Shown here: positions 1 to 64,000 of the stretch, piece after piece | Numbering within the stretch: the stretch's first letter is position 1 | Layout: each line of letters opens with the position of its first letter | NCBI GenBank assembly: GCA_903934875.1 | Contig: CAIZPP010000177.1 | Span: 17,344 to 81,343, forward strand | Length of the DNA: 64,000 nucleotides | Origin: an uncultured Methylococcaceae bacterium | Lineage (GTDB): Bacteria > Pseudomonadota > Gammaproteobacteria > Methylococcales > Methylococcaceae | Direction of reading: 5' to 3' | Position numbers and translations under genes: made by a program | Notes under the pieces: generated by a model | Seen by the model: the letters and a program-made list of their open reading frames with translations, nothing else | Told to the model about the DNA's origin: nothing | The model's database searches: none

Positions 1-37
1 ATGAAAATGGTGTAAGAAGCATGGAAATATCTTTATG

Positions 38-157
38 TACAGCGTTTTCATCTTCAAAATATACCTAAAACTGATATTCAGTCAACCCTTTAGGTAAACC
101 GAATAACCTGCGTTATCATACCCACTGCCAAGTAACTCTTTGATGTTGAAAACGCTG
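38..157. repeat. MITE-like repeat, family 1, about 118 bp, with terminal inverted repeats 'acagcgttttcatctt' ... 'gatgttgaaaacgctg'; copy 1
   Basis: Near-identical copies at 563-680, 1589-1710 (inverted), 4953-5060 (inverted), 10486-10603 and 63664-63781 (inverted). The termini are perfect inverted repeats. Confidence 0.8.
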
Positions 158-163
158 AAGAAA

Positions 164-340
164 TTAAATTCCCAATTGCTTGCGTATTAAGTCACACAAG
201 CTCTCTTGGATTTCTGGATGCCGTGGAACTGGCGCTTGCCTGCCGGTTTGCGGATTGGCAAAGATATCGTGCTTTTTTCCGTGTCTCTTCAGAAAGCATC
301 CTGCACCGGTTAGTTCGCGGATGAAATTGCCGGTTTTCAC
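164..340 (-). CDS. hicA: HicA-family toxin (mRNA interferase), GTG start overlapping the hicB stop
   Basis: Frame translation gives VKTGNFIRELTGAGCFLKRHGKKHDIFANPQTGRQAPVPRHPEIQESLCDLIRKQLGI, matching the HicA pattern (KGSHH...HP.....VPHP.KDL..GTL..I.KQ.G). The GTG start overlaps the TGA stop of the upstream HicB-like gene. It was missed by the ORF track because of the GTG start. Confidence 0.65.
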   Translation of the reverse strand: MKTGNFIRELTGAGCFLKRHGKKHDIFANPQTGRQAPVPRHPEIQESLCDLIRKQLGI

Positions 341-540
341 GCGACTTCCAACATGATTTCCTTGAATTTCGATTCAGGATGCTTAGCCTCATCTTCAACC
401 ATGAGTGTATAGGCCTCGGCAATATTTTCTTCCAACTCAACCAAGGTTTCTCCTTGGGAAAAAACACCTGGGACTTCTTTTAATTTTCCTACATACCAGC
501 CATTGTCTAACCAGTATTCGAGAGTGAAATTATGTGTCAT
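337..540 (-). CDS. hicB: HicB-like (UPF0150) antitoxin
   Basis: 67 aa, MTHNFTLEYWLDNGWYVGKLKEVPGVFSQGETLVELEENIAEAYTLMVEDE; typical HicB/UPF0150 fold signature (ViPE/GCFSQGETLEEA). Confidence 0.7.
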   Translation of the reverse strand: MTHNFTLEYWLDNGWYVGKLKEVPGVFSQGETLVELEENIAEAYTLMVEDEAKHPESKFKEIMLEVA

Positions 541-562
541 GGAATATTCTCCGTTGGCTATT

Positions 563-680
563 CAGCGTTTTCATCTTTAAAATATACCTAAAACAGGTAT
601 TCCGTTAACCCTTCAGGTTAACCGAATAACCTGCGCTATCATACCCACTATCAAGTAACTCTTTGATGTTGAAAACGCTG
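563..680. repeat. MITE-like repeat, family 1, copy 2, same orientation as copy 1
   Basis: About 95% identical to 38-157. Together with copy 1 it brackets the hicBA module. Confidence 0.8.
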
Positions 681-713
681 TTTGTTTCTTCGACCAGCGG
701 CAATAAGACTGCT

Positions 714-1124
714 TTAACGCCCAAAAAATCGCCCTTGCACCCAAGCCCCGGCGAATATCCCCGCCAAGGCCACCAGCAATGGCCAATTGCCAGAACCCAG
801 GCCGGCAAATGCAGGTCCAGGGCAAACGCCGCATAAACCCCAGCCTAGCCCGAAAATCGCCGCACCGCCTATAGTGCGGGCATCCAGCACGGAAGCATGC
901 TTGGCAAAGGCACTTCCAAACAAGGGTTTGACCAACAATCGCGGTGCGAGTTGGTAGGCCAACAGGGCAACCGCCACCGCACCGCCCAATACCAGCAGCA
1001 AACCAAAGTCTTTAAACCTTAAGAAGCTCAGCACGACTTCCGGGCGGACCATGGCGGATAGGGACAAGCCGAAGCCAAACAGCATACCGGCGACCAATGC
1101 CCAAAATAATTGCGTGAGTTTCAT
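714..1124 (-). CDS. YeeE/YedE-family inner-membrane protein (putative sulfur-compound transporter half)
   Basis: Hydrophobic and glycine-rich sequence with a GLCGVCPGPAFAGLG motif. Its ATG overlaps the stop of the upstream paralogue (ATGA). The track ORF 714..1400 was trimmed to the internal Met (MKLTQLFW). Confidence 0.65.
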   Translation of the reverse strand: MKLTQLFWALVAGMLFGFGLSLSAMVRPEVVLSFLRFKDFGLLLVLGGAVAVALLAYQLAPRLLVKPLFGSAFAKHASVLDARTIGGAAIFGLGWGLCGVCPGPAFAGLGSGNWPLLVALAGIFAGAWVQGRFFGR

Positions 1125-1588
1125 CAGGAACCTGCTAGCCATGCTACCAGTTGAGCGGTAGAAATACCAGTCGCCAGAAATGTCAACACAGCCAGCAACG
1201 AGGGCAGGCGCAGGGATGCCAAACCGCAGATGCCGTGGCCTGAGGTGCAGCCTTGGGACAAGCGTGCGCCGAACCCGGCTAAAAACCCGCCCAACCCAAG
1301 CTGCCACAGGGGCACAGAGGTCTGCCAAGCGTGTGCCCCCGACCATGCCAGCCAAACGACACCGCCAAGCACTAGCCCGGCGGCATAGGCGAGTCGCCAA
1401 TCACGGCTGGCGATGAGATTGTGCTGCTGAAAGAAAGGCTGTTTTGAAAAATACGACCATGTCGAACTGTACACCGTGCTCATGCCGCCGATGAGGCCAG
1501 TCGTGATGTACAACAGCCCGACTGCTGCGCCGATGATTAAGCCACCGACTAAATAATGGACAAAACCGTTGGGAAAGAATTGCATCAT
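1124..1588 (-). CDS. YeeE/YedE-family inner-membrane protein (first half of a split pair)
   Basis: 154 aa with a GCTSGHGICG motif and multiple transmembrane segments; family-1 MITE copy 3 abuts its start codon. Confidence 0.65.
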   Translation of the reverse strand: MMQFFPNGFVHYLVGGLIIGAAVGLLYITTGLIGGMSTVYSSTWSYFSKQPFFQQHNLIASRDWRLAYAAGLVLGGVVWLAWSGAHAWQTSVPLWQLGLGGFLAGFGARLSQGCTSGHGICGLASLRLPSLLAVLTFLATGISTAQLVAWLAGS

Positions 1589-1710
1589 ACAGCGTTTTCA
1601 ACATCAAATAGTTACTGGATAGTGGGTATGATAGCGCAGGTTATTCGGTTAACTTGAAGGGATAACTGAATATCCATTTTTAATTTTAAGTTAAAGATGA
1701 AAACGCTGTA
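1589..1710. repeat. MITE-like repeat, family 1, copy 3, inverted orientation
   Basis: Reverse complement of copies 1 and 2. Confidence 0.8.
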
Positions 1711-1730
1711 CATACAAATTTTTCCATGCT

Positions 1731-2075
1731 TCACATCCCCTGTGTTGATTTGTTTCCTATACCAATATTTTCCCTAAGAGGAAGCGGCCAGTTGAAGAAT
1801 GTGGAAGTGAATATAAAGACAGAATATGTAACTAGAATCAAAAGAAATGACTCAACCATAACTTTTGAAGGCCATCTAAATAATGAATTTTCTGCTTCGA
1901 TAAATTTAGAAAATATCACTATAAAGCCGAAGCCAGCCGTCAATAAATCAACCTTGAGCAAAGCAATAATAGGAATAATTGATATGACACCGGAGACCCC
2001 TAGGGCGTATTTGACAGAAGGAACTGCTTTGATAGCAGTCCTTAAAACTTCAAGAACATTTACTCGAATTGTCAT
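1731..2075 (-). CDS. Hypothetical small membrane protein in an AT-rich islet (very uncertain)
   Basis: ORF in low-GC DNA directly downstream of the orphan HicB-like gene; two hydrophobic stretches; no recognisable family. An overlapping plus-strand ORF (1726..2094) is equally possible. Confidence 0.25.
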   Translation of the reverse strand: MTIRVNVLEVLRTAIKAVPSVKYALGVSGVISIIPIIALLKVDLLTAGFGFIVIFSKFIEAENSLFRWPSKVMVESFLLILVTYSVFIFTSTFFNWPLPLRENIGIGNKSTQGM

Positions 2076-2162
2076 TTTTCGATTTCCCAAATAGGATTTG
2101 TCTGACAACGGTGTAGGCGGTGAGTTTAGCGAACGTTGCTGTTCGTTCCTCATTGCATGTTT

Positions 2163-2576
2163 CTATGACCTTAGTGAATGCCGCTCAACATACTCCAAGG
2201 CCGCTTTCGCCAATAAACCCGAGCGGCTATCACCCAAACGAACCGCTGCTTGGTCGATGGTAGCCAAGACCCGCTCCGGCAAGGTGATGTTTACCCGTTT
2301 GGCTTTGCCGGATAATTTGGACACGTCCACGTCCACCACCGCCCAAATCCAGTCTGCAAAGTCGGGATGGGTTTGATACTTAGTAATGGGAGAGGCTTCT
2401 GGAATAGGATGCTCGTCCTTAATGACGGTCTCCAGCCACAATTCGATGACTTTTTTAGACTTGGCTATCGCCCCATCCAAGATGTCACCAGCCGAGAAGC
2501 AGCCCGGCAAATCGGGTACAATCACCCCATAGGCATGGGTTTCATCTCCAGTTTCAACCGCTATTGGATATCTCAT
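2163..2576 (-). CDS. HicB-family antitoxin with a C-terminal ribbon-helix-helix (RHH) domain; orphan, with no adjacent HicA
   Basis: MRYPIAVETGDETHAYGVIVPDLPGCFSAGDILDGAI... (HicB_lk_antitox pattern); C-terminal RVNITLPERVLATIDQAA...LLAKAALEYV resembles an RHH/CopG fold. Confidence 0.65.
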   Translation of the reverse strand: MRYPIAVETGDETHAYGVIVPDLPGCFSAGDILDGAIAKSKKVIELWLETVIKDEHPIPEASPITKYQTHPDFADWIWAVVDVDVSKLSGKAKRVNITLPERVLATIDQAAVRLGDSRSGLLAKAALEYVERHSLRS

Positions 2577-2626
2577 TGCAAACCTGCTTGCTTCAGTAGT
2601 TGTATTATACCTATTGCGCACATCTT

Positions 2627-2893
2627 ACAGCGTTTTTATCTTAACAAACTGATGTTACGCAGTCATCGCTAGAGGATAGCAACTTGTGGAGTGCGGCGAC
2701 TCGTCGCCGCTGGACGCAAAAGGCGGCGACGAGTCGCCGCACTCCACAACATCTGGGCTACAGCCTACACGGTTGCGTAACATCAGTTAACAAAGAAAAA
2801 TAATAATGAACACTCAATCAAGCCATCCTGTGTGTGAATTGCTTTGCAAAAGCATATAACTTAACAAGTAATGTGTGATATTAAAAACGCTGT
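2627..2893. repeat. Composite repeat: family-1-type termini enclosing a family-2 palindromic element (2641-2793)
   Basis: The outer ends 'acagcgtttttatctt' ... 'gatattaaaaacgctgt' mimic the family-1 terminal inverted repeats. The inner element has 21-bp terminal inverted repeats (ttaacaaactgatgttacgca) and a central perfect hairpin (tggagtgcggcgactcgtcgccgc ... gcggcgacgagtcgccgcactcca) containing the nested palindrome gcggcgactcgtcgccgc. Confidence 0.75.
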
Positions 2894-2957
2894 AAATGGA
2901 TTAAAATGCAAAGATTAAACCAAGCATCCAACATCACTATGCAATCCGTGTGGACAC

Positions 2958-3506
2958 ATGAACCTATTGGAAGAAATCAAACGGGTCGAGCGCGAGGCCG
3001 AACTTTTATATTCCGAAGCCCAAGTTGAATCGGCCATTGAGCGCGTGGCCTTGGAGATTGCAGCGCGTTTGGCGGAAAGCTGCCCGGTCATCCTCACCGT
3101 GCTCAACGGTGGCATCATATTCTCGGGGAAACTCCTACCGCGCCTGCGTTTTCCGTTGGAAATTGACTCCATCCAGGCGAGCCGCTACCGTGGCGCAACC
3201 AGTGGAGGGCAAATACAATGGTTGCTCAAACCCAGCTTGTGTTTAGCCGGAAGGACAGTGTTGCTGGCGGATGACATCTTGGACGAAGGCATCACCCTTG
3301 CGACCATCAAAGAATGGTGCAAGGAGCAGGGAGCAAAGGAAATATTCATTGCCGTTCTGATCGACAAGCTTATCGGTCGGGAACGCCCCTGCCGGGCTGA
3401 TTTTGTCGGTCTGGAAGCGGAAAACCGCTATTTGTTCGGCTATGGCCTAGACTACAAGAATTACCTCAGAAATGCGCCCGGTATTTTTGCCTGCACAGGC
3501 TTGTGA
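2958..3506 (+). CDS. hpt: Hypoxanthine-guanine phosphoribosyltransferase
   Basis: 182 aa with the PRPP-binding motif VLLADDILDEGITL and a 6-oxopurine PRTase layout. Confidence 0.85.
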   Translation: MNLLEEIKRVEREAELLYSEAQVESAIERVALEIAARLAESCPVILTVLNGGIIFSGKLLPRLRFPLEIDSIQASRYRGATSGGQIQWLLKPSLCLAGRTVLLADDILDEGITLATIKEWCKEQGAKEIFIAVLIDKLIGRERPCRADFVGLEAENRYLFGYGLDYKNYLRNAPGIFACTGL

Positions 3507-3523
3507 ATAGTGGATTTAAGCTT

Positions 3524-4261
3524 ATGACACTGACAGCCATCATCGGTGGCACGGGGTTGACCCGCTTGCCAGAGTTTGAAATTTCCCATAGGGAGAACAG
3601 GAAAACCCAATGGGGTGCCCCCTCGTCCGACCTCATCTATGGCAAATTCCACGGAGCGGACGTTGTTTTCATCGCCCGCCACGGGGAAAGGCACACCATC
3701 CCCCCGCACCGGATCAACTACCGCGCCAATATTGAAGCGCTAAAAGATGCCGGGGTCAGCGCCATCATCGCCGCCGCTGCCGTCGGGGGAATTCGCACCG
3801 ACCTAGGCCCAGCCAAAATTGCGGTGCCCAGCCAGATCATTGACTACAGCCACGGACGTGCGGGCACTTTTTTCGAGGACCACCTAGCCCATGTCACCCA
3901 CATAGACTTTACCCATCCCTATTCGCCCAGCTTAAGGGAGAAATTGCTGGATGCCGGTTTCCGGGCCGGGATACGCGTGGTCGATGGCGGTGTCTACGCC
4001 TGTACCCAAGGGCCGCGCCTGGAAACTGCGGCTGAAATTGTGCGTATCGAGCGGGACGGCGGGGACATGGTGGGGATGACCGGCATGCCCGAGGCGGCCT
4101 TGGCCCGCGAATTGGCAATCGATTACGCCTGCTGCGCCATTGTCGCCAACTGGGCGGCGGGCAAGTCCACCGAGGAAATCAGCATGGCCGAAATAGAGCA
4201 CAATCTGCTGGCAGGCATGGCCGATTTTGCCAGATTGTTGGAGTGCTTGTTTAAGCCCTAG
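3524..4261 (+). CDS. mtnP: S-methyl-5'-thioadenosine phosphorylase / purine nucleoside phosphorylase family 2
   Basis: AIIGGTGL...VVFIARHG..H.IPPH..NYRANI...GV..II...AVG phosphorylase signature. The ATG at 3524 is preferred; an alternative GTG at 3503 overlaps the hpt stop. Confidence 0.8.
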   Translation: MTLTAIIGGTGLTRLPEFEISHRENRKTQWGAPSSDLIYGKFHGADVVFIARHGERHTIPPHRINYRANIEALKDAGVSAIIAAAAVGGIRTDLGPAKIAVPSQIIDYSHGRAGTFFEDHLAHVTHIDFTHPYSPSLREKLLDAGFRAGIRVVDGGVYACTQGPRLETAAEIVRIERDGGDMVGMTGMPEAALARELAIDYACCAIVANWAAGKSTEEISMAEIEHNLLAGMADFARLLECLFKP

Positions 4262-4475
4262 TGGCCTTGGTCATCGTTCAGCCCAATTGCTAGGGCTAGC
4301 AGTTTGCGCTTTCTGGAGTGCGGCGACTCGTCGCCGCTGGACGCAAAAGGCGGCGACGAGTCGCCACACTCCACAACCTAGTTCTCCCCTCAAACCGCTG
4401 GGCTGAACGATAAGCAAGGCCGCCCTAGTTTTTGGCCTTACAGCGTTTTCATGTTTAAAAACCATTAATCTACAG
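4262..4475. repeat. Family-2-related palindromic element (variant flanks) followed by a partial family-1 terminus
   Basis: Contains the same core hairpin as 2678-2745 and 63371-63428, then 'tacagcgttttcatgttt...'. Confidence 0.7.
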
Positions 4476-4607
4476 AGGTCAAACAATGTCTTGGACATTT
4501 GATACCGTTAATATTCCTCCTGCAGGAAATGTTACGCTATAAACTGGGCAAGGTTCTGTCCATGGCTTCTTTCGGGAAGTTGTTTTGGCCAAATCCTAAG
4601 TTATAGC

Positions 4608-4895
4608 TTATAAACCCTTGCTCTCAAACAGGAGCACTTGGTCGGCAGCCAACCGTATGGTGATGGTTTTCGCACCCTTCCCCCAAGTGCAGCTTTTGAA
4701 GGCTAGCAGCGTTTCGCATTGGTCGGGTTCGCCGAGCAAGGCTACGGCTTCGTCATAACCCATGCCTATTTTCAGCTTGTCATAGTTTTCTTTGTTGACC
4801 TTGCTGCAGGCAATCAGGCTGAGTAAGGCGAAGCTGGTCAAGGCTATCAGCCAGCGGCGGGAAGGTTTTGGCGTTGTCATGGTTATTGTCTCCAA
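4608..4895 (-). CDS. Small lipoprotein (signal peptide with LIAC lipobox)
   Basis: N-terminal RRWLIALTSFALLSLIAC|SK signal; 95 aa. Confidence 0.5.
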   Translation of the reverse strand: METITMTTPKPSRRWLIALTSFALLSLIACSKVNKENYDKLKIGMGYDEAVALLGEPDQCETLLAFKSCTWGKGAKTITIRLAADQVLLFESKGL

Positions 4896-4898
4896 ATT

Positions 4899-5060
4899 TA
4901 CAGCGTTTTACAGCGTTTTTAATATCGAATAGTTACTTGTTTCAGCGTTTTCAACATCAAAGAGTTACTTGGTAGTGGGTATGACAGCGCAGGTTATTCG
5001 GTTAATCTGAAGGGTTAACGGAATGTCTGTTTTAGGTATATTTTTAAGATGAAAACGCTG
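4899..5060. repeat. Family-1 MITE copy (inverted) preceded by two partial terminal-repeat fragments
   Basis: 'cagcgttttacagcgttttt...' followed by a full inverted copy at 4953-5060. Confidence 0.75.
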
Positions 5061-5091
5061 TATGTGCGGTCAGGCGGGCTTGGAACCGCCC

Positions 5092-7173
5092 CTACACCTC
5101 TGCATATCTCGTCCCGTCGGACAGCCAGCGCTGCAACAATGGCTCCACTGCTTCCGGGTTGCGTTGCAGCAAAGCCTCGGCGGTCGCTTTGACTTGGTCC
5201 AGCATTTCGCTGTCGCGGGCGAAATCGGCAATGCGAAACTGCACCTGCCCGGTCTGGCGAATGCCTAACAGCTCGCCCGGCCCGCGCAGTTGCAAATCTT
5301 TTTCGGCGATTACGAAACCGTCGCTGGTATCGCGCAATATCCCCAAGCGTTGTTTGGCAGTCAGCGTCAACGGGGGCTGGTACATTAACACGCAAAAACT
5401 ATCGCCGGGGCCGCGCCCTACCCTGCCACGCAACTGGTGCAATTGTGCCAGCCCCAAGCGTTCCGGGTTTTCTATGACCATCAGGCAGGCATTGGGCACG
5501 TCCACCCCGACTTCGATGACGGTGGTCGCCACTAGCAAATCGACCGTCCCCGACTTGAACAAGGACATGACTTCTTCCTTCTCGCCCTGCCTCATACGCC
5601 CATGGACCAAACCAACGCGCACGTTCGGCAATGCCCCCGCCAAGGCGGCGGCGGTGTTTTCGGCCGCCTCGCATTCCAGCGCTTCGGATTCGTCGATGAG
5701 GGTGCAGACCCAATAAACCTGCCGTCCGTTTTTCACCCAGTCGCCAATGCGGGCGATGACCTCGGACCTACGGGTCGAGGGAATCACCGAGGTTTTAACC
5801 GGGCTGCGCCCCGGCGGCAATTCATTGATCACCGACACATCCAAATCGGCGTAGCCCAGCATGGCAAGGGTGCGGGGTATCGGTGTGGCGGTCATGATCA
5901 GTTGGTGTGGATAAAGCCCATCGCGTGCGCCCTTCTCGCGCAAAGCCAGGCGCTGGTGGACACCGAAGCGATGCTGCTCATCAATGACGATTAGCCCCAA
6001 GCGGTGGAATTTCACTTCCTCTTGAAACAAGGCATGGGTGCCCAGCACCGCCCCGGCGCGGCCATCGGCTATAGATTCCAAGGTTTCCCGGCGAACCTGT
6101 CCCTTGTGCTTGCTGGCCAAGTAGGCAACCTGCACACCGAGCGGCTCCAGCCATTGGCTGAAACTGCGGTAATGTTGCTCTCCTAGCAACTCTGTAGGGA
6201 CCATGAAGGCAACCTGGCAATCGGAGGACAATGCAGCAAGCGCCGCCCAAGCCGCAACGACGGTTTTGCCTGACCCCACGTCACCTTGCACCAAGCGCAT
6301 CATCGGTTTGGATACGGCCAGATCGGCTGTAATTTCCTCAATCACCCTATTTTGCGCCATCGTCAATGCAAAGGGAAGAGAACCTAGAAATTGCCGGGAG
6401 ACGGTTTCAGGTAGCCGCAAAACCGGGGCGGACTGCTGCCTCATGTGCGCGCGAAAGCGACTCACACTGAGATGGTGGGCCAATAATTCCTCAAAAGCCA
6501 AGCGCTGTTGCGCCTGTTCCAAACGCTGAAGCCCGACCCCGGCGGGAGGCTCATGCAACAACTGGACCGCTTCGGACAGTGGTGGGAGGGCCAATGTGGA
6601 GAGTAGTTCGCCGGGAATCCATTCATGCAGTAATCCCTGCTCTTCTCGGCACAGTTCCAGTGCGCGGCTCACCAAGGAGCGCAAAGTCTTCTGGTGCAAA
6701 CCCTCGGTCAACGGGTAGACCGGCGTCAGGCTTTGGGTGATGTTGCCGACTTCCTCGCCGCTAATGTGTTGATAGTCGGGGTGGACCATTTCCATGCCAA
6801 AATAGCCATCCCTTGCTTCGCCATAGCAGCGCAGGTGGGTGCCCGGCTTCAGGCGGGACAGTTGCTCACCAGTGAAATGGAAAAATCGCAAGTACAAAAA
6901 ACCGGTTCCATCGCTAATCCGGCAAACCAAGGAACGCCTGCCTTTGGCAATGACATCAGCCACATCCACTTGGCCCTCCACCAAGGCGTGTTCACCCTGC
7001 CTGACGCTTCCCAACGGAATCAGGGATGTCCGGTCCTCATAGCGGGCAGGAAGATGGAACAGCAGATCCTGGACTTTATGTAAACCCAACCTGCCAAGCC
7101 GCTCCAAAGTCTTGGCCCCCACGCCTTTGAGCGCCGCGATCTTCAACTGACACGGAGGCTCGGAAAAGGACAT
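5092..7173 (-). CDS. recG: ATP-dependent DNA helicase RecG
   Basis: 693 aa with a wedge/OB N-terminus, helicase motifs GDVGSGKT and DEQHRFG, and a C-terminal TRG region. Confidence 0.9.
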   Translation of the reverse strand: MSFSEPPCQLKIAALKGVGAKTLERLGRLGLHKVQDLLFHLPARYEDRTSLIPLGSVRQGEHALVEGQVDVADVIAKGRRSLVCRISDGTGFLYLRFFHFTGEQLSRLKPGTHLRCYGEARDGYFGMEMVHPDYQHISGEEVGNITQSLTPVYPLTEGLHQKTLRSLVSRALELCREEQGLLHEWIPGELLSTLALPPLSEAVQLLHEPPAGVGLQRLEQAQQRLAFEELLAHHLSVSRFRAHMRQQSAPVLRLPETVSRQFLGSLPFALTMAQNRVIEEITADLAVSKPMMRLVQGDVGSGKTVVAAWAALAALSSDCQVAFMVPTELLGEQHYRSFSQWLEPLGVQVAYLASKHKGQVRRETLESIADGRAGAVLGTHALFQEEVKFHRLGLIVIDEQHRFGVHQRLALREKGARDGLYPHQLIMTATPIPRTLAMLGYADLDVSVINELPPGRSPVKTSVIPSTRRSEVIARIGDWVKNGRQVYWVCTLIDESEALECEAAENTAAALAGALPNVRVGLVHGRMRQGEKEEVMSLFKSGTVDLLVATTVIEVGVDVPNACLMVIENPERLGLAQLHQLRGRVGRGPGDSFCVLMYQPPLTLTAKQRLGILRDTSDGFVIAEKDLQLRGPGELLGIRQTGQVQFRIADFARDSEMLDQVKATAEALLQRNPEAVEPLLQRWLSDGTRYAEV

Positions 7174-7190
7174 GCGAAGTCCTGGCTAGA

Positions 7191-7574
7191 CTAGCCTAGC
7201 ACCATCACTGCGTCCATTTCAACGCTTGCGCCTCGCGGCAGGGAGGCCACGCCGACCACCGCCCGGGCAGGAAAGGGTTCGGAAAAATAACCGGACATGA
7301 CTTCATTGACCAAGGCGAAATACGACAAGTCGGTCAGGAAGACATTCAACTTGACGAAATCGTTCAAGGAACCACCGGAAGCTTCGGCAACGGCGCTTAG
7401 ATTGTCAAACACGCGGCGGATTTGCGCATCCATGCTGCCCTCGACCATCGTCATGGTGGTAGGATCAAGTGGAATTTGACCGGAGAGATAAACGGTAGCG
7501 CCCACTTTAACCGCCTGCGAGTAAGCGCCAATGGCAACGGGAGCGTTATGGGTATGGATGATTTGTCTGCTCAT
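7191..7574 (-). CDS. ridA: RidA/YjgF-family reactive-intermediate deaminase
   Basis: 127 aa, ...[12 protein letters not shown]...GQIP...[15 protein letters not shown] typical RidA. Confidence 0.8.
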
Positions 7575-9841
7575 ATTCTCTTGTTTTTAGTTTCTGATTT
7601 AACTCGGGAAATTTTTAACACCACGGATAATTTCCGTAGTTCACGCATCACATTGGCCAAGTGCAAGCGGTCTTTTACCGCCAGGGTGATGACATCGGTG
7701 GAAAGTTCGCTATCTTGGTTAGTAATCTGCACATTTTCGATGTTGGCCTTCATCTTGGAAATGACAGAGGCGACTTTGGCTAGAGTGCCCAGCTTATTGA
7801 GTAACTCCAAGCGTATCTCCACAGAAAAGTCGCCGCTGACCTGCCTGTCCCATTCCACATCCAGCCCTGTGTATTGCTTCTTGCGCAACTCAATGACGTT
7901 TTTGCATTCGCTCAAATGCACCACAATGCCTTTGCCGGGATTGAAGAAACCGGCAATTTCATCGCCAGGAATCGGGCGGCAGCACTTCGCCAAGTTAACG
8001 ACCATGCCTTCCGATCCCTTGATGATCAGGGGATAACGCGCACCCTTCTCGACACCATCCAGCCGGTGCGGATGTGCGGTGTCTTCTTGCATCAACAGCC
8101 GCACAACAAGGAAAGGCAGGCGGTTGCCTAGGCCGATATCCTCCTGCAACGATTCGCGCGAAGGCAAATCCAAGGTTTTCAGCAACTCGTTGAAACGCGC
8201 TTCGGGAATGTCTTCCATTCTCATTCCACGGGCACCGAGTTCCTTTTCCAATAGCTTGCTCCCCAAATTGATGGCTTCTTGTTTTTTAAAATTGCGCAGA
8301 TAGCCGCGGATGGCAGACCGTGCTTTGGCGGTGACGACAAAATTAAGCCATAGCGGATTAGGCCTAGCCCAAGGCGCGGTAATGATCTCCACAGTTTGGC
8401 CATTCACCAAAGTAGTTTGCAAGGGGGACAGAACACGGTCAATGCGGGCGGAAACGCAAGCGTTGCCAATATCGGTATGCACTGCGTAGGCGAAATCGAC
8501 GATGGTTGCGCCCCTAGGCAACTTGATGATTTTGCCCTTGGGACTCAGCACATAAACCTCATGCTGGAACAAGTCCACTTTGAGGTTGTCGAGAAACTCC
8601 ATGGAATCGCCCGCGTGTTTCTGGATTTCCAACAAATCGCGCAGCCATTCGTGGGCGCGGGTTTGCGAATTGGAAACCTGCTCCCCTTCCGACTTGTACA
8701 GCCAATGCGCGGCAATACCGCATTCGGCCATATGATGCATGGCTTTGGTACGAATCTGCATTTCCAATGGCTGGCCGAAAGGGCCGACCAGCACCGTGTG
8801 CAGGGATTGGTAGCCGTTTGCCTTGGGCACCGCGATGTAGTCCTTGAAGCGGCTAGGCACCGGTTTGAAAAGGTTGTGGGCCATGCCCAGCGCCCGGTAA
8901 CACTCGTCCACGCTGCCGGTGATGATGCGGTAGGCGTAAACATCGAACACTTCGGCGAATGACAAATGTTTCAAACGCATCTTTTCATAAATGCTGAAAA
9001 CGTGTTTTTCCCTGCCAATCACCTGGAATTCCGCCAGACCGCACTCCTGCAAACGGGTTCTGATGGAGTTCTCAATGTCCGTCAGTAATTCCTTGCGGTT
9101 TCCACACGCTTTTTTGACTTCCTTCTTGAGTATCCGGTGGCGCATGGGATAGTAGGCGGCAAAGCCCAAATCCTCCAACTCCAAGCGCAATTCGTTCATC
9201 CCCAGGCGGTTCGCAATGGGCGCGTAAATGTCCAGCGTTTCTCTCGCAATGCGGCAACGACGCTGGGGTGCCATGACGCCTAGAGTGCGCATATTGTGCA
9301 AACGGTCGGCGAGCTTGACCATGATGACGCGCAAGTCCTTGACCATGGCCATGACCATCTTGCGCACATTCTGCGCCTGCGCCTCGGCCCTGGACTTGCT
9401 GTCAAGTTGGGTTAGTTTGCTGACACCATCGACTAGTTGGGCCACCTCCTCGCCGAATTCCGCCACCAACTGCTCTCTAGAAACCACGGTGTCTTCAATG
9501 ACATCGTGCAACAAACCCGCCATGACACCCTTGGCATCCATCCTCATGTCGGCGAGAATGATCGAAACCGAAATCGGATGGCAAATGTAAGGCTCTCCGC
9601 TGACCCGTTTTTGGCCCTCATGGGCACGCTCCGCCAAACGATAAGCGCGCTGCACCTCTCCCACCTGAACCGGGTCCAAGTAGGTGGACAGCATGGCACT
9701 CAAGCGCCGGATCAACTTTTCCTGCGGCTTTTCCGCTTCGTCTTGGGGAAATTGCTGATGACCTGGCAACCCGCCCGCAGTAAACGAGGATGGATCGTCC
9801 GGGCTCTCCGCTAGATCGGCCTCGCCGGTGTCACCTGCCAT
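7571..9841 (-). CDS. spoT: Bifunctional (p)ppGpp synthetase/hydrolase SpoT
   Basis: HD hydrolase motif (HLLDVIEDT), RelA/SpoT synthetase core, and TGS and ACT C-terminal domains; 756 aa. Confidence 0.9.
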
Positions 9842-9867
9842 TGCCTCACACTCAACTCAATGGGTTT

Positions 9868-10155
9868 TCAAATCAAATCGTCATCGTCCAGATCAATATC
9901 ATCGTGGCGTATCTTGAACGTGGGGCGCTCGACCTGATAGCGGTCATGCTTGGGCCCTTCCTTCAAATAAGCACGGGTGATATGGCCGGAAGCGATTTCA
10001 CGCAAAGCCAGCACGGTCGGTTTGTCATTGGTCCACGGCAGTTTGGCATCGTCCGGGTGGCGGGCCAACTGGCGGGCGCGCTTGGAAGCCAACAACACCA
10101 ACTGGAAACGGTTGTCGACCTTGTCCAGGCAATCTTCTACGGTAACTCTTGCCAT
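9868..10155 (-). CDS. rpoZ: DNA-directed RNA polymerase subunit omega
   Basis: [30 protein letters not shown]; 95 aa, immediately upstream of spoT. Confidence 0.9.
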
Positions 10156-10319
10156 AATGGCTTAACCTCGAAAACAAGAAAAACGGAAAATAAGAATAAA
10201 AAGATTCATTTAACCCCATGACGGGCGTTCTGTACAGAGTCAAAGGCGAAAAAGCTTGTATTTTAGGGCGGCAACAGCTTGCCGCCCTGCTGCTAGAAGT
10301 TGCCATGAAAGTACGGTAT

Positions 10320-10385
10320 CCAAGTAGGGTAGGCTGTGCGTACCATTGTAAGCCCCTGAAGGTACGCACAGCGTACCCTACTTGG
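10320..10385. other. Large near-perfect palindrome (25-bp stem, one mismatch, 16-nt loop) in the rpoZ upstream region
   Basis: ccaagtagggtaggctgtgcgtacc ...loop... ggtacgcacagcgtaccctacttgg. Confidence 0.7.
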
Positions 10386-10485
10386 TATGGCTTTCATCGT
10401 CGGGGGTGCAAACAAATTTGCATGAACGTTGGCCGGGTCGTCAATACCGTAGGTCGGCAAGCCTTTGCCAACATGGCCGTATACG

Positions 10486-10603
10486 CAGCGTTTTCATCTT
10501 TAACATAAAACTAAACAAGGATATACAGTTAACCCTTCCATTTTAGTGTATATCCTGCACTCTCTACTAGCTATCAAGTAATCGTTAGATGTTGAAAACG
10601 CTG
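10486..10603. repeat. MITE-like repeat, family 1, copy (direct orientation)
   Basis: cagcgttttcatctttaac...gatgttgaaaacgctg. Confidence 0.8.
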
Positions 10604-10605
10604 AG

Positions 10606-11043
10606 TTACTCAGGCCAAAAATCATCGCGGAGCAAGTCAGCTTCGGCATAGGGCGATGAGCTTGGAAATACATCATCCCGCAGGCCCGTCTCGTCTATCG
10701 CGTCGGCTTTGGCATTTTTGTACTCATCCGCCACCGCTAGCGCGATAACCGGGCGTAGGCTGGGGCTGTCCTTGACGATTTTTTCCACTGCGATTCTGGC
10801 ATTGCGGATAGATTGCCGCCAACTTGACCCGCGCAAGTGGGGTTGATATTGCCACTTCAACAAATGCAGCAACAAATTACGAATATGGCTTTCCAGAGCG
10901 CGTCGTTCACTTTTGCCCACGTCCTCCAACTCCTCCACCAAATGTTCTATGTCGATTTCATTGAAGCGTCCGGTGCTTAGTAGTTGGGCGTTGTGCAAAG
11001 CCCAGGCGTAAAAATCCCGGTCGTAATCTGCTTGGGTGTTCAT
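10606..11043 (-). CDS. DUF29-family protein
   Basis: MNTQADYDRDFYAWALHNAQLL...LVEELEDVGKSERRALESHIRNLLLHLLKWQYQP matches the DUF29 consensus. Confidence 0.7.
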   Translation of the reverse strand: MNTQADYDRDFYAWALHNAQLLSTGRFNEIDIEHLVEELEDVGKSERRALESHIRNLLLHLLKWQYQPHLRGSSWRQSIRNARIAVEKIVKDSPSLRPVIALAVADEYKNAKADAIDETGLRDDVFPSSSPYAEADLLRDDFWPE

Positions 11044-11208
11044 CGTGATCGCTCTCTTTATGCTAGGCTTTAGGTTTCCTTGTCGTTATGGATGATTGGC
11101 TAGCGTTCATTTATAAATGTCCCCGCGTATACCAATTTCTAGCACCAATACCAATAGTCTACAGGAAATGCATACTTTAACGCGTTTTCAAACCCTTATG
11201 CATCCAAA

Positions 11209-11422
11209 ATGAGAATTGCTGGTATGCGGCATTGCATATGCGTATCCGTTCAGATACACTATGTTTCCGAAATGCGCATACACGTTGGGCCTGGCTACCG
11301 TGTCTATTTCACACGGGAGCATGAAGTGGTTTTACCTGCTACTGTTGGGCGGCGTCAAGTCCACACAGAAACGCGATATCAAACGCGCCATTGCGATGGC
11401 GCACACTCTCAATTCTCAATAA
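11209..11422 (+). pseudogene. RelE/ParE-type 'addiction module killer protein', N-terminally truncated and carrying a +1 frameshift
   Basis: Frame 1 gives ...VSEMRIHVGPGYRVYFTREHEVV and frame 2 continues LLLLGGVKSTQKRDIKRAIAMAHTLNSQ*. Deleting one C in 'ttacctgct' restores the conserved ...EVVLLLLGG(D/V)KSTQ... sequence. Only about 24 codons precede the conserved core. Confidence 0.7.
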
Positions 11423-11432
11423 GGCCTGTTGT

Positions 11433-11720
11433 ATGCCCAAATTTGCCCCCTTCGATGCGGCTGACTACCTTGATGATGAAGAAACCATCGCGGAATATCT
11501 GACCGCCGCACTGGAAGATTCCAACCCCGATGTGTTTCTGGTCGCCGTGCGAGACATAGCCCGCGTCCGCGGCATGGCGCAACTCGCCAAAGACGCAGGC
11601 ATCGGGCGTGAAAGCCTTTACAAGGCACTTACACCCGGAGCCAAGCCACGCTATGACACCATGCTCAAGTTGCTACATGCCTTGAGGATAAAGCTTACCG
11701 CTTCGACTATCCACCCTTAA
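11433..11720 (+). CDS. Putative addiction-module antidote protein (HigA-like, helix-turn-helix)
   Basis: MPKFAPFDAADYLDDEETIAEYLTAALEDSNPDVFLVAVRDIARVRGMAQLAKDAGIGRESLYKAL is the canonical partner of the killer-protein family. Confidence 0.75.
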   Translation: MPKFAPFDAADYLDDEETIAEYLTAALEDSNPDVFLVAVRDIARVRGMAQLAKDAGIGRESLYKALTPGAKPRYDTMLKLLHALRIKLTASTIHP

Positions 11721-12577
11721 TTTTTTTTATCCGCCATCCTCAACGCCGCCTGATAAGCCAGTTCTTTTCTCGCCCCGGTGATTTTTGCGGTCAGCGCGGC
11801 GGCGGTTTTCACCGAGCATTCCTCCAACAGCAGGGCCAGCACCCTGCCCTGTTCCGATGTTAGCTCTTCCTTAGTCTTTTGCGCTGACGCGCCTTCAAGC
11901 AGCACGACAAACTCACCCTTTTCCATGTTAGGGTCGGCCTCCACATAACTGACTGCTGCGGAAACTTTGCATCGGAGGATGGTTTCGTGTAGTTTGGTCA
12001 GTTCACGGGCAACGACGACCTGCCGTTGCGGCGGAAAAACCTGGGCGATATCCTTCAAGAAATCCAATACCCTATGGCTGGACTCATAGAAAATCAGCGT
12101 CCTTGCATCATCCGCCAGACTTTCCAGCAGGGCGCGGCGGGCGGACGAGGTGCGCGGCGGGAAGCCCTCAAAGGCGAAACGCGCAGCAGGCAGGCCACTG
12201 GCGGACAGTGCCGCGACTAGGGCGCAAGCACCGGGAACCGGCACCACGCGCAAACCGCGCTCTGTCGCCAGACGCACTAGGGGGAAACCCGGGTCGTTAA
12301 TCAGCGGAGTGCCGGCATCGGAGATCAAGGCCATAGATTCGCCCTGCTCCAAGCGGTCCAGCAATTTGGAAGAGGCGGTGTCTTCGTTGTGTTCATGCAG
12401 CGCGGTCAGTGGCTTGATGATGCCGTAGCGTTCCAGCAAGGGTCGGCTGTGGCGGGTATCCTCGCAAGCGATGAAATCGACCCCTTGTAAAACCGCAACG
12501 GCGCGAAAACTGAAATCAGCCTGATTGCCGATAGGTGTCGCGACTAGGTATAGTATGCCTTTAGGATTTTCCGGCAT
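11717..12577 (-). CDS. rsmI: 16S rRNA (cytidine1402-2'-O)-methyltransferase
   Basis: LYLVATPIGN...ACEDTR tetrapyrrole-methylase fold. Start set at Met54 of the track ORF (GGAG 7 nt upstream); divergent from lpoA as in E. coli. Confidence 0.85.
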   Translation of the reverse strand: MPENPKGILYLVATPIGNQADFSFRAVAVLQGVDFIACEDTRHSRPLLERYGIIKPLTALHEHNEDTASSKLLDRLEQGESMALISDAGTPLINDPGFPLVRLATERGLRVVPVPGACALVAALSASGLPAARFAFEGFPPRTSSARRALLESLADDARTLIFYESSHRVLDFLKDIAQVFPPQRQVVVARELTKLHETILRCKVSAAVSYVEADPNMEKGEFVVLLEGASAQKTKEELTSEQGRVLALLLEECSVKTAAALTAKITGARKELAYQAALRMADKKN

Positions 12578-12614
12578 AATTCCATCTCCAAACTTAATAA
12601 CATAATTCATTCCC

Positions 12615-14588
12615 ATGCCCAAAGCCAAGCAGCTTTTAATCTTCAGCCTCCTTCTTGCCCTGGCCGGCTGTGCCGGGCAATCAACACGGCATCGCGACAC
12701 CCCGCTGATAGCGGAGGCCAGCGAACGTTTCCGCAATGGCGATTACGCCGGGGCCTCGCAAATCTACCAGCGCCTTGCCGAAACCTCCGACGACGCGGAC
12801 TATTTCCGCTTGTTGGCAGCCGATGCCGAATTGCGGGCGGGTAATGACCGGGCGGCGCGGGCGCTACTCGGGGCGATCAAACCGGATGAGTTGGCAGAAG
12901 GCGACCAACAACGTTATGCCCTGCTGCGTGCCCGCATTGATTTGAACCAAGGCAATGCGCGGGAGGCTATGGCCCGCTTGGACGGCATTGATTACCAAAA
13001 ACTGACTGCTCCGTTGCGGGTGCATTATCACACACTACGCGCCTCCGCCTACAACCAGTTGGGCGATATGCTGGAATGCGCCCGCGAACGGGTTTATTAC
13101 GGACAACTGACCAACAACCCCGAAGCCATCCAAAAAAACAACGAGGCCATTTATGATGCGCTTAACCGCCTGCCTTACAAGGTTCTTACCGATCTGCAAC
13201 CCAGCACCCAAGGCACCTTGGGCGGGTGGATGGCTTTGGTCATTGCACTGCACAGTTCCGATGCCAGCCGGACCCAAGCACTGCAAGTCTGGCGGGCGAA
13301 CTACCCCGGACACCCGGCCAACGGCGTGTTTGTCGAGGGTTTCTTAGGCAAGAAAGGCAAGCCAGTGGAGACCACGCCACTGAAATCCCCGGCTAAGGAA
13401 CCAGCAATGGCACCCACTCCTACACCTGCGCCTGTACCCGTGCCGGTTTCAGCCGCACCGATGCCACCACCCCAACAACCCGCCCCGCCAAACCCTGTTC
13501 CGGCGCAAACGGCTCCCTCGGCGGGTGGCTTCATCGGTGTCATGCTGCCATTGACCGGAAGCTACGCCCAAGCCGCGCAAGCCGTGCGGACGGGCATGTC
13601 TGCCGCGTGGAATGCCGACACCAATCCGGGTCGGCCTGAACTGCGTTTTGTCGATACGCAAGGCGCAGACTTAGGCGCGGCGTACCGTAAATTGGCCGAC
13701 GATGGCGCAAAATCTGTCATCGGCCCCCTGCTCAAGGAAGAAGTGGCCGCACTGGCTAGGAGCGGTAACTTTACTGTTCCCGTGCTGGCGCTCAACCAAG
13801 CCAGCGAAGCCAACAACCGCGACGGACTCTACCAATTCGCCTTGACGCCCGAGCAAGAAGTCGAGCAGACAGCCAGCCTTGCTTGGTTCGATGGCCGACA
13901 AAACGCATTATTGCTGGCCCCGGCATCGGCCTTCGGCCAACGCATGATCAACCATTTCAGCACGTATTGGAAAAACCTGGGCGGAAAAATCTCCAACATC
14001 AAGACTTACCAGCCGGGCGCGGCAGACTACTCCGAAACCGCAAAACGCTTGCTGTCCAATGAGGCAGGCGAGGCTGGAACTGCCGGCGCACCCCCAGCGG
14101 AATTTATTTTTATGATTGCAGACACCCGCGATGGCCGTCTGCTCAACCCGCACATTGAAAACCAGGAGTCCACACGCATTCCGGTCTATGCAACCTCCCT
14201 CATCTTCGATGGACAGCCAAGCGCACCGCAGAACGCCGATTTGTCCGGGGTGACTTTTTGCGACAGTCCTTGGCTTTTGAGCAATGACACCGGGGGTTTA
14301 TCCCGTCAGACCATGCATGCAGAGGTAGCGCAAACGCCTGCGGTATATCTGCGTCTGCTACCCATGGGGATTGATGCCTACCAGTTGATTGCCACACTGA
14401 ATCAACTGAAAAGCGGCGGGCAAAGCCAGTTTTCTGGGGCTACCGGTGTATTGACCCTAAAGGGCAACAAGGTAAACCGCCAATTGCATTGTGCGCAGTT
14501 TGGCGACAACAACCTGCAACCGCTGGGCATCGCACCGACACTCCAGCCTAGCGCATCACCGGCTGCCCCTAATGCTATTCCGCAATGA
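12615..14588 (+). CDS. lpoA: Penicillin-binding protein activator LpoA (outer-membrane lipoprotein)
   Basis: Lipobox LALAGC, N-terminal TPR-like region, proline-rich linker, and a C-terminal periplasmic-binding-protein-like domain. Confidence 0.8.
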
Positions 14589-14952
14589 ACCCAGTGCCGC
14601 GCACCTGGCCGCAGGACAGCGGGCCGAGGATAGCGCCCTGGCCTTTCTGCAAACGCAGGGTATGGTGCTGGTGGAAAGGAACTATCGTTGCCGGGGCGGG
14701 GAAATCGACCTCATCATGCGGGATGGGGTCAAGATCGTCTTCGTTGAAGTGCGCTACCGTAGTGACCAGCGTTTCGGCGGGGCGCTGGCCAGCGTCGGTG
14801 CCCGCAAACAAGCACGGTTGGTCCACGCCGCCTCCCACTACTTGGCGACGAAGCACATCGACCGGCCTGCCCGCTTCGACGTGGCGGCTGTTTCGCCAGA
14901 CCAAGGCAGGCTTGCGGTACAATGGATTAAAGACGCTTTCCAGACGGGATGA
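14572..14952 (+). CDS. yraN: YraN-family (UPF0102) predicted endonuclease
   Basis: ...[21 protein letters not shown]... consensus. Start chosen at an internal Met and is uncertain. Confidence 0.7.
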
Positions 14953-15009
14953 ATGTAGGGGCGGGTTTAGAGCCCGCCCCTACGGATATTCCACGATTGT
15001 TTTGAATGA

Positions 15010-15615
<606 letters not shown>

Positions 15616-15618
15616 GCC

Positions 15619-17004
15619 ATGACGATAAGCCCCGAATTTCTCGCCCGCCTGCGGCAGGTGCTTCCGATTGGGGCTATCCACACCGACCCCGCCGACTGCT
15701 GGGCCTACGGCTACGATAACTCCAAAAGACACGCCCTGCCCGAAGCGGTGGCCTTCCCCACCCGGCATGACCAGGTTCTGTCGATCGTCCGCCTGTGCAA
15801 TGAATACCGCATTCCATTGACCCCGCGCGGGCGCGGCACCGGCACCACGGGCGCGGTCGTCCCCTTGCAGGGTGGCTTGACGATGTCGCTGGAACGCATG
15901 AACCAAATCGTTGAACTGGCCCCGGACAACCGTTTTGCCGTGGTGGAGCCGGGCCTGACCAACCAAGCATTGCAGGATGCGCTGAAACCCTTAGGCTTCT
16001 TCTGGCCACCCGACCCGACCAGCGCCGCCTATTGCAGCATAGGCGGCAATCTCGCCTACAACTCAGCCGGCCCCCGCGCCGTTAAGTACGGAACGCCCCG
16101 CGATAATATTTTCGGACTGCGGGCCGTCACCGGCGACGGGCGCGAACTGCGCACCGGGGTCTACACCAGCAAAGGCGTGGTGGGCCTGGACCTGACCCGG
16201 CTCATCGTCGGCAGCGAGGGCACTTTGGCGGTCATCACCGAGGCCACCCTCAAACTGACACCGCTGGCGGAAGCCATGCGCACGATGCGGGCTGTTTACG
16301 CCAGCGTCGATGCCGCCACCCGCGCCATCGCCCGCGTCATGGCGCAGCCGCTTACCCCCTGTGCGCTGGAATTCATGGATGCCAACGCCATTGAGATGAT
16401 CCGCCAGTATGCCGACGTGGCATTGCCCACCGGAGCCGGTGCCTTGCTGATGATCGAAGTCGATGGGCCGGCATCCGGGCTGGACGCGGCGGTCGCTAAT
16501 ATCGGGCAAACTGCCACGGTTGAAGGCTTGCTGGACTTCCGCATCGCCCACAACAAAGAGGAGATCGAGGCGCTGTGGCGTACCCGCAAAGCGCTCTCCC
16601 CGGCTCTGCGCAAAGTCGCCCCTGGCAAAATCAACGAAGACGTGGTTGTGCCCGTCAGCGAATTGCCCGCCCTGATCAATGGGCTGAATCGGCTGTCGCA
16701 AACCTATGGACTGCGCATCGTCAACTTCGGCCACGCCGGCAACGGCAATATCCATGTCAACCTGTTGCTAGACCCGGCCCAAGCAGGGCAACAGGAGAAA
16801 GCCGATGAGTGTTTAGGCGCTGTGTTCGACTTGGTGTTGGGCCTGCGCGGCACCCTGTCCGGCGAACATGGCATAGGCTTGGTCAAGCGGGATTACGTCA
16901 GCCGGGAGTTGGATGCCGTGTCCATGGATTTGATGCGGGCCATACAGCGGCAGTTCGACCCGAATGGGATTTTGAACCAGGGTAAAATGTTACCAAATAT
17001 TTAG
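15619..17004 (+). CDS. FAD-linked oxidase (glycolate oxidase subunit GlcD / D-lactate dehydrogenase family)
   Basis: FAD_binding_4 N-terminus (PEAVAFPTRHDQVLSIVRLC..IPLTPRGRGTG) and a C-terminal FAD-oxidase domain; 461 aa. Confidence 0.75.
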   Translation: MTISPEFLARLRQVLPIGAIHTDPADCWAYGYDNSKRHALPEAVAFPTRHDQVLSIVRLCNEYRIPLTPRGRGTGTTGAVVPLQGGLTMSLERMNQIVELAPDNRFAVVEPGLTNQALQDALKPLGFFWPPDPTSAAYCSIGGNLAYNSAGPRAVKYGTPRDNIFGLRAVTGDGRELRTGVYTSKGVVGLDLTRLIVGSEGTLAVITEATLKLTPLAEAMRTMRAVYASVDAATRAIARVMAQPLTPCALEFMDANAIEMIRQYADVALPTGAGALLMIEVDGPASGLDAAVANIGQTATVEGLLDFRIAHNKEEIEALWRTRKALSPALRKVAPGKINEDVVVPVSELPALINGLNRLSQTYGLRIVNFGHAGNGNIHVNLLLDPAQAGQQEKADECLGAVFDLVLGLRGTLSGEHGIGLVKRDYVSRELDAVSMDLMRAIQRQFDPNGILNQGKMLPNI

Positions 17005-17015
17005 AGGAATACACC

Positions 17016-17348
17016 TTGAACACCCCTCTCCAAACCGCGCAAACCCTGTTGATGCAGATGACGAGATCGGAGAAAGCCCAGCTTCTGCAATGGGTCGTCA
17101 ATGATTTGGGCGATGCATTTCCGGGAATTGATAGCCGTCCCGGCATGTGCGGTGGAGAACCCTGCATAGTCCGCACCCGCATACCAGTCTGGCTATTGGA
17201 ACAGGCAAGACGGTTAGGTATCGGGGAGGTTGAAATATTGCAGTCTTACCCTACCTTGCACGCCGAGGATTTGGCCCAAGCATGGAGTTATGTTCGCTCT
17301 CACCGTGAAGAGATTGACCGGCAGATACGGGAAAACGAGGACGCTTAA
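17016..17348 (+). CDS. DUF433-domain putative antitoxin
   Basis: GGEPCIVRTRIPVWLL...EILQSYPTLHAEDL matches the DUF433 core. Confidence 0.7.
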   Translation: MNTPLQTAQTLLMQMTRSEKAQLLQWVVNDLGDAFPGIDSRPGMCGGEPCIVRTRIPVWLLEQARRLGIGEVEILQSYPTLHAEDLAQAWSYVRSHREEIDRQIRENEDA

Positions 17349-17351
17349 GGC

Positions 17352-17690
17352 ATGGCGCGATTGTACTCAAACGAAAACTTTCCACAACTTGCAGTCGAAG
17401 TATGGCGCCAGTTAGGGCATGATGTCTTGACGATACTGGAGACAGGCCGGGCCAACCAAGCCATTCCCGACGAAGAGGTTTTGACTTTTGCAATGATGGA
17501 AAACCGGGCTGTACTCACGCTAAACCGTAAACACTTCATTCGTTTGCATCAGCAATTGCCGGAACATGCCGGAATTATCGTTTGCACCTTCGATATTGAC
17601 TTTCGAGGGCTGGCACAACGCGTTGATGTAGCGATTAAAGCCCAGGACAGATTGCAAGGTCAGTTGTTGAGAATAAATCGCTGTAATTGA
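17352..17690 (+). CDS. DUF5615-family (PIN-like/Mut7-C-like) putative toxin
   Basis: MARLYSNENFP..L...G.DV... start typical of DUF5615; 4-nt gap after the DUF433 gene. Confidence 0.65.
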   Translation: MARLYSNENFPQLAVEVWRQLGHDVLTILETGRANQAIPDEEVLTFAMMENRAVLTLNRKHFIRLHQQLPEHAGIIVCTFDIDFRGLAQRVDVAIKAQDRLQGQLLRINRCN

Positions 17691-17741
17691 TGAAAATTCA
17701 GTGGCCCAACACAGCAAGCCTTAAGAAAATAAATACCCAGC

Positions 17742-19091
17742 ATGCAGATTCATAGCGACGAACCGGCCGAAACAGACGGCTTGCAGCGTCAACATCTAGT
17801 GGTGGAAATAGCCACCATAGCCGCCACGGCAACACCGCCTTTAGTGCTGGGTGTGCATGGGGACTGGGGTTCGGGCAAGACCAGTTTCATGAAGCATGTC
17901 CGCAAGGAACTGGATGGCAAGCACACGAAAAATGTCGTGACAGTGTGGTTTGAGGCATGGCGTTATCAAAACGAACCGGCACCTGTGGTGGCCTTGTTGC
18001 AAGAAATGCGGCAAGCCTTTAGCAAATGGAAAAAACTCGATGGCCGCATCAAAAAACTCGGCGAAATTACTATCCGCACCCTGCTGAACAGCCTTAACGA
18101 TTTGGCGAAATTAGTCCAGTTGGAATCCTTGCCCTTTTCGGCGGAAAAAATCCAACTCTTGGGCGAGCAATGGGAAAGGGAAAATCTGGAAAGCAGACTG
18201 GTGGTTGACTCTTTGCAAGACAGCCTGCAAGAAGCCATTAAAACGCTGCTGCCCGATTCCAAAGACCCGTCGCCCCGCGTCGTCATCTTCATCGACGACC
18301 TGGACCGCTGCAATCCCGAAATGGCCTACCGGCTGCTGGAAGGCTTGAAAATCTACCTGAATCTGAACAATTGCGTGTTTGTGCTGGCGATGAACCAGCA
18401 AATCGTCATCAAGGCCATCGCCTCGGTGATGAAAAAGGAAGACGACGATGCCCGTGTGCGGCTGGAAGCAGAAGCCTATCTGGAAAAGCTTTGCGCGAAC
18501 ATCTGGCGCTTGCCACCGCCGAAACTATCCCACCAGTACTTTACCGCCTTGCTCGACACTACACAAAACACGCCGATTCAAGCCATCACTGACGCGGCAG
18601 AAACTTCGCGGCCCTTCCTGCCACCCAACCCGCGCCGCCTGAAGGCGTTAGCCAACCTATACAACCGGTTGTGGCTACGGGCAATGAATACGGCAACAAT
18701 CATCCTCGACCATTCTGGCCAGCCCACGCTGGCTTTGCGTATCTTGGTGGTGGCTTATGTGTACCAATTCCATTCCGAATTTTACCAACGCTGGCGGCAT
18801 GACCCCACCTTTTTGGAGGAACTGCGCCGCTGGATGCAAACCGGTAAACCTAAACTGATCCAGAACAAGGAAGGCAAAGATATACCTGACCCGGCTTTCT
18901 TCGCACTGATACTGCCTAGCTTTGCGAAGACGGATGATGGCTCACCCACACCGGGTGCGACGACCATCACCAGTAACTACCCCGACCCCTCCGCCCCCGG
19001 TGTGTTTTGGATCGCGCCCTTATTGCAAGGGCCGTTGGCTGATGACGGACCGGAGAATTATCGTGACTTGCTGAACTTGGAACAAGCATGA
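17742..19091 (+). CDS. KAP-family P-loop NTPase
   Basis: Walker A GDWGSGKTSF and Walker B VVIFIDDLDRC (KAP signatures); 449 aa. Its stop overlaps the start of the downstream NACHT gene (ATGA). Confidence 0.75.
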   Translation: MQIHSDEPAETDGLQRQHLVVEIATIAATATPPLVLGVHGDWGSGKTSFMKHVRKELDGKHTKNVVTVWFEAWRYQNEPAPVVALLQEMRQAFSKWKKLDGRIKKLGEITIRTLLNSLNDLAKLVQLESLPFSAEKIQLLGEQWERENLESRLVVDSLQDSLQEAIKTLLPDSKDPSPRVVIFIDDLDRCNPEMAYRLLEGLKIYLNLNNCVFVLAMNQQIVIKAIASVMKKEDDDARVRLEAEAYLEKLCANIWRLPPPKLSHQYFTALLDTTQNTPIQAITDAAETSRPFLPPNPRRLKALANLYNRLWLRAMNTATIILDHSGQPTLALRILVVAYVYQFHSEFYQRWRHDPTFLEELRRWMQTGKPKLIQNKEGKDIPDPAFFALILPSFAKTDDGSPTPGATTITSNYPDPSAPGVFWIAPLLQGPLADDGPENYRDLLNLEQA

Positions 19092-21682
19092 ACGCCTACG
19101 CAGACCCCTTGCTAGACCCTCGTTTGCGGCCTTATTTGAAAGACGTGCAGGCTTGGCATGGCTATGTGCGCTTTCTCGGCCTGCCTACGCTGCAAGACCA
19201 CCCGGACACGCCGCTGCACGAATTGTTCGTGCCGCCGTTGCTGTCCAAATATTCGGTATCGACGGAAACCCCCACGGCAAACTGGCCGAAAGGCGAACCG
19301 GTATTGGCCACGTTGCACGAAGCCAAGCGGCTGGTGGTGCTGGGCGATCCGGGCAGCGGCAAATCCGTGTTGGTCAATTGGCTGGCTTGGCTGTTGGTGT
19401 CGGGCGTGGAGGAACGTGTGCCCGAATGGCTGCGCGGCTGCATCCCCTTGCCCTTGGTGTTGCGGGAAATGGAACTGGGCGGCGTGAAAGATTTCGACAG
19501 TTTGCTGGATGCCTTCCTAAAACGCCGGGTGGCTTTGCATTTAAAAGGGCAAAAAGATTTATTGGTCAAATGGTTGCAAGCAGGCCGGGTGTTGGTGCTG
19601 GCCGATGGATTGGACGAAGTAGGCAGCGGGCAGCGGGAGGGTTTGCGCGATGCCTTGTGGGATGGGTTTGCCCAATATCCTGAAAGCTATTTCTTCGCGA
19701 CTTCGCGGCTGGTGGGGTATGAGGATTGCCCTGTTGATTGGCGAAAAAAAGATTTGCCCCAAGATGATACTCGACTGCAAAATTGGCGAATTGATGGTCG
19801 AGTTGGAGAACGTCCCGGTTATTGGCGACATATGGCTGAACTCCTTCATATCATGCCCTTCGACGACGACCGCATCCGCGCTTTTGCGGTAAACTGGTAT
19901 CGGCTGCGCTCACTTAAACCGACTGCGGACAGCGATGCGGAACAATTCATCAAAGCCTTGTTCCGCGACGAAACCACGCGCAGTCTGGCCCGCAACCCGC
20001 AATTGCTGACCTTGATGGCCTTGGTTTACCGGGTGCGGGCGCAGTTGCCGGATGGCCGGGCGTTGTTGTACGATTTGATTGCCGAGGCTTATCTGGAATC
20101 CATAGACCAGGCCCGCAACATCACCACCAGTGCTGCCGATGCCGCGCCTTGGCGGGAAAAACGCCGCTGGTTGGCACGAGTGGGGTTTGAACTGCAATAC
20201 CGCCGGATGGGCACCGCTTCTTCTACAGGGCAGGAAAGTAAGACCGACGCGGTCTCAAAGACCGCGTCGGTCTCTGGCCATGTACAGGGTGAGGGCGAAC
20301 AAGAATTACTGGCAACACGAAAAGACGTGTTGGGCTGGTTGGCAGCAGCCATGCACGAATCGGGATACTCCGCCAACCCCGGTTTTGTCGATTCCTATTT
20401 GCATTGGGTGGCCCGACGCAGTGGCTTGTTGCTGCCGCGAGGTGAAGAGCTATTCGCGTTTGTGCATTTGTCGTTTCAAGAGTATTTCGCCGCGTTGTAC
20501 TTGTGCGAACACTTTGTGGATGCCGATTGGGTGCTGGCACAGCGGGATGGAACATCTGCCACAGACGGCGATGCCCGCGTCAACACCGCGCTGTTGCGGG
20601 CTTGGGCCAAAGACCCGCGCTGGCAGGACACCTTAGTGTTTTGTTTCGAGAACTTCGCGTTCCAGCCCAAGGATGCCAAGCGGCTGTTGGGATGGTTGTT
20701 TGGAGACGATTACCAAGATTTTCTTAATGATGTACTCCAATACTCTGAGGATATATTCGAATCGCTCCGGGAAGCCGGACGCGCTGAGTTGTTGGCGCGG
20801 ATATTGACCAATCCACACACGGGACTCACACTATTAGAACGGGGGGCTGCATTTAATGCGGTCTGGCAGTATATGGAGCAGGCCGAGCATCGTTTTAATG
20901 ATACTTTCTTCCACTTGTTTACTCCTGAGAAAGTACTGAATCGTTTGTTAGCTTCTGATGAATGGGCCGGGAAATTTTGGCAACGCCTGATCCAATATAA
21001 TCCCCTATCTCTAAATTTAATTCAAAGTACTATCAGTGATCTCTCGACCTTGGCTCAACTGACTGGCTTGCATAAGCTCTTATTGGACCAAACCGCCGTC
21101 AGCGATTTGTCGCCTCTGGTCCAGTTGCCCCACTTGCAAAAGCTCTACTTGGACCGAACCGCCGTCAGTGACCTGTCGCCTCTGGCCCAACTGACTGACT
21201 TGAAGCAGATCGATTTGGGTGAAACAAATGTCAGCGATCTATCGCCGCTGGAACAATTGACTGGCTTGCAGTGGCTTAGCCTGAGCCAAACTGCCATAAG
21301 CGACCTATCGCCTCTGGCCAAGTTGACCGGCTTGCAGCGGCTTAGCTTGAGTCAAACCGCCGTCAGCGACCTATCGCCTCTGGCCGGATTGACCGGCTTG
21401 CAGAGTCTCTTCTTGAACCAAACTGCCGTAAGCGACCTTTCGCCGCTGGCCCAATTGACCCGCTTGCTAAGGCTCTCCTTGGATCAAACCGCCGTCAGTG
21501 ACATCTCCCCGCTGGCCCAATTGACCGGCTTGCAGACACTCTCCTTGAATCAAACTGCCGTCAGCGACCTGTCGCCATTGCTCCGGCTCCCTAATTTAAA
21601 AGACCTTTACATTAACGGTGTCCAAGCCCCAATCCCGACCGCTTTGCGCCAACGTAAGGGCTTGAAAATTGATGGGCCATGA
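19088..21682 (+). CDS. NACHT-domain STAND NTPase with a C-terminal leucine-rich-repeat array (bacterial NLR-like)
   Basis: Walker A GDPGSGKS and Walker B VLVLADGLDEV (hhhhDGhDE NACHT form), a helical arm, then about nine 22-aa repeats L..L..L..L.L..T.VSDLSPLA. Confidence 0.75.
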   Translation: MNAYADPLLDPRLRPYLKDVQAWHGYVRFLGLPTLQDHPDTPLHELFVPPLLSKYSVSTETPTANWPKGEPVLATLHEAKRLVVLGDPGSGKSVLVNWLAWLLVSGVEERVPEWLRGCIPLPLVLREMELGGVKDFDSLLDAFLKRRVALHLKGQKDLLVKWLQAGRVLVLADGLDEVGSGQREGLRDALWDGFAQYPESYFFATSRLVGYEDCPVDWRKKDLPQDDTRLQNWRIDGRVGERPGYWRHMAELLHIMPFDDDRIRAFAVNWYRLRSLKPTADSDAEQFIKALFRDETTRSLARNPQLLTLMALVYRVRAQLPDGRALLYDLIAEAYLESIDQARNITTSAADAAPWREKRRWLARVGFELQYRRMGTASSTGQESKTDAVSKTASVSGHVQGEGEQELLATRKDVLGWLAAAMHESGYSANPGFVDSYLHWVARRSGLLLPRGEELFAFVHLSFQEYFAALYLCEHFVDADWVLAQRDGTSATDGDARVNTALLRAWAKDPRWQDTLVFCFENFAFQPKDAKRLLGWLFGDDYQDFLNDVLQYSEDIFESLREAGRAELLARILTNPHTGLTLLERGAAFNAVWQYMEQAEHRFNDTFFHLFTPEKVLNRLLASDEWAGKFWQRLIQYNPLSLNLIQSTISDLSTLAQLTGLHKLLLDQTAVSDLSPLVQLPHLQKLYLDRTAVSDLSPLAQLTDLKQIDLGETNVSDLSPLEQLTGLQWLSLSQTAISDLSPLAKLTGLQRLSLSQTAVSDLSPLAGLTGLQSLFLNQTAVSDLSPLAQLTRLLRLSLDQTAVSDISPLAQLTGLQTLSLNQTAVSDLSPLLRLPNLKDLYINGVQAPIPTALRQRKGLKIDGP
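21040..21600 (+). repeat. Tandem 66-bp coding repeats (LRR units) inside the NACHT gene
   Basis: About nine consecutive 66-bp units (…caaaccgccgtcagcga(c/t)(c/t)t(a/g)tcgcc(t/g)ctggcc…). Confidence 0.8.
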
Positions 21683-21845
21683 TGCGCGGCGGCCTGCTTC
21701 CCGTGGGAGCTTCGAAAAAGTCGATCCTCAGAGGTTTTTCTGCTTCCCATGCTCCAACGCCCATCATTACACACGAGTATTACAGCGTTTTCACGTTTAC
21801 AATACCTTCGCCAATATCATGCGAGACCTCAGTTTTTGGCACAGC

Positions 21846-21941
21846 ACCACTGATCTGAGGGCCAAGCTGGTGCTTGGCGCTCCCAGAAGGAACGCCAAGC
21901 ACCAGCTTGGAGAGGTGGATTCATTATTGGAAATCACCTAA
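21846..21941. repeat. Family-3 repeat (hairpin 'ccaagctggtgcttggcg...cgccaagcaccagcttgg' plus tail 'ggtggattcattattggaaatcacct'), copy 1
   Basis: Second copy at 29875-30008. Preceded by a partial family-1 terminus at 21781-21810. Confidence 0.75.
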
Positions 21942-22207
21942 AGCAGTTTGACTAGAGTGGCGACAATGCCTATCGAAAAGGCCATCAACGCACCCAGTTT
22001 GATGACAATGCGCAACTCCATCTCACGCATGTCACGGCGGAGCAAGTCCACCTCCCGCGTAAGGTCGTCTTTGCTTGCCAAGTCCTTTAGGTTGATTTCG
22101 AGCACTTCCGCCAAGGCTTCCGCCTCGGCTTCGGCTTGTTTGTCGGACACACCCGCATCCTTCAGGCGCTTGGAATATTTCAACCTGTCGAATGCGATGG
22201 CGGCCAT
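21938..22207 (-). CDS. DUF1640-family protein (coiled coil plus C-terminal transmembrane helix)
   Basis: MAAIAFDRLKYSKRLKDAGVSDKQAEAEAEALAEVL... C-terminal hydrophobic helix; 89 aa. Confidence 0.6.
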   Translation of the reverse strand: MAAIAFDRLKYSKRLKDAGVSDKQAEAEAEALAEVLEINLKDLASKDDLTREVDLLRRDMREMELRIVIKLGALMAFSIGIVATLVKLL

Positions 22208-22361
22208 GGGCGTACCTCTTTAGGTCATGCTGTGTTGTTGCCTTACCAAAGGATTTTACCGCACGGACTGCCTGAACAAAAGCAAATTGCATTTGATGGC
22301 GGTGTTGTTGCCGCCGCCACAAGGTGTGGATTTTTTCAGTCATATCCTTGAAACGCTGTAA

Positions 22362-22703
22362 CTACAAACGATCAGCCAACCTAAGCAACAATGCCGCAAT
22401 AATAGTAATTTGCAAGATTCCCACGCCGACAACCCAACGGATTAAATCAGCCTTGGTTTCGGCGATGTCACGCTTTAACTCAGAGCGCACCAGTTCTATT
22501 TTTAACTCGGTTTCCTTGATGCGCGAATCCAAGTCTTTCCTTGTAGCTAATTCCTCCGGCCTGAAGTCTTGCCGCGCTTGTTCAACCGCCGCAGCGCTCG
22601 CTTGACGTTGCAAATCGGTGATAACTTCGGCCTGGGACTCGGAAAAACCGGAATCCCTAAGGCGCTTCACAAACTCATGCGTGTCGAACGTAATGGCTAT
22701 CAT
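22362..22703 (-). CDS. DUF1640-family protein, tandem paralogue
   Basis: MIAITFDTHEFVKRLRDSGFSESQAEVITDL... C-terminal transmembrane helix; 113 aa. Confidence 0.6.
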   Translation of the reverse strand: MIAITFDTHEFVKRLRDSGFSESQAEVITDLQRQASAAAVEQARQDFRPEELATRKDLDSRIKETELKIELVRSELKRDIAETKADLIRWVVGVGILQITIIAALLLRLADRL

Positions 22704-22744
22704 CGTTTACTCCCGTTTCACTCTAAAAATAGCTACAAAAAAGT

Positions 22745-22890
22745 TATCTGATGTAGGTTGGGTTAGGCGCGTCTTTTTGCGCCGTAACCCAACATGTGGG
22801 GCCGGATTTGTCGGGTTACGGCGCACTCGGACGGAGTCATGGCCGGGCAGAATGTCCAGATGTGCGCCTAACCCGACCTACACTATTATC
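22745..22890. repeat. Palindromic element with about 21-bp terminal inverted repeats (gatgtaggttgggttaggcgc / gcgcctaacccgacctacac) and an internal hairpin (cgccgtaaccc...gggttacggcg)
   Basis: Read directly; single copy in this window. Confidence 0.6.
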
Positions 22891-22917
22891 TAATATTCGA
22901 GTGAAACGGGAGTAATG

Positions 22918-24519
22918 CTACAAATCTATCACGCCGCGCTCAACTTCCCCTTGCTTGCGCAATTCCCGCTTGAGGATTTTGCCGGTGGCGTTTTTGGGCA
23001 ATTCCGGCAGGATGTGGATTTTGCGCGGAACTTGGTGCCGCCCTAAGTGTTCGCGGCAATAAGCGCGGATGTCGGCTTCGGTTGCCTCGGCACCGGCAAT
23101 CAGGGACACATAAGCTACCGGGATTTCGCCGTGCAAGTCGTTGGGTTCGCCCACCACCGCCGCCTCGTTGATGGGCGCGTAGCGGTATAAGGCTTCCTCT
23201 ATCATGCGCGGATAGACGTTCATGCCATTGACGATGACCAAGTCTTTTTTCCGGTCCACTATCGAAAAATAGCCGTCCTCGTCCTCCGTCCCTAGGTCTC
23301 CAGTCAAAAACCAGCCGCCGCGGAACGATTCGGCGGTCGCCTCAGGCAGATTCCAATAACCCTTCATCACATTCGCCCCGCGCACGGCAATTTCGCCCAC
23401 CTCGCCAATCGGCAAGGTTGCCAAGCCTTCCTCGCCTATGATGCGCATCTCCACGCCGGGGATGGGCAAACCTACCGTACCCGGTTTGCTCAAACCGCCA
23501 ATGGGGTTGACGCAGGTCACTGGCCCGCATTCGGTGGGTCCGTCGCCCTCGTAAATTTTCTTGCCAAACTGTTCCTCGAAGCGGCGCAATATCTCCACCG
23601 GCAAGGCCGCCCCGCCGGAAATGCAGAAGCGCAAAGATTCCAGCCATTGCGCCCGTTCCGGCTTGAGCCGCAACAGCACGGTGAACATGCTGGGCACCCC
23701 TAAGAAAATAGTCGCACGGGTTTCGTGTATGGTTTTAGCGACCAGTTCCGGTTCAAAGCGCGGCACGGGCACAATGGCGCAGCCATACAGCAAGGGGGTC
23801 AACAGGCCTACGGTAGCCGCAAACGCATGGAACATGGGCAGCACCACCAGGACAGTATCGCCCCCTGGCCGCCATTGCATGGCTTGTTGCACACTCGCCA
23901 CATTGGCGAGCAGATTGCCGTGCGTCAACATGGCACCTTTGGGTTTGCCCGTCGTGCCGGAGGTATAGAGGATGACGGCAAGGTCTTGTTGCGGGTCGTG
24001 TTCGATAGATGGCGGAGGCGCAGCCGTGTGCAATAGTTCATCCCATGTAACCGGCTGTTGGGCCATCACCCTGCCCCCTCCCAAGAGTAGAGGGTGCATG
24101 ATTTCAATCATGTTGCCCGCCCCGCCCATGTTGACGGTGCAGGCCAGGCTCCCGACCGCGCTTTGCAACAGCGCCGCCTGTGCGGTAAACGCCACATGAT
24201 GGACCAAAACCTTGGCACCGGCATCATGCAGGATGAAAGCCATTTCGCTTTGGCTTATGAGCAAGTTGATGGGAACCACCACCGCCCCGGCCTTGAGTAT
24301 CCCCAGATAGGCGATTACGAAAAACGGGCAGTTCATGCAATACAAACCAATGCGGTCGCCTTTGGACACGCCCAGCCCCGCCAGCGCGGCGGCAAAGGCA
24401 TCCGATTGCCTGCCTAAAGCCAGGTAGTCGAGTGGTTCGCCGTCCGCGATGATGGCTGCCTGCCCGGCATATTGCCGTGCGCTTGCTTGAAAAGCGTGGC
24501 CTAAGGACTGCGCCGCCAT
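22918..24519 (-). CDS. Long-chain fatty-acid--CoA ligase (AMP-dependent synthetase)
   Basis: AMP-binding motif YTSGTTGKPKGAML; 533 aa. Confidence 0.8.
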   Translation of the reverse strand: MAAQSLGHAFQASARQYAGQAAIIADGEPLDYLALGRQSDAFAAALAGLGVSKGDRIGLYCMNCPFFVIAYLGILKAGAVVVPINLLISQSEMAFILHDAGAKVLVHHVAFTAQAALLQSAVGSLACTVNMGGAGNMIEIMHPLLLGGGRVMAQQPVTWDELLHTAAPPPSIEHDPQQDLAVILYTSGTTGKPKGAMLTHGNLLANVASVQQAMQWRPGGDTVLVVLPMFHAFAATVGLLTPLLYGCAIVPVPRFEPELVAKTIHETRATIFLGVPSMFTVLLRLKPERAQWLESLRFCISGGAALPVEILRRFEEQFGKKIYEGDGPTECGPVTCVNPIGGLSKPGTVGLPIPGVEMRIIGEEGLATLPIGEVGEIAVRGANVMKGYWNLPEATAESFRGGWFLTGDLGTEDEDGYFSIVDRKKDLVIVNGMNVYPRMIEEALYRYAPINEAAVVGEPNDLHGEIPVAYVSLIAGAEATEADIRAYCREHLGRHQVPRKIHILPELPKNATGKILKRELRKQGEVERGVIDL

Positions 24520-24524
24520 GCCGC

Positions 24525-24923
24525 TTAGTTGATGACGTTATGGCCGCGATTGCGCATACAATTGTTAAAGGCTTGCTTGTATTCGTTGTCCCCCTTGATG
24601 CCTTGGCTGGCCCCGCCACCGATGCCGCCAATGGCCGCGCCCGCCGCCGCGCCTGTCGCCGGATTGCCTATGACAGCGCCCAATGCCGCACCGCCGGCCG
24701 CGCCGACCAATGCACCCACGCCAGCCCCTTTCAGCGTATTTGTGCCGACACTGCCGGCCTGTTTGGCAAGTCCGTCGCATTCCGCCTTGTCTTGTTCTAT
24801 GCGGCCTATGTTGGGGTCATTGTAAGTGTCAATGGTGGGTTGGTACCCGCCGTAGCTTGCACAACCCGTGGCAATGATTGCAGATGCAAAAACAAACCCT
24901 AGTACAGTCAATTTTCTGAACAT
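24525..24923 (-). CDS. Glycine-zipper (2TM) lipoprotein, 17-kDa-antigen-like
   Basis: Lipobox ATGC; Gly/Ala zipper GAGVGALVGAAGGAALGAVIGNPATGAAAGAAIGGIGGG. Confidence 0.6.
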   Translation of the reverse strand: MFRKLTVLGFVFASAIIATGCASYGGYQPTIDTYNDPNIGRIEQDKAECDGLAKQAGSVGTNTLKGAGVGALVGAAGGAALGAVIGNPATGAAAGAAIGGIGGGASQGIKGDNEYKQAFNNCMRNRGHNVIN

Positions 24924-24973
24924 ATCGGTATCTCCCATTAAAAAATAAGGACTGACAAAATGTAAAGCCCAAG

Positions 24974-26752
24974 CTAATTTAGCTTGCTTTTAGAGAAACG
25001 CAACCATTTTAGCAGCGTTAAATACAATTGCTCTGGATATACGGGCTTGGTAATGAAGTCATTCATGCCCGCATCTAGGCAACGCTGTATCTCTTCTTTG
25101 AAGACATTTCCGGTAAGAGCGATAATAGGCATATTTTTCGCTTGTTTGCGTATCTGCCGAGAGGTTTCAAGGCCATCCATTCCAGGCATCATCATATCCA
25201 TTAAAACCAGCGCATAGTCGTTGTTGACCACCATTTCCAATGCTTTTAGCCCATTCTCCGCACCTTCGACAGAGAGTCCAACACTTTCAACAAGCATCAT
25301 CGATACTTCCATGTTAATCGGTTCGTCTTCGACGACCAACACCTTACTTCCGCTAAATTCTCGGCCTAATATCTTGTCTGCCATTCCTTCTTGGATTTGG
25401 TCATTGGCAATAATCGAATGGCCGCCTTTTTTTAACATTACCGTAAACCAAAAAGTGCTACCCAAACCGAAAACACTTTCTGCTCCAACAGTGCCACCCA
25501 TCAACTCAGCCAGTCCTTTAGTGATGGCAAGGCCCAAGCCCGTTCCTCCATATAGTCTAGTCGTTGAGTAATCGGCCTGTTCAAAATAATTAAACAGCCT
25601 ATTAATAGCATTTTTTTCAACTCCAATGCCGGTATCTTGAACTTCAAAACGTACCAAGATTGAATCGTCAGTTTCTGCCAACTTGCGAGTCCGCAAGATG
25701 ATGCTGCCTTTTTCAGTGAACTTAATGGCATTGTTGGCATAGTTCAACAATGCCTGCTGGATACGAGTTGAGTCGCCTAACAGATTGCCGGGAATGATAT
25801 CATTATCAACGACCAACACGAGATTCTTCTCATTAATACGATCCATGAGAATCGATGCGATGTTATTCACAAGTGTTTCCACCACTATTTCGCTTTCTTC
25901 GGTCTGGAACTTTCCCGATTCAATCCGAGACAAGTCTAGAATATCGTTAATCAGGCTCAATAGGTGCTTACTTGCATATGAAATCTTAGCTAAGCATTTC
26001 TTCTGGTCGGGAATTAAACCCTCCCGTTTCATCAGATACACCAAGCCGATAATGGCGTTCAACGGTGTTCTGATTTCATGGCTCATGTAGGCTAAAAAAG
26101 CCGATTTTGAGCGATTGGCAGCATCCGCTCTTTCCTTATCGATCAAAGCCTGTTCTTTTGCGATTAGTAATTCGGCTTCCGCTTTTTGGCGCTTATTGAT
26201 TTCTCTGGTGAGTCTTACGGTTTGACTAGCTAAGGTGTCATACATTGACATAATCGTATCAATCAGAACGCGGGTAGCCCCCAACATTTCCTGATCCGCC
26301 CTCTCTTTTGCTTGCGCTAATGAAACGCCTGTTGGCAAGGCCAATACGACTTTAGCCATGCGCTTATCCCCTTCCAAAATATGGAAAGCAAGCCAGTGCG
26401 TTAGAAAGCGGACGATATCCTCAATAACCTCTTCCAATGGCTTGATATTTTCTTCTTGTTTGAGTTTTATGATTTCCGCAATGAAATCGCCATGCGAGTT
26501 TTTATGCCATTCCTCCCAATTATCTCCACAGAAATACTTTTTCCAAATTTGCTCTTCAGTATGAAAGTGGATTATGGTGTATTCTTTGAGTTGCGAAAAA
26601 ACAGCTTCCAATGCTGGAGCGCTTGTTTGATTAGCTAAATGGCTCACTAACAAATTAAGCAATCTAATGAGACCTCGATGTTGTTCATCGACTATAGGAA
26701 TACCTGTGTCAAAATTCGGATTCCAAGGAAATATCTCTATCTCTCGGTCCAT
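24974..26752 (-). CDS. Hybrid sensor histidine kinase/response regulator with an N-terminal bacteriohemerythrin domain
   Basis: Hemerythrin H...HF.EE motifs, HisKA (SHEIRTPLNAIIG), HATPase_c (GGTGLGLAI) and a receiver domain (VLVVEDEPINM...LMDMMMPGMDG). The gene sits in markedly AT-rich DNA. Confidence 0.75.
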   Translation of the reverse strand: MDREIEIFPWNPNFDTGIPIVDEQHRGLIRLLNLLVSHLANQTSAPALEAVFSQLKEYTIIHFHTEEQIWKKYFCGDNWEEWHKNSHGDFIAEIIKLKQEENIKPLEEVIEDIVRFLTHWLAFHILEGDKRMAKVVLALPTGVSLAQAKERADQEMLGATRVLIDTIMSMYDTLASQTVRLTREINKRQKAEAELLIAKEQALIDKERADAANRSKSAFLAYMSHEIRTPLNAIIGLVYLMKREGLIPDQKKCLAKISYASKHLLSLINDILDLSRIESGKFQTEESEIVVETLVNNIASILMDRINEKNLVLVVDNDIIPGNLLGDSTRIQQALLNYANNAIKFTEKGSIILRTRKLAETDDSILVRFEVQDTGIGVEKNAINRLFNYFEQADYSTTRLYGGTGLGLAITKGLAELMGGTVGAESVFGLGSTFWFTVMLKKGGHSIIANDQIQEGMADKILGREFSGSKVLVVEDEPINMEVSMMLVESVGLSVEGAENGLKALEMVVNNDYALVLMDMMMPGMDGLETSRQIRKQAKNMPIIALTGNVFKEEIQRCLDAGMNDFITKPVYPEQLYLTLLKWLRFSKSKLN

Positions 26753-26778
26753 CGTCGGCCCTTTATCAAGTATGGTGG

Positions 26779-27165
26779 TTATCGACCCTTCTGGATGAAT
26801 TCAATCTTATAACCGTCAGGGTCTTCCACGAAGGCAATGACGGTGGTTCCGTGCAGCATCGGGCCTGCCTCACGGCTTACTTTCCCGCCCCGCGCCTTGA
26901 CCAGTTCACACGCTTGATAGGCATCATCCACTTCTAGGGCAACATGGCCAAAGCCATTTCCCAGCTCATAACTATCCACGCCCCAATTATGGGTAAGTTC
27001 CAGCACCGCGCCGTCTTTTTCATCTTGGTAACCGACAAAAGCCAACGTAAATTTACCGTCGGGATAGTCGTCGCGACGCAGCAGCCTCATGCCGAGGACT
27101 TCGCTGTAAAAGGCGATGGAGCGGTCAAGATTGCCCACCCGCAACATGGTATGTAATATTCGCAT
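26779..27165 (-). CDS. gloA: Lactoylglutathione lyase (glyoxalase I)
   Basis: [20 protein letters not shown]...HNWG; 128 aa. Confidence 0.85.
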
Positions 27166-27180
27166 CGGTTTGATACTCCG

Positions 27181-28542
27181 TCAGTCCGCGAGGGCATCGG
27201 CTACCGCATCGGCCAGCCGTTGTGCCAGATTTTCCACTTGGCCCGCATCCCTTCCCTCCACCATAACCCGGATTAGCGGCTCGGTGCCGGAAGAGCGCAA
27301 TAACACCCGGCCAGTTTTGCCCAATTCACGTTCCACTTCGGCTTTGGCAGCAGCGATGGAGGGGATTGCATCAATATTGACTTTTTCCCGAATCTTCACG
27401 TTGATGAGCTTTTGCGGATATTTTTCCATACCCAGCGTCAGTTCGCTCAGCGTTTTACCGGATTGCCTCATTTCCGTCATGACTTGGAGGGCGGCAACGA
27501 TGCCGTCACCCGTGCTCGTGCGGTCCCTGCAAATGATATGGCCGGAACTCTCACCGCCCAGCACACTGTCATACTGTTGCATCATTTCCATGACATAGCG
27601 GTCGCCAACGGCGGCACGCTTAAGCACTATCCCCAAATCCTCCAAGGCGAGTTCCATCCCCAGATTGCTCATCAGCGTTCCGACGACGGGGCCTCTTAAC
27701 TGTCCCAAATTCAGCCTGGACCGGGCAATGATGTAAACCAATCCGTCGCCATCGACGATGGCACCCTGCTCGTCAACCATGATAAGCCGGTCTCCATCGC
27801 CATCCAACGCAATGCCGAAATTGGCCCGCTCGGCCAACACCGTCTGCCTTAACGTTTCTGGCTTGGTGGCGCCCAAATCCTCATTGATATTCAAACCGTT
27901 GGGCTGCACTCCGATTTTGATGACCTCTGCCCCCAACTCGCGGAAAACCGGGGGGGCAACATGGTAGGTGGACCCATGGGCGCAATCCACCACCACTTTG
28001 TAGCCATTGAAGTCGATGGAAGAGGGAATGGTAGACTTGCAAAACTCGATATAGCGGCCCGCCGCGTCATCAATGCGGGTGGCCTTGCCTAGGCGCGAAG
28101 ATTCCACTGTCGTCATCGGCAGGTTAAGCTGCTCCTCAATTTTATACTCGACTTCATCGGGCAGCTTCATGCCGTCATGCGAAAAAAACTTGATCCCGTT
28201 GTCGTAGTAGGGATTATGCGATGCGCTAATGACGATGCCCGCACGGGCGCGGAAGGTACGGGTCAGGTAGGCAATCGCCGGCGTAGGCATGGGCCCTAAC
28301 AATTGCGTGTTCACGCCGGCAGCGGACAGTCCTGCCTCCAACGCGGATTCGAACATGTAACCGGATATGCGCGTATCCTTGCCAATCACCACATTATTTT
28401 GCGAACCGGCTTGGGCGAACACCTTGCCCGCGGCCCATCCTAGCTTTAACATAAAATCTGGGGTGATGGGATACTCTCCCACCTTTCCTCTCACGCCATC
28501 GGTACCGAAATATGCTTTCTTCACTAAACAATCTCCGTTCAT
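27181..28542 (-). CDS. glmM: Phosphoglucosamine mutase
   Basis: YFGTDGVRG...; active-site serine loop (SASHNP); 453 aa. Confidence 0.9.
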
Positions 28543-28695
28543 GAATCGGTGACAATTAGACCGCAGCCTGCGCTTTGCGTTGCGATTGCTATGTCAAGCC
28601 CTATATTATAACTCAATTCATGACATTGGCTCTTTAGATTCCATGCGCTTCGCGTAGAATATAAGAACCTCGCCCTTAGCCACTTTCACACCCCC

Positions 28696-29385
28696 ATGTC
28701 CAAGCCATTTTACAAACAAGACAGCTCCAAAGGTTTGCTCACTCCCCTTATCCGCATGCTGAGCGCCCGGTTGCAGCGCTTTTATTTCCGCGCAATCGAA
28801 TCCGCAGGCCACCACAAGCGTGATATCCTTGTGTCTCGCGTGGAAAACGCCCGCGACGGGCTGGAGGATGCCAAGGCACAATTCCAAAACGCCCTGGAAA
28901 AATTCAGCGCACTGACTGAGTTTGACGGCGGTTCCCTAGAGGATGCTTATCGCCAACTCAAAGTTGAATTTGATTACAGCAAATCCAGGGCCTTGGCAGT
29001 TTCCGACCGCATTGATGCCGTGCAGGAAGTGGCCGAGGCGCTGTTTGCCGAATGGGAAGACGAATTGGAGCAATACAGCAATCGCAGCTTGCGCAACGCG
29101 AGCCGGTTAAAACTGAAGCAGACCCAGCAGATGTACGGCCAACTGCTTTCCGCCATGCGCCGGGCTGAAAGCAAGATTGGGCCTGTGCTTGGGGTTTTCC
29201 AAGACCAGGTCTTGTTCCTCAAGCATAACCTCAACGCCCAGGCCATTGCCCACTTGGAAAGCGAATTGGCCACCCTGGCTAACGGCGTGTCCGGGTTGAT
29301 CTCCGCCATGGAGCGCTCCATAGACCGCGCCAATTCATTCATGCAAAATATGAGCGGGCAGAAAGCCTTGCCGTCCGGGCAATAA
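28696..29385 (+). CDS. DUF2959-family protein
   Basis: Coiled-coil protein with YF.AIE..G.HKRDILV.RVE.ARD consensus; 229 aa. Confidence 0.55.
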   Translation: MSKPFYKQDSSKGLLTPLIRMLSARLQRFYFRAIESAGHHKRDILVSRVENARDGLEDAKAQFQNALEKFSALTEFDGGSLEDAYRQLKVEFDYSKSRALAVSDRIDAVQEVAEALFAEWEDELEQYSNRSLRNASRLKLKQTQQMYGQLLSAMRRAESKIGPVLGVFQDQVLFLKHNLNAQAIAHLESELATLANGVSGLISAMERSIDRANSFMQNMSGQKALPSGQ

Positions 29386-29388
29386 GCT

Positions 29389-29865
29389 ATGCTTGCAGCA
29401 AAAGCCGCCTTCATCAGACTTGCATTGTGTGCCTGTTGTACGCCCGGCCTGCTTTGCCAGGCTTCGGGCAACAACGGGGACGAGCAGTCCCTTGCTTGCT
29501 CCTACGGCTACAAAAAACCCATGACTAGCGGCGAGGCGAAGCTGGACATTAAAGACCACCGGATCAATCGGATTTGGTTTAATAGTTATTACCCCGGCGG
29601 GCAGGGAGAATTGGGCTTTACCTGCCACATCGACTGGAACCGCCAGGACGGGGCTTTTACTTGGCAAGATAAGGGCTTGGACATTACCGTCACCGCCAAG
29701 GAAAGCGGAGACACCCTGCAATTAAACCACGACAAAAAAGGCTATAGGCTGGACTTTGCCAACTTTAAAAAACTATCCACCTATTGCGGAGCAGGGGCCG
29801 AAGTGCCGTTGGACGTGTTCATTCCCTTTTCAGGCAGGTCGTGCAAGATACGGTTGGCACCATGA
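29389..29865 (+). CDS. Hypothetical secreted/lipoprotein
   Basis: N-terminal hydrophobic signal (IRLALCACC); starts 4 nt after the DUF2959 gene; no recognisable family. Confidence 0.4.
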   Translation: MLAAKAAFIRLALCACCTPGLLCQASGNNGDEQSLACSYGYKKPMTSGEAKLDIKDHRINRIWFNSYYPGGQGELGFTCHIDWNRQDGAFTWQDKGLDITVTAKESGDTLQLNHDKKGYRLDFANFKKLSTYCGAGAEVPLDVFIPFSGRSCKIRLAP

Positions 29866-29874
29866 ACATCAGGC

Positions 29875-30008
29875 CAAGCTGGTGCTTGGCGCTCCCAGAA
29901 GGAACGCCAAGCCCCAGCTTGGCAAGGTTATCAGGGGAGGAATTGTTCGTGATTTTCATGCGCAATTCATTTCTGTTTTGGTGGATTCATTATTGGAAAT
30001 CACCTTAA
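29875..30008. repeat. Family-3 repeat, copy 2
   Basis: Same hairpin and tail as 21846-21941; its 3' end supplies the stop codon of pgl. Confidence 0.75.
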
Positions 30009-30724
30009 CTGAATGCCTTGCCCCAGGCTGCCTGGTCCACCAGCCAAACCAACTCGCCTTCGTCCAATTGCACGGCTCCCGCAGGCAAGGTCGGAACCGT
30101 CGCTTCGCGCAGCATGGACAGGGCGGGGGCTTTGTCTTCGCCGGTGACGAGAAACAACACATGGCGTGCCTGGTTGATAAGTTCCAAACTCAAGGACAAG
30201 CGGGTGGGCGGCGGTTTGGGAGAATTGTGGACAGGGATGACCCAAGGGCCTTTAGGATGCGCATGGCCGGGGAACAGGGAGGCGGTGTGGCCGTCTGGAC
30301 CCATGCCTAAGACGATGAGATCAAAGCGCGGGGAAGCAACCCCAAAATATTCTTGCAATTCGGCTGCATAGCGCAACGCACTAGCCTCAACCGTTCCGTC
30401 GGTTGGCATGGGATGGATGTTGCATTCGGGAATCTTGCTGATTGGATCAAGCAGGGTTTCGCGAACCATGCGGAAGTTGCTGTCTGGGTGGTCCGGCGGC
30501 AGGAAACGCTCATCGGCCAGGAAAACCTGCAAGCTGCCCCAGTCGATCTGTCCACGCCAAGGCGGCGTGGTCAGCAAGCGGTAAAAACGCTGCGGCGTGG
30601 AGCCACCTGATAGCGCCAGGCTAAACCGCCGGCCTGGATGTTCCGCCATCAAGCCCAGCAGACGCCGGGCGCTCTCTTCGGCAACCGCGTCCGGGTCGGC
30701 AAAAACAAAAGTTTGTCCGTTCAT
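30005..30724 (-). CDS. pgl: 6-phosphogluconolactonase
   Basis: ...SLALSGGSTP... glucosamine/galactosamine-6P-isomerase fold; adjacent to pgi. Confidence 0.8.
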   Translation of the reverse strand: MNGQTFVFADPDAVAEESARRLLGLMAEHPGRRFSLALSGGSTPQRFYRLLTTPPWRGQIDWGSLQVFLADERFLPPDHPDSNFRMVRETLLDPISKIPECNIHPMPTDGTVEASALRYAAELQEYFGVASPRFDLIVLGMGPDGHTASLFPGHAHPKGPWVIPVHNSPKPPPTRLSLSLELINQARHVLFLVTGEDKAPALSMLREATVPTLPAGAVQLDEGELVWLVDQAAWGKAFS

Positions 30725-30727
30725 GGG

Positions 30728-32368
30728 CTAGCGCAGGGATTTGTAGTAATTTAGCAGGCCATTGGTGGATGAGTCATGGGAACTCACCGGGTCGTCGTCC
30801 GTCATGTCCTTCAAGACAGTCTTGGCAAGTTGCTTGCCCAATTCCACCCCCATCTGGTCAAACGAGTTGATATTCCAGATTGCCCCTTGGACAAAAACCT
30901 TGTGTTCGTAGAAGGCGATCAGCGCGCCCAGCGTCTCGGGTGCCAGGCTATGGTAGAGAAACGAATTGGAGGGCTTGTTGCCGGGGAAGGTCTTAGCCAT
31001 CGCCAGCATGTCCAGCCGCTCTTCCGGCACCCCTTCTGCCAGCAATTCGGCCCTAGCCTCAGCGGTCGTTTTGCCGCGCATCAAGGCTTCCGTTTGGGCA
31101 ATGAAGTTGGAAAGCAGCGCTTCATGGTGGCCGGCCAGTTTGTGATAGCTATGCGCCGCCGCCAAAAAGTCACAGGGCACCAGCTTGCTGCCTTGGTGGA
31201 TCAACTGATAGAAAGCGTGTTGGCCGTTGGTTCCTGCCTGGCCGAAGATCACCGGGCCGGTGTCGTAATCCAAGCGGTTGCCGTCAATGTCCACGCTCTT
31301 GCCATTACTTTCCATATCCGCTTGCTGGAGATGGTCTGCAAGGAAATCAAGATACTGGTCATAGGGCAAAATGGCCTGGGTTTGCGCACCGAAGAAGTTG
31401 TTATACCAGATGCCCAACAAGCCCATGATCACTGGAATATTCCGTTCCAATGGCTGGGTGCGGAAATGTTCGTCCACCTTGTGCGCACCCGCCAACAGTT
31501 GTTTGAAACCGTCCATGCCAACGGCCACGGCAATCGGCAAACCGATGGCCGACCACAGTGAATAGCGCCCGCCCACCCAGTCCCAAAACTCAAACATGTT
31601 CTTCGTGTCGATTCCAAAAGCTTCCACTTTTTCAGCATTGGTGGAGACGGCAACAAAATGCTTGGCAATGGCCGCCTTGTCGTTCACCCCTGCGGTGAAC
31701 CACTCGCGTGCGGACAGAGCGTTGGTCATGGTCTCCTGAGTGGTGAAGGTCTTGGAGGCAACGATGAACAACGTGGTCTCGCGGTCCAAATTCTTAATCA
31801 CCTCGACTAAATCGGCTTCGTCCACGTTGGAAACAAAATGCACCTTCAACTCGGGCCGACAAAAGGGCGTCAAAGCCTTGACCACCATTTTTGGCCCCAA
31901 ATCGGAACCGCCAATACCAATATGGACCACATTGGCTATGGGTTTGCCGGTGTAGCCGCGCCATTCATGGGAGCGTATCGCGTCGCTGAAATGGCGAATC
32001 TGTTTTAACACCCGATTGACACCGGGCATCACATCCACGCCATCGACTAAGACCGGCTGGCCGGAGCAGTTGCGCAAGGCGGTGTGCAGAACGGCACGGC
32101 CTTCAGTCCCATTGATTTTGTCCCCCCTGAACATGGACTCAATCTTTTCCGACAAGCCAGCCTCACGGGCCAGATTGAATAAAAGCCCAAGGGTAGCGTC
32201 GGTGATGCGGTTTTTGGAATAGTCGAAGAGAATGTCATCAAGACGCAACGAGTAGCGCTCGAAGCGCTGCGGGTCGGCAGAGAACAAGTCCCGCATGTGG
32301 AGGCGGGCAATTTCCCATTGGTGTTCTTGCAGGACTTGCCATGACGGAAGTTGGGTACACCGAACCAT
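30728..32368 (-). CDS. pgi: Glucose-6-phosphate isomerase
   Basis: 546 aa with PGI family signatures throughout. Confidence 0.9.
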
Positions 32369-32591
32369 GATTTGATACCTATATTCGCCGTTGATGTTGT
32401 GGCCGGCATCCCCGGCCTTAATTTTTATTATGTCAATGCTACTACAGGCGCAGTTTTGAATAAACCTTGCTGTTCAGGAAACAGCCGCAAAAAGAAATGC
32501 AGGGGGGAGCGAATCGGCATCGGCGGTCAAAAAAAACCATGTAGTCGGCGCGGAACCATGCTCCGCGCCGGGATAAAGTGTGGCTAGCTAA

Positions 32592-32999
32592 CTAGCTAAT
32601 GCCCTTGCTGTTCAGATACGGCCCGTAGTGTTTGTCAACGTTGGGAATATGCGTAACCAGCCAATCCTTCACGAAAGCCGTGGTGTCATGGGTAATATCC
32701 AACTCGCCCTTATGGAATTTTGCCGCCACACCACTGCAGGTCTCCAATAGTTTAGTGTGTTCTGCCTTATGGGCAGCGTAATCAGGATAGCCGGTTGCCG
32801 TCATCAGGCGCTCCTCTTCAGCGAAATGCTCCACGACATAGTTGACCAGAGCTACCAGTTTGGCGCCGATTGCTGCGCGGTCCCCCGCCGGAACTGCATC
32901 ATGCAGATCATTCAGCAAACCAAAAAGAACCTTGTGCTGCTCGTCGGCGACGGTGACATTGGTGCCGAATTCTTCTTTCGTCCACGTGATGAGTGACAT
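32592..32999 (-). CDS. Bacteriohemerythrin (stand-alone)
   Basis: DEQHK.LF...HF.EEE...H..EH... diiron ligand pattern; 135 aa. Confidence 0.8.
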   Translation of the reverse strand: MSLITWTKEEFGTNVTVADEQHKVLFGLLNDLHDAVPAGDRAAIGAKLVALVNYVVEHFAEEERLMTATGYPDYAAHKAEHTKLLETCSGVAAKFHKGELDITHDTTAFVKDWLVTHIPNVDKHYGPYLNSKGIS

Positions 33000-33445
33000 G
33001 CGTTTTTCCTCTTTAATATTCTTGGAGTCGGGATTTACGTTCTTTTGGTAGGCTTAAAGCCTCAGGTGATTTTAGCATAAACCTTCTCAGTGACATTGTT
33101 TTTTTGCATAGGTGGAAATAGCTTTTTTGAGTTTTATGCACAATCAACGCGGCAAAACGACCGCCACCGCGACGCGGGCAAAACGAGTGCGATTATCTAA
33201 AAACGGCAGTTGGAACGCAGAAAAAACCGTTCGTGCTGAGCGAAGTCGAAGTATGAACAGGTTTTTCCGCCCAAAGGGTTGGGGACAGGGATGTCCCGAA
33301 TGCATCCAGTCACAGGGACGTGAAGCCTCAAGTTTACGATAGGCTTGCCGTAGCCCGTAGCTTGCCATTCTTGGACGCTGGATTCCGGCATCCATGACCG
33401 GAATGACGGGCTATTTCTCACACCTTGGCTCAGCATGGGAATTGC

Positions 33446-33574
33446 GGGGAGTGCAAGGCCTGCCTTGCCTTAGATGACACCGGGAGTGCAAGGCCTGCCT
33501 TGCCTTAGATGACACTGGGAGTGCAAGGCCTGCCTTGCCTTAGATGCCTCGCAAGGCAGGCCTTGCACTCCCCG
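33446..33574. repeat. Three tandem 33-bp direct repeats (gggagtgcaaggcctgccttgccttagatgaca) ending in a 22-bp perfect hairpin, in the divergent hemerythrin/argH intergenic region
   Basis: Read directly; the last unit pairs with the inverted copy gcaaggcaggccttgcactccc. Confidence 0.75.
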
Positions 33575-33670
33575 CAGCACTTTTAATCATACCCTGGAAA
33601 CCATACCTTACCAGAGTGGCAGTGGATGAAGGTATAATGCTTGCCAACATACTTTTCCAATGGAGAATCC

Positions 33671-35068
33671 ATGAACACAGAAAACAAACCTTGGGCGGGA
33701 CGATTTACCGAAGAGACCGATGCGTTTGTGGAAACTTTCACCGCGTCAATCGAATTTGACAAGCGCCTTGCCCCTTTTGACATTGCAGGGTCCATCGCCC
33801 ACGCCACCATGCTGGGGCATATCGGCTTGCTCAGCGACAAGGAGTGCAAGGCGATTGTCCAGGGATTGGAGGGCATTCTTGAGGACATCGAACGGGACGA
33901 TTTCCATTGGACCGCCGAATTGGAGGATGTGCATATGAACATCGAGGCGCGCTTGATCAATCGTATCGGCGATGCGGGCAAAAAACTGCACACAGGCAGG
34001 TCGCGCAACGATCAGGTAGCCACCGACGTCAGGTTGTTCCTGCGCAGCGAAATCGACTTGATCAGCGCGGAACTGCAACGCCTGCAGAGTGCGTTGCTTG
34101 GCCTGGCGGAACGCGAAGCCGATGCCATCATGCCCGGACTCACGCATTTGCAAGTCGCCCAGCCCATCACCTTCGGCCATCACATGATGGCTTGGTATGA
34201 GATGCTGAAGCGCGACGGCGAACGCCTTGCCGACTGCCGCAAGCGGGTTAACATTATGCCCTTGGGCGCGGCGGCTTTGGCCGGCACCAGCTACGCGCTG
34301 GACCGCGACCTTACCGCCAAGCTATTGGGCTTCTCTGTGCCAGCGGCCAACTCCCTGGATGCCGTCAGCGACCGTGATTTCGCCATCGAATTCGCCTCCT
34401 GCGCAAGCCTGACCATGATGCACCTGTCGCGCTTCTCGGAGGAACTGATCTTGTGGAGCAGCGGCCAATTTGGCTTCATCGACCTGCCGGATGCCTTTTG
34501 CACTGGCTCGTCCATCATGCCGCAAAAGAAAAACCCCGATGTGCCCGAGTTGGTGCGCGGCAAAACCGGGCGGGTTTTTGGCTCTTTGTTTGCGCTGCTG
34601 ACCCTGATGAAAAGCCAGCCCTTAGCCTACAACAAAGACAACCAAGAGGACAAGGAACCGCTGTTCGACACCGTGGACACCTTGAAGCATTGCCTGCGCG
34701 CCTTCGCCGATATGATGCCGCATGTCCGGCCCAACCGCAGTGCGATGGTTGCGGCGGCAAAAAAGGGCTACGCCACCGCCACCGACCTGGCCGATTATCT
34801 GGTCCGCAAAGGCGTGGCATTCCGCGATGCCCACGAAATCGTCGGCAAGGCGGTGCGGCTGGGGCTGGACACGCAGCGGGACTTGTCCGAAATTTCCTTG
34901 GCCGAATTGCAAAAATTCTCGCCCAGCATCGAGTCCGATGTATTTGCCATATTGACCTTGGAGGGTTCTGTGACCGCCCGCGACCTGTTCGGAGGCACTG
35001 CCCCGAAGCGGGTGCGGGAAGCGGCCCGCCTGGCCAGGGCTGAACTGCAGGGGGCCAAAAAATCGTGA
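33671..35068 (+). CDS. argH: Argininosuccinate lyase
   Basis: WAGRF.E....FVE.FTASI.FD..L...DI.GSIAHA.ML...GLL; fumarate-lyase signature [12 protein letters not shown]. Confidence 0.9.
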
Positions 35069-35682
35069 CTACCGATGAAAGGATCACCACCCTGATCGAC
35101 CTCATCCGCCACGGCGAACCCGTCGGCGGCAGCCGCTATCGCGGGCAGATGGATGATCCCTTATCCGCAACCGGCTGGGAACAAATGCGCCGTGCGGTGG
35201 GCAACCACCATCCCTGGGATGTCATCGTGAGTTCTCCGTTAAGCCGCTGCCTGGCTTTCGCCGAAGAACTGAGCGAACGCCACGGAATTCCACTGGAGGT
35301 GGACCCCAGACTGCAAGAAATAGGCTACGGCGCCTGGCAAGGCAAAACCCGCGATGAAATCTCCCGCTACGACCCCGGCCTGCTCCAGCGTTTTTACCGC
35401 GACCCGATGAACAACCGCCCCGAAGATGCCGAGGGCCTGGCCGATTTCCACCATCGCATCGTCACGGCCTGGAATGAAATCCTCAACCGCCACGCCGGCA
35501 AACACCTGCTGCTGGTCTGCCACGCCGGGGTCGTCCGCATGGTGGTCGCTTATGTGCTGAACATACCCTTGAACAATCTATTCCACATCAAAGTCGCCAA
35601 CGCGGGAATTACCCGCATTGAGTGCCTGGAGCAGGGCGACGAGTTCATGGGGCAGTTGGTTTTTCACGGCGGGGGGCTATAA
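35065..35682 (+). CDS. Histidine phosphatase family protein (phosphoglycerate-mutase-like, CobC-like)
   Basis: LIRHGE catalytic motif; 205 aa. Confidence 0.65.
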
Positions 35683-35929
35683 TCCGACCTTAGTCTGCAT
35701 TCCCAAGCAGGAGTTCTCATCGTTATACACCAGTCGCGCCGAGCCAAAAATGCCGTCATTCCAGCAGGGATGCAGGAATCCAGTGCCATGGACGGTAACT
35801 TGTCAGTTGCACAAGCGCTTGATTCAGGTCACGAAGCTCGACGGGGTTTGCAACCGCGTCGCTTACGTTTCGTGTATGCAACCATGCCTGCCTAACCACG
35901 AAACGTTACGGACGGGATTACAAATCCCA

Positions 35930-36006
35930 TCCGGCGGAGGCAGGGGCTACGCCCCTGCACCCCAAAAAAGCCAAAAGCGCAAAGGGACAAAAAGCAAAGA
36001 GCAAAG
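35930..36006 (-). other. Conserved 3' flank of DGR target 1: GC hairpin (gcaggggct-acg-cccctgc) plus an A/T-rich tract, duplicated downstream of target 2 (38718-38815)
   Basis: About 90 nt after each target stop codon are conserved between the two loci. Confidence 0.6.
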
Positions 36007-37047
<1,041 letters not shown>

Positions 37048-37165
37048 CCGTGGCAAGCTCTTTGGCTGCGCATCCTGCGCAACCGGGAGAACCGACCCGT
37101 GGGCACCCGCGGCACTCCCGAAGCATCCTTGAACGCTCCGGCTCCGGCATGGTTGCGGGCGTACT

Positions 37166-37285
37166 GGCAAGACGAAAGCCCTGGTTGTTGTTCGTTTCAT
37201 CTGGCCTGTTCCTGTTGCGGTTGGCCGAACGCAGGTTCTGTGGGTTGTTGTTCCACGAACCCCCGCGAACCCCCCGGCGATCGTC
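37166..37285 (-). other. DGR template repeat
   Basis: Non-coding copy of the target 3' end. In the target frame it reads RGVRGGSWNNNPQNLRSANRNRNRPDETNNNQGFRLA, with Asn (AAC) at every position that varies in VR1 and VR2. It lies downstream of, and is overlapped by, the 3' end of the RT ORF. Confidence 0.85.
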
Positions 37286-38354
37286 TGGGCGGTTCCCCCC
37301 GTTGAAAGTATACACGATCTAGGATGGATGAACTCAAACCTTGGGCATCTGCTTGCCGGACATGTCCGAGCCAGCCTGCAACTCGGGTTTGCACGGTACC
37401 CAAGTCAATCCTCCATCGCCCGTAACCAGCCGCCAGACGTTGCAAACGACGGCGGAACTGGTAGCCGCTGCCCCGGCTCAGACGGACGAAGCCGGGAAAA
37501 ACTTGGTAGCCGAGGATGTCTTGCCCCCGGCAAACGCGGAACAAGGATTTTTTGCGGGGGTGGACAGCTAGGCGTTCGGCGGCAAGAAAGCGTTCGATGG
37601 CGGCACACCATTGCCATAACCGGTTTTTATTGTCGGCCAGTAAAACAAGGTCATCGACATATCGCAAATAGGCCCTTGCCTGCAAATCTTCCTTAATGTA
37701 ATGGTCAAGCGGGTCGAGATAAAGATTGCCAAAGAACTGGCTGGTGAGATTGCCCAAAGGCAGACCACAGCGGCGCAGCATCAGGTCAACCAAATCCTCA
37801 TGCGGTTCTGCAACTAGGTTTGGGTTCAAGGGCGCGGGGCTATGGTCGATAATCGTGCCAAACAGCCACAAAACCTCGGGGTCGGCAATATGCCGCGCTA
37901 GTTTTGCCTTCAGGCGGTCATGGTCAATGCTGTCGAAATAACGCTTGATATCCAGTTTGAGCGCATAAGGGTAGCGCTTGGCCCAAACCTGATAGCGCCG
38001 TACTGCGGCATGCACACCCTTGCCGCGCCGGCTGGCATAGCTGTCGAAAATGAAGCGCCGGTCAATGAGCGGTTCCACCACGTTCATAAGCGCATGATGC
38101 ACCACCCGGTCACGGAATGGCGCGGCTGAAATCAACCTGGTTTTGCGGTCGCGCACTTGAAACTGCCGAAATAATCCGGGCCGGTAAGTGCGTTGCAGCA
38201 GGTCTTGGCGAATGTCCACCAGTTCCCATTCCAAATCCAAACCAAACTGTTGGATAGCCGTTTGGCCTGATTTGCCACGCCGGGCCTTGCGATAGGCCAG
38301 CAGTAGATTTTCCCAAGCGGTCACCCGGCTCATCAAATCGCGCAAGGGTCGCAT
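37197..38354 (-). CDS. DGR-type reverse transcriptase
   Basis: RT motifs including LRYVDDLVLL (YxDD). The N-terminus ENLLLAYRKARRGK is typical of DGR and group-II-like RTs. There are no maturase or endonuclease domains. It is adjacent to avd, the template repeat and the variable repeats. The true C-terminus is probably upstream of where the ORF runs into the template repeat. Confidence 0.85.
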   Translation of the reverse strand: MRPLRDLMSRVTAWENLLLAYRKARRGKSGQTAIQQFGLDLEWELVDIRQDLLQRTYRPGLFRQFQVRDRKTRLISAAPFRDRVVHHALMNVVEPLIDRRFIFDSYASRRGKGVHAAVRRYQVWAKRYPYALKLDIKRYFDSIDHDRLKAKLARHIADPEVLWLFGTIIDHSPAPLNPNLVAEPHEDLVDLMLRRCGLPLGNLTSQFFGNLYLDPLDHYIKEDLQARAYLRYVDDLVLLADNKNRLWQWCAAIERFLAAERLAVHPRKKSLFRVCRGQDILGYQVFPGFVRLSRGSGYQFRRRLQRLAAGYGRWRIDLGTVQTRVAGWLGHVRQADAQGLSSSILDRVYFQRGEPPRRSPGGSRGFVEQQPTEPAFGQPQQEQAR

Positions 38355-38363
38355 GATCCGGCT

Positions 38364-38717
38364 CTACAGATTAACGGCGGCACGCCGCCAACCACCGATT
38401 TGCCGACCTAGTTCCGCCAAACGTTCAGAACCTTGGCCGTACGCCTTGGTTGGAATGGCCTTGAGGCTGTGGCTCAAGCGCCATAAATGGCGAACCACAT
38501 CCAAACGGAGGTTGGCTGCGCGAAGGATGTCTTCCCTCTGCTTAGTATAAGCCGCCTCCACCAGCCGCTCCAGCACAAACAATAACCCGCTTTCGATGCG
38601 CTCGCCCAAGGTGAAGCGGCGGGCGCGGGGGAAGCCGTCCAAATGCGGGATGATCCAGCCCAGCAGGGCGTGGCAGTCCTCCACGACTTTGGGATTGATT
38701 GAAGATTCTTTATTCAT
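38364..38717 (-). CDS. avd: Accessory variability determinant (Avd-like four-helix-bundle protein)
   Basis: 117-aa basic helical protein between target 2 and the RT; C-terminal ...LAELGRQIGGWRRA resembles the bAvd family. Confidence 0.65.
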   Translation of the reverse strand: MNKESSINPKVVEDCHALLGWIIPHLDGFPRARRFTLGERIESGLLFVLERLVEAAYTKQREDILRAANLRLDVVRHLWRLSHSLKAIPTKAYGQGSERLAELGRQIGGWRRAAVNL

Positions 38718-38815
38718 GCAGCACTCCCAAAAAAAATTCGGCAGGGGCTAAGCCCCTGCACCCCGAAAACACAAAAAAGCAAAAAGCGCAAAGGGACAAA
38801 AAGCAAAGGGCAAAG

Positions 38816-41800
38816 TCACAAAGCCCTGGCAAGACGAAAGCCCTGGTCGTAGTTCGAGTCATCTGGCCTGTACCAGTTGCGGAAGGCCGAACGCAGGATC
38901 TGAGGGAAATTGATCCACGAACCCCCGCGAACCCCCCGGTCACAATTCGCGGCCCCGCCCCAAGCCGAACCGTCCGTCGGTGCACCTTGGTAACTATCAT
39001 GCCAGCAGTCCGCCACCCATTCCCACACATTGCCGGCCGTGTCATGCAGCCCCCAAGGATTGGCGGCGAAGGAACCCACAGGGGCGGTTTGTTTACCATC
39101 CCATACACTGCCACCACCGCCTCCATTCGCATGGTTCTTGCCCAAGGCATCGCCCCACCAATAGGCCGTGGTGGTACCGGCGCGGGCGGCATATTCCCAT
39201 TCCGCCTCGCTCGGCAGACGGTAGGTCTGGCCGGTTTGCCGGGACAGCCACGCGGCGTAGTCTTGGGCGTCTTGCCAACTGACGTTGATCACAGGCCGTG
39301 TGCCCCGGCCCCAGCCGTTGTCAGCAGGCAGTTTTTTTCCGCTGGCTTGGGCGTAGCGGTCATAGTCGTCAAACGTCACTTCATCGCGGCCGATGGCAAA
39401 GGCGCGGGGTATGGTCACACTGTGTTGCGGGCCTTCGTCTGGATAACGCCCGTTTTCTGTAGTCGGCGAACCCATGCTGAACTGACCGGTGGGGATGGAC
39501 ACCATGACCGGGCCTAGGCCACCGTATTGCAACGGGTCTTGGAAGGTTTGCGGCTGGGCAGCCTGCTTATTCCACAGCAAGTCATTGAAAGCGGCCCGCG
39601 CCTGATAGCTATGGGCAAGGCTCACGCGCAAACCGGTGGACTCAGGCATGGGCAGCAAGCGGGCATCCACGCCATAGCCCACATGCCGCAGCGTCTTCGC
39701 CAGCCGTTGCGCCGCCGCTTCAGCAGCGGGGGGGTAACTAATGCTATCGGCCTGGGCACTCGTTACGGGCCGCAGCGCGGCGACCCGGAAGCCCTGCGGG
39801 ACTAGACTGGCTTGCAGGGCTAGAGCCAACGCCTGGGTTTGGCCCAAATAGTCTATGCTTACCAGCCAGCGCCCATTTTCATGGGCCAACTGGGTTTGCC
39901 ATTGCCGCACCAGCCAGTCCTTGCCCTGGGTTTCCCACCAGCCGCCGCCACCCCAACTTGCTAGGCCAGCGAACACGACAGCCCATACGGCGGGCCTTAA
40001 ATCCCAACGGTTGCGGCCCTGAAGAAATATCCCGGCGAGGATTTGCGGCAAGCGGAATTGCCAAAAATCCAGCCGCTTGCCGCGCAGGATTTGCACAAAG
40101 ATGGGGTCGCCCAGCGCACCGGCGCGGTCAGTGCGCAGTAGGTCTTTGACCAGTTTGCGCAAGGGTTCCAGCACCGTGATGCCACCCTGCCCAGTTTGAC
40201 GGCTAAACAGTGCCTCCCAAGTGTCGCGGATGTGCAAGCGCTCGGCATCGCCGGCTTGGCGCAGCAGGTGTATGCGCATATAGCGGGGGAAATAGGCATG
40301 GGTGAACCAAGGCAATTTCAGCAAGCGCGTCAAACGGGCCTCGCGGGCTTCGGCTAGCCCGGCTTGCTGGCCTTCAAAGCATAGATAATCCACCGCCTGG
40401 GTGAGTTTCCATTGGCATTCCGGGAAGGCGACCAGGGTTTGCAACAAAGCCCAACCATCCTCATGCAGATAGGCGCGGAGTTCTCGGGCCAGCGTGGCCA
40501 ACGGAATGTCACTGGGCGGGCTGGGTTTCAACCAGCGCTGGGGGTAGTCGGCAATGCTGTCGGGCAGGGGGTCTTGCGCCTCGCTTTCGCGCAGGGCCGA
40601 CACCGGCCAAGCCTCGTCGGCGGACAAATAAACGGCCAAATCGGCAAGGCTTAAGCTGGCCAGGGGCAGATACAGAAAGCCTTTAAGCAACAGCAGCCGC
40701 GCATCCAAGGCATCCACCTCACCGGCACCCAGCCAGACCCGTTGCGGCCAAGCCGCAAAATCATCCAGCCAAAGGCGCGGCTGCCCCGTGGCCGGGTGGA
40801 ACAGAATGCGGCCTTCGCTGATGATGATGAGGCGCGCGCAATCATGGCGCAAGGCCAATTCGCCCAAGCTTAGAGGCCCGCCCTCCGCAAGCGGCCAGGG
40901 GATGAGTTGGCTAGGGCTGTCGAGGAAACGGTAGCTTTCGGTCGTGAGTCTGGCCTCGCGGAAGCGCCGCACCAGTTCTTCCCCCAGCAGGGCCTGCTGG
41001 TCGTGGATATGCTGGCTGTGCACGAGGATCAGGTACACCGGGCGTTCCAAGCATAGCCTGTGACAGGGGACGAAATAACCGGCTTGGCGGGCGGTGGCTT
41101 GGACGGTCTTGGCGATGTGCAGGCGGCGGGACTCGCCATAGGACACCCGGCCCAAACTATTTAAAGCTTGCTCGGACTGGCCTCCGCCGTATAGCGGCTG
41201 AGCGGGGTTGGCAAAATCCAAATCCCGCGCCACCTCGTCGCCGTCCGGCGTGTCGGTTTCGAGTATCTTCGGCCGGCCGAGGTAGCATCGATAAAGCCAA
41301 AGCAGGGCCAGCAGGCAAGGCAACAAGCGCAGCGCCAGCCCCACCCGCCCTCGCGCCTGTTCCCAAGCCGGCGGCAGGCGGACGGGTTCCGGCAGGCGGT
41401 TGGGTGGTGCCCAATCGTCGACCTTGACGGCGGGCGGCTGGCCGGCTGGGACAGTGGCAGGCTGGGTTGCAATAGTGGGCAGTGGCGGCGGCGCTACAAT
41501 TGGGTCTGCGGGCGGGTTTAAGGCCAGTGTCGCCCAAAGCCCTGCCAACAGCAGCAATAGTGCCAGCAAACCTATGCTTTGCCGACGGTCGAAGCGTCGC
41601 AACCTGTTCTGCCAACGCTGCCAAGGCGTACTGTCGAACGTGCTGAATTGGCCGGAGGTGGACAGCGTGTCCGTGCCGCTCAACCATTGCGCCACAATGT
41701 GGGGAAAGCGGGCCTGCTCCTCTGGTCCGCGACAGAGCAAAGGCCCGATCAGCCGGGCCAGTTCCTCAGGCTTGTCGGGCCCGGGTATGCGCCCTTGCTG

Positions 41801-41935
41801 AAAGCGCAGCGCCAGCAAATCATGCACCGTCTGCCAAGCGTCCGGGCCACGCGGCATGTCGTGCCGGCGCAGCAGCTCATCTAGCGCGGCCAGATCAAGC
41901 AGGGCATGCTGGCCGCTTGGAATTGCCTTAGGCAT
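38816..41935 (-). CDS. DGR target protein 2: 1039-aa membrane protein with a C-terminal FGE/CLec-fold domain carrying variable repeat 2
   Basis: Predicted transmembrane helices near aa 150-170 and 235-255; the central region has no recognised domain. The C-terminal 280 aa are FGE-sulfatase-like (RLPSEAEWEYAARAG...GNVWEWVADCWHDSY...RGVRGGSW...GFRLARAL). Variable repeat 2 = 38828-38945. Confidence 0.8.
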   Translation of the reverse strand: MPKAIPSGQHALLDLAALDELLRRHDMPRGPDAWQTVHDLLALRFQQGRIPGPDKPEELARLIGPLLCRGPEEQARFPHIVAQWLSGTDTLSTSGQFSTFDSTPWQRWQNRLRRFDRRQSIGLLALLLLLAGLWATLALNPPADPIVAPPPLPTIATQPATVPAGQPPAVKVDDWAPPNRLPEPVRLPPAWEQARGRVGLALRLLPCLLALLWLYRCYLGRPKILETDTPDGDEVARDLDFANPAQPLYGGGQSEQALNSLGRVSYGESRRLHIAKTVQATARQAGYFVPCHRLCLERPVYLILVHSQHIHDQQALLGEELVRRFREARLTTESYRFLDSPSQLIPWPLAEGGPLSLGELALRHDCARLIIISEGRILFHPATGQPRLWLDDFAAWPQRVWLGAGEVDALDARLLLLKGFLYLPLASLSLADLAVYLSADEAWPVSALRESEAQDPLPDSIADYPQRWLKPSPPSDIPLATLARELRAYLHEDGWALLQTLVAFPECQWKLTQAVDYLCFEGQQAGLAEAREARLTRLLKLPWFTHAYFPRYMRIHLLRQAGDAERLHIRDTWEALFSRQTGQGGITVLEPLRKLVKDLLRTDRAGALGDPIFVQILRGKRLDFWQFRLPQILAGIFLQGRNRWDLRPAVWAVVFAGLASWGGGGWWETQGKDWLVRQWQTQLAHENGRWLVSIDYLGQTQALALALQASLVPQGFRVAALRPVTSAQADSISYPPAAEAAAQRLAKTLRHVGYGVDARLLPMPESTGLRVSLAHSYQARAAFNDLLWNKQAAQPQTFQDPLQYGGLGPVMVSIPTGQFSMGSPTTENGRYPDEGPQHSVTIPRAFAIGRDEVTFDDYDRYAQASGKKLPADNGWGRGTRPVINVSWQDAQDYAAWLSRQTGQTYRLPSEAEWEYAARAGTTTAYWWGDALGKNHANGGGGGSVWDGKQTAPVGSFAANPWGLHDTAGNVWEWVADCWHDSYQGAPTDGSAWGGAANCDRGVRGGSWINFPQILRSAFRNWYRPDDSNYDQGFRLARAL
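38828..38945 (-). repeat. DGR variable repeat 2
   Basis: Differs from the template repeat at about 16 positions, all template T (coding-strand A) except one G/A. Confidence 0.85.
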
Positions 41936-42258
41936 GGCCTGCCTTAAGGGGTTGGCCTAACAACTTTCCGAAAGAAATCAGGCAGACAAGTGCAGGAGAC
42001 CCGTCATTTCGGCAGGGATGCCGAAATCCAGCGTCCAAGGATGGCAAGCTTGGGTCCACGACCAGCATCCGTGTGTTCGGGGATGTGAAACTGCGGGTTC
42101 GCATACGAACTGCTCCAAACACTTGCAAAGTCGATAGGCTACCGTCCCTGGCCTGGATACCGGCAGCCATGCCGGTATGACGACGCTTTTGGTTCTGTAC
42201 GGCTGGCCTGTGACGATGATAACAACCGCTTGGAACCCTAAGCGTTTTCAGCCACATC

Positions 42259-43356
42259 CTAAGCACCGCCCCGGACCCAGGATTGGATCAGTTCCGCGCC
42301 TTTTTTTTGGTCATTTTGCAGTTTGAGCAGGGCATGGCGGGCGCTGCTGTGGAAAATCACATCCTGCCGGCCAGGGGCCAAGCCGGCCTCGGTTTGTTGG
42401 CGGCTAAGATAATACACCCAAGCCAACAGTTCCGCCACGGAAGGGGGTTTGTCGAGTTTCTTGCTTTCCCGCAGATGTTCGTACAGGGAAATGGCCTCAT
42501 CCATCAGCCTCAGCTTATCTGCTGCTATGTCCGGGCCGAAGCGTTGGAACAAGCGGTTTTTGACTATGCCCTCAATGCTGTATTTCGCCCCGCGATAAGG
42601 CGGCGGCTGCATGTGCAGGTACACACAACGGCGCAAAAATGCCTTGGGCAAAGGGCGCTCGTCGTTGCTGGTGATGATGATGACGGGACGGTACGGGTTG
42701 TCCGCGCCAATGGCGACTGCATCGGGAAAATATTCAAACAGCTCGGGGATTTTGAAGCTAAGCCTTTCGATTTCGTTGAGGATGTCATTGGGCACTTCGC
42801 GTGGCGCTTTGTCGATTTCGTCAATCAGCACGACGGCACGGCAAGGCTGGTGCGGGAGTTTTTCCCAGTCGGCCTGGCGCATCAGTTTCTTGCTAACTTG
42901 CTCGCGGCCTTGGGCATATAAGATGGCCTTGCCCAACGCTTCATAGGTGATGAATTCCTGCGGTTTGGAATTACCGTCGTCTTTTTTATGGAAGCGGCCC
43001 AGGGTGTCAAAGCGGTAAAACAACTCGCTGCTGTGGGTGTCGGACTTGACGGTGAAGCGCAGCGGCTGCGGGTCTTGCTCCGCGTCCAGCCCCTGCTGGT
43101 CCGGCAGAATCGGGAAGTTCAACTCCCAAGCGATGCTGCTGGCCAGTTCGGACTTGCCACAACCCGGCTCGCCAGTGACCAGCAAAGGCATGCCTAAGTC
43201 CAAGGCCACATTCACCGCCGCCGCCAATTCCGGCGAAGCCACATATTTGCTGGGGTCGGTCAACGGCGAGGGGTCCACCGGGCGGATATCGGCCCAAGCC
43301 TGCCGGGATTGGACACCTTCGCCGTGGTAGAGGGGTTTCGGGGTAGGGTTTGACAT
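42259..43356 (-). CDS. AAA+ ATPase (MoxR/AAA_5-like)
   Basis: Walker A GEPGCGKS; Walker B VVLIDEIDKAPR; sensor region. Its stop overlaps the upstream protease gene start. Confidence 0.7.
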   Translation of the reverse strand: MSNPTPKPLYHGEGVQSRQAWADIRPVDPSPLTDPSKYVASPELAAAVNVALDLGMPLLVTGEPGCGKSELASSIAWELNFPILPDQQGLDAEQDPQPLRFTVKSDTHSSELFYRFDTLGRFHKKDDGNSKPQEFITYEALGKAILYAQGREQVSKKLMRQADWEKLPHQPCRAVVLIDEIDKAPREVPNDILNEIERLSFKIPELFEYFPDAVAIGADNPYRPVIIITSNDERPLPKAFLRRCVYLHMQPPPYRGAKYSIEGIVKNRLFQRFGPDIAADKLRLMDEAISLYEHLRESKKLDKPPSVAELLAWVYYLSRQQTEAGLAPGRQDVIFHSSARHALLKLQNDQKKGAELIQSWVRGGA

Positions 43357-44873
43357 TATGAACTTCTCCCGGAATGGGCAGGTTGGGATAATACGGCTAG
43401 CAGGTCGTTTTTGATTTCTGCACGGATATGGCGATAAGGCTTGGGCTTGTTCGACGCGAAATGTTGGTCAGTGCGAAATTCGAGTTCTGATTGTTGCGAG
43501 GGGTCAAAACCCTGCGGTTCAAGCTCTCTTATCCAAGCATGTAAATGCGCCTTGCGCAGGGCCGGTGTGCGGTCTGGCTTGATGACGCGGCCTGCTTGCG
43601 ATAATTTTCCCTGCATACGAAAAACCCAGAATCTAAGCCAGCAGCGCCGCCACCCATTCAGCCAGCCACTGCGCCACCACGAAGTGCCATAGGGTTTTTT
43701 ATGCGACAAAATTAAGCAGTGCTGATGCCCCTCGCCATCGCAGGTGAGCTTTTCCCAAGCCTCGGCCATCCCGGCTATCCATGCATGGTTGTGGACTTGC
43801 CGGCCAATATCCAACTCAAACACCATAGGCGTTTGCTTGCCTAGCAGGGCATTTTTGATGTTCGCCTCGGTGAGGGCTTTTTTGATATCCTCCTCAGTGA
43901 GGGCTTTTTTGATGGCCTCCTCAGTGAGAGCTTTTTTGATGTCCTCCGCGGTGACGGATGGCACAATAAGCTTGTTCCCGAGCAATTCCCATAAGACTTC
44001 CTCGGGCTTCCTAGACCCTAAGGAATCGCCGGATAGCGTGAGTGGTGCAGGGGCGAGTTGGTCGCCGCCCAATTGGTGTATAAGCTTGAACCCCAGCGAG
44101 TCGGGACACTCCACGTCAAAATCCGTAAACACACAAGCCGTGGCCTTGAAAGTGCCTAAGCGGCTCCGGTCGGGTATCACCAGCTTGATCTGCCTCGCTT
44201 GGGCCTCAGTCTTGACCAAGGAACTCAAAAACCACAAGTCGCGCTTGATGAGGGTGTCCTGCTGTTGGCAACCGCCAATAGCCTGGGCGAAGCCAGGAAT
44301 AGTGTACAGTTTCCAGGTTGGGATTGCATTGAAACGCCGGCCCCGAAAGACTTTGGGCGCGGAAACAATCACTCCGATAATGCCGCTTCCACTGAACACC
44401 GGGCCACCCGATACGCCTTGCCACAAGGATTCATCGTTGGTGGCGTAATCCTCACCCAATTGGAACTCCCATTCCTTGTCTGCCCTCAAGAGGACTTTCC
44501 CGCCTAATGGAACCGGTGGGGAACGGCCATTGTCTTGTGCACCGGCGATGGCGAAACCGGCACCCTCCCACGGGTCACGGTTGCTTGGCTTGGCGCGGTT
44601 TAGCCTGCCATAAGCCTCGGCCCCGGCCGGGAACAGGCATTCAAGCACGGCCACATCAATCTCTTCGCCTCCGTGCCAATGAATCTTTTTGACTTCCTTC
44701 CAATCGCGAAGCTGGCCGTCCTGATGATACCAGCGCACTTGGATGGGCCGGTCAGGGTCGCGGTTTGGCGGAAACAACACATGGCGGGCGGTCAGGATGC
44801 GCCCTGGGGCCACAGGGTAACCGGTGCCGACTGTCCCTTTGCCGTCGCTGGTGGGGACGAAAATTTGCACCAA
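43356..44873 (-). CDS. Trypsin-like serine protease with a C-terminal domain of unknown function containing 8-aa tandem repeats
   Basis: Catalytic His (LTARHVL), Asp (IDVAVLE) and Ser (WQGVSGGPVF, GDSGGP-like). (E/D)IKKALTE is repeated 4 times, encoded by 24-bp tandem DNA repeats at 43864-43959. Confidence 0.7.
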   Translation of the reverse strand: MVQIFVPTSDGKGTVGTGYPVAPGRILTARHVLFPPNRDPDRPIQVRWYHQDGQLRDWKEVKKIHWHGGEEIDVAVLECLFPAGAEAYGRLNRAKPSNRDPWEGAGFAIAGAQDNGRSPPVPLGGKVLLRADKEWEFQLGEDYATNDESLWQGVSGGPVFSGSGIIGVIVSAPKVFRGRRFNAIPTWKLYTIPGFAQAIGGCQQQDTLIKRDLWFLSSLVKTEAQARQIKLVIPDRSRLGTFKATACVFTDFDVECPDSLGFKLIHQLGGDQLAPAPLTLSGDSLGSRKPEEVLWELLGNKLIVPSVTAEDIKKALTEEAIKKALTEEDIKKALTEANIKNALLGKQTPMVFELDIGRQVHNHAWIAGMAEAWEKLTCDGEGHQHCLILSHKKPYGTSWWRSGWLNGWRRCWLRFWVFRMQGKLSQAGRVIKPDRTPALRKAHLHAWIRELEPQGFDPSQQSELEFRTDQHFASNKPKPYRHIRAEIKNDLLAVLSQPAHSGRSS

Positions 44874-45093
44874 CAGATTATTGTCGATGGGTCATCTCCT
44901 TTCGGGGGTTATGCCGTTCGTGGTGAGCTTGTCGAACCATGAATGGCTTAACCGTCCATCCTTCGACTTCGCTCAGGACGAACGGTTAAGCCTTATTTGC
45001 TAGGGCTTTCGGGCAGGAAAGTCGGGCAACGGAAAAGATGTTGCCCGACCTACATACTTGACGCGCACCGTACATTGCCGACCCGTCGCCCGT

Positions 45094-45441
45094 CTAATCA
45101 TTCGGCCTGTCCGACGTTTGGCCGAGCAACACTTGCTTTGCCTCGGTTGGCTGCCGGGAACCAGCCTCCACTTGCTGCGGCTTCAACTTCAGCTTTAGCT
45201 TTTGCACGGCTTGCGTGGACATTTCCCCTTCCGCCTTGCTGTTGACGACCCAAAATTCGACCCCCGCCTCGCCACTGGCTTTCTTGGCCGATGTCACTGC
45301 GACCTCCAGTTCGACTTCCTCCAATAAGAAGCGGATTTCCCCGGCGTTGCCTTCGCTTTGGGCCTTGATCAATTCTTTGCGCAAATCGCCGATGAGTTGC
45401 GCAAGCCCGATTCGGTTGTCATCTTTCATAAGTTTCTCCAT
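45094..45441 (-). CDS. trypco2-like (trypsin co-occurring domain 2) small protein
   Basis: ...IGLAQLIGDLRKEL...IRFLLEEVELEVAVTSAKKASGEAGVEFWVVNSKAEG...QKLKLKLKP pattern, recalled from memory of trypco2 family members; immediately upstream of the protease gene. Confidence 0.5.
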   Translation of the reverse strand: MEKLMKDDNRIGLAQLIGDLRKELIKAQSEGNAGEIRFLLEEVELEVAVTSAKKASGEAGVEFWVVNSKAEGEMSTQAVQKLKLKLKPQQVEAGSRQPTEAKQVLLGQTSDRPND

Positions 45442-45444
45442 CTG

Positions 45445-45744
45445 TTAACAGACCAAAACATCCCCGCCCTTTTCGTCCCCGCAAATATACTCAAGCGCTT
45501 GCCGGTTGCGCGGCGGGCTTTCCTGCGTGGCTGAATAGGCTTCCAGAATGGGACGGAAGTATCGCTCCGTTGCAGGCGTGGCGTAGACGAGATAGGCCAG
45601 GCCGTCTTCGCTCCAGCATCCAAACAAAGCCATGCCCGGCGGACCGTTGCGGGACAGGTAGGCAGCGCGGAAGGCACCCCGGAGGATGTCCACTTCGCCC
45701 GATGCGTATTCCTGCCGGGTCAGGTGTATGCAATGCCACGCCAT
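45445..45744 (-). CDS. Hypothetical protein, probably co-transcribed with the trypco2 gene
   Basis: 99-aa ORF ending 4 nt before the trypco2 start; no recognisable family. Confidence 0.35.
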   Translation of the reverse strand: MAWHCIHLTRQEYASGEVDILRGAFRAAYLSRNGPPGMALFGCWSEDGLAYLVYATPATERYFRPILEAYSATQESPPRNRQALEYICGDEKGGDVLVC

Positions 45745-45770
45745 GTCCTTAGGCCGCCTTGCCGGATGCC

Positions 45771-46553
45771 TTAGGCATCGGGCTTCCCGCCAAACAAGGC
45801 CCAGTAATTCCGGGAACTTTGTTCGGCGACTGTGCCCAAGGGTATTGCGCGCAAATCGGCAACGAATTGGGCAACATGGCGGACATGATGCGGATAGTTG
45901 GGTTTGCCGCGATGGGGAATTGGTGCCAGATAGGGCGAGTCGGTTTCGACTAGGTAGCGGTCTTCAGGCACCTTGCGGGCCGCTTCTTGGATTTGCGCGG
46001 CATTTTTGAACGTGACGATGCCGGAGAAAGAGATATGGAAATTCAGGTCCAGGGCGCGGCGGGCGGTTTCCCAGTCCTCGGTAAAGCAGTGCAGCACACC
46101 GCCGACCTCGTCCGCGCCTTCTTCCCGGAGTATGCGCAAAGTATCCTCCCTGGCATCACGGGTATGGATAATCAATGGTTTGCCGATCTGTTTGGCCGCA
46201 CGGATATGGCTGCGGAAGCGCTCATGCTGCCATTGCAAATCTCCCTCGCTACGGAAATAGTCCAGGCCGGTCTCCCCGATGGCGACAACTTGCGGATGGC
46301 CCGCCTTTTCGACCAATTCTGCCACGCCCGGCTCGTGGCAATCGTGCTCATTCGGATGCACCCCCACCGAGGCGGATATATTGGGCTGGCCATCCACCAG
46401 TTCCATCATGGCAGGCCATTTTTCCATGCTAATGGAAACGCACAGCATGTGGGCTATGCCTAGGGCTTGGGTTGCCGTGACGAAATGCCGGAAATCGCCG
46501 CCGTAAGGTTTGAGATCGAGTCGGTCCAAATGGCAATGGGAGTCGATTAGCAT
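45771..46553 (-). CDS. tatD: TatD-family metal-dependent DNase/hydrolase
   Basis: MLIDSHCHLD...; start moved to the internal Met (the track ORF is longer). Confidence 0.8.
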   Translation of the reverse strand: MLIDSHCHLDRLDLKPYGGDFRHFVTATQALGIAHMLCVSISMEKWPAMMELVDGQPNISASVGVHPNEHDCHEPGVAELVEKAGHPQVVAIGETGLDYFRSEGDLQWQHERFRSHIRAAKQIGKPLIIHTRDAREDTLRILREEGADEVGGVLHCFTEDWETARRALDLNFHISFSGIVTFKNAAQIQEAARKVPEDRYLVETDSPYLAPIPHRGKPNYPHHVRHVAQFVADLRAIPLGTVAEQSSRNYWALFGGKPDA

Positions 46554-46560
46554 ACAGCGT

Positions 46561-46917
46561 TCACATGGTATGGGTGGGGCGCTCTGATTCAAGGGCACCG
46601 GCAAGGTAGTTTTCGATGCGGTTGCGGGTTGTGCCATTATCCTTGTCGCTGAACTGCACACCAATGCCGGTCGAGCGGTAGCCTTCCGAGTTGCGCGGAG
46701 TGACCCAGATGACTTTTCCCGCCACCGGGATGCGTTCGGGTTCGTCCATCAGATTGAGCAATATAAACACATCATCACCCAATTGATAACTCTTGTTGGT
46801 GGGTATGAACAGCCCGCCATTTTGCACAAAAGGCATATAGGCCGCATACAAGGCATTCTTGTCGCGGATCGTGAGAGAAAGAATCCCCCCCCGGCCTTCA
46901 GATTGTTCGTCGGTCAT
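46561..46917 (-). CDS. pilZ: PilZ-domain protein
   Basis: 118 aa with a PilZ beta-barrel; conserved position downstream of holB. Confidence 0.65.
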   Translation of the reverse strand: MTDEQSEGRGGILSLTIRDKNALYAAYMPFVQNGGLFIPTNKSYQLGDDVFILLNLMDEPERIPVAGKVIWVTPRNSEGYRSTGIGVQFSDKDNGTTRNRIENYLAGALESERPTHTM

Positions 46918-47927
46918 TTAGGCAATTGGATTAAGTCTTTAGTTTGGCTGCGCTGCCAATGGATTAACAATTCTTCCAGAAGAAGTTGCCGGTTAACTTG
47001 GCCCAAAAGCATCTTGCGTGCGGCATTCAATCGGTCCAGAAACCTAAATAAATGGCGTAAGTTTGTTTTTTGGGCCAAGATTCGCAAGTGTTCTGCCAAA
47101 TCGGGGTTTTCAACTCCCCTCATGCGGGTGGCGGCCCGCAGGCGGATCATATCCATGATCCAGCAAACCATCCAATCGACGAGAGTCTCGGATGAGTATT
47201 TGGACCATTCTTCCGCCAACACAGCAGGCTCCATGCCACCTTTCGCCAGATCGCACCAAGCGGAAAAAAATTCATCGCGCTTTTCTACGCTGCCATCATT
47301 GGCCAATCCTAAGGCCTTGAGCGGGGCACCACGCGCCAAAGCCAGCAAAACCCCGGCGCGGCTCCCATCCTGCCCCTGTTTCGCCAGCCATGCAAGTGCC
47401 ATAGCCCGATCTGGAACAGGGATATCCATGCGTTGGCAACGGCTAAGGATAGTCGCCGGCAAAGCGTGTGGGGAATCGGTGAGCAACAACAGCGTAGTGT
47501 GTTCATCCGGTTCCTCCAAGGTTTTCAGCAAACTGTTGGCGGAAGATACATTCATTTGCTGCGCTGGGTTGATCAGCACCACGCGTCTTCCGCTATATTG
47601 GGGCTTAAGCGCCAAATTTGCAATCAATCCGCGAATGGCATCCACAGGGATGATTTTACCAGTTTCCTCGGGTTCGATACGGAGGAAATCTGGATGCGTC
47701 TTCGCCTCAAACAAACGGCAACTGGCACATTCACCGCAGGCATATTCTTGCGGGGCGCGGCACAGTAGGCGTTTGCTGAAAGTTTCCGCCAATAGTGTCT
47801 TGCCAATCCCAATCCTTCCGACAATCAGCAAGGCTTGGGGCACACGGCCACAGCGGACATGGGAGCTTAGCCTATGCCAGTGGGTAGCCAGCCAATGCAT
47901 GTCATCCATCAGGTTCATTGCCCGCAC
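46914..47927 (-). CDS. holB: DNA polymerase III subunit delta'
   Basis: AAA+ clamp-loader fold, ...HALLIVGRIGIGKTLLA... and the Zn module CGECASC. Confidence 0.85.
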   Translation of the reverse strand: MRAMNLMDDMHWLATHWHRLSSHVRCGRVPQALLIVGRIGIGKTLLAETFSKRLLCRAPQEYACGECASCRLFEAKTHPDFLRIEPEETGKIIPVDAIRGLIANLALKPQYSGRRVVLINPAQQMNVSSANSLLKTLEEPDEHTTLLLLTDSPHALPATILSRCQRMDIPVPDRAMALAWLAKQGQDGSRAGVLLALARGAPLKALGLANDGSVEKRDEFFSAWCDLAKGGMEPAVLAEEWSKYSSETLVDWMVCWIMDMIRLRAATRMRGVENPDLAEHLRILAQKTNLRHLFRFLDRLNAARKMLLGQVNRQLLLEELLIHWQRSQTKDLIQLPK

Positions 47928-48535
47928 AGATGGTTCAGATGAGTGGCAATGGCCTCCTCCACCTCTACAATTGGGCGGGAAGCGTCAATGAGTTTGACGC
48001 GGTTCGGAAAACGCCCGGCCAAGCGCAAATAAGTCTCCCGCACCCGTTCATAAAACGCTAGCGTCTCTTTCTCCATGCGGTCAATGGGACCGCGTTTTTT
48101 AGCCCTAGCCATGCCAACTTCTACGGGGGCGTCGAACAGCAGGGTCAAATCAGGCTGGCGGCCTTTTTGCACCCTTTCCTCCAAAGCGAGGATAAACTCG
48201 GCATCCACCTGCCGCCCGCCTCCTTGGTAGGCATAGCTGGCATCAGTAAAGCGGTCACACACCACCCATGCGCCCGATTCCAGCGCGGGTTCGATGACAT
48301 CAAGCAAGTGTTGGGCGCGGGCTGCGAAGACTAGCAACAATTCGGTCTCAGGGGAGACTTCCCCATCCCCCAAAAAGAGGGCGCGGATTTTCTCGCCCAC
48401 CGGCGTCCCCCCCGGTTCGCGGGTGGCAAGCACCCGCTTCCCCCGGCGTTCAAGGAATTCTCGCACAAACCGCAAATTGGTCGTTTTGCCCACTCCTTCC
48501 CCACCTTCCAGGGTAATGAAATAGCCCTTATTCAT
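47915..48535 (-). CDS. tmk: Thymidylate kinase
   Basis: GYFITLEGGEGVGKTT P-loop; DRF lid motif. Confidence 0.9.
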   Translation of the reverse strand: MNKGYFITLEGGEGVGKTTNLRFVREFLERRGKRVLATREPGGTPVGEKIRALFLGDGEVSPETELLLVFAARAQHLLDVIEPALESGAWVVCDRFTDASYAYQGGGRQVDAEFILALEERVQKGRQPDLTLLFDAPVEVGMARAKKRGPIDRMEKETLAFYERVRETYLRLAGRFPNRVKLIDASRPIVEVEEAIATHLNHLCGQ

Positions 48536-49526
48536 GCCGGTTCCTCAGAAATTGAGCCACGGCTTTGTTGTGCTCAGCCAGCGTATTGGAAAAAACATGT
48601 CCGCCGTCACCACGCGCCACAAAATACAGGCTATCACCCGAGTCTGGATGCAGGGCGGACCGAATGGCATCAATCCCGGGCATGCTGATAGGTGTGGGAG
48701 GCAGGCCGGGGCGGACATAGGTGTTATAGGGTGTGTCGCGGCGCAGGTCGTCCCTGCTGATATTGCCCGCATAAGCATCACCCATGCCGTAAATCACCGC
48801 AGGGTCGGTCTGCAATAGCATTCCCTTCGCCAAGCGGCGGCTGAAAACCCCGGCGACCTTGTTGCGCTCCTCTGCCAAGGAAGTTTCCTTCTCCACAATC
48901 GAAGCCAGAATCAAACCCTCGTAAGGATTACGCAGCGGCAAACCCTGCGCCCTACCCTGCCATTCATCGGCCAGCACTGCCTGCATTTTTCGGTAGGCTT
49001 GTTTCAATAGTTCAATATCCACGCTTCCCTTGGAATAAATGTAAGTGTCCGGGAAGAACCGGCCTTCTGCCTGCTCGCCCGGGGCATCAATCATCCCCAT
49101 TATTTCGCTGGGCGACTTGCCATCAATTTGATGGACTAGGGCCGGTTGCCGGTTCATTGCCTCGGTCATTTGTTTGAATGTCCAACCTTCGACAAAGGTT
49201 AGGCTATAGCGGCGCACCTTGCCCAAGACGAATAAATCCAACAACTGCCGGGGGCTGGTATTGGCGGGGATATCATATTCGCCAAATTTTATCCTCTTTG
49301 AGGCATGTTCCGTCCATGCCATTAAACGAAACCATATTGGCCTGCCGAGCAAACCTTTGGTTTGCAAATCTTCGGCGATAGCCTTCAGACTTTGTCCTTT
49401 GCTGATTTCAAAATAGGCGGCTTCGCGATTGTGCAACGGCGAGTCCATGCTCAATCGGTAATCCACCCCTAAAAAGACCAAAATGACCACTGACGAAGCG
49501 GCTACGGCGGCGAAAAACCGTTTCAT
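48528..49526 (-). CDS. mltG: Endolytic murein transglycosylase MltG (YceG)
   Basis: N-terminal transmembrane helix; YceG-like domain. Confidence 0.85.
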   Translation of the reverse strand: MKRFFAAVAASSVVILVFLGVDYRLSMDSPLHNREAAYFEISKGQSLKAIAEDLQTKGLLGRPIWFRLMAWTEHASKRIKFGEYDIPANTSPRQLLDLFVLGKVRRYSLTFVEGWTFKQMTEAMNRQPALVHQIDGKSPSEIMGMIDAPGEQAEGRFFPDTYIYSKGSVDIELLKQAYRKMQAVLADEWQGRAQGLPLRNPYEGLILASIVEKETSLAEERNKVAGVFSRRLAKGMLLQTDPAVIYGMGDAYAGNISRDDLRRDTPYNTYVRPGLPPTPISMPGIDAIRSALHPDSGDSLYFVARGDGGHVFSNTLAEHNKAVAQFLRNRHE

Positions 49527-50410
49527 TTTGTCGCATCCCTGGCTAAACCTGCCTTCTGGGATTGAAGATCACGCGCAGCCATGCCATCAATCTGCCGGGT
49601 CAACAGCCGGGCTACCCTACCAGCCGGAAACTTCTTGCCACCCAAAAGACTGACTGGCCATATGCCAATGACCGAGTTAGTCAGAAATATTTCATCTGCG
49701 CCTAGCGCTTCTTCGGGGAGGATTCGAGCATGTTCAACTGCCAAGCCCAAATCCCTCGCACTGTCCAAAACCAAACCGCGCATTACGCCAGCCACTCCGC
49801 AACGATCCAGCAGCGGGGTGCGCAAGCCAGCATCCTGGACCAGAAACACATTGCTCATAACGCCTTCCACCAGAAAGCCTTCATGGTCCAACATCAAGCC
49901 CTCGCGTATATTCTCGTCGCGCCACTCCGCACGGGCAAGAACCTGCTCCAAGCGGTTCAAATGTTTGATGCCCGCAAGACTTGCATTAAGCCCTAAGCGA
50001 ATTTTGCAGAACCGCGCTTGCACCCCCGACTCCCTGATTGATTTTGGAAAATCTGGCTTGCCATGTGCGGACAGAATACGCGTACCCTTGCTTGGTTTAG
50101 GGGCTAGGTAGCCGCGCCCACCCACTCCCCGAGTCAGCATGATCTTGAGCACGCATTCAGGATGGGTGCAAGCGATCCGCAGGACTTCCTCCGTTAACAT
50201 TGCTTGGCAGGGAAAAGGGATATCCAGCCGCCTAGCATCGGCTTGCAAACGCGCAAGATGGCGGTCCAGAAATAGGGCAACACCTTCTTGAACGGAAAGC
50301 GTGGTAAAAACACCGTCTCCATATTGCAAGCCACGATCAGCAATATCCAGAAAACGCGTTGTCTCACCGTTGATTATCACAGTGGCCGAGCCTTCCGCAG
50401 TAACAGTCAT
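49523..50410 (-). CDS. pabC: Aminodeoxychorismate lyase (class IV aminotransferase fold)
   Basis: 295 aa; conserved pabC-mltG-tmk-holB synteny. Confidence 0.75.
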   Translation of the reverse strand: MTVTAEGSATVIINGETTRFLDIADRGLQYGDGVFTTLSVQEGVALFLDRHLARLQADARRLDIPFPCQAMLTEEVLRIACTHPECVLKIMLTRGVGGRGYLAPKPSKGTRILSAHGKPDFPKSIRESGVQARFCKIRLGLNASLAGIKHLNRLEQVLARAEWRDENIREGLMLDHEGFLVEGVMSNVFLVQDAGLRTPLLDRCGVAGVMRGLVLDSARDLGLAVEHARILPEEALGADEIFLTNSVIGIWPVSLLGGKKFPAGRVARLLTRQIDGMAARDLQSQKAGLARDATK

Positions 50411-50488
50411 GGTATAGTGGCTATGTCACCAGAAAATCTCGCAGTGCCCTATAGTATTACTATTCTTCTTTAGGGACACCCTGATATA

Positions 50489-51730
50489 CTACTTAAATTG
50501 CCTGAAAATCAAAGTGCCGTTGGTACCGCCAAAACCAAATGAGTTCGACATGACGACATTCAGTTTAGCCTGTCTGGCAGTATGGGGAACAAAATCCAAA
50601 TCGCATTCTGGGTCGGGATTATCTAGATTAATCGTCGGGGGAATAATTTGATCGCGCAATGCCTGCACGGAAAAGACAGCCTCAATTCCACCAGCAGCCC
50701 CCAGCATGTGCCCGGTCATAGATTTGGTTGAACTGACCGCCACTTTATAGGCTCCCTCGCCAAAGACCGTCTTGATTGCAAAGGTCTCGGCTTTATCTCC
50801 CGCTGGAGTCGAGGTGCCATGGGCATTGATGTAGTCTAGCTGCTCCGGCGTCAAGGACGCATCCTTTAAAGCATTAACCATGCATCTGGCCGCTCCCTCC
50901 CCATTCTCCATAGGAGAGGTCATATGATAGGCGTCGCTGCTCATGCCGTAACCGATCACTTCCGCATAAATATTCGCACCACGCCGTTTAGCATGTTCGA
51001 GTTCTTCCAGCACAAGCACCCCCGCACCGTCGCTTAGCACAAAGCCATCTCGGTCTTTGTCCCAAGGCCGGCTTGCCCGGGTCGGATCATCGTTCCTGCG
51101 GGATAAGGCACGGGCGGAGGCAAATCCAGCAAGCGAAGTGGTTGAAGTGGCCATTTCCGCACCACCGGCCAACATAACATCGGCATCCCCATACTGGATT
51201 AGCCTATAGGCATCGCCTATGCAGTGCGTTCCCGTGGCACAGGCGGTGACAATTGAATAATTAGGCCCTTTCAATCCATATTTAATGGAAAGGTTGCCGG
51301 AAATCATGTTGATGATATTGCTCGGGACAAAGAAAGGAGATATTTTCCTAGGCCCCCCCTTAAGAAAGGCATTGTGCCCTTGCTCAATCCCGTAGAGTCC
51401 CCCGATCCCCGAACCGACCACCACCCCGATGCGCCCAGAGTTTTCCTCGGTCACTTCAAGCCCGGCATCGGCAAAGGCTTGGCACCCTGCCGCTATGCCA
51501 TAATGGATGAAAATATCCATTTTTTTGGCTTCTTTTTCGGGAATGTAATCAGTGATATCAAAGCCTTTGACAGCACCACCAATGCGGGTGACAAAATTGG
51601 AAACATCGAACCGCTCTATCGGGCCAATTCCGCTTTTGCCGTTAATGATGCTGTTCCAAGAATCAGCAACATTATTGCCCACAGGGGAAAGCGCCCCCAT
51701 GCCTGTGATCACTACGCGTCTCTTACTCAA
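50489..51730 (-). CDS. fabF: 3-oxoacyl-ACP synthase II
   Basis: KAS II; active-site Cys (ACATG); HGTSTPAGD; 413 aa. Confidence 0.9.
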
Positions 51731-51825
51731 GATATTTCCTCAGGCAGACTGTTCGGTTCTGCTAAAAGAATAATGCCCCACGGAACCCGCTTTTCTTTGA
51801 ATTCCGTCGGGGCGTTCTGGATAAA

Positions 51826-52062
51826 TTACAGGTTCTTCTCGATATAATCGATAGCCCCTTGGACGGTAGTTATTTTCTCAGCGTCCTCATCTGGAATTTC
51901 GCATTCGAATTCTTCCTCCAATGCCATCACGAGTTCGACCGTATCCAAGGAATCAGCGCCTAGATCGTCTACGAATGAAGCCTCATTGGAAACCTCTTCG
52001 TCCTTTTTAACGCCTAACTGTTCAGCAACGATCTTTTTCACACGCTCTGCAATGTCACTCAT
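51826..52062 (-). CDS. acpP: Acyl carrier protein
   Basis: [19 protein letters not shown] phosphopantetheine site. Confidence 0.95.
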
Positions 52063-52284
52063 CTTTTTGTATCCTCAAATGTTTAAGCTTTAAAGTTTCA
52101 GCCGGAAAATTTTAATTGGAATTCCAATAATTACAAGACTTGATTTAAGCCGGCCAACAGTTTTCTGGTTCCAAGGTGGCTTTAATTTTAACCACTGGAA
52201 ATTCTAAGCGGTGAACAATAACACGAACCACGTCCTTAGTGAACGGCTTGGCTAATTTTGACGGTAAATTCCAAGCGTTTCCCA

Positions 52285-53022
52285 TCAAGCCATGTACATG
52301 CCACCGTTCACATGCAAAGTCTCTCCGGTGATATAGCCACCGTCAGAAGAACACAGAAAGGCCACTGCACCGGCTATTTCCTCAGCTTGCCCCAAGCGTC
52401 CCAAAGGTATCTGCCCGACCAAAGCCTTTTTATGTTCATCTGTCAAAGAACGCGTCATATCGGTGTCAATAAAGCCTGGGGCCACCGCGTTGACGGTGAT
52501 ATTGCGGGAACCGAGTTCTTTCGCCAAAGACTTGGTAAAGCCGATTATGCCGGCCTTGGCCGCCGCATAATTAGCCTGGCCTGCGTTTCCGGTCGCCCCC
52601 ACCACGGAAGTGATGTTCACGATACGTCCAAAGCGCACTTTGATCATACCTTTCATGGCCGCCTTGGACAATCGGTAGATTGATGTCAAATTGGTTTGGA
52701 TGACTGCATCCCAATCTTCATCTTTCATCCGCATGAGCAGATTGTCACGGGTGATGCCGGCGTTGTTGACAAGGATAGTCGGCGTTCCAAACTCGTCAAC
52801 CACGCCCTTGATAAAGCTTTCCACCGAAGCCGCGTCGGCAACGTCCAGCACCTTGCCGGTTCCTTTCAGGCCGGCCTCGGCTATTGCCTTGCCAATCGCA
52901 TCAGCACCCGACCCGGTCGTAGCCGTGCCAATGACAAAGTGGCCTGCGGCGGCGAGGCGCATGGCGATAGCCCTACCGATGCCTCGGCTTGCCCCTGTTA
53001 CCAGTGTAATTTGACTGCTCAT
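52285..53022 (-). CDS. fabG: 3-oxoacyl-ACP reductase
   Basis: SDR fold, TGASRGIGRAIA NAD(P)-binding motif; 245 aa. Confidence 0.9.
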   Translation of the reverse strand: MSSQITLVTGASRGIGRAIAMRLAAAGHFVIGTATTGSGADAIGKAIAEAGLKGTGKVLDVADAASVESFIKGVVDEFGTPTILVNNAGITRDNLLMRMKDEDWDAVIQTNLTSIYRLSKAAMKGMIKVRFGRIVNITSVVGATGNAGQANYAAAKAGIIGFTKSLAKELGSRNITVNAVAPGFIDTDMTRSLTDEHKKALVGQIPLGRLGQAEEIAGAVAFLCSSDGGYITGETLHVNGGMYMA

Positions 53023-53969
53023 TTTACCATCTCCAGTGCCTTATTGAGAGAATCAGGATCGAAAATTGCCTCCACCCTGGCATCCGTCACGATCCGTTTA
53101 TTCAGACCGGCCAGTATTTTGCCCGGACCGCACTCGATGAAACGCCGGATGCCTTGGTCAAAGAGAAAACGGACAGTGTCCGACCAACGCACAGGGCTGT
53201 ATAACTGTTGCTCCAAAACGGAACGAATATCGCCAGGGGTCGCATGGCTCGCGACATCGACATTATGCACCACCGGGGTATTGAGTTCATGGAAAGGGGT
53301 TCTGGCCAAAGTCTCACGGAACTCGATTGCCGCGCCAAGCATCAACGGACAATGTGAGGGGACGCTAACCGGCAGAAGCAGCGCTTTTTTCGCGCCTACT
53401 TTCTTCGCAGCCTCAATGGCACGGGACACAGCGGTCGCGTGACCGGCGATCACAATCTGTCCGGATGAATTGAAATTGGCCGGGGCCACCACTTCTTCAT
53501 TGGTAGTAACTTCGCCGCAAACTGCAATTACCTTGCTATCGTCAAGGCCTAGAATGGCCGCCATCGCCCCCGTCCCCGGCTCCACGGCACCTTGCATTAG
53601 CCTGGCCCGTTCGGCGACTAGGCCCACGGCATCGCCGAAATCAATGGCCCCGGCACATACCAAAGCAGAAAACTCCCCCAAACTATGCCCCGCCATCCAT
53701 GCAGGCCTGACATTGGAAACCTTGCTCCATACTCGAAACGCCGCCACACCGGCCGCCAGCATAGCCGGTTGGGTATGTTCGGTGAGGTTTAATTGATTGA
53801 TCGGCCCCTCGGTGACTAGCCGCCACAAATCGTAACCCAGAACCTCGGAGGCGGCAGCAAAAATTTGCTCCACCTCGACATGGAGAGGGGCCAACTCCCG
53901 CATCATGCCTAAAGATTGCGATCCTTGCCCAGGAAAAATGAATGCTAAGCCATTATCTGTCTTGTTCAT
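53019..53969 (-). CDS. fabD: Malonyl CoA-ACP transacylase
   Basis: GHSLGE active site; 316 aa. Confidence 0.9.
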   Translation of the reverse strand: MNKTDNGLAFIFPGQGSQSLGMMRELAPLHVEVEQIFAAASEVLGYDLWRLVTEGPINQLNLTEHTQPAMLAAGVAAFRVWSKVSNVRPAWMAGHSLGEFSALVCAGAIDFGDAVGLVAERARLMQGAVEPGTGAMAAILGLDDSKVIAVCGEVTTNEEVVAPANFNSSGQIVIAGHATAVSRAIEAAKKVGAKKALLLPVSVPSHCPLMLGAAIEFRETLARTPFHELNTPVVHNVDVASHATPGDIRSVLEQQLYSPVRWSDTVRFLFDQGIRRFIECGPGKILAGLNKRIVTDARVEAIFDPDSLNKALEMVK

Positions 53970-53987
53970 GCAATGCGTACAGGTAAA

Positions 53988-54956
53988 TTAATATCGAACT
54001 AGCGCGGAACCCCAGGCAAACCCTCCGCCAAAGGCTTCCATCAGCACGGTATGCCCGCGCTGGATTCTTCCGTCGCGCACGGCCTCATTTAACGCCAGAG
54101 GGACGGAAGCGGATGACGTATTGCCCTGGGTCTCAATTGTGCAAACTACCCGTTCCATTGGCATTTTCAGTTTTTTCGCGGTCGCCGTGATGATGCGTAT
54201 ATTCGCTTGATGCGGCACCAACCAATCAATATCCGACTTTTCCAGATTGTTCGCCGCCAAGGTTTCATCCACAATCTTTCCCAAGGTATTAACGGCGATC
54301 TTGAAAACATCATTCCCTTGCATCTTGATGTAACGCTCCTCGTCTAAGTTGCCGGCCTTCTCGCGGGACGGATAGGGCAGATACAACAAATCCTTGTACT
54401 GGCCATCCGAACTGATATGGGTGCTCATAATCCCCGGCTCATCGGAAGCCTCCAGCACTACCGCACCGGCACCGTCGCCAAACAAAATGCACGTGGTCCT
54501 GTCCGACCAGTCAACGAGGCGGGAGTTGATTTCGCTGCCAACAACCAAAACGCGCCTCGCGTTACCCGCCCGGATGTATTGATCGGCGACACTGAGCGCG
54601 AAAATGAAACCCGAACAGGCCGCCTGCACATCAAACGAGGCACAGTTTCTGATATTGAGTCTCTGTTGTAATAGGCAGGCAGCGCTGGGGAAAACCCTAT
54701 CGGGAGAACTAGTGGCGAGGACGATCAGGTCAATGTCGTCTGCCCCCCATCCAGAAGCCACAATGGCCCGCCTGCTGGCAATCTCAGCCATGCTTGAAGC
54801 CGTTTCATGGGGAGCGGCGATATGCCTGGAATAAATCCCCGTCCGCTCAAGTATCCACTCGTTCGATGTGGCTACCATTCGGGCTATGTCGTCATTGGTT
54901 CGCACGGTTTCAGGCAGATAGCCGCCCGTTCCGGCGATACGGGAATATCGACTCAC
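53988..54956 (-). CDS. fabH: 3-oxoacyl-ACP synthase III
   Basis: KAS III; 322 aa. Confidence 0.9.
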
Positions 54957-55978
54957 GCAGATTTCCTTTCTTCTATCAATTCGGAAACTCTTTGTCCAAT
55001 TTTATCGGGCACGCCATTTTCAATCTCCAAAACGGCTATTTCGATGGCTTTGGCAAACGCGATGCGATCAGCGTTGCCGTGGCTTTTCACGACTATCCCG
55101 CGCAAACCCACTAAGCTGGCACCATTGTACTGCCTAGGATCGAAACGATTTCTGAATGAGCGAAGCACAGGCAAAGCGATAATGCCCGCTATCTTAGTCA
55201 GCACGTTCGCAGAAAAAGCCTGCTTCAGAGCTATCCTGATCATTTTTGCCAATCCTTCGCTACTCTTCAGCGCCACATTCCCAATAAAGCCATCCGTGAC
55301 GACAATGTCCACGTCACCGGTGTAAATATCGTTACCCTCCACGAAGCCGATGAAATTAATGTGGGAGTCCGCAATCAATTTCACTGCCTGCTTGACCTGC
55401 TCGTTCCCCTTGATTTCTTCCTCGCCTATGTTCAGAAGGCCGACCTTAGGGTTAGGAATGTTTTCCACCGCCTTGACCAGTTCGTAACCCATTATCGCGA
55501 ACTGGAGCAGATGCTCCGCGCTGCAATCAACATTGGCCCCCAAATCCAGCACATGGGTATGCCCTTGGAGCGAAGGGACGACACCGATGATCGCCGGCCG
55601 GTCTATGCCAGGGATGGTTTTCAGCACGAACTTAGAGATAGCCATCAATGCCCCTGTATTGCCAGCGCTGACGCAAGCACCGGCTGTGCCGTCCTTGACC
55701 AGATTGATAGCCACTCTCATTGATGAGTCCTTTTTGTTCCGCAAAGCCTTGGAAGGGGAATCGTGCATTTCCACCAATTCTGAGGCATGGCGGATGCTGA
55801 GGCGCTTACCCAAATGGGACGAACCAGCCACGGCCGCCTTCAATACCACCTCGTCCCCTACTAGGATCAAGTTTAACTTCGGATTGCGGTCCAGACTATC
55901 CAGCGCTGCCGGAACCACAACCGTGGGACCGTAGTCACCGCCCATGGCATCAAGGGCTATTGTGGGATGGTCATACAT
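54953..55978 (-). CDS. plsX: Phosphate acyltransferase PlsX
   Basis: 341 aa; conserved rpmF-plsX-fabHDG order. Confidence 0.9.
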
Positions 55979-56093
55979 TGGGCAAATCGCTCGCTAACCG
56001 GACTTTTTTCTGGCATTTGACTTGGACTTTGTTCTGATCCCCGCATTTGGCGGGGTGAAGCAATAGGCTGGGGAGAAACTAACAAGGATGAAA

Positions 56094-56288
56094 TTAATCT
56101 TCCTTTTCAAGATCTGCCTTGGATACGATGACTTTGCGTCCCCGGTAAAAGCCATCGGGGCTGACGTGATGGCGCAGATGGGTTTCACCCGTGTTGGGTT
56201 CTATGGAAAGCGCCTTTGCGGTCAATGCATCGTGGGCGCGGCGCATACCCCGTTTTGAACGGGTTTTTCGATTTTGTTGTACTGCCAT
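56094..56288 (-). CDS. rpmF: 50S ribosomal protein L32
   Basis: [22 protein letters not shown]. Confidence 0.95.
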
Positions 56289-56310
56289 GGAATCAATCCT
56301 CGTAAATTCA

Positions 56311-56811
56311 TTATTTCTTTAATTCGGCCAAAACCGCAAAAGGATTAGGCCGCTTCGGTGTGTCAGGCATCTTCGCCACTTCCTTTGGCGCAGATGCCTT
56401 ACACTGCCCGTGCTGTGGTATAGAGGGAATCGCAAGCAGCAATTCCTCTTGGATTATGTCGGTCAGAAGTATGGTTTCCTCTTCCAGCAACAACGGCTCG
56501 TAGGACTCGGGAAGCAGATCGGCTTCATCAATCGAACCGACCAGAGCCAATTTAACCTGACTGTCCACCGGCCAGGCGATTGGCCCCAGGCAACACTGGC
56601 ATTGCAACTCCAGATATGCCTCCACGCTACCCGTTACCGCCGAAAGCTTGCCGTCTTTCCCAAACCTCAACTCAAACCGCACCAACCCCTCCGGGTTAAG
56701 CAGCACATCCTGCAAACGGACCAGTTGGGATAAAGGCAATGACCCTTTAAACTGACGGCGTTTCTCCGCCAATGCCAAAGGGTCTATTCGCTCGGGCAAA
56801 TGTTCGACCAT
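56311..56811 (-). CDS. yceD: YceD-family (DUF177) large-subunit accumulation protein
   Basis: ...[10 protein letters not shown]... Cys motif; start at the internal Met. Confidence 0.75.
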
Positions 56812-56880
56812 AATCGGAGAATGATACCGACAAACCATCAAAACTGTCAAAAATATCTTAATACACAAACGGACGATACC

Positions 56881-57483
56881 ATGAACACCCGCCCATCCTC
56901 ACCCATTCGCCTGGTTCTTGCGTCAAGTTCGCCCTACCGGCGGGAATTGCTTGCCAAACTCGGCATCCCTTTCGAGACCGCCACGCCCGACATTGACGAA
57001 ACGGCATTGGCAGGCGAAACCCCGGCCCAATTGTCCATGCGCTTAGCCGAAGAAAAAGCCCGGGCCTTACGGCTACGGTTCCCCGCGCATCTAATCATTG
57101 GCTCCGACCAAGTCGCCATGCTGGATGGGTTCCAACTCGGCAAGCCCGGCGACCATGCGCGGGCGGTGGCCCAGTTGCGCGCCGCATCAGGCAAGGCGGT
57201 TGAGTTTTTTACCAGCGTTTGCGTGGTGGACTCGGCAACTGGCCGGACTGCCTCCGCCACGGACCGGACTGTCGCACATTTCCGCCCGTTGACCGACCAG
57301 CAAATCGAGTTTTATGTGGCTAAAGAACGCCCCTTGGATTGCGCCGGCGGGTTCAAATCAGAAAGCTTGGGCATCGCATTGCTAGCCAAGCTGGAGACAG
57401 CAGACCCCAATGCATTGGTCGGCCTGCCCCTGATTAAATTGGTTGGGTTGCTGGAAAGCCTGGGCATGGAGATTTTGGGCTAG
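56881..57483 (+). CDS. maf: Maf-like nucleoside triphosphate pyrophosphatase
   Basis: LVLASSSPYRRELL... Maf consensus; start at the internal Met. Confidence 0.8.
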   Translation: MNTRPSSPIRLVLASSSPYRRELLAKLGIPFETATPDIDETALAGETPAQLSMRLAEEKARALRLRFPAHLIIGSDQVAMLDGFQLGKPGDHARAVAQLRAASGKAVEFFTSVCVVDSATGRTASATDRTVAHFRPLTDQQIEFYVAKERPLDCAGGFKSESLGIALLAKLETADPNALVGLPLIKLVGLLESLGMEILG

Positions 57484-57496
57484 GGATATACAGCGT

Positions 57497-58141
57497 TTAG
57501 CGGTAATAGTAACCTAGCACCCGATCCACATAGTTTTGCGTTTCGGTGATCGGTGGAACCTGATTGCCGAACTTTTTGACCGTGTGTTCGCCGGAATTGT
57601 AGGCCGCCACCGCCAATTTTACATTGGACGGGAACATGACGAGTAGGTCGCTCAGATAACGCGCGCCGCCCTCAATATTTTCTTGCGGGTCGAAACGGTC
57701 GCGGACACCGTAGCGGCTTGCCGTCGCCGGCATGAGTTGCATCAATCCGGCAGCGCCTTTGTTGGAAACCGCCCCGGGGTTATAACCTGACTCGGCGCGT
57801 ATGACCGCGTGCAATAGGGCTGGATCAAGGCTGTACTTGTTTGCCGCCGCATCAATCAGAGGGGCGAATTCTTCCTGCCTTTGCGCGTGCAAAGCGCTTA
57901 GCTGGGGCCTGGGCCTTTCCCCGCGGCCCTTGCCCACGAAACGCGTCACCCCGGCGTTGTTGCTGACATAAGAAAGCACCGGCGCACTGTGCAAAATCAA
58001 CTTGTAGCCCGAATGCTTGGGTTTGTCGGTATAAAAAACATGGCCTGAGGCATCAACAAATTTAAAAACGTCGGCTTTGGCCTCGCTAAATAGCATAGTG
58101 GCAAACAGGGCGACTACAAACGGCACAAAGAATCTCGTCAT
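57497..58141 (-). CDS. Lytic transglycosylase (DUF4124 N-terminus plus SLT domain)
   Basis: AESGYNPGAVSNKGAAGLMQLMP SLT motif; signal peptide. Confidence 0.75.
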   Translation of the reverse strand: MTRFFVPFVVALFATMLFSEAKADVFKFVDASGHVFYTDKPKHSGYKLILHSAPVLSYVSNNAGVTRFVGKGRGERPRPQLSALHAQRQEEFAPLIDAAANKYSLDPALLHAVIRAESGYNPGAVSNKGAAGLMQLMPATASRYGVRDRFDPQENIEGGARYLSDLLVMFPSNVKLAVAAYNSGEHTVKKFGNQVPPITETQNYVDRVLGYYYR

Positions 58142-58217
58142 AGCTCTTTTCCATTTTCTACATCATGGCGGGAAAGTGTCACACAAAACTGGAACTTTGC
58201 AAAATGAATCGCGCAAT

Positions 58218-59402
58218 TTAAGAAGGCGGCTTGCGTCCATGGACCAACTTCTTGGCAAACTCTTGGTAAGCCACGTCTTCCAGCGGAGGATGGATAAGCC
58301 CCGCCCGCGCATCGCGAAACGCCCTTTCCAACACGCCACGCAAAAAACCCGGGCCTCCGGCGATGCGCAAAGCATGGTCGGTGGCGAAAACCGCCGCCTC
58401 GGTCACTTTCAACTTCGCTAGTGCAATATCAGGCAGGCATTCTTCGCGCCCTGCCCCACTGCCTGCATTCTCCCACCGGCGGGCGACCTCCAACAGCAAC
58501 AGGCGGGCTGCCCGCAGTTCCGCATCCAGCTTACCCAATCGAATCCGCACAGCGGGTATGTCGGCGACTGCCGTCGTGCCATCTACGGGTTTGCGCTGGA
58601 CCGCCCAGTGCACCAGAGCACTCCGTGCGCCTTCGCCCACCCCCAGATACACCGCCGCCACACACAGGCCAAACCAAGCCAGCGCTGATGCCCGGCGCGG
58701 GTCGTCCGCCCCGGCCAAACTGCTTGTGATAAGCCGGTCGCCCTCCACACAGACATCCTGCAAACGAAGCAGCCCCGAGGCTGATGCCCTCATGCCCAAG
58801 CCGTCGAAGGCAGGCAAGCATTCAACGCCTTGCCGGGAAAGGTCCAGCAAAAAGGTTCCAATTCTGAGGGATTTCTCGGCGCCATTGGCCTGCGAATCAA
58901 TGATCCTCGCTGTTACCACCGCATAGCGCAAGGCAGGGAGCCAAGTGGTCCATCTTTTTTCGCCGTTGATGACCCAGTTTAAACCGTGCCGCCTGGCTGT
59001 CACCCACGGAATGGCACCCCGCGCAGGACTGCCGCCGCGTTCCTCGGTGGCCGCGAGATTGATCAATGCACCTTGTTCGCAAACGGACGAAAAAACCTCA
59101 TCCAGAAGTGTATGCGGCCATGCCCCCGACTCCAGCGCGGCGCCCAGAGTATGGTAATGCATGGCCAGACCCAGCCCCGCCGAACCGTCAACAGCCCCAA
59201 GCTCAGCCAATACCCGCACCGCATCAGTCAGCCGCCCGCCCAAACCTCCGGCATCCACGGGCACGGGAAGCCGGTGCAAACCGGCCCGGACCAAGGCGGC
59301 GGGGATGGAAGGGTAAAACGAATCCTCGCCCGCCAATGGACGCAACAGTTCCAGACCTTCCGCCAGGGCTTCCGCTATTTTGGGTGGCAATGAGTCGTTC
59401 AT
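58218..59402 (-). CDS. Acyl-CoA dehydrogenase family protein
   Basis: 394 aa with an ACAD-like middle domain (TEERGGS) and an all-alpha C-terminal domain. Confidence 0.55.
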   Translation of the reverse strand: MNDSLPPKIAEALAEGLELLRPLAGEDSFYPSIPAALVRAGLHRLPVPVDAGGLGGRLTDAVRVLAELGAVDGSAGLGLAMHYHTLGAALESGAWPHTLLDEVFSSVCEQGALINLAATEERGGSPARGAIPWVTARRHGLNWVINGEKRWTTWLPALRYAVVTARIIDSQANGAEKSLRIGTFLLDLSRQGVECLPAFDGLGMRASASGLLRLQDVCVEGDRLITSSLAGADDPRRASALAWFGLCVAAVYLGVGEGARSALVHWAVQRKPVDGTTAVADIPAVRIRLGKLDAELRAARLLLLEVARRWENAGSGAGREECLPDIALAKLKVTEAAVFATDHALRIAGGPGFLRGVLERAFRDARAGLIHPPLEDVAYQEFAKKLVHGRKPPS

Positions 59403-59833
59403 TTTAATTTAGGTATATTTTAAAGATGAAAACACTGTACATGAAGATTTTACCATGCTTAACACATACCCTGCTCAAGAGGAATCATGTCTACTATTCC
59501 AGCCTGCCCATCAAACCGCCCAAGATGGGCACGGCCTAGTGGCCTTTGCCCATCCTACCAATGAGCTGTTTTTAGAGTGATACGGGAGTAAGACTGCAAA
59601 CAAAAGAGGATACTGAATTAAGAAAAATCAAGGGCAGGGATCGAATATCGGCGATGGCCGAAGTTGCGGGGGATCGTCATGATTTAAGGGAACAGCAGCA
59701 GTCCGAGGTATTGCTGACGTTCATTTCGCTGATTTAGGCCATTAGCAAATGGCAAGAATTGGCCGCAGTTCTGCTATAGGTCGAGGCATAATTCCCAAAC
59801 ATGTAATCCTATCCTGAGAGGAATAGGTGCGAT

Positions 59834-60355
59834 TTAAGCCCAAGAATCTTGGTTCTTAGGCAGAGCGCCAGCCGGGTCATGAACCTCGCCCCTGTCGGTA
59901 ACCTCCAACAGATCAGGGTACAAAACGAGGTTGATGCCGTTTGGGGATATGCTGGATGGGAACAATATGCCTTTGGCCCCACCCGCTATCGCCTCATCCG
60001 CGAGTACCCAACTCGGGGGTTCAATGCCTTGGTTGAACCAAAGTTCGCGCCATTCGCAAAAGAAATCCTCCCAAAGTGCCGACCATTTCCCAGACTGGTA
60101 ACCCTGACGAAAATCCACAACTGGCGATAGAGTCAGGCAATAGCTCACCAGCGTTCCCGGCGGCAGCAATGTGGAAACCTGCTTGTATTCTTTTATCGCC
60201 GTGTCAATGTCCAATGCCAAATACAAAGCTGCGGTGCCCGGGCGATTGGCCCGCCCCCCATGAGCGGCTGCCCCAGCACCGCTTGCAGGCATTACCGCCC
60301 ATTTGGGCGTATGCATCCGATAGGCGGTAACTTTTTCGAGCGAAGTCAGAATCAT
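59834..60355 (-). CDS. RES-domain toxin (NAD+ phosphorylase/ADP-ribosyltransferase family)
   Basis: RES-domain layout; ATGA overlap with the upstream Xre-type antitoxin. Confidence 0.65.
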   Translation of the reverse strand: MILTSLEKVTAYRMHTPKWAVMPASGAGAAAHGGRANRPGTAALYLALDIDTAIKEYKQVSTLLPPGTLVSYCLTLSPVVDFRQGYQSGKWSALWEDFFCEWRELWFNQGIEPPSWVLADEAIAGGAKGILFPSSISPNGINLVLYPDLLEVTDRGEVHDPAGALPKNQDSWA

Positions 60356-60762
60356 CCGGTGGCACCGGCCTCCAGCGAGCTTACATATCTCAGTACGTCC
60401 TCCGTGCGTCCCTCAGACACCAGTTGCTCGGCTGTCTTGTAGCCGAATGCGGACAGGGGTTCGTTTCGGTACCAGAAGAGTGCCCGGTTAACATCACCCG
60501 AAAGGTCACATCCCGCTTTAATGACTTTCAAGGCTTCCCGGAGAAATCGCTGGATTCCCTGCGAAGTGGGGGCTCTGCTAATCGTATTGCGGTGGACATG
60601 GGCTTGCTCGGCCAGTGTCTGCAGATCAATGTGCAGAGCTTGGCTGAACCGCTTGGGGGAGAGCACGGGGCCGGGTGTGTCAGGATCGCGCAGGTACTCG
60701 ACAAAATGTTCGTAGTTCTGGCCCGATACAGCAAGGGCATCTAAAGCTTGGAGGGTGGTCAT
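60352..60762 (-). CDS. Xre/MbcA/ParS-type antitoxin (DUF2384 toxin-binding domain)
   Basis: C-terminal ...RALFWYRNEPLSAFGYKTAEQLVSEGRTEDVLRYV is typical of DUF2384. Confidence 0.65.
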   Translation of the reverse strand: MTTLQALDALAVSGQNYEHFVEYLRDPDTPGPVLSPKRFSQALHIDLQTLAEQAHVHRNTISRAPTSQGIQRFLREALKVIKAGCDLSGDVNRALFWYRNEPLSAFGYKTAEQLVSEGRTEDVLRYVSSLEAGATG

Positions 60763-60876
60763 ATCAAAAACCCAGAAGTAGTATGCACATATTATGCACT
60801 AAATGTGCACTGATTCAGATTAACCCTATCTTGCGAATACGTCTTAAACAGTCGCGGCCGTCAAAATCCGCTCCCC

Positions 60877-61234
60877 CTAGCGCAACAGTGTGTCGGAATC
60901 AGCCGACCACACTTGGACGCGGTCGCTTTCGCTCAGCGTCCCAAAGCGGAGTTCCAGCATAAGCAACAGCAGTGATGCTTCACCTTCTTGTCGACCCTCT
61001 TGGCGGCTTTTCTTAATGCCTTTCTTCATGCCTTCCCGACGGCCTTTTTCCTCGCCCTGCTGTTTCCATTCTTCATGTCCACTCGATGACCCGTTCAGCC
61101 AACATGCTTTGCACCTCTTGCAAATCGTTCAGGTTGCTGAATTCCACGCCCGGCACACGGCCCGGCAGAAACACCCGCTTCAACCAGACCGTAAACGCTA
61201 GGGCGTTTCGCCCATCCTTGAACAAACCTGTCAT
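60877..61234 (-). pseudogene. Remnant of the C-terminal (DUF4351-like) part of an Rpn/YhgA-family PD-(D/E)XK recombination-promoting nuclease / putative transposase; frameshifted
   Basis: Two frames give MTGLFKDGRNALAFTVWLKRVFLPGRVPGVEFSNLNDLQEVQSMLAERVIEWT* and ...EEWKQQGEEKGRREGMKKGIKKSRQEGRQEGEASLLLLMLELRFGTLSESDRVQVWSADSDTLLR*. The E/G/K-rich spacer and RFG helix resemble Rpn C-termini. No N-terminal nuclease domain is present. Confidence 0.4.
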
Positions 61235-61318
61235 TCGCTGTCATTTTTGGCCGTCTGGTCTTTATCGGCACCTACCGACCACACGAAACCGACACGAAGC
61301 GAGTCTGATGGTTTCAAA

Positions 61319-63295
61319 CTACCCGTCTCCTTCATGATTCTTCCGTTCCGCACTGGTTTTCTCGGAGAGCAGCATCGCCAGCATGGCTTCCACCAAGTTT
61401 CCGCCTTGGCCGTCGCGCCCGCCGCCCAAACTGATGTTCGGCACCAAGGCCAGCTTGCCTTTTTCAACGGCTTCGGCGAAGCGCAACAATACTTGGCTGT
61501 GAAGCTGGTACTCTGGTCCGCCGTAGGCCGCCACTTGCTTTTCGGTGGCTTCGGCACTGGCAAGGCCGATGGCCTTGGTTTTGTCCGCCTCGGCGAGGCC
61601 GATTGAGCGGATGCGGTCCGCCTCGCCCTGCCCTTCGATGCGGGTGCGGTCGGCGGTGGCCTTGGCCGTGACCTGGATGGTCTCGGCTTCCTGCCGGGCC
61701 AAGGCCAGCTTGGCTTTGCCCTCGTTTTCCCGCACTTGGATGGACAGCGCGGAGACCGTGATTTGGGCTTGCTGTTCGGCCATGGCCTGTTTTTCTTTCA
61801 GGGTCCGCTCCTGCACGGAAGCGGCTTCCTGCAATTTGTATGTCTCCACTTGCTCCACGGCAACCTGCCGATTGCGCAGTTGCATCAATATCTGTTCAAT
61901 GCCCTTGCCATGCTCATCGTCAGCACGCGGCGTGCCGATCAGCACCTCCTGCAATTCCAGGCTATAGGCGGCAAACTTGGAACGCATTTCCTGCGAAGAC
62001 CGGTCTTGGATTTCATTGCGGTCTTGCAGCAGTTCGATCAAGGTCTTGGTTTGGCCGATGTTCTTGAAGTAGGCGGAAACCATAGGGTCCAGTGTCTGCT
62101 CCACCAGCCGTTTGACATCGCCGAAACGCTGCACCACATAGGGGGCTTTCATGTAGTCAATGTGGACGACGACGGACAGCGGCAGGGTCGGTTCGAAGGC
62201 ATCCCGGGTGATCAGGGAGACTTCGGAGAGGTTTTCGTCGAAACGGTGCGGGCCGGTGTCCGATTTCGCCCATTTCAGCACGAAGTTGGTTGTGGGGACG
62301 CTGATGACCTTGCCCGCATAGGTGTTGAAGGCGTATTTCCCCGGCAGCAAGGGCCGGTTCCAGACACCCCTGAAGCCCGGCTCCACCAACTCTCCATGCC
62401 GGTACAGGTCACCCGAGGTGTCCTTGCCTTCGCCTCCGATGTAAGACACCACGACCCCCACGGTGCCAACCTCGACGATGGTCTTGCTGATCAGTTCAAC
62501 GGTGGCGAACAGGCGGTTGATGTAGTAACTGCCTTCCACCAAGACATGGTGTTGGCGTCCACGGAACCCGCCAGCCTTGAGGAAGCGCTCCGGGTCTTGG
62601 AAGTTGTTGTGGAAGGTTTCCGGCTCCGCCGCATCGCCGCCCACTGTGGGTGCGATGATTTCGCCTTCGGGCAGGGCGGGGCCGTCATGGACGGTGATGA
62701 TGCCGATGGAGTCGTCGGCATCCTTGATCACCACCGCGTCGTAGCCGCTCCGCTCGAAGATCAACTCGCCCATGTGCTGGATGAGGGACTCCTCGCTAGG
62801 CTCCAAATCCTTGGAATAGGCCCGTGCCTTGGTGAATACGATGAATTGCGCAAGATTGAGGGCATAAGTCCCCTCGCGCAGGATTTTGCGTTGCGGGCCT
62901 TTCTGCCCGCCCTTTTTAAGGAAGTCCTCGGTGTCTTGGAAATTGTCGGCGGCCTGGTTGGAACCCAAGGTCTGGGTCGGTGCCAGGGGGATGCCGTCGC
63001 GGGCGAAGACATACCCAATCTGGCCTTGGGGTATGGTCACCAAGGGTGCTTTGTGGACGCGGTATTGGAAGGGCACAAAGAAATGGAAGCCGCCGCGCAG
63101 GATGTGGGGTTGGAACCCCGCCTCTCCGTCCAAGGCGATCAGTCCTTCTTTGATCGACCCTTTCACGCTCCACATCTTTTCCAAGATGCCGATGCGGTCA
63201 TTGGCAATATAGCGGATCACGCCGGCGGCGTAGACTAGGGCAATAGAGACTGCCACGATGCTTACGGTGGTGAAGCTTGGGAGGTTCTCAAACAT
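61319..63295 (-). CDS. Flotillin-family (SPFH/band-7) protein
   Basis: N-terminal transmembrane helix, SPFH domain, long coiled-coil flotillin region; 658 aa. Confidence 0.8.
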   Translation of the reverse strand: MFENLPSFTTVSIVAVSIALVYAAGVIRYIANDRIGILEKMWSVKGSIKEGLIALDGEAGFQPHILRGGFHFFVPFQYRVHKAPLVTIPQGQIGYVFARDGIPLAPTQTLGSNQAADNFQDTEDFLKKGGQKGPQRKILREGTYALNLAQFIVFTKARAYSKDLEPSEESLIQHMGELIFERSGYDAVVIKDADDSIGIITVHDGPALPEGEIIAPTVGGDAAEPETFHNNFQDPERFLKAGGFRGRQHHVLVEGSYYINRLFATVELISKTIVEVGTVGVVVSYIGGEGKDTSGDLYRHGELVEPGFRGVWNRPLLPGKYAFNTYAGKVISVPTTNFVLKWAKSDTGPHRFDENLSEVSLITRDAFEPTLPLSVVVHIDYMKAPYVVQRFGDVKRLVEQTLDPMVSAYFKNIGQTKTLIELLQDRNEIQDRSSQEMRSKFAAYSLELQEVLIGTPRADDEHGKGIEQILMQLRNRQVAVEQVETYKLQEAASVQERTLKEKQAMAEQQAQITVSALSIQVRENEGKAKLALARQEAETIQVTAKATADRTRIEGQGEADRIRSIGLAEADKTKAIGLASAEATEKQVAAYGGPEYQLHSQVLLRFAEAVEKGKLALVPNISLGGGRDGQGGNLVEAMLAMLLSEKTSAERKNHEGDG

Positions 63296-63310
63296 GGCCA
63301 GTTCTCCTGC

Positions 63311-63475
63311 TTATGCGATAATTACAAACTGATGTTACGCAACCGTGTAGGCCGTAGCCCGGATGTTGTGGAGTGCGGCGACTCGTCGCCGCCTTTTGCG
63401 TCCAGCGGCGACGAGTCGCCGCACTCCTCAAGTTGCCATCCTCCAGCGATGACTGCGTAACGTCAGTTACAAATA
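63311..63475. repeat. Family-2 palindromic element, inverted relative to the 2641-2793 copy
   Basis: Same 21-bp terminal inverted repeats and central hairpin; the flanking arms are exact reverse complements of the 2641-2793 copy. Confidence 0.8.
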
Positions 63476-63663
63476 AAGAAAATCGGGACTCCTAGCTGTG
63501 AAAAAATGGCACATAGGCCGTTTTGACAGTCAACAAAACACGTTGCCAAAACGACGGAACGCGCCTGTTGCTCCTTACCGCTTTGAGGGAAGCCCATTAG
63601 TGCATTATAATACGCGTTTAAATGATTGGCTGGCATACATTTCTGAAAATGGCATGTATTACT

Positions 63664-63781
63664 GCGTTTTCAACATCAAAGAGTTACTTGATAGTGGGTA
63701 TGTAAGCGCAGGTTATTCGGTTAACCTGAAGGGTTAATGGAATGTCTGATTTGGGTATATTTTTTAAGATGAAAACGCTGT
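63664..63781. repeat. MITE-like repeat, family 1 (inverted)
   Basis: cagcgttttcaacatcaaagagttacttgatagtgggtatg...aagatgaaaacgctg. Confidence 0.8.
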
Positions 63782-64000
63782 ACATAAAGATATTTCGATG
63801 CCTCTTATACCATTACCATAAATGTACCTGATTAGGAAGATTCTTCGGTTATTCCGATTTCGGCATGGACCGCCTGAATCCAGATAGCAGAGATGCCCAA
63901 AGCCCCGCCGTACATGGAGCCTAGGTTCCGGCAATCCATGCCGGAACGACGGCGTTCTGGGTTTTGCTGAAACATCTTCCTAATCTGAATGGCCTATGTG

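Follow-up and report, generated by a model that had tools for sequence, protein, structure and literature searches.

We identified a two-gene unit, encoding a soluble KAP-family P-loop NTPase and a NACHT-LRR (bacterial NLR-like) protein, in a 64,000-nucleotide stretch of DNA (hereafter the window) from an uncultured Methylococcaceae bacterium. Across genomes the two genes form one obligate unit. We consider it likely, on balance, that they are a horizontally mobile conflict module, probably directed against phage, in which the NACHT-LRR protein is the sensor and switch and the KAP NTPase is the output partner. Homology and genomic context point to defence as the function. Phage defence is known both for NLR-related proteins of bacteria and for KAP NTPases; here the two occur as an evolutionarily fixed pairing.

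The gene for the KAP NTPase (449 amino acids; positions 17742..19091, forward strand, ATG start) is followed by that for the NACHT-LRR protein (864 amino acids; 19088..21682, forward strand, ATG start). The stop and start codons overlap in the letters ATGA (19088..19091, forward strand, read in ...gcATGAac...), which suggests translational coupling. Both open reading frames and their overlap are present where the initial annotation had placed them. Chance open reading frames are excluded because both are long and have hundreds of homologues (E = 0 to 1e-160). A scan for promoters and terminators (16900-22400) returned fewer sites than in shuffles, and is thus uninformative on operon boundaries. 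A 90-aa open reading frame that overlaps the NACHT stop codon (21669-21941) lacks conservation and is thus more likely spurious than a further gene.

Co-occurrence of the two genes had been set beforehand as a test of the proposed pairing, which withstood it. Relatives of the KAP NTPase led to 78 informative loci, and in 78/78 a NACHT relative lies directly downstream on the same strand. These loci are spread over more than 10 phyla; taxa with the pair are Pseudomonadota, Planctomycetota, Verrucomicrobiota, Acidobacteriota, Spirochaetia, Binatia, Armatimonadota, Hydrogenedentota, Desulfobacterota, Nitrospirota and Actinomycetota. The closest named relatives are in Methylococcales MAGs. The second start codon is at most 15 nt from the KAP stop in 72 of the 78 loci, and the 4-nt overlap seen here recurs in 33/78 (37/78 if stop/start overlaps of any kind are counted). 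The two proteins have co-diverged, as pairwise identities of KAP and of the NOD module are strongly correlated (r = 0.94 over 1830 comparisons). The KAP subfamily comprises 279 clusters at 50% identity, and no members without NACHT were found down to 30% identity, save for truncations at contig ends. An independent search of metagenomes gave close NACHT relatives that have KAP upstream, except for two that have a fused effector domain instead. Clustering of 659 flanking open reading frames from the 78 loci revealed no third conserved gene (the largest cluster is in 6/78 loci). Fusions of KAP and NACHT were not found among the top homologues, as PF07693 is absent from the NACHT list and all KAP matches are 300-560 aa long.

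It is very improbable, given the fixed order and strand, the overlapping codons, the co-divergence and the failure to find KAP subfamily members on their own, that a PDC-S20-like KAP and a bNACHT, each an independent single-gene defence protein, merely happen to be adjacent in a defence island. Such a reading could appeal to PADLOC, which lists PDC-S20, the nearest KAP profile, as a single-gene candidate. It could also appeal to the findings that operons containing bNACHT genes are rare and poorly conserved, and that most tested bNACHT genes are outside conserved operons (Kibby et al., bioRxiv 10.1101/2022.07.19.500537). However, no member of the KAP family matches PDC-S20 better than ~1e-37.

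The 449-aa protein, first annotated as a KAP NTPase, is well above threshold for Pfam KAP_NTPase (PF07693; 102.6 bits, cutoff 20, E 3e-29) and has both Walker motifs of the GxWGxGKT and DDLDR types. Residues G40, G43, G45 and K46 of Walker A (GDWGSGKT, aa 40-47; 17859..17882, forward strand) are invariant in 44 homologues, as are I184, D185, D186, D188, R189 and C190 of Walker B (IFIDDLDRC, aa 182-190; 18285..18311, forward strand). Between these motifs is an insert (aa 96-175; 18027..18266, forward strand) predicted to form amphipathic helices, with low model confidence (pLDDT 53-62). Transmembrane helices in this position are reportedly typical of many KAPs, though not universal. Hydropathy analysis identified no transmembrane segments in the insert, which is soluble, and the peak 19-aa window of the protein (1.66; aa 211-229) corresponds to a core beta-strand. 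No other part of the KAP evolves as fast as the insert (44-72% identity in close relatives), and this would be in keeping with a second sensing surface or one targeted by inhibitors. No toxic or catalytic domain besides the NTPase was recognised by Pfam or structure comparison.

The NACHT-LRR protein begins with a segment (aa 1-80; 19088..19327, forward strand) that precedes the NBD, carries the motif WHGYVRFLGLP and is highly conserved in 45 homologues. This is followed by a NOD module of NBD-HD1-WHD-HD2 (aa 81-636; 19328..20995, forward strand), defined from sequence, alignment, the AF2 model and Foldseek. Walker A is GDPGSGKS (aa 86-93; 19343-19366, forward strand), and Walker B and the NACHT signature are combined in LVLADGLDE (aa 169-177; 19592-19618, forward strand). 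The motif D[GAS]hDE after Walker B is the criterion for the NACHT clade (Kibby et al., bioRxiv 10.1101/2022.07.19.500537). Here it is found within LVLADGLDEV (aa 169-178), and D173, G174, D176 and E177 are invariant in the 45 homologues. Similarly, DG[ILVMY]DE occurs in 66/67 partner proteins from the loci, the lone exception being a 107-aa fragment. Given the invariance of residues in both Walker motifs, both members of the pair look like active NTPases.

The match to Pfam NACHT (PF05729) is above threshold, if marginally so (28.7 bits, gathering cutoff 26.7), and nearly all homologues carry PF05729 as precomputed annotation. In Foldseek the full length of the AF2 model (pLDDT 84) can be aligned to NLRC4 (4kxf; ~1000 columns, E 8e-16), and also to NOD2 (5irm) and NLRP3. 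There is in addition a weak Pfam match to NLRC4_HD2 at aa 460-519. The NACHT-specific features proposed for this protein are thus present in motif, profile and predicted fold.

The C-terminal LRR domain (aa 637-864; 20996..21682, forward strand) consists of nine 22-aa repeats of internalin/Roco type at aa 639-836 and a C-terminal cap; about nine had been estimated at the outset. The repeats are matched by the Pfam profile LRR_4 (E 3e-28) and by internalin A and Roco LRR profiles (up to E 1e-80). Tandem Repeats Finder detected a 66-bp period with 8.0 copies in the DNA (21051-21576). The LRR is the fastest-evolving region of the protein (46% identity, versus 61-86% elsewhere), and the C-termini of KAP-paired NACHT proteins vary in the number and type of LRRs, with some partners having non-LRR C-termini. 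Because of this divergence and variability, the LRR domain may well be the sensor.

The initial annotation noted a short N-terminus of about 75 aa before the P-loop and no obvious effector domain. The N-terminus is indeed short, but its length is ~80-85 residues, as the P-loop starts at aa 86. No effector domain was found in the protein with Pfam, NCBIfam, PADLOC or fold search, and this lack is a trait of the whole family. Thus, of the tripartite NLR architecture, the C-terminal LRR is present and the N-terminal effector or adaptor domain is absent. The N-terminus is short in all KAP-paired NACHT proteins: their Walker A lies at aa 83-146, or at aa 170 in one case.

The closest unpaired NACHT relatives are a caspase-NACHT-LRR fusion (locus L086) and a DUF4062-NACHT fusion (locus L089). 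More distant unpaired relatives have N-terminal extensions of 150-600 aa, among whose domains are Mrr_cat, calcineurin-like phosphoesterase, DUF4062 and trypsin. Because unpaired relatives carry fused N-terminal effector domains at this place, the KAP gene can be said to be in the effector position, in support of the earlier suggestion that the KAP might act as effector. An element preceding the NBD is shared with the distant effector-fused relatives (alignments start at aa 13-16), and the divergence of this segment in the NACHT protein tracks that of the KAP.

We envisage that the LRR solenoid recognises a phage protein or a host protein perturbed by phage, and that the NACHT module would then bind or exchange nucleotide and oligomerise. 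The KAP NTPase, as a dedicated and co-translated partner, would supply the output arm in trans. It may be an oligomerising ATPase similar to RdrA. Recruitment or activation by the NLR, once this has assembled, could enable it to arrest the cell or the infection via an ATP-dependent activity. The most specific form of this proposal, a relay in which the NACHT-LRR protein, having assembled on a phage ligand, activates the KAP as a non-NLR helper NTPase and executioner, is put forward tentatively. If it is true, a new effector class, the KAP NTPases, would be under NLR control, and the pair would give prokaryotic immunity its first obligate cascade of two NTPases.

The direction of signalling could also be reversed, as KAP-type ATPases (RADAR RdrA, Qat, fused KAPs) are usually assigned a sensing or regulatory role and not that of executioner. 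In that case the KAP may be the primary sensor or guard that licenses a toxic or arresting NACHT-LRR oligomer, a co-sensor, or a negative regulator. ATPases of the KAP and STAND-like kinds usually act as switches, the closest structure to this KAP is that of the regulatory partner in RADAR, and the rapid divergence of the KAP insert would be consistent with such a role. In addition, an NLR can do without a separate effector, because effector-less proteins of the bNACHT01 clade defend alone, and hyperactive mutants of bNACHT16 are toxic (Kibby et al., bioRxiv 10.1101/2022.07.19.500537). We nevertheless regard this arrangement as rather unlikely, as NACHT-LRR relatives have caspase, DUF4062, Mrr, phosphoesterase or trypsin domains fused where the KAP gene sits, and the LRR varies more than any other component, as expected for a sensor.

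The genomic context bears on whether the pair functions in defence at all. Four Pseudomonas prophages carry the pair between the integrase and the excisionase or cI genes, and in P. putida QH1 it adjoins a small serine recombinase. Comparison of 148 neighbours with Pfam and PADLOC identified 4 type III methylases and a few TA toxins, with housekeeping functions making up the rest of a heterogeneous set in which the methylases and toxins are suggestive of a defence context. A DUF433/DUF5615 pair is encoded within the window. Many of the loci sit amid housekeeping genes, and those found in the window and at several other loci (lpoA, diaA, FAD oxidase, ligA, PEPCK, LpxC) would suit a housekeeping or regulatory two-ATPase pair, for example in stress or envelope signalling. 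We consider this improbable, however, given the patchy distribution over phyla, entirely unconserved flanks, carriage as cargo within the prophage int-xis module, sister proteins fused to caspase, nuclease or peptidase effectors, and hypervariable LRR.

With this pair, the question of whether a switch NTPase can serve as the output of another can be addressed in a clean genetic system. It is directly testable because Pseudomonas strains that can be cultured have homologues, namely P. putida QH1 and P. pharyngis BML-PP036, the latter in a prophage. The module is widespread, and current defence-annotation tools would miss it or call it as a single-gene candidate. The initial annotation considered it not to be a named system, and this agrees with searches of PADLOC, NCBIfam and the literature. 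No published description of a KAP-NACHT pairing was found in the literature on KAP, NACHT, STAND and conflict systems, and PADLOC has no model for the NACHT-LRR protein.

Among the closest known systems are the bNACHT proteins, especially those with LRRs, such as bNACHT16. Bacterial NACHT proteins have been shown by experiment to be anti-phage (bioRxiv 10.1101/2022.07.19.500537). bNACHT16 has NNH1 at aa 8-238, whereas the protein described here lacks a fused N-terminal effector or adaptor and has an obligate, coupled KAP gene upstream. The term KAP is absent from the text and tables of the study of bacterial NACHT proteins (Kibby et al., bioRxiv 10.1101/2022.07.19.500537). The NCBIfam model for the NACHT antiphage protein EruA (NF058535) gives only a partial match of 35.6 bits, against an equivalog threshold of 1000 bits.

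Phage protection by KAP NTPases, dependent on Walker B, has been shown for fused KAPs (bioRxiv 10.1101/2025.10.07.681051), and KAP can displace STAND in EAD systems (Kaur et al. 2021). The best PADLOC profile for the KAP here is PDLC04959 of PDC-S20, an unvalidated single-gene KAP candidate for which we found no description in the literature (E 2.7e-37, 127 bits, aa 2-376 of the protein; profile length 464, without curated cutoff). As all 44 members of the family match at ~1e-37 or weaker, the family appears to be a sister of PDC-S20 and not its seed family. By definition PDC-S20 consists of one gene, whereas here a second is obligatory. PifA of the F plasmid and QatA share the KAP P-loop core (PADLOC PifA E 7e-24, QatA E 3e-23). 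Unlike PifA, QatA and the fused KAPs, this protein has no transmembrane helices, no fused C-terminal region and no QatBCD partners. Assignment to PifA was rejected, as was assignment to Qat (95.4 bits for NCBIfam QatA, cutoff 600; QatB, the QueC-like QatC and the TatD protein QatD are not among the neighbours).

RdrA of RADAR is the best structural match of the KAP. However, the KAP is about half the length of RdrA, with 14-16% sequence identity, and its partner is a NACHT-LRR protein whereas that of RdrA is the adenosine deaminase RdrB. Membership of RADAR was rejected, as there is no deaminase in the window or among the conserved neighbours. In eukaryotes, NAIP-NLRC4 and the sensor/helper NLR pairs of plants divide sensing and execution between two P-loop switch NTPases. 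The likeness of the present pair to these paired NLRs would be a functional analogy only, and the second NTPase here is a KAP and not an NLR.

The two genes lie on the forward strand and encode a KAP-family NTPase of 449 aa (17742-19091) and a NACHT-LRR protein of 864 aa (19088-21682). The ORFs share four bases, ATGA, as read in the window sequence. All elements listed in the initial annotation (both ORFs, their NTPase motifs, the LRRs and the overlap) were found in the window; the sole correction needed concerns the stretch before the NACHT P-loop, which is about 80-85 residues rather than about 75.

The KAP protein matches Pfam PF07693 with 102.6 bits (cutoff 20) and carries Walker A (GDWGSGKT, aa 40-47) and Walker B (IFIDDLDRC, aa 182-190) motifs. 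Unlike classical KAP proteins, which have transmembrane helices, it has no transmembrane helix. Between the Walker motifs lies a helical insert (aa 96-175) that is soluble and was modeled with low confidence. The nearest PADLOC profile is PDC-S20 (E 2.7e-37), with lower scores for PifA and QatA. Identity as QatA, or as the NACHT antiphage protein EruA, was rejected, as the NCBIfam scores are far under their cutoffs. None of the 44 KAP family members has a better match to PDC-S20 than E 2.7e-37, and thus we consider this a sister family of PDC-S20. Furthermore, PDC-S20 is an unvalidated single-gene candidate, whereas the KAP gene described here comes with a NACHT-LRR gene. At E <= 1e-30 the KAP subfamily comprises 279 clusters (50% identity).

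The NACHT-LRR protein is barely over the Pfam NACHT threshold (28.7 vs. 26.7 bits). Its Walker A motif is GDPGSGKS (aa 86-93) and its Walker B is LVLADGLDE (aa 169-177), in which DGLDE conforms to D[GAS]hDE, the signature setting NACHT apart from other STAND clades (Kibby et al., bioRxiv 10.1101/2022.07.19.500537). This signature is invariant across 45 homologues, and the NACHT assignment made initially therefore stands. The Pfam LRR_4 match is strong; the LRR domain consists of nine 22-aa repeats and a cap, and the array is visible in the DNA as a 66 bp repeat with 8.0 copies (21051-21576). An AlphaFold2 model (pLDDT 84) aligns over ~1000 columns with NLRC4 (4kxf, E 8e-16), NOD2 and NLRP3, and the LRR part aligns with internalin and Roco LRRs. 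Based on these structural alignments, the protein is a true NLR-type NOD-LRR protein (NOD being the NBD-HD1-WHD-HD2 core).

Pfam, NCBIfam, PADLOC and fold searches recovered no effector domain in the NACHT-LRR protein, as had been suspected from the initial reading. The first ~80 residues include a strongly conserved motif, WHGYVRFLGLP. This segment is common to more distant NACHT relatives, whose alignments begin at residue 13-16, and it is a pre-NBD part of the NOD and not a family-specific adaptor.

The homologue lists of the two proteins overlap in many contigs. A scan with the KAP alignment of one genome per GTDB species yielded 571 relatives, of which the best 80 (30-52% identity) were examined as loci. 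Their hosts are Pseudomonadota, Planctomycetota, Verrucomicrobiota, Acidobacteriota, Spirochaetia, Binatia, Armatimonadota, Hydrogenedentota, Desulfobacterota, Nitrospirota and Actinomycetota. In 78 of the 80 loci, KAP has a NACHT homologue (27-54% identity) immediately 3' of it in the same orientation, and in the other two the contig stops directly after KAP. The co-occurrence in other genomes that the first annotation asked about is thus well established. In 72/78 loci, no more than 15 nt separate the KAP stop from a start codon in the NACHT frame; the 4-nt overlap of the window recurs in 33/78 and a 1-nt overlap occurs in 4/78. Pairwise identities of KAP and NOD are correlated (r = 0.94; 61 pairs, 1830 comparisons), so we conclude that KAP and NACHT-LRR are inherited together. 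This correlation, the pairing in 78/80 loci and the closeness of start and stop make it unlikely that KAP and NACHT are two independent systems that happen to be side by side. No third conserved gene was found around the 78 loci, the top neighbor cluster being present in 6/78. At one locus (L034), an insertion of ~1.5 kb separates KAP from NACHT (8353-9833), and at another (L074, 8047-8484) a seemingly truncated KAP precedes a gap of 400 nt. Both loci may hold decayed or disrupted copies of the pair.

In the reverse direction, metagenomes were scanned with the NACHT-LRR alignment. KAP is present in the close NACHT relatives that have enough upstream sequence (L088, L090-L097, L107, L110 and L136). 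The two close relatives without KAP are both fusions: a caspase (Peptidase_C14, E 5.5e-23)-NACHT-LRR protein of 1138 aa (L086, 985-4401) and a protein with an N-terminal DUF4062 joined to NACHT (L089, 951-3927). The latter is apparently frameshifted between 2213 and 1927. In both, the junction with the added domain lies just before the conserved HGYVRFLGLP segment. NACHT proteins that are more distantly related (24-30% identity) have neither KAP nor an LRR match, and their Walker A is at residue 150-640, compared with 83-146 in KAP-paired proteins. Among the domains that extend their N-termini are Mrr_cat nuclease (5 loci), calcineurin-like phosphoesterase (4), DUF4062 (2), trypsin-like peptidase (1) and NNH2 (1), types that belong to the effectors or adaptors described or tabulated for bNACHT proteins (bioRxiv 10.1101/2022.07.19.500537). 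Thus, the slot directly upstream of the NOD is normally taken by an effector in this clade. Here it is taken by the separate, translationally coupled KAP gene.

Of the regions of the NACHT-LRR protein, the LRR domain evolves fastest. In the closest relative, in which KAP is 84% identical, identity is 86% in the N-terminal segment, 71% in the NBD, 81% in HD1-WHD, 61% in HD2 and 46% in the LRRs. The number and type of LRRs differ among KAP-paired NACHT proteins; one partner (L056) has RI-type LRR_6 repeats in place of the internalin type, and the C-terminal 290-420 aa of four others (L002, L076, L077 and L080) have no Pfam match. The presumed sensor end is exchangeable while the KAP-NOD core is retained. 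The LRR rate and variability are the pattern expected for an arms-race sensor.

The pair is patchily distributed over many phyla, with entirely unconserved flanks. In one Pseudomonas prophage family it is carried as cargo between integrase and excisionase genes (IMG/VR contigs L166, 1-8462, L167 and L168, and Pseudomonas pharyngis BML-PP036, L035, 5792-11606), with a CI-type repressor nearby in L166 and L167. Such cI-to-integrase hotspots have been described as reservoirs of defence systems (Rousset et al., PMC9122126). The integrases of this family are 91-95% identical and the KAP cargo only 79-87%, so the cargo diverges or is swapped faster than the phage backbone. A housekeeping role for the pair is unlikely, given this patchy spread, the prophage cargo and the LRR variability. 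In P. putida QH1 (NZ_CP109606.1, about 4.354-4.358 Mb; L004, 6947-11232), the pair is preceded by ligA and an exonuclease-BRCT gene, and ~560 nt beyond its 3' end there is a small serine recombinase (Resolvase, 11795-12367, reverse strand). Recombinases of this kind are among the proposed markers of defence loci (bioRxiv 10.1101/2025.10.07.681051).

In the window, the insertion point of the module follows a block of conserved gammaproteobacterial housekeeping genes (11717-17004), made up of rsmI (reverse strand), lpoA/LppC, UPF0102/YraN-like, SIS-domain (diaA-like) and FAD-linked oxidase genes. Directly upstream of KAP are forward-strand DUF433 and DUF5615 (PIN-like) genes (17016-17348 and 17352-17690), which look like a type II toxin-antitoxin pair. 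Every metagenomic copy of this organism has them together with the module, and they are not kept beside it in other taxa (78 loci compared). Neighbors at other loci include type III methylases, BrnT, ParE and PIN toxins, as well as many housekeeping genes. The 1.2-kb stretch from the NACHT-LRR gene to an AMP-binding enzyme gene holds two reverse-strand genes (21938-22207 and 22362-22703) for small paralogous proteins that both combine a coiled coil with a C-terminal transmembrane helix. The second, of 113 aa, has a CCDC90-like (DUF1640) Pfam match and the first is similar to it by sequence. There are no tRNA genes in the window, and no integrase was seen beside the module.

Experiments have shown that bNACHT proteins are anti-phage (bioRxiv 10.1101/2022.07.19.500537) and that KAP proteins give Walker-B-dependent phage protection (bioRxiv 10.1101/2025.10.07.681051). 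Homology, mobility, prophage cargo, local context and evolutionary rates all point toward a putative conflict or defence role. Both proteins are soluble, have intact NTPase motifs and are translated and inherited together. The NACHT-LRR protein is an NLR without an effector, and its partner is an RdrA-like KAP ATPase occupying the effector position. We infer that the pair is probably an NLR-type conflict/defence module. More tentatively, at somewhat under even chances, the signal would pass from NACHT-LRR to KAP: the LRRs would bind a phage-derived or phage-modified ligand, NACHT would then oligomerize, and KAP would be recruited or activated as the output arm. KAP has no recognizable toxic domain; it could act by runaway NTP hydrolysis, by target remodeling or via its fast-evolving helical insert. 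The main alternative is that the direction is reversed, or that the NLR is self-sufficient and KAP guards or regulates it. In its favor, ATPases of the KAP and RdrA types typically serve as switches, and effector-less bNACHT01-type proteins defend alone.

According to the initial annotation, no named system is known to have this pairing. We found no PADLOC model for the NACHT-LRR protein and no description of a KAP and NACHT-LRR pair in the open-access papers and supplements searched, and bNACHT genes are only rarely in operons, which are poorly conserved (bioRxiv 10.1101/2022.07.19.500537). What appears to be new is a likely NLR-type defence module, with a separate KAP NTPase as its possible output. 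The pairing is robust and widespread, Pseudomonas makes it accessible to experiments, and it bears on how effector-less NLRs signal and on what KAP NTPases do. Membership in RADAR, Qat, PifA and EruA was rejected by feature tests. The module would work like a bNACHT/NLR system, its second protein qualifying as a NACHT protein, and it differs from the canonical tripartite NLR in that no effector is fused to the NACHT-LRR protein.

Follow-up and report, generated by a model that had tools for sequence, protein, structure and literature searches.

The window analysed here (the whole 64,000-nt stretch of DNA) contains an island of ~9.7 kb, at about 35.9–45.44 kb, which occupies a variable spot downstream of tatD–orf99. 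The host appears to be a Methylococcales-like gammaproteobacterium, and in “Ca. Methylumidiphilus sp.,” a related Methylococcales MAG, the backbone position of the island is occupied by an AbiJ/Abi_C (AbiJ-like) gene. All ORFs of the cassette lie on the minus strand, as do the other features described below, and are found where an earlier note on this DNA had placed them. That note had described five tightly packed same-strand genes (a 99-aa ORF, a trypco2-like gene, a trypsin-like protease, an AAA+ ATPase and a 1039-aa target of a diversity-generating retroelement, DGR), with avd, the reverse transcriptase (RT), the template repeat and a second target beyond them. Our analysis confirmed the genes and the DGR. 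The packing was borne out in part: the AAA gene overlaps that of the protease at 43356 and 3 nt separate orf99 from the Trypco2 gene, but spacers of 220 and 324 nt interrupt the array. The 99-aa ORF had to be removed from the cassette, because it is missing from all homologous cassettes compared (L007, L008, L009/L010, L013) and is conserved adjoining tatD in a cassette-less relative; judging by these neighbourhoods, it is a chromosomal backbone gene.

The DGR comprises the accessory protein bAvd (38364–38717; Pfam PF22296, E 3.3e-14), an RT of 385 aa (37197–38354; Pfam RVT_1; PADLOC RT, E 1.7e-48) with the motifs LGNLTSQ and YVDD in its translation, and a template repeat (TR). The TR core (37164–37277), with 31 adenines, spans the junction of two overlapping ORFs, covering both the RT stop codon and the place where the short-target ORF starts. 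The long target (1039 aa, 38816–41935) bears an FGE/CLec domain at residues 809–1037 (Pfam FGE-sulfatase, E 6.5e-59) and, at its C-terminus, the variable region VR1 (38826–38939), which has 14 mismatches to the TR, 13 of them at TR adenines. The short target (397 aa, 36007–37200) bears an FGE/CLec domain at residues 126–395 (Pfam FGE, E 3.4e-67) and VR2 (36017–36130), in which all 19 mismatches fall at TR adenines. About 57 nt past the long target's stop codon lies a GC-rich hairpin, GCAGGGGC-TTA-GCCCCTGC (38741–38759), and its near-identical paralogue, GCAGGGGC-GTA-GCCCCTGC (35940–35958), is situated downstream of VR2. The adenine-specific mismatches, together with bAvd, the RT and the paralogous hairpins after both VRs, verify that the DGR is real. 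The short target has an N-terminal twin-arginine-like motif (RRHFLI), a hydrophobic segment (residues 67–85) and an AWA|KK site, and its hydropathy and sequence predict export to the periplasm.

No domain was found in the central region of the long target in Pfam, NCBIfam or PADLOC, and to this extent the middle ~600 aa are domain-less, as previously described; profile search and structure prediction, however, resolved this region as a membrane-anchored vWA module. The protein consists of a 4-helix N-domain (residues 15–86), TM1 (103–139), a Pro-rich periplasmic loop, TM2 (189–219), a vWA-like alpha/beta domain (about 265–440), a helical domain (459–636), TM3 (646–669) and a periplasmic linker (670–808) leading to the FGE/CLec domain. 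The family of the central module, for which no Pfam model exists, includes 3582 cluster representatives with a constant layout (N-domain, TM, TM, module, TM) and variable C-termini. A scan of 38 members found FGE in 12, CarboxypepD_reg in 10, WD40 in 5, TPR in 4 and Lcl_C in 4, and PASTA was found in the member P0057. Given this family-wide three-TM topology, the CLec domain of the long target is predicted to lie in the periplasm. Two MIDAS-like positions of the vWA domain differ from those of most relatives: position 306 is His (Asp in 66/91 family members) and position 374 is Glu (Asp in 67/91), and by these residues the MIDAS-like positions are degenerate in the subfamily represented in the window. 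Family members without a DGR adjoin MoxR and TIR- or EAD-iSTAND genes, which led us to identify the long target as the vWA component of the iSTAND-type MoxR–vWA ternary conflict systems (Kaur, Burroughs, Iyer, Aravind, 2020, eLife; PMC7159879).

The AAA+ ATPase (365 aa, 42259–43356; Pfam AAA_5/AAA) is of the MoxR type, with Walker A (GEPGCGKS) and Walker B (VVLIDEID) motifs. Over its full length it shares 38–41% identity with the MoxR proteins of two canonical iSTAND ternary loci, L011 and L012, which carry Pfam-iSTAND genes (E 1e-60 and 9e-66); both the MoxR and the central module of the window have clear homologues in such loci. The trypsin-like serine protease (43356–44873; Pfam Trypsin_2, E 2e-7, residues 16–164) has its protease part in residues 1–190, with a triad (H31, D73, S155) that is invariant in an alignment of homologues, fused to a constant C-terminal domain of ~300 aa. 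This domain shows a beta-alpha-beta pattern, lacks a P-loop and, as a sequence, may be called weakly similar to iSTAND: Pfam gave no match for it, iSTAND included, and hhalign against iSTAND returned a probability of 7.7%. The same domain recurs fused to TIR in the sister locus L014, and such swapping of N-terminal effectors (trypsin/TIR) typifies the third components of iSTAND and VMAP systems. We take the protease to be the third component here.

The small Trypco2 (Pepco) protein (115 aa, 45094–45441; Pfam PF19631, E 2.8e-24) was aligned with four syntenic homologues. An N-terminal amphipathic helix is followed by a beta region that ends in KLKLKLKP, and a charged tail of 27 aa, with Pro, forms the C-terminus. 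Experiments have shown that Trypco2/Pepco is a protease-activated pore (PMC12642450), and by analogy the protein of the window is predicted to be a latent pore-forming effector.

The order Trypco2, protease, MoxR AAA, long FGE target (with or without avd, RT and a short FGE target) was also found in unrelated metagenome loci (L007, L008, L009/L010 and L013), and the order long target–avd–RT–next ORF in L019; in sister loci TIR or EAD domains stand in place of the protease. This recurring synteny, whose absence would have refuted the earlier note, together with the topology of the vWA family, supports the core idea of that note: a conflict-type system in which a DGR-diversified extracytoplasmic FGE/CLec receptor works together with an NTPase, a protease and Trypco2. 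The interpretation was mistaken or fell short as regards the 99-aa ORF, the domain-less centre and novelty. No named defence system was said to match the gene set, and indeed PADLOC called none on the island; such systems are nevertheless described in the literature (Kaur et al., 2020; Doré et al., 2024, PNAS, PMC10907252), and therefore the island is not new but a well-preserved example of a putative immune system of a kind already published.

As in the iSTAND-type systems of Kaur et al., a MoxR devoid of extra extensions is encoded directly upstream of the large vWA component. In both, this component has a 4-helix N-domain, TM segments towards its N-terminus and a variable C-terminal part (most often FGS) preceded by a TM segment, and a third gene upstream encodes an effector (trypsin, TIR or EAD) at the N-terminus of its product. 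The window departs from these systems in the degenerate MIDAS-like residues and in the C-terminal domain of the protease, which Pfam iSTAND leaves unmatched and profile comparison finds weakly similar; furthermore, Kaur et al. link DGRs mainly to VMAP systems. The VMAP ternary systems share the logic of MoxR, vWA-FGS and protease/Trypco and the frequent association with DGRs, but no VMAP domain was matched in the protease of the window, its MoxR and vWA component group with proteins of iSTAND systems, and the vWA component is membrane-embedded.

In gene layout, on which the likeness to RT clade 5A rests, the island resembles the DGR 8 and DGR 9 loci of Thiohalocapsa PB-PSB1 (Doré et al., 2024). 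In both, the long CLec target has an N-terminal extension called “unknown” and a MoxR ATPase directly upstream, the second target is short and CLec-only, the targets have TM segments, and Trypco2 and a trypsin-like peptidase without a canonical VMAP domain adjoin; the hosts differ, being Methylococcales-like here and a purple sulfur bacterium there. According to our analysis, the “unknown extension” is the TM vWA module of iSTAND systems, which Doré et al. nowhere mention. The Pepco (Trypco1/Trypco2)–protease effector modules (bioRxiv 2025.11.14.688446; PMC12642450) likewise have a small Trypco2 gene directly upstream of a trypsin-like serine protease, the same amphipathic N-helix, beta region and charged Pro-containing tail, and FGE-type sensors among the listed partners. 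The tested protease was, however, fused to an Avs4 STAND sensor, whereas that of the window is separate and governed by MoxR–vWA, and the conserved Ile preceding the cleavage site was not found in the Trypco2 of the window in the alignment with the four homologues.

With somewhat better than even confidence, we propose that the island is a defence-type, iSTAND-type MoxR–vWA ternary conflict system with a DGR-diversified periplasmic CLec (FGE) sensor on its vWA component and a trypsin-like protease and Trypco2/Pepco as effector. Now and then the DGR (RT, Avd, TR) would rewrite adenine-templated codons for the ligand-binding face of two CLec domains in the periplasm. The first domain belongs to the vWA protein, which crosses the membrane three times, and the second, whose role we infer, to an exported protein that is either soluble or anchored. 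When a ligand in the periplasm or envelope (most plausibly a phage component) is bound, the signal would pass through TM3 to the helical and vWA domains in the cytoplasm. Following the remodelling logic of MoxR–vWA pairs in the literature, the ATP-driven MoxR ring would then remodel the complex of vWA and third component as a threshold step, and the protease, held by its iSTAND-like C-terminal domain, would be released or activated. By cutting off the charged Trypco2 tail, as activation by cleavage is described for Pepco, it would generate a membrane-permeabilising beta-barrel, and the infected cell would die (abortive infection). Our literature search found no experiment with any iSTAND or VMAP ternary system defending against phage.

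The direction of signalling presumed here is opposite to that of Kaur et al. (2020), who class FGS as an effector contacting invader molecules directly and VMAP/iSTAND, the third component, as sensors. On their polarity, sensing of the invader would fall to the third component in the cytoplasm (the protease with its constant domain) or to the MoxR–vWA pair; the hypervariable FGE/CLec domains would be deployed at the envelope to bind invader molecules and sequester or immobilise them, and Trypco2 would be an accessory death effector. The peptidoglycan- or envelope-binding domains among the family C-termini, such as PASTA and CarboxypepD_reg, fit this scheme. We nevertheless hold it to be doubtful, since a binding domain in the periplasm that a TM helix connects to a signalling module in the cytoplasm is receptor-like, an effector arm is already present in the protease and pore-former, and Doré et al. 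argue for a sensor role.

The island may, with low probability, be a decaying or silent relic whose DGR no longer diversifies and whose ternary system is unexpressed or non-functional in this lineage. VR1 and VR2 showed no variation among six near-clonal assemblies (that of the window and five others, 99.9–100% identity), hence no sign of current DGR activity, although these are consensus assemblies, in which minority VR variants cannot show. Insertions have also accumulated between genes that abut in relatives. The Trypco2–protease spacer (44874–45093), which contains two hairpins (about 45021–45049 and 44945–44992) followed by an AGGAG Shine-Dalgarno sequence, measures 220 nt vs. 17–82 nt in L007–L009 and L013, and the 324-nt spacer between the AAA gene and the long target (41936–42258) contains a 46-nt dispersed, REP/MITE-like repeat (42002–42047), the same junction in relatives being a 13-nt gap or an overlap. 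In addition, a MIDAS-like Asp is lost, the protease has no canonical well-spaced start codon (an ATC/TTG problem), and a search of the island for sigma-70-like promoters found none. Against decay, all eight ORFs are intact, as are the catalytic and Walker motifs, and the TR has kept its 31 adenines, at which nearly all VR differences lie; moreover, VR1 and VR2 are unlike each other, which indicates that diversification acted on both in the past.

Least likely, and in our view improbable, is a role outside defence, as a variable receptor or adhesin of the envelope that recognises kin or partners or captures substrates, with MoxR–vWA as assembly chaperone (the classical role of such pairs) and the protease as maturation factor: no role of cellular DGR targets has been proven experimentally and the host, apparently a methanotroph-like gammaproteobacterium, is not a known multicellular organism, but the close linkage to a demonstrated death effector (Trypco2/Pepco; PMC12642450), the replacement of the protease by TIR or EAD domains and the Abi gene at the island site of a relative argue against it.

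Two small sequence elements accompany the protease gene. The hairpin element of the spacer upstream is single-copy within the window. The C-terminal domain of the protease is repeat-containing, as had been noted: a 27-nt tandem repeat of 4.0 copies (43846–43954; TRF) encodes (E/A)DIKKALTE repeats, which in the alignment of protease homologues are confined to this strain and P0008.

According to our analysis, the coupling of a diversified FGE receptor to an NTPase and a protease is real, and the earlier note, which had proposed it, was largely correct. The genes concerned all lie on the minus strand. orf99, a 99-aa ORF with no Pfam family (45445–45744), precedes the genes for Trypco2 (45094–45441; PF19631, E 2.8e-24), for a 505-aa protease with a Trypsin_2 domain at residues 16–164 (43356–44873), for a 365-aa AAA+ ATPase of the Pfam AAA_5/AAA type (42259–43356) and for the 1039-aa long target (38816–41935), which ends in an FGE-sulfatase domain (residues 809–1037, E 6.5e-59). 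These are followed by bAvd (38364–38717; Pfam bAvd, E 3.3e-14), a reverse transcriptase (RT; 37197–38354; RVT_1, E 3.6e-22; PADLOC RT, E 1.7e-48) and a 397-aa short target, also an FGE-sulfatase protein in Pfam (36007–37200).

In other genomes, too, FGE or DGR genes stand in synteny with homologues of the protease and ATPase genes. The loci of the distant protease homologues P0017, P0026 and P0020 (~40–47% identity in the protease domain) contain, in this order, Trypco2, the protease, a MoxR-like AAA protein, a long FGE protein and one or more short ones, and the L008 locus additionally carries HRDC and RT genes. In L013, the nearest relative that is not identical, Trypco2, the protease, the AAA protein and a 969-aa FGE target are present, with no avd or RT adjoining the cassette. 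In L019 the order of long target, bAvd, RT and next ORF is the same as in the window, and the pairing of Trypco2 with the protease is kept in five loci. As the core recurs across loci and the DGR does not always adjoin it, gene order points to a conserved four-gene module, which the DGR often accompanies but from which it can be separated. RT and avd were also not called near the cassettes of L007, L009, L014 and L018, which, like L013, keep one or two FGE targets; such cassettes may be served in trans by a DGR from elsewhere or may have lost it. A scan of genome contigs with the AAA protein gave a single match, at 29% identity, in the Thermoleophilaceae MAG JAXDIH010000002.1 (L001).

The DGR itself is genuine: RT, Avd, adenine bias between template and variable repeats, FGE-fold targets and hairpins are all present. 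The 114-nt core of the template repeat (TR; 37164–37277) differs from the first variable region (VR1; 38826–38939) by 14 mismatches, 13 of them at TR adenines, and from the second (VR2; 36017–36130) by 19, every one at an adenine. The RT translation contains the LGNLTSQ and YVDD motifs, the Pfam FGE-sulfatase domains of both targets end at the VRs, and each VR is followed, ~50–60 nt past the stop codon, by a GC hairpin of identical type, with an 8-bp stem and a 3-nt loop. Both the stop codon of the RT (37197) and the annotated short-target start (37200) fall within the TR, so that the C-terminus of the RT and ~12 initial codons of the short target are TR DNA read in other frames; translation of the short target may in fact begin downstream of the annotated position. 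No ongoing diversification was seen among five independent ENA metagenome assemblies (L002–L006), in which VR1, VR2 and the TR are identical to those of the window. This identity says little, because these near-clonal consensus assemblies are 99.90–100% identical to window 32259–53356 overall; the SNPs are few and fall outside the VRs and the TR, 10 of them clustered at 47004–47073 in L004, for instance.

The middle ~600 aa of the long target, previously described as having no recognisable domain, indeed gave no match in PADLOC, NCBIfam or Pfam even at E up to 10, and neither did the protease C-terminus or orf99, but profile searching and structure prediction revealed both a family and a fold. 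A profile of residues 215–645, hereafter the central module, was searched exhaustively against 1.84 billion cluster representatives and gave 3582 matches at E ≤ 1e-3 and 1480 at E ≤ 1e-30; a word-indexed search had returned just seven relatives of the N-terminal extension, so that the family emerged at scale only with the exhaustive profile search. Its members share an N-domain of ~110 aa, TM1, a variable loop, TM2, the ~430-aa module, a further TM helix and a variable C-terminus. A hydrophobic segment lies ahead of the module in 130 of 139 members, and a hydrophobic helix (TM3) comes straight after it in 106 of 113. In the 38 members scanned, no Pfam family covered the module, and the C-termini were FGE (12), CarboxypepD_reg (10), WD40 (5), TPR (4), Lcl_C (4) and others; a PASTA domain occupies this place in the member P0057.

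The structure prediction that the earlier note had suggested for the central region was run with AlphaFold2 (AF2) on residues 1–670, using a 91-sequence alignment, and produced a confident model (pLDDT 83, pTM 0.70). It consists of a four-helix N-domain (15–86), long helices at 103–139 and 189–219, an alpha/beta domain of six or seven strands (~265–440), a helical domain (459–636) and a final helix (646–669). The family motif PEYLxLIDR....DQQA follows core strand 1 and RLLxFSDGxG lies at strand 4, and in the model the two appear to correspond to the two vWA aspartate positions. Across the family, Asp is found at position 306 in 66 of 91 sequences and at 374 in 67 of 91. In the window protein these two residues are His306 and Glu374, with Asp312 kept, and its subfamily replaces Asp306 by His, Arg or Gln and Asp374 by Glu; the two metal-binding MIDAS aspartates of core strands 1 and 4 are thus absent from its vWA-like domain. 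Losses of these aspartates were also noted in other subsystems by Kaur et al. (2020; PMC7159879). The linker between TM3 and the FGE domain (residues 670–808; window 38816–39925) has a weak LytR_C match (E 0.025, residues 700–750); since P0004, the 969-aa relative, has lost most of it, the linker seems to form an extracytoplasmic module that can be separated from the rest.

The genomic context of the family suggests which system the window proteins belong to. Two central-module members unconnected with a DGR could be placed on contigs. In both cases a MoxR-type AAA gene comes before the member, and ahead of that lies a gene with a Pfam iSTAND domain, whose fusion partner is TIR in L011 and EAD7 in L012. 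Over its full length, the window ATPase is 38% (E 1e-60) and 41% (E 9e-66) identical to the MoxR proteins of these two loci, vs. 30% for those of L007-type loci, and the central-module HMM matches the large proteins of L011 and L012 and not the long targets of L007-type loci. In the iSTAND ternary systems of Kaur et al. (2020; PMC7159879), MoxR is devoid of extensions; a 4-helical N-domain characterises the vWA component, about 28% of whose representatives have N-terminal TM segments and whose C-termini are highly variable, with FGS the commonest (22%) and with PASTA, PEGA and OmpA preceded by a TM helix; and the iSTAND core of the third protein is fused N-terminally to TIR, caspase-like or trypsin-like peptidases or EADs. 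The matching MoxR homology and the features of the long target place both window proteins, as far as can be judged from sequence, in this type of system. The VMAP ternary system of the same authors differs in its VMAP-C/VMAP-M domain, for which neither the window protease nor its 20 homologues had a Pfam match. A partial match to the NCBIfam model MadB_ATPase (51.6 bits, cutoff 475) was rejected.

The statement that no named defence system corresponds to this gene set holds for PADLOC-DB v2, which gave no system-level match, no component match for target, Avd or Trypco2, and only weak partial matches (the protease region of LmuA, the P-loop of IetA and a generic RT). It does not hold for the literature, as the system is of kinds already published (Kaur et al., 2020; Doré et al., 2024; Pepco preprint). 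DGR RT clade 5A and the Thiohalocapsa DGRs 8 and 9 share its locus layout, a likeness of layout alone; their target extension was reported to be "without predicted domains," and iSTAND is nowhere mentioned (Doré et al., 2024; PMC10907252). Our literature search found no experiments on any iSTAND or VMAP system.

The protease would be the third component of such a system, and its gene position matches that of iSTAND third components. Its catalytic residues His31, Asp73 and Ser155 do not vary among 21 homologues. The C-terminal region (~300 residues) is rare, with five or six relatives found; a word-indexed search with it returned five, four of which were already in the query alignment. It includes (E/A)DIKKALTE repeats, encoded by a 27-nt tandem repeat (43846–43954; 4.0 copies, 86% matches), which are limited to this strain and the 92%-identical P0008 and are absent in P0009–P0012. 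AF2 modelled the region poorly (pLDDT about 50), as alternating strands and helices in a beta-alpha-beta arrangement with no P-loop. Pfam gave no iSTAND match for the protease even at E up to 10, and when a combined C-terminal profile was aligned with two iSTAND sequences in hhalign, 225 columns were collinear with a probability of 7.7% (E 0.0045), which is not significant. In the L014 locus, where the vWA-FGE protein is 41% identical to that of the window, the position of the protease is taken by a TIR_2 domain with a C-terminal region homologous to that of the window (BLASTP E 3e-8; hhalign 97.8%, E 1.2e-12, 239 columns). This homology indicates a single constant domain that carries trypsin in the window and TIR in L014, i.e., alternative N-terminal effectors, as is characteristic of the third components in iSTAND and VMAP systems. 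An iSTAND identity of the domain is plausible, though unproven.

The protease homologues P0014–P0031 (L007–L010) form a second subfamily, with the same Trypco2 partner and trypsin domain. Their C-terminal domain is a different one (hhalign shows no similarity to that of the window), so a shared identity of the two was rejected. The loci encode a more distant MoxR (30% identity), no vWA-type module is present in their long FGE targets, and the long targets of L007–L009 were likewise rejected as the same vWA component; the subfamily appears to represent a parallel, differently built system.

The start of the window protease is also unusual. After an in-frame TGA its frame reads ATC GAC AAT AAT CTG TTG GTG, where the homologues have M-D-K-N-L-L-V, and AGGAG stands a few bases upstream of the ATC at a typical Shine-Dalgarno distance (window 44871–44900). 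This suggests a non-canonical, weak or attenuated start.

orf99, which had been counted among the five genes of the operon, has to be removed from it: it is missing from every homologous cassette and is a backbone gene following tatD. Its cluster at 90% identity has 20 members, including a protein from a Candidatus Methylumidiphilus sp. MAG, vs. one for the long target and three for the AAA ATPase. The backbone of this related MAG (L015/L016; the stretch concerned is 8001–9292) reads fabD-fabG-acpP-fabF-pabC-mltG-tmk-holB-pilZ-tatD-orf99, and after orf99 an AbiJ_NTD4/Abi_C gene stands in the place of the cassette. Nucleotide synteny between the window and this MAG (78–80% identity) breaks off almost at the stop codon of orf99, no more than a few bases away; the island therefore extends from about 35.9 to 45.44 kb. 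The relative holds a different abortive-infection gene there, so the tatD-orf99 site of this Methylococcales-like host resembles a hotspot for defence genes.

As for the topology of the long target, six K/R and two D/E residues precede TM1, the loop between TM1 and TM2 is Pro-rich and uncharged, and the stretch before the third helix is positive (4 vs. 1). On the basis of this charge bias and of the third TM helix found family-wide, the N-domain and the vWA/helical module are predicted to be cytoplasmic, and residues 670–1039, including the FGE/CLec domain and VR1, periplasmic. The short target has a twin-arginine-like motif (RRHFLI), a hydrophobic segment at 67–85 and an AWA|KK site, and is predicted to be exported. 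Hydropathy and sequence revealed no TM segment or signal peptide in MoxR, the protease or Trypco2.

Trypco2 belongs to the Pepco proteins (Trypco1/Trypco2), which form nonameric or decameric beta-barrels; a linked trypsin-like protease activates them by cutting off a charged, proline-rich C-terminal tail, killing is consistent with membrane permeabilisation, and FGE-type sensors are among their partners (2025 preprint, PMC12642450). The window Trypco2 has a conserved amphipathic N-helix, a beta region ending at the invariant L86 and P88, and a variable 27-residue tail (residues 89–115), which is charged and contains Pro. In its alignment with homologues, no conserved Ile was identified ahead of the putative cleavage site.

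These features could be combined into a mechanism, which we propose as somewhat more probable than not. The DGR would diversify two periplasmic lectin surfaces; ligand binding on the membrane receptor would be passed on by TM3 to the vWA/helical module in the cytoplasm; MoxR would remodel the complex with ATP; the protease would be released or activated; and Trypco2 would be cleaved, with permeabilisation of the membrane. Less probably, the polarity is that considered by Kaur et al. (2020), in which the FGS domain is the effector and the third component the sensor. A more far-reaching reading, which we regard as possible rather than probable, is a genuine outside-in immune pathway resembling that of an antigen receptor. 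If this is true, a somatically hypermutable periplasmic lectin on a three-pass membrane vWA protein would recognise surface molecules of phage or of other foreign origin, either ahead of genome entry or while it takes place, and would signal across the membrane, by way of ATP-driven remodelling by MoxR, to a death cascade that leads from protease to pore; the short target, being exported, would be a soluble co-receptor or decoy; and the ~430-aa cytoplasmic module, with its 3582 representatives, would define a large unrecognised class of TM sensors for MoxR-gated effectors.

Nothing in bacteria comes closer to hypervariable antigen receptors than DGR-diversified sensors coupled to death effectors, and to our knowledge no such sensor has been tested experimentally. 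The locus described here is a compact and intact example (~9.7 kb) with a clear membrane topology and an effector, Trypco2/Pepco, for which the biochemical mechanism is known. The new elements are modest: the probable link between the unknown N-terminal extension of clade-5A type and the TM vWA component of iSTAND systems; a module that lacks a Pfam model and has thousands of cluster representatives; the trypsin/TIR swap on a shared constant domain; the exclusion of orf99 from the cassette; and the position of the island in the tatD-orf99 hotspot. They aid annotation and experimental design and leave the published conceptual picture unchanged.

The tight packing ascribed to the operon applies to the protease and ATPase genes, which overlap by 1 nt, and to the RT and short-target genes, but not to the gaps of 220 nt between Trypco2 and the protease (17–82 nt in relatives) and of 324 nt between the ATPase and the long target (13 nt or an overlap in relatives). 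The 220-nt spacer contains two strong hairpins (44945–44992 and ~45021–45049, with stems of about 17 and 10 bp), both single-copy within the window, and neither occurs in the shorter spacers found at homologous loci; an attenuator, a terminator or an inserted element would each be a possible explanation. A scan of the island for sigma-70-like promoters found none, and Rfam and tRNA scans of the window gave no matches. The spacer between the ATPase and the long target holds a 46-nt dispersed, REP/MITE-like repeat (42002–42047; 91% identity) with an inverted CGGCATCCCTGCCG core, which is also intergenic in the related MAG (L015 9780–9922), where it lies within a longer match to window ~33304–33445.
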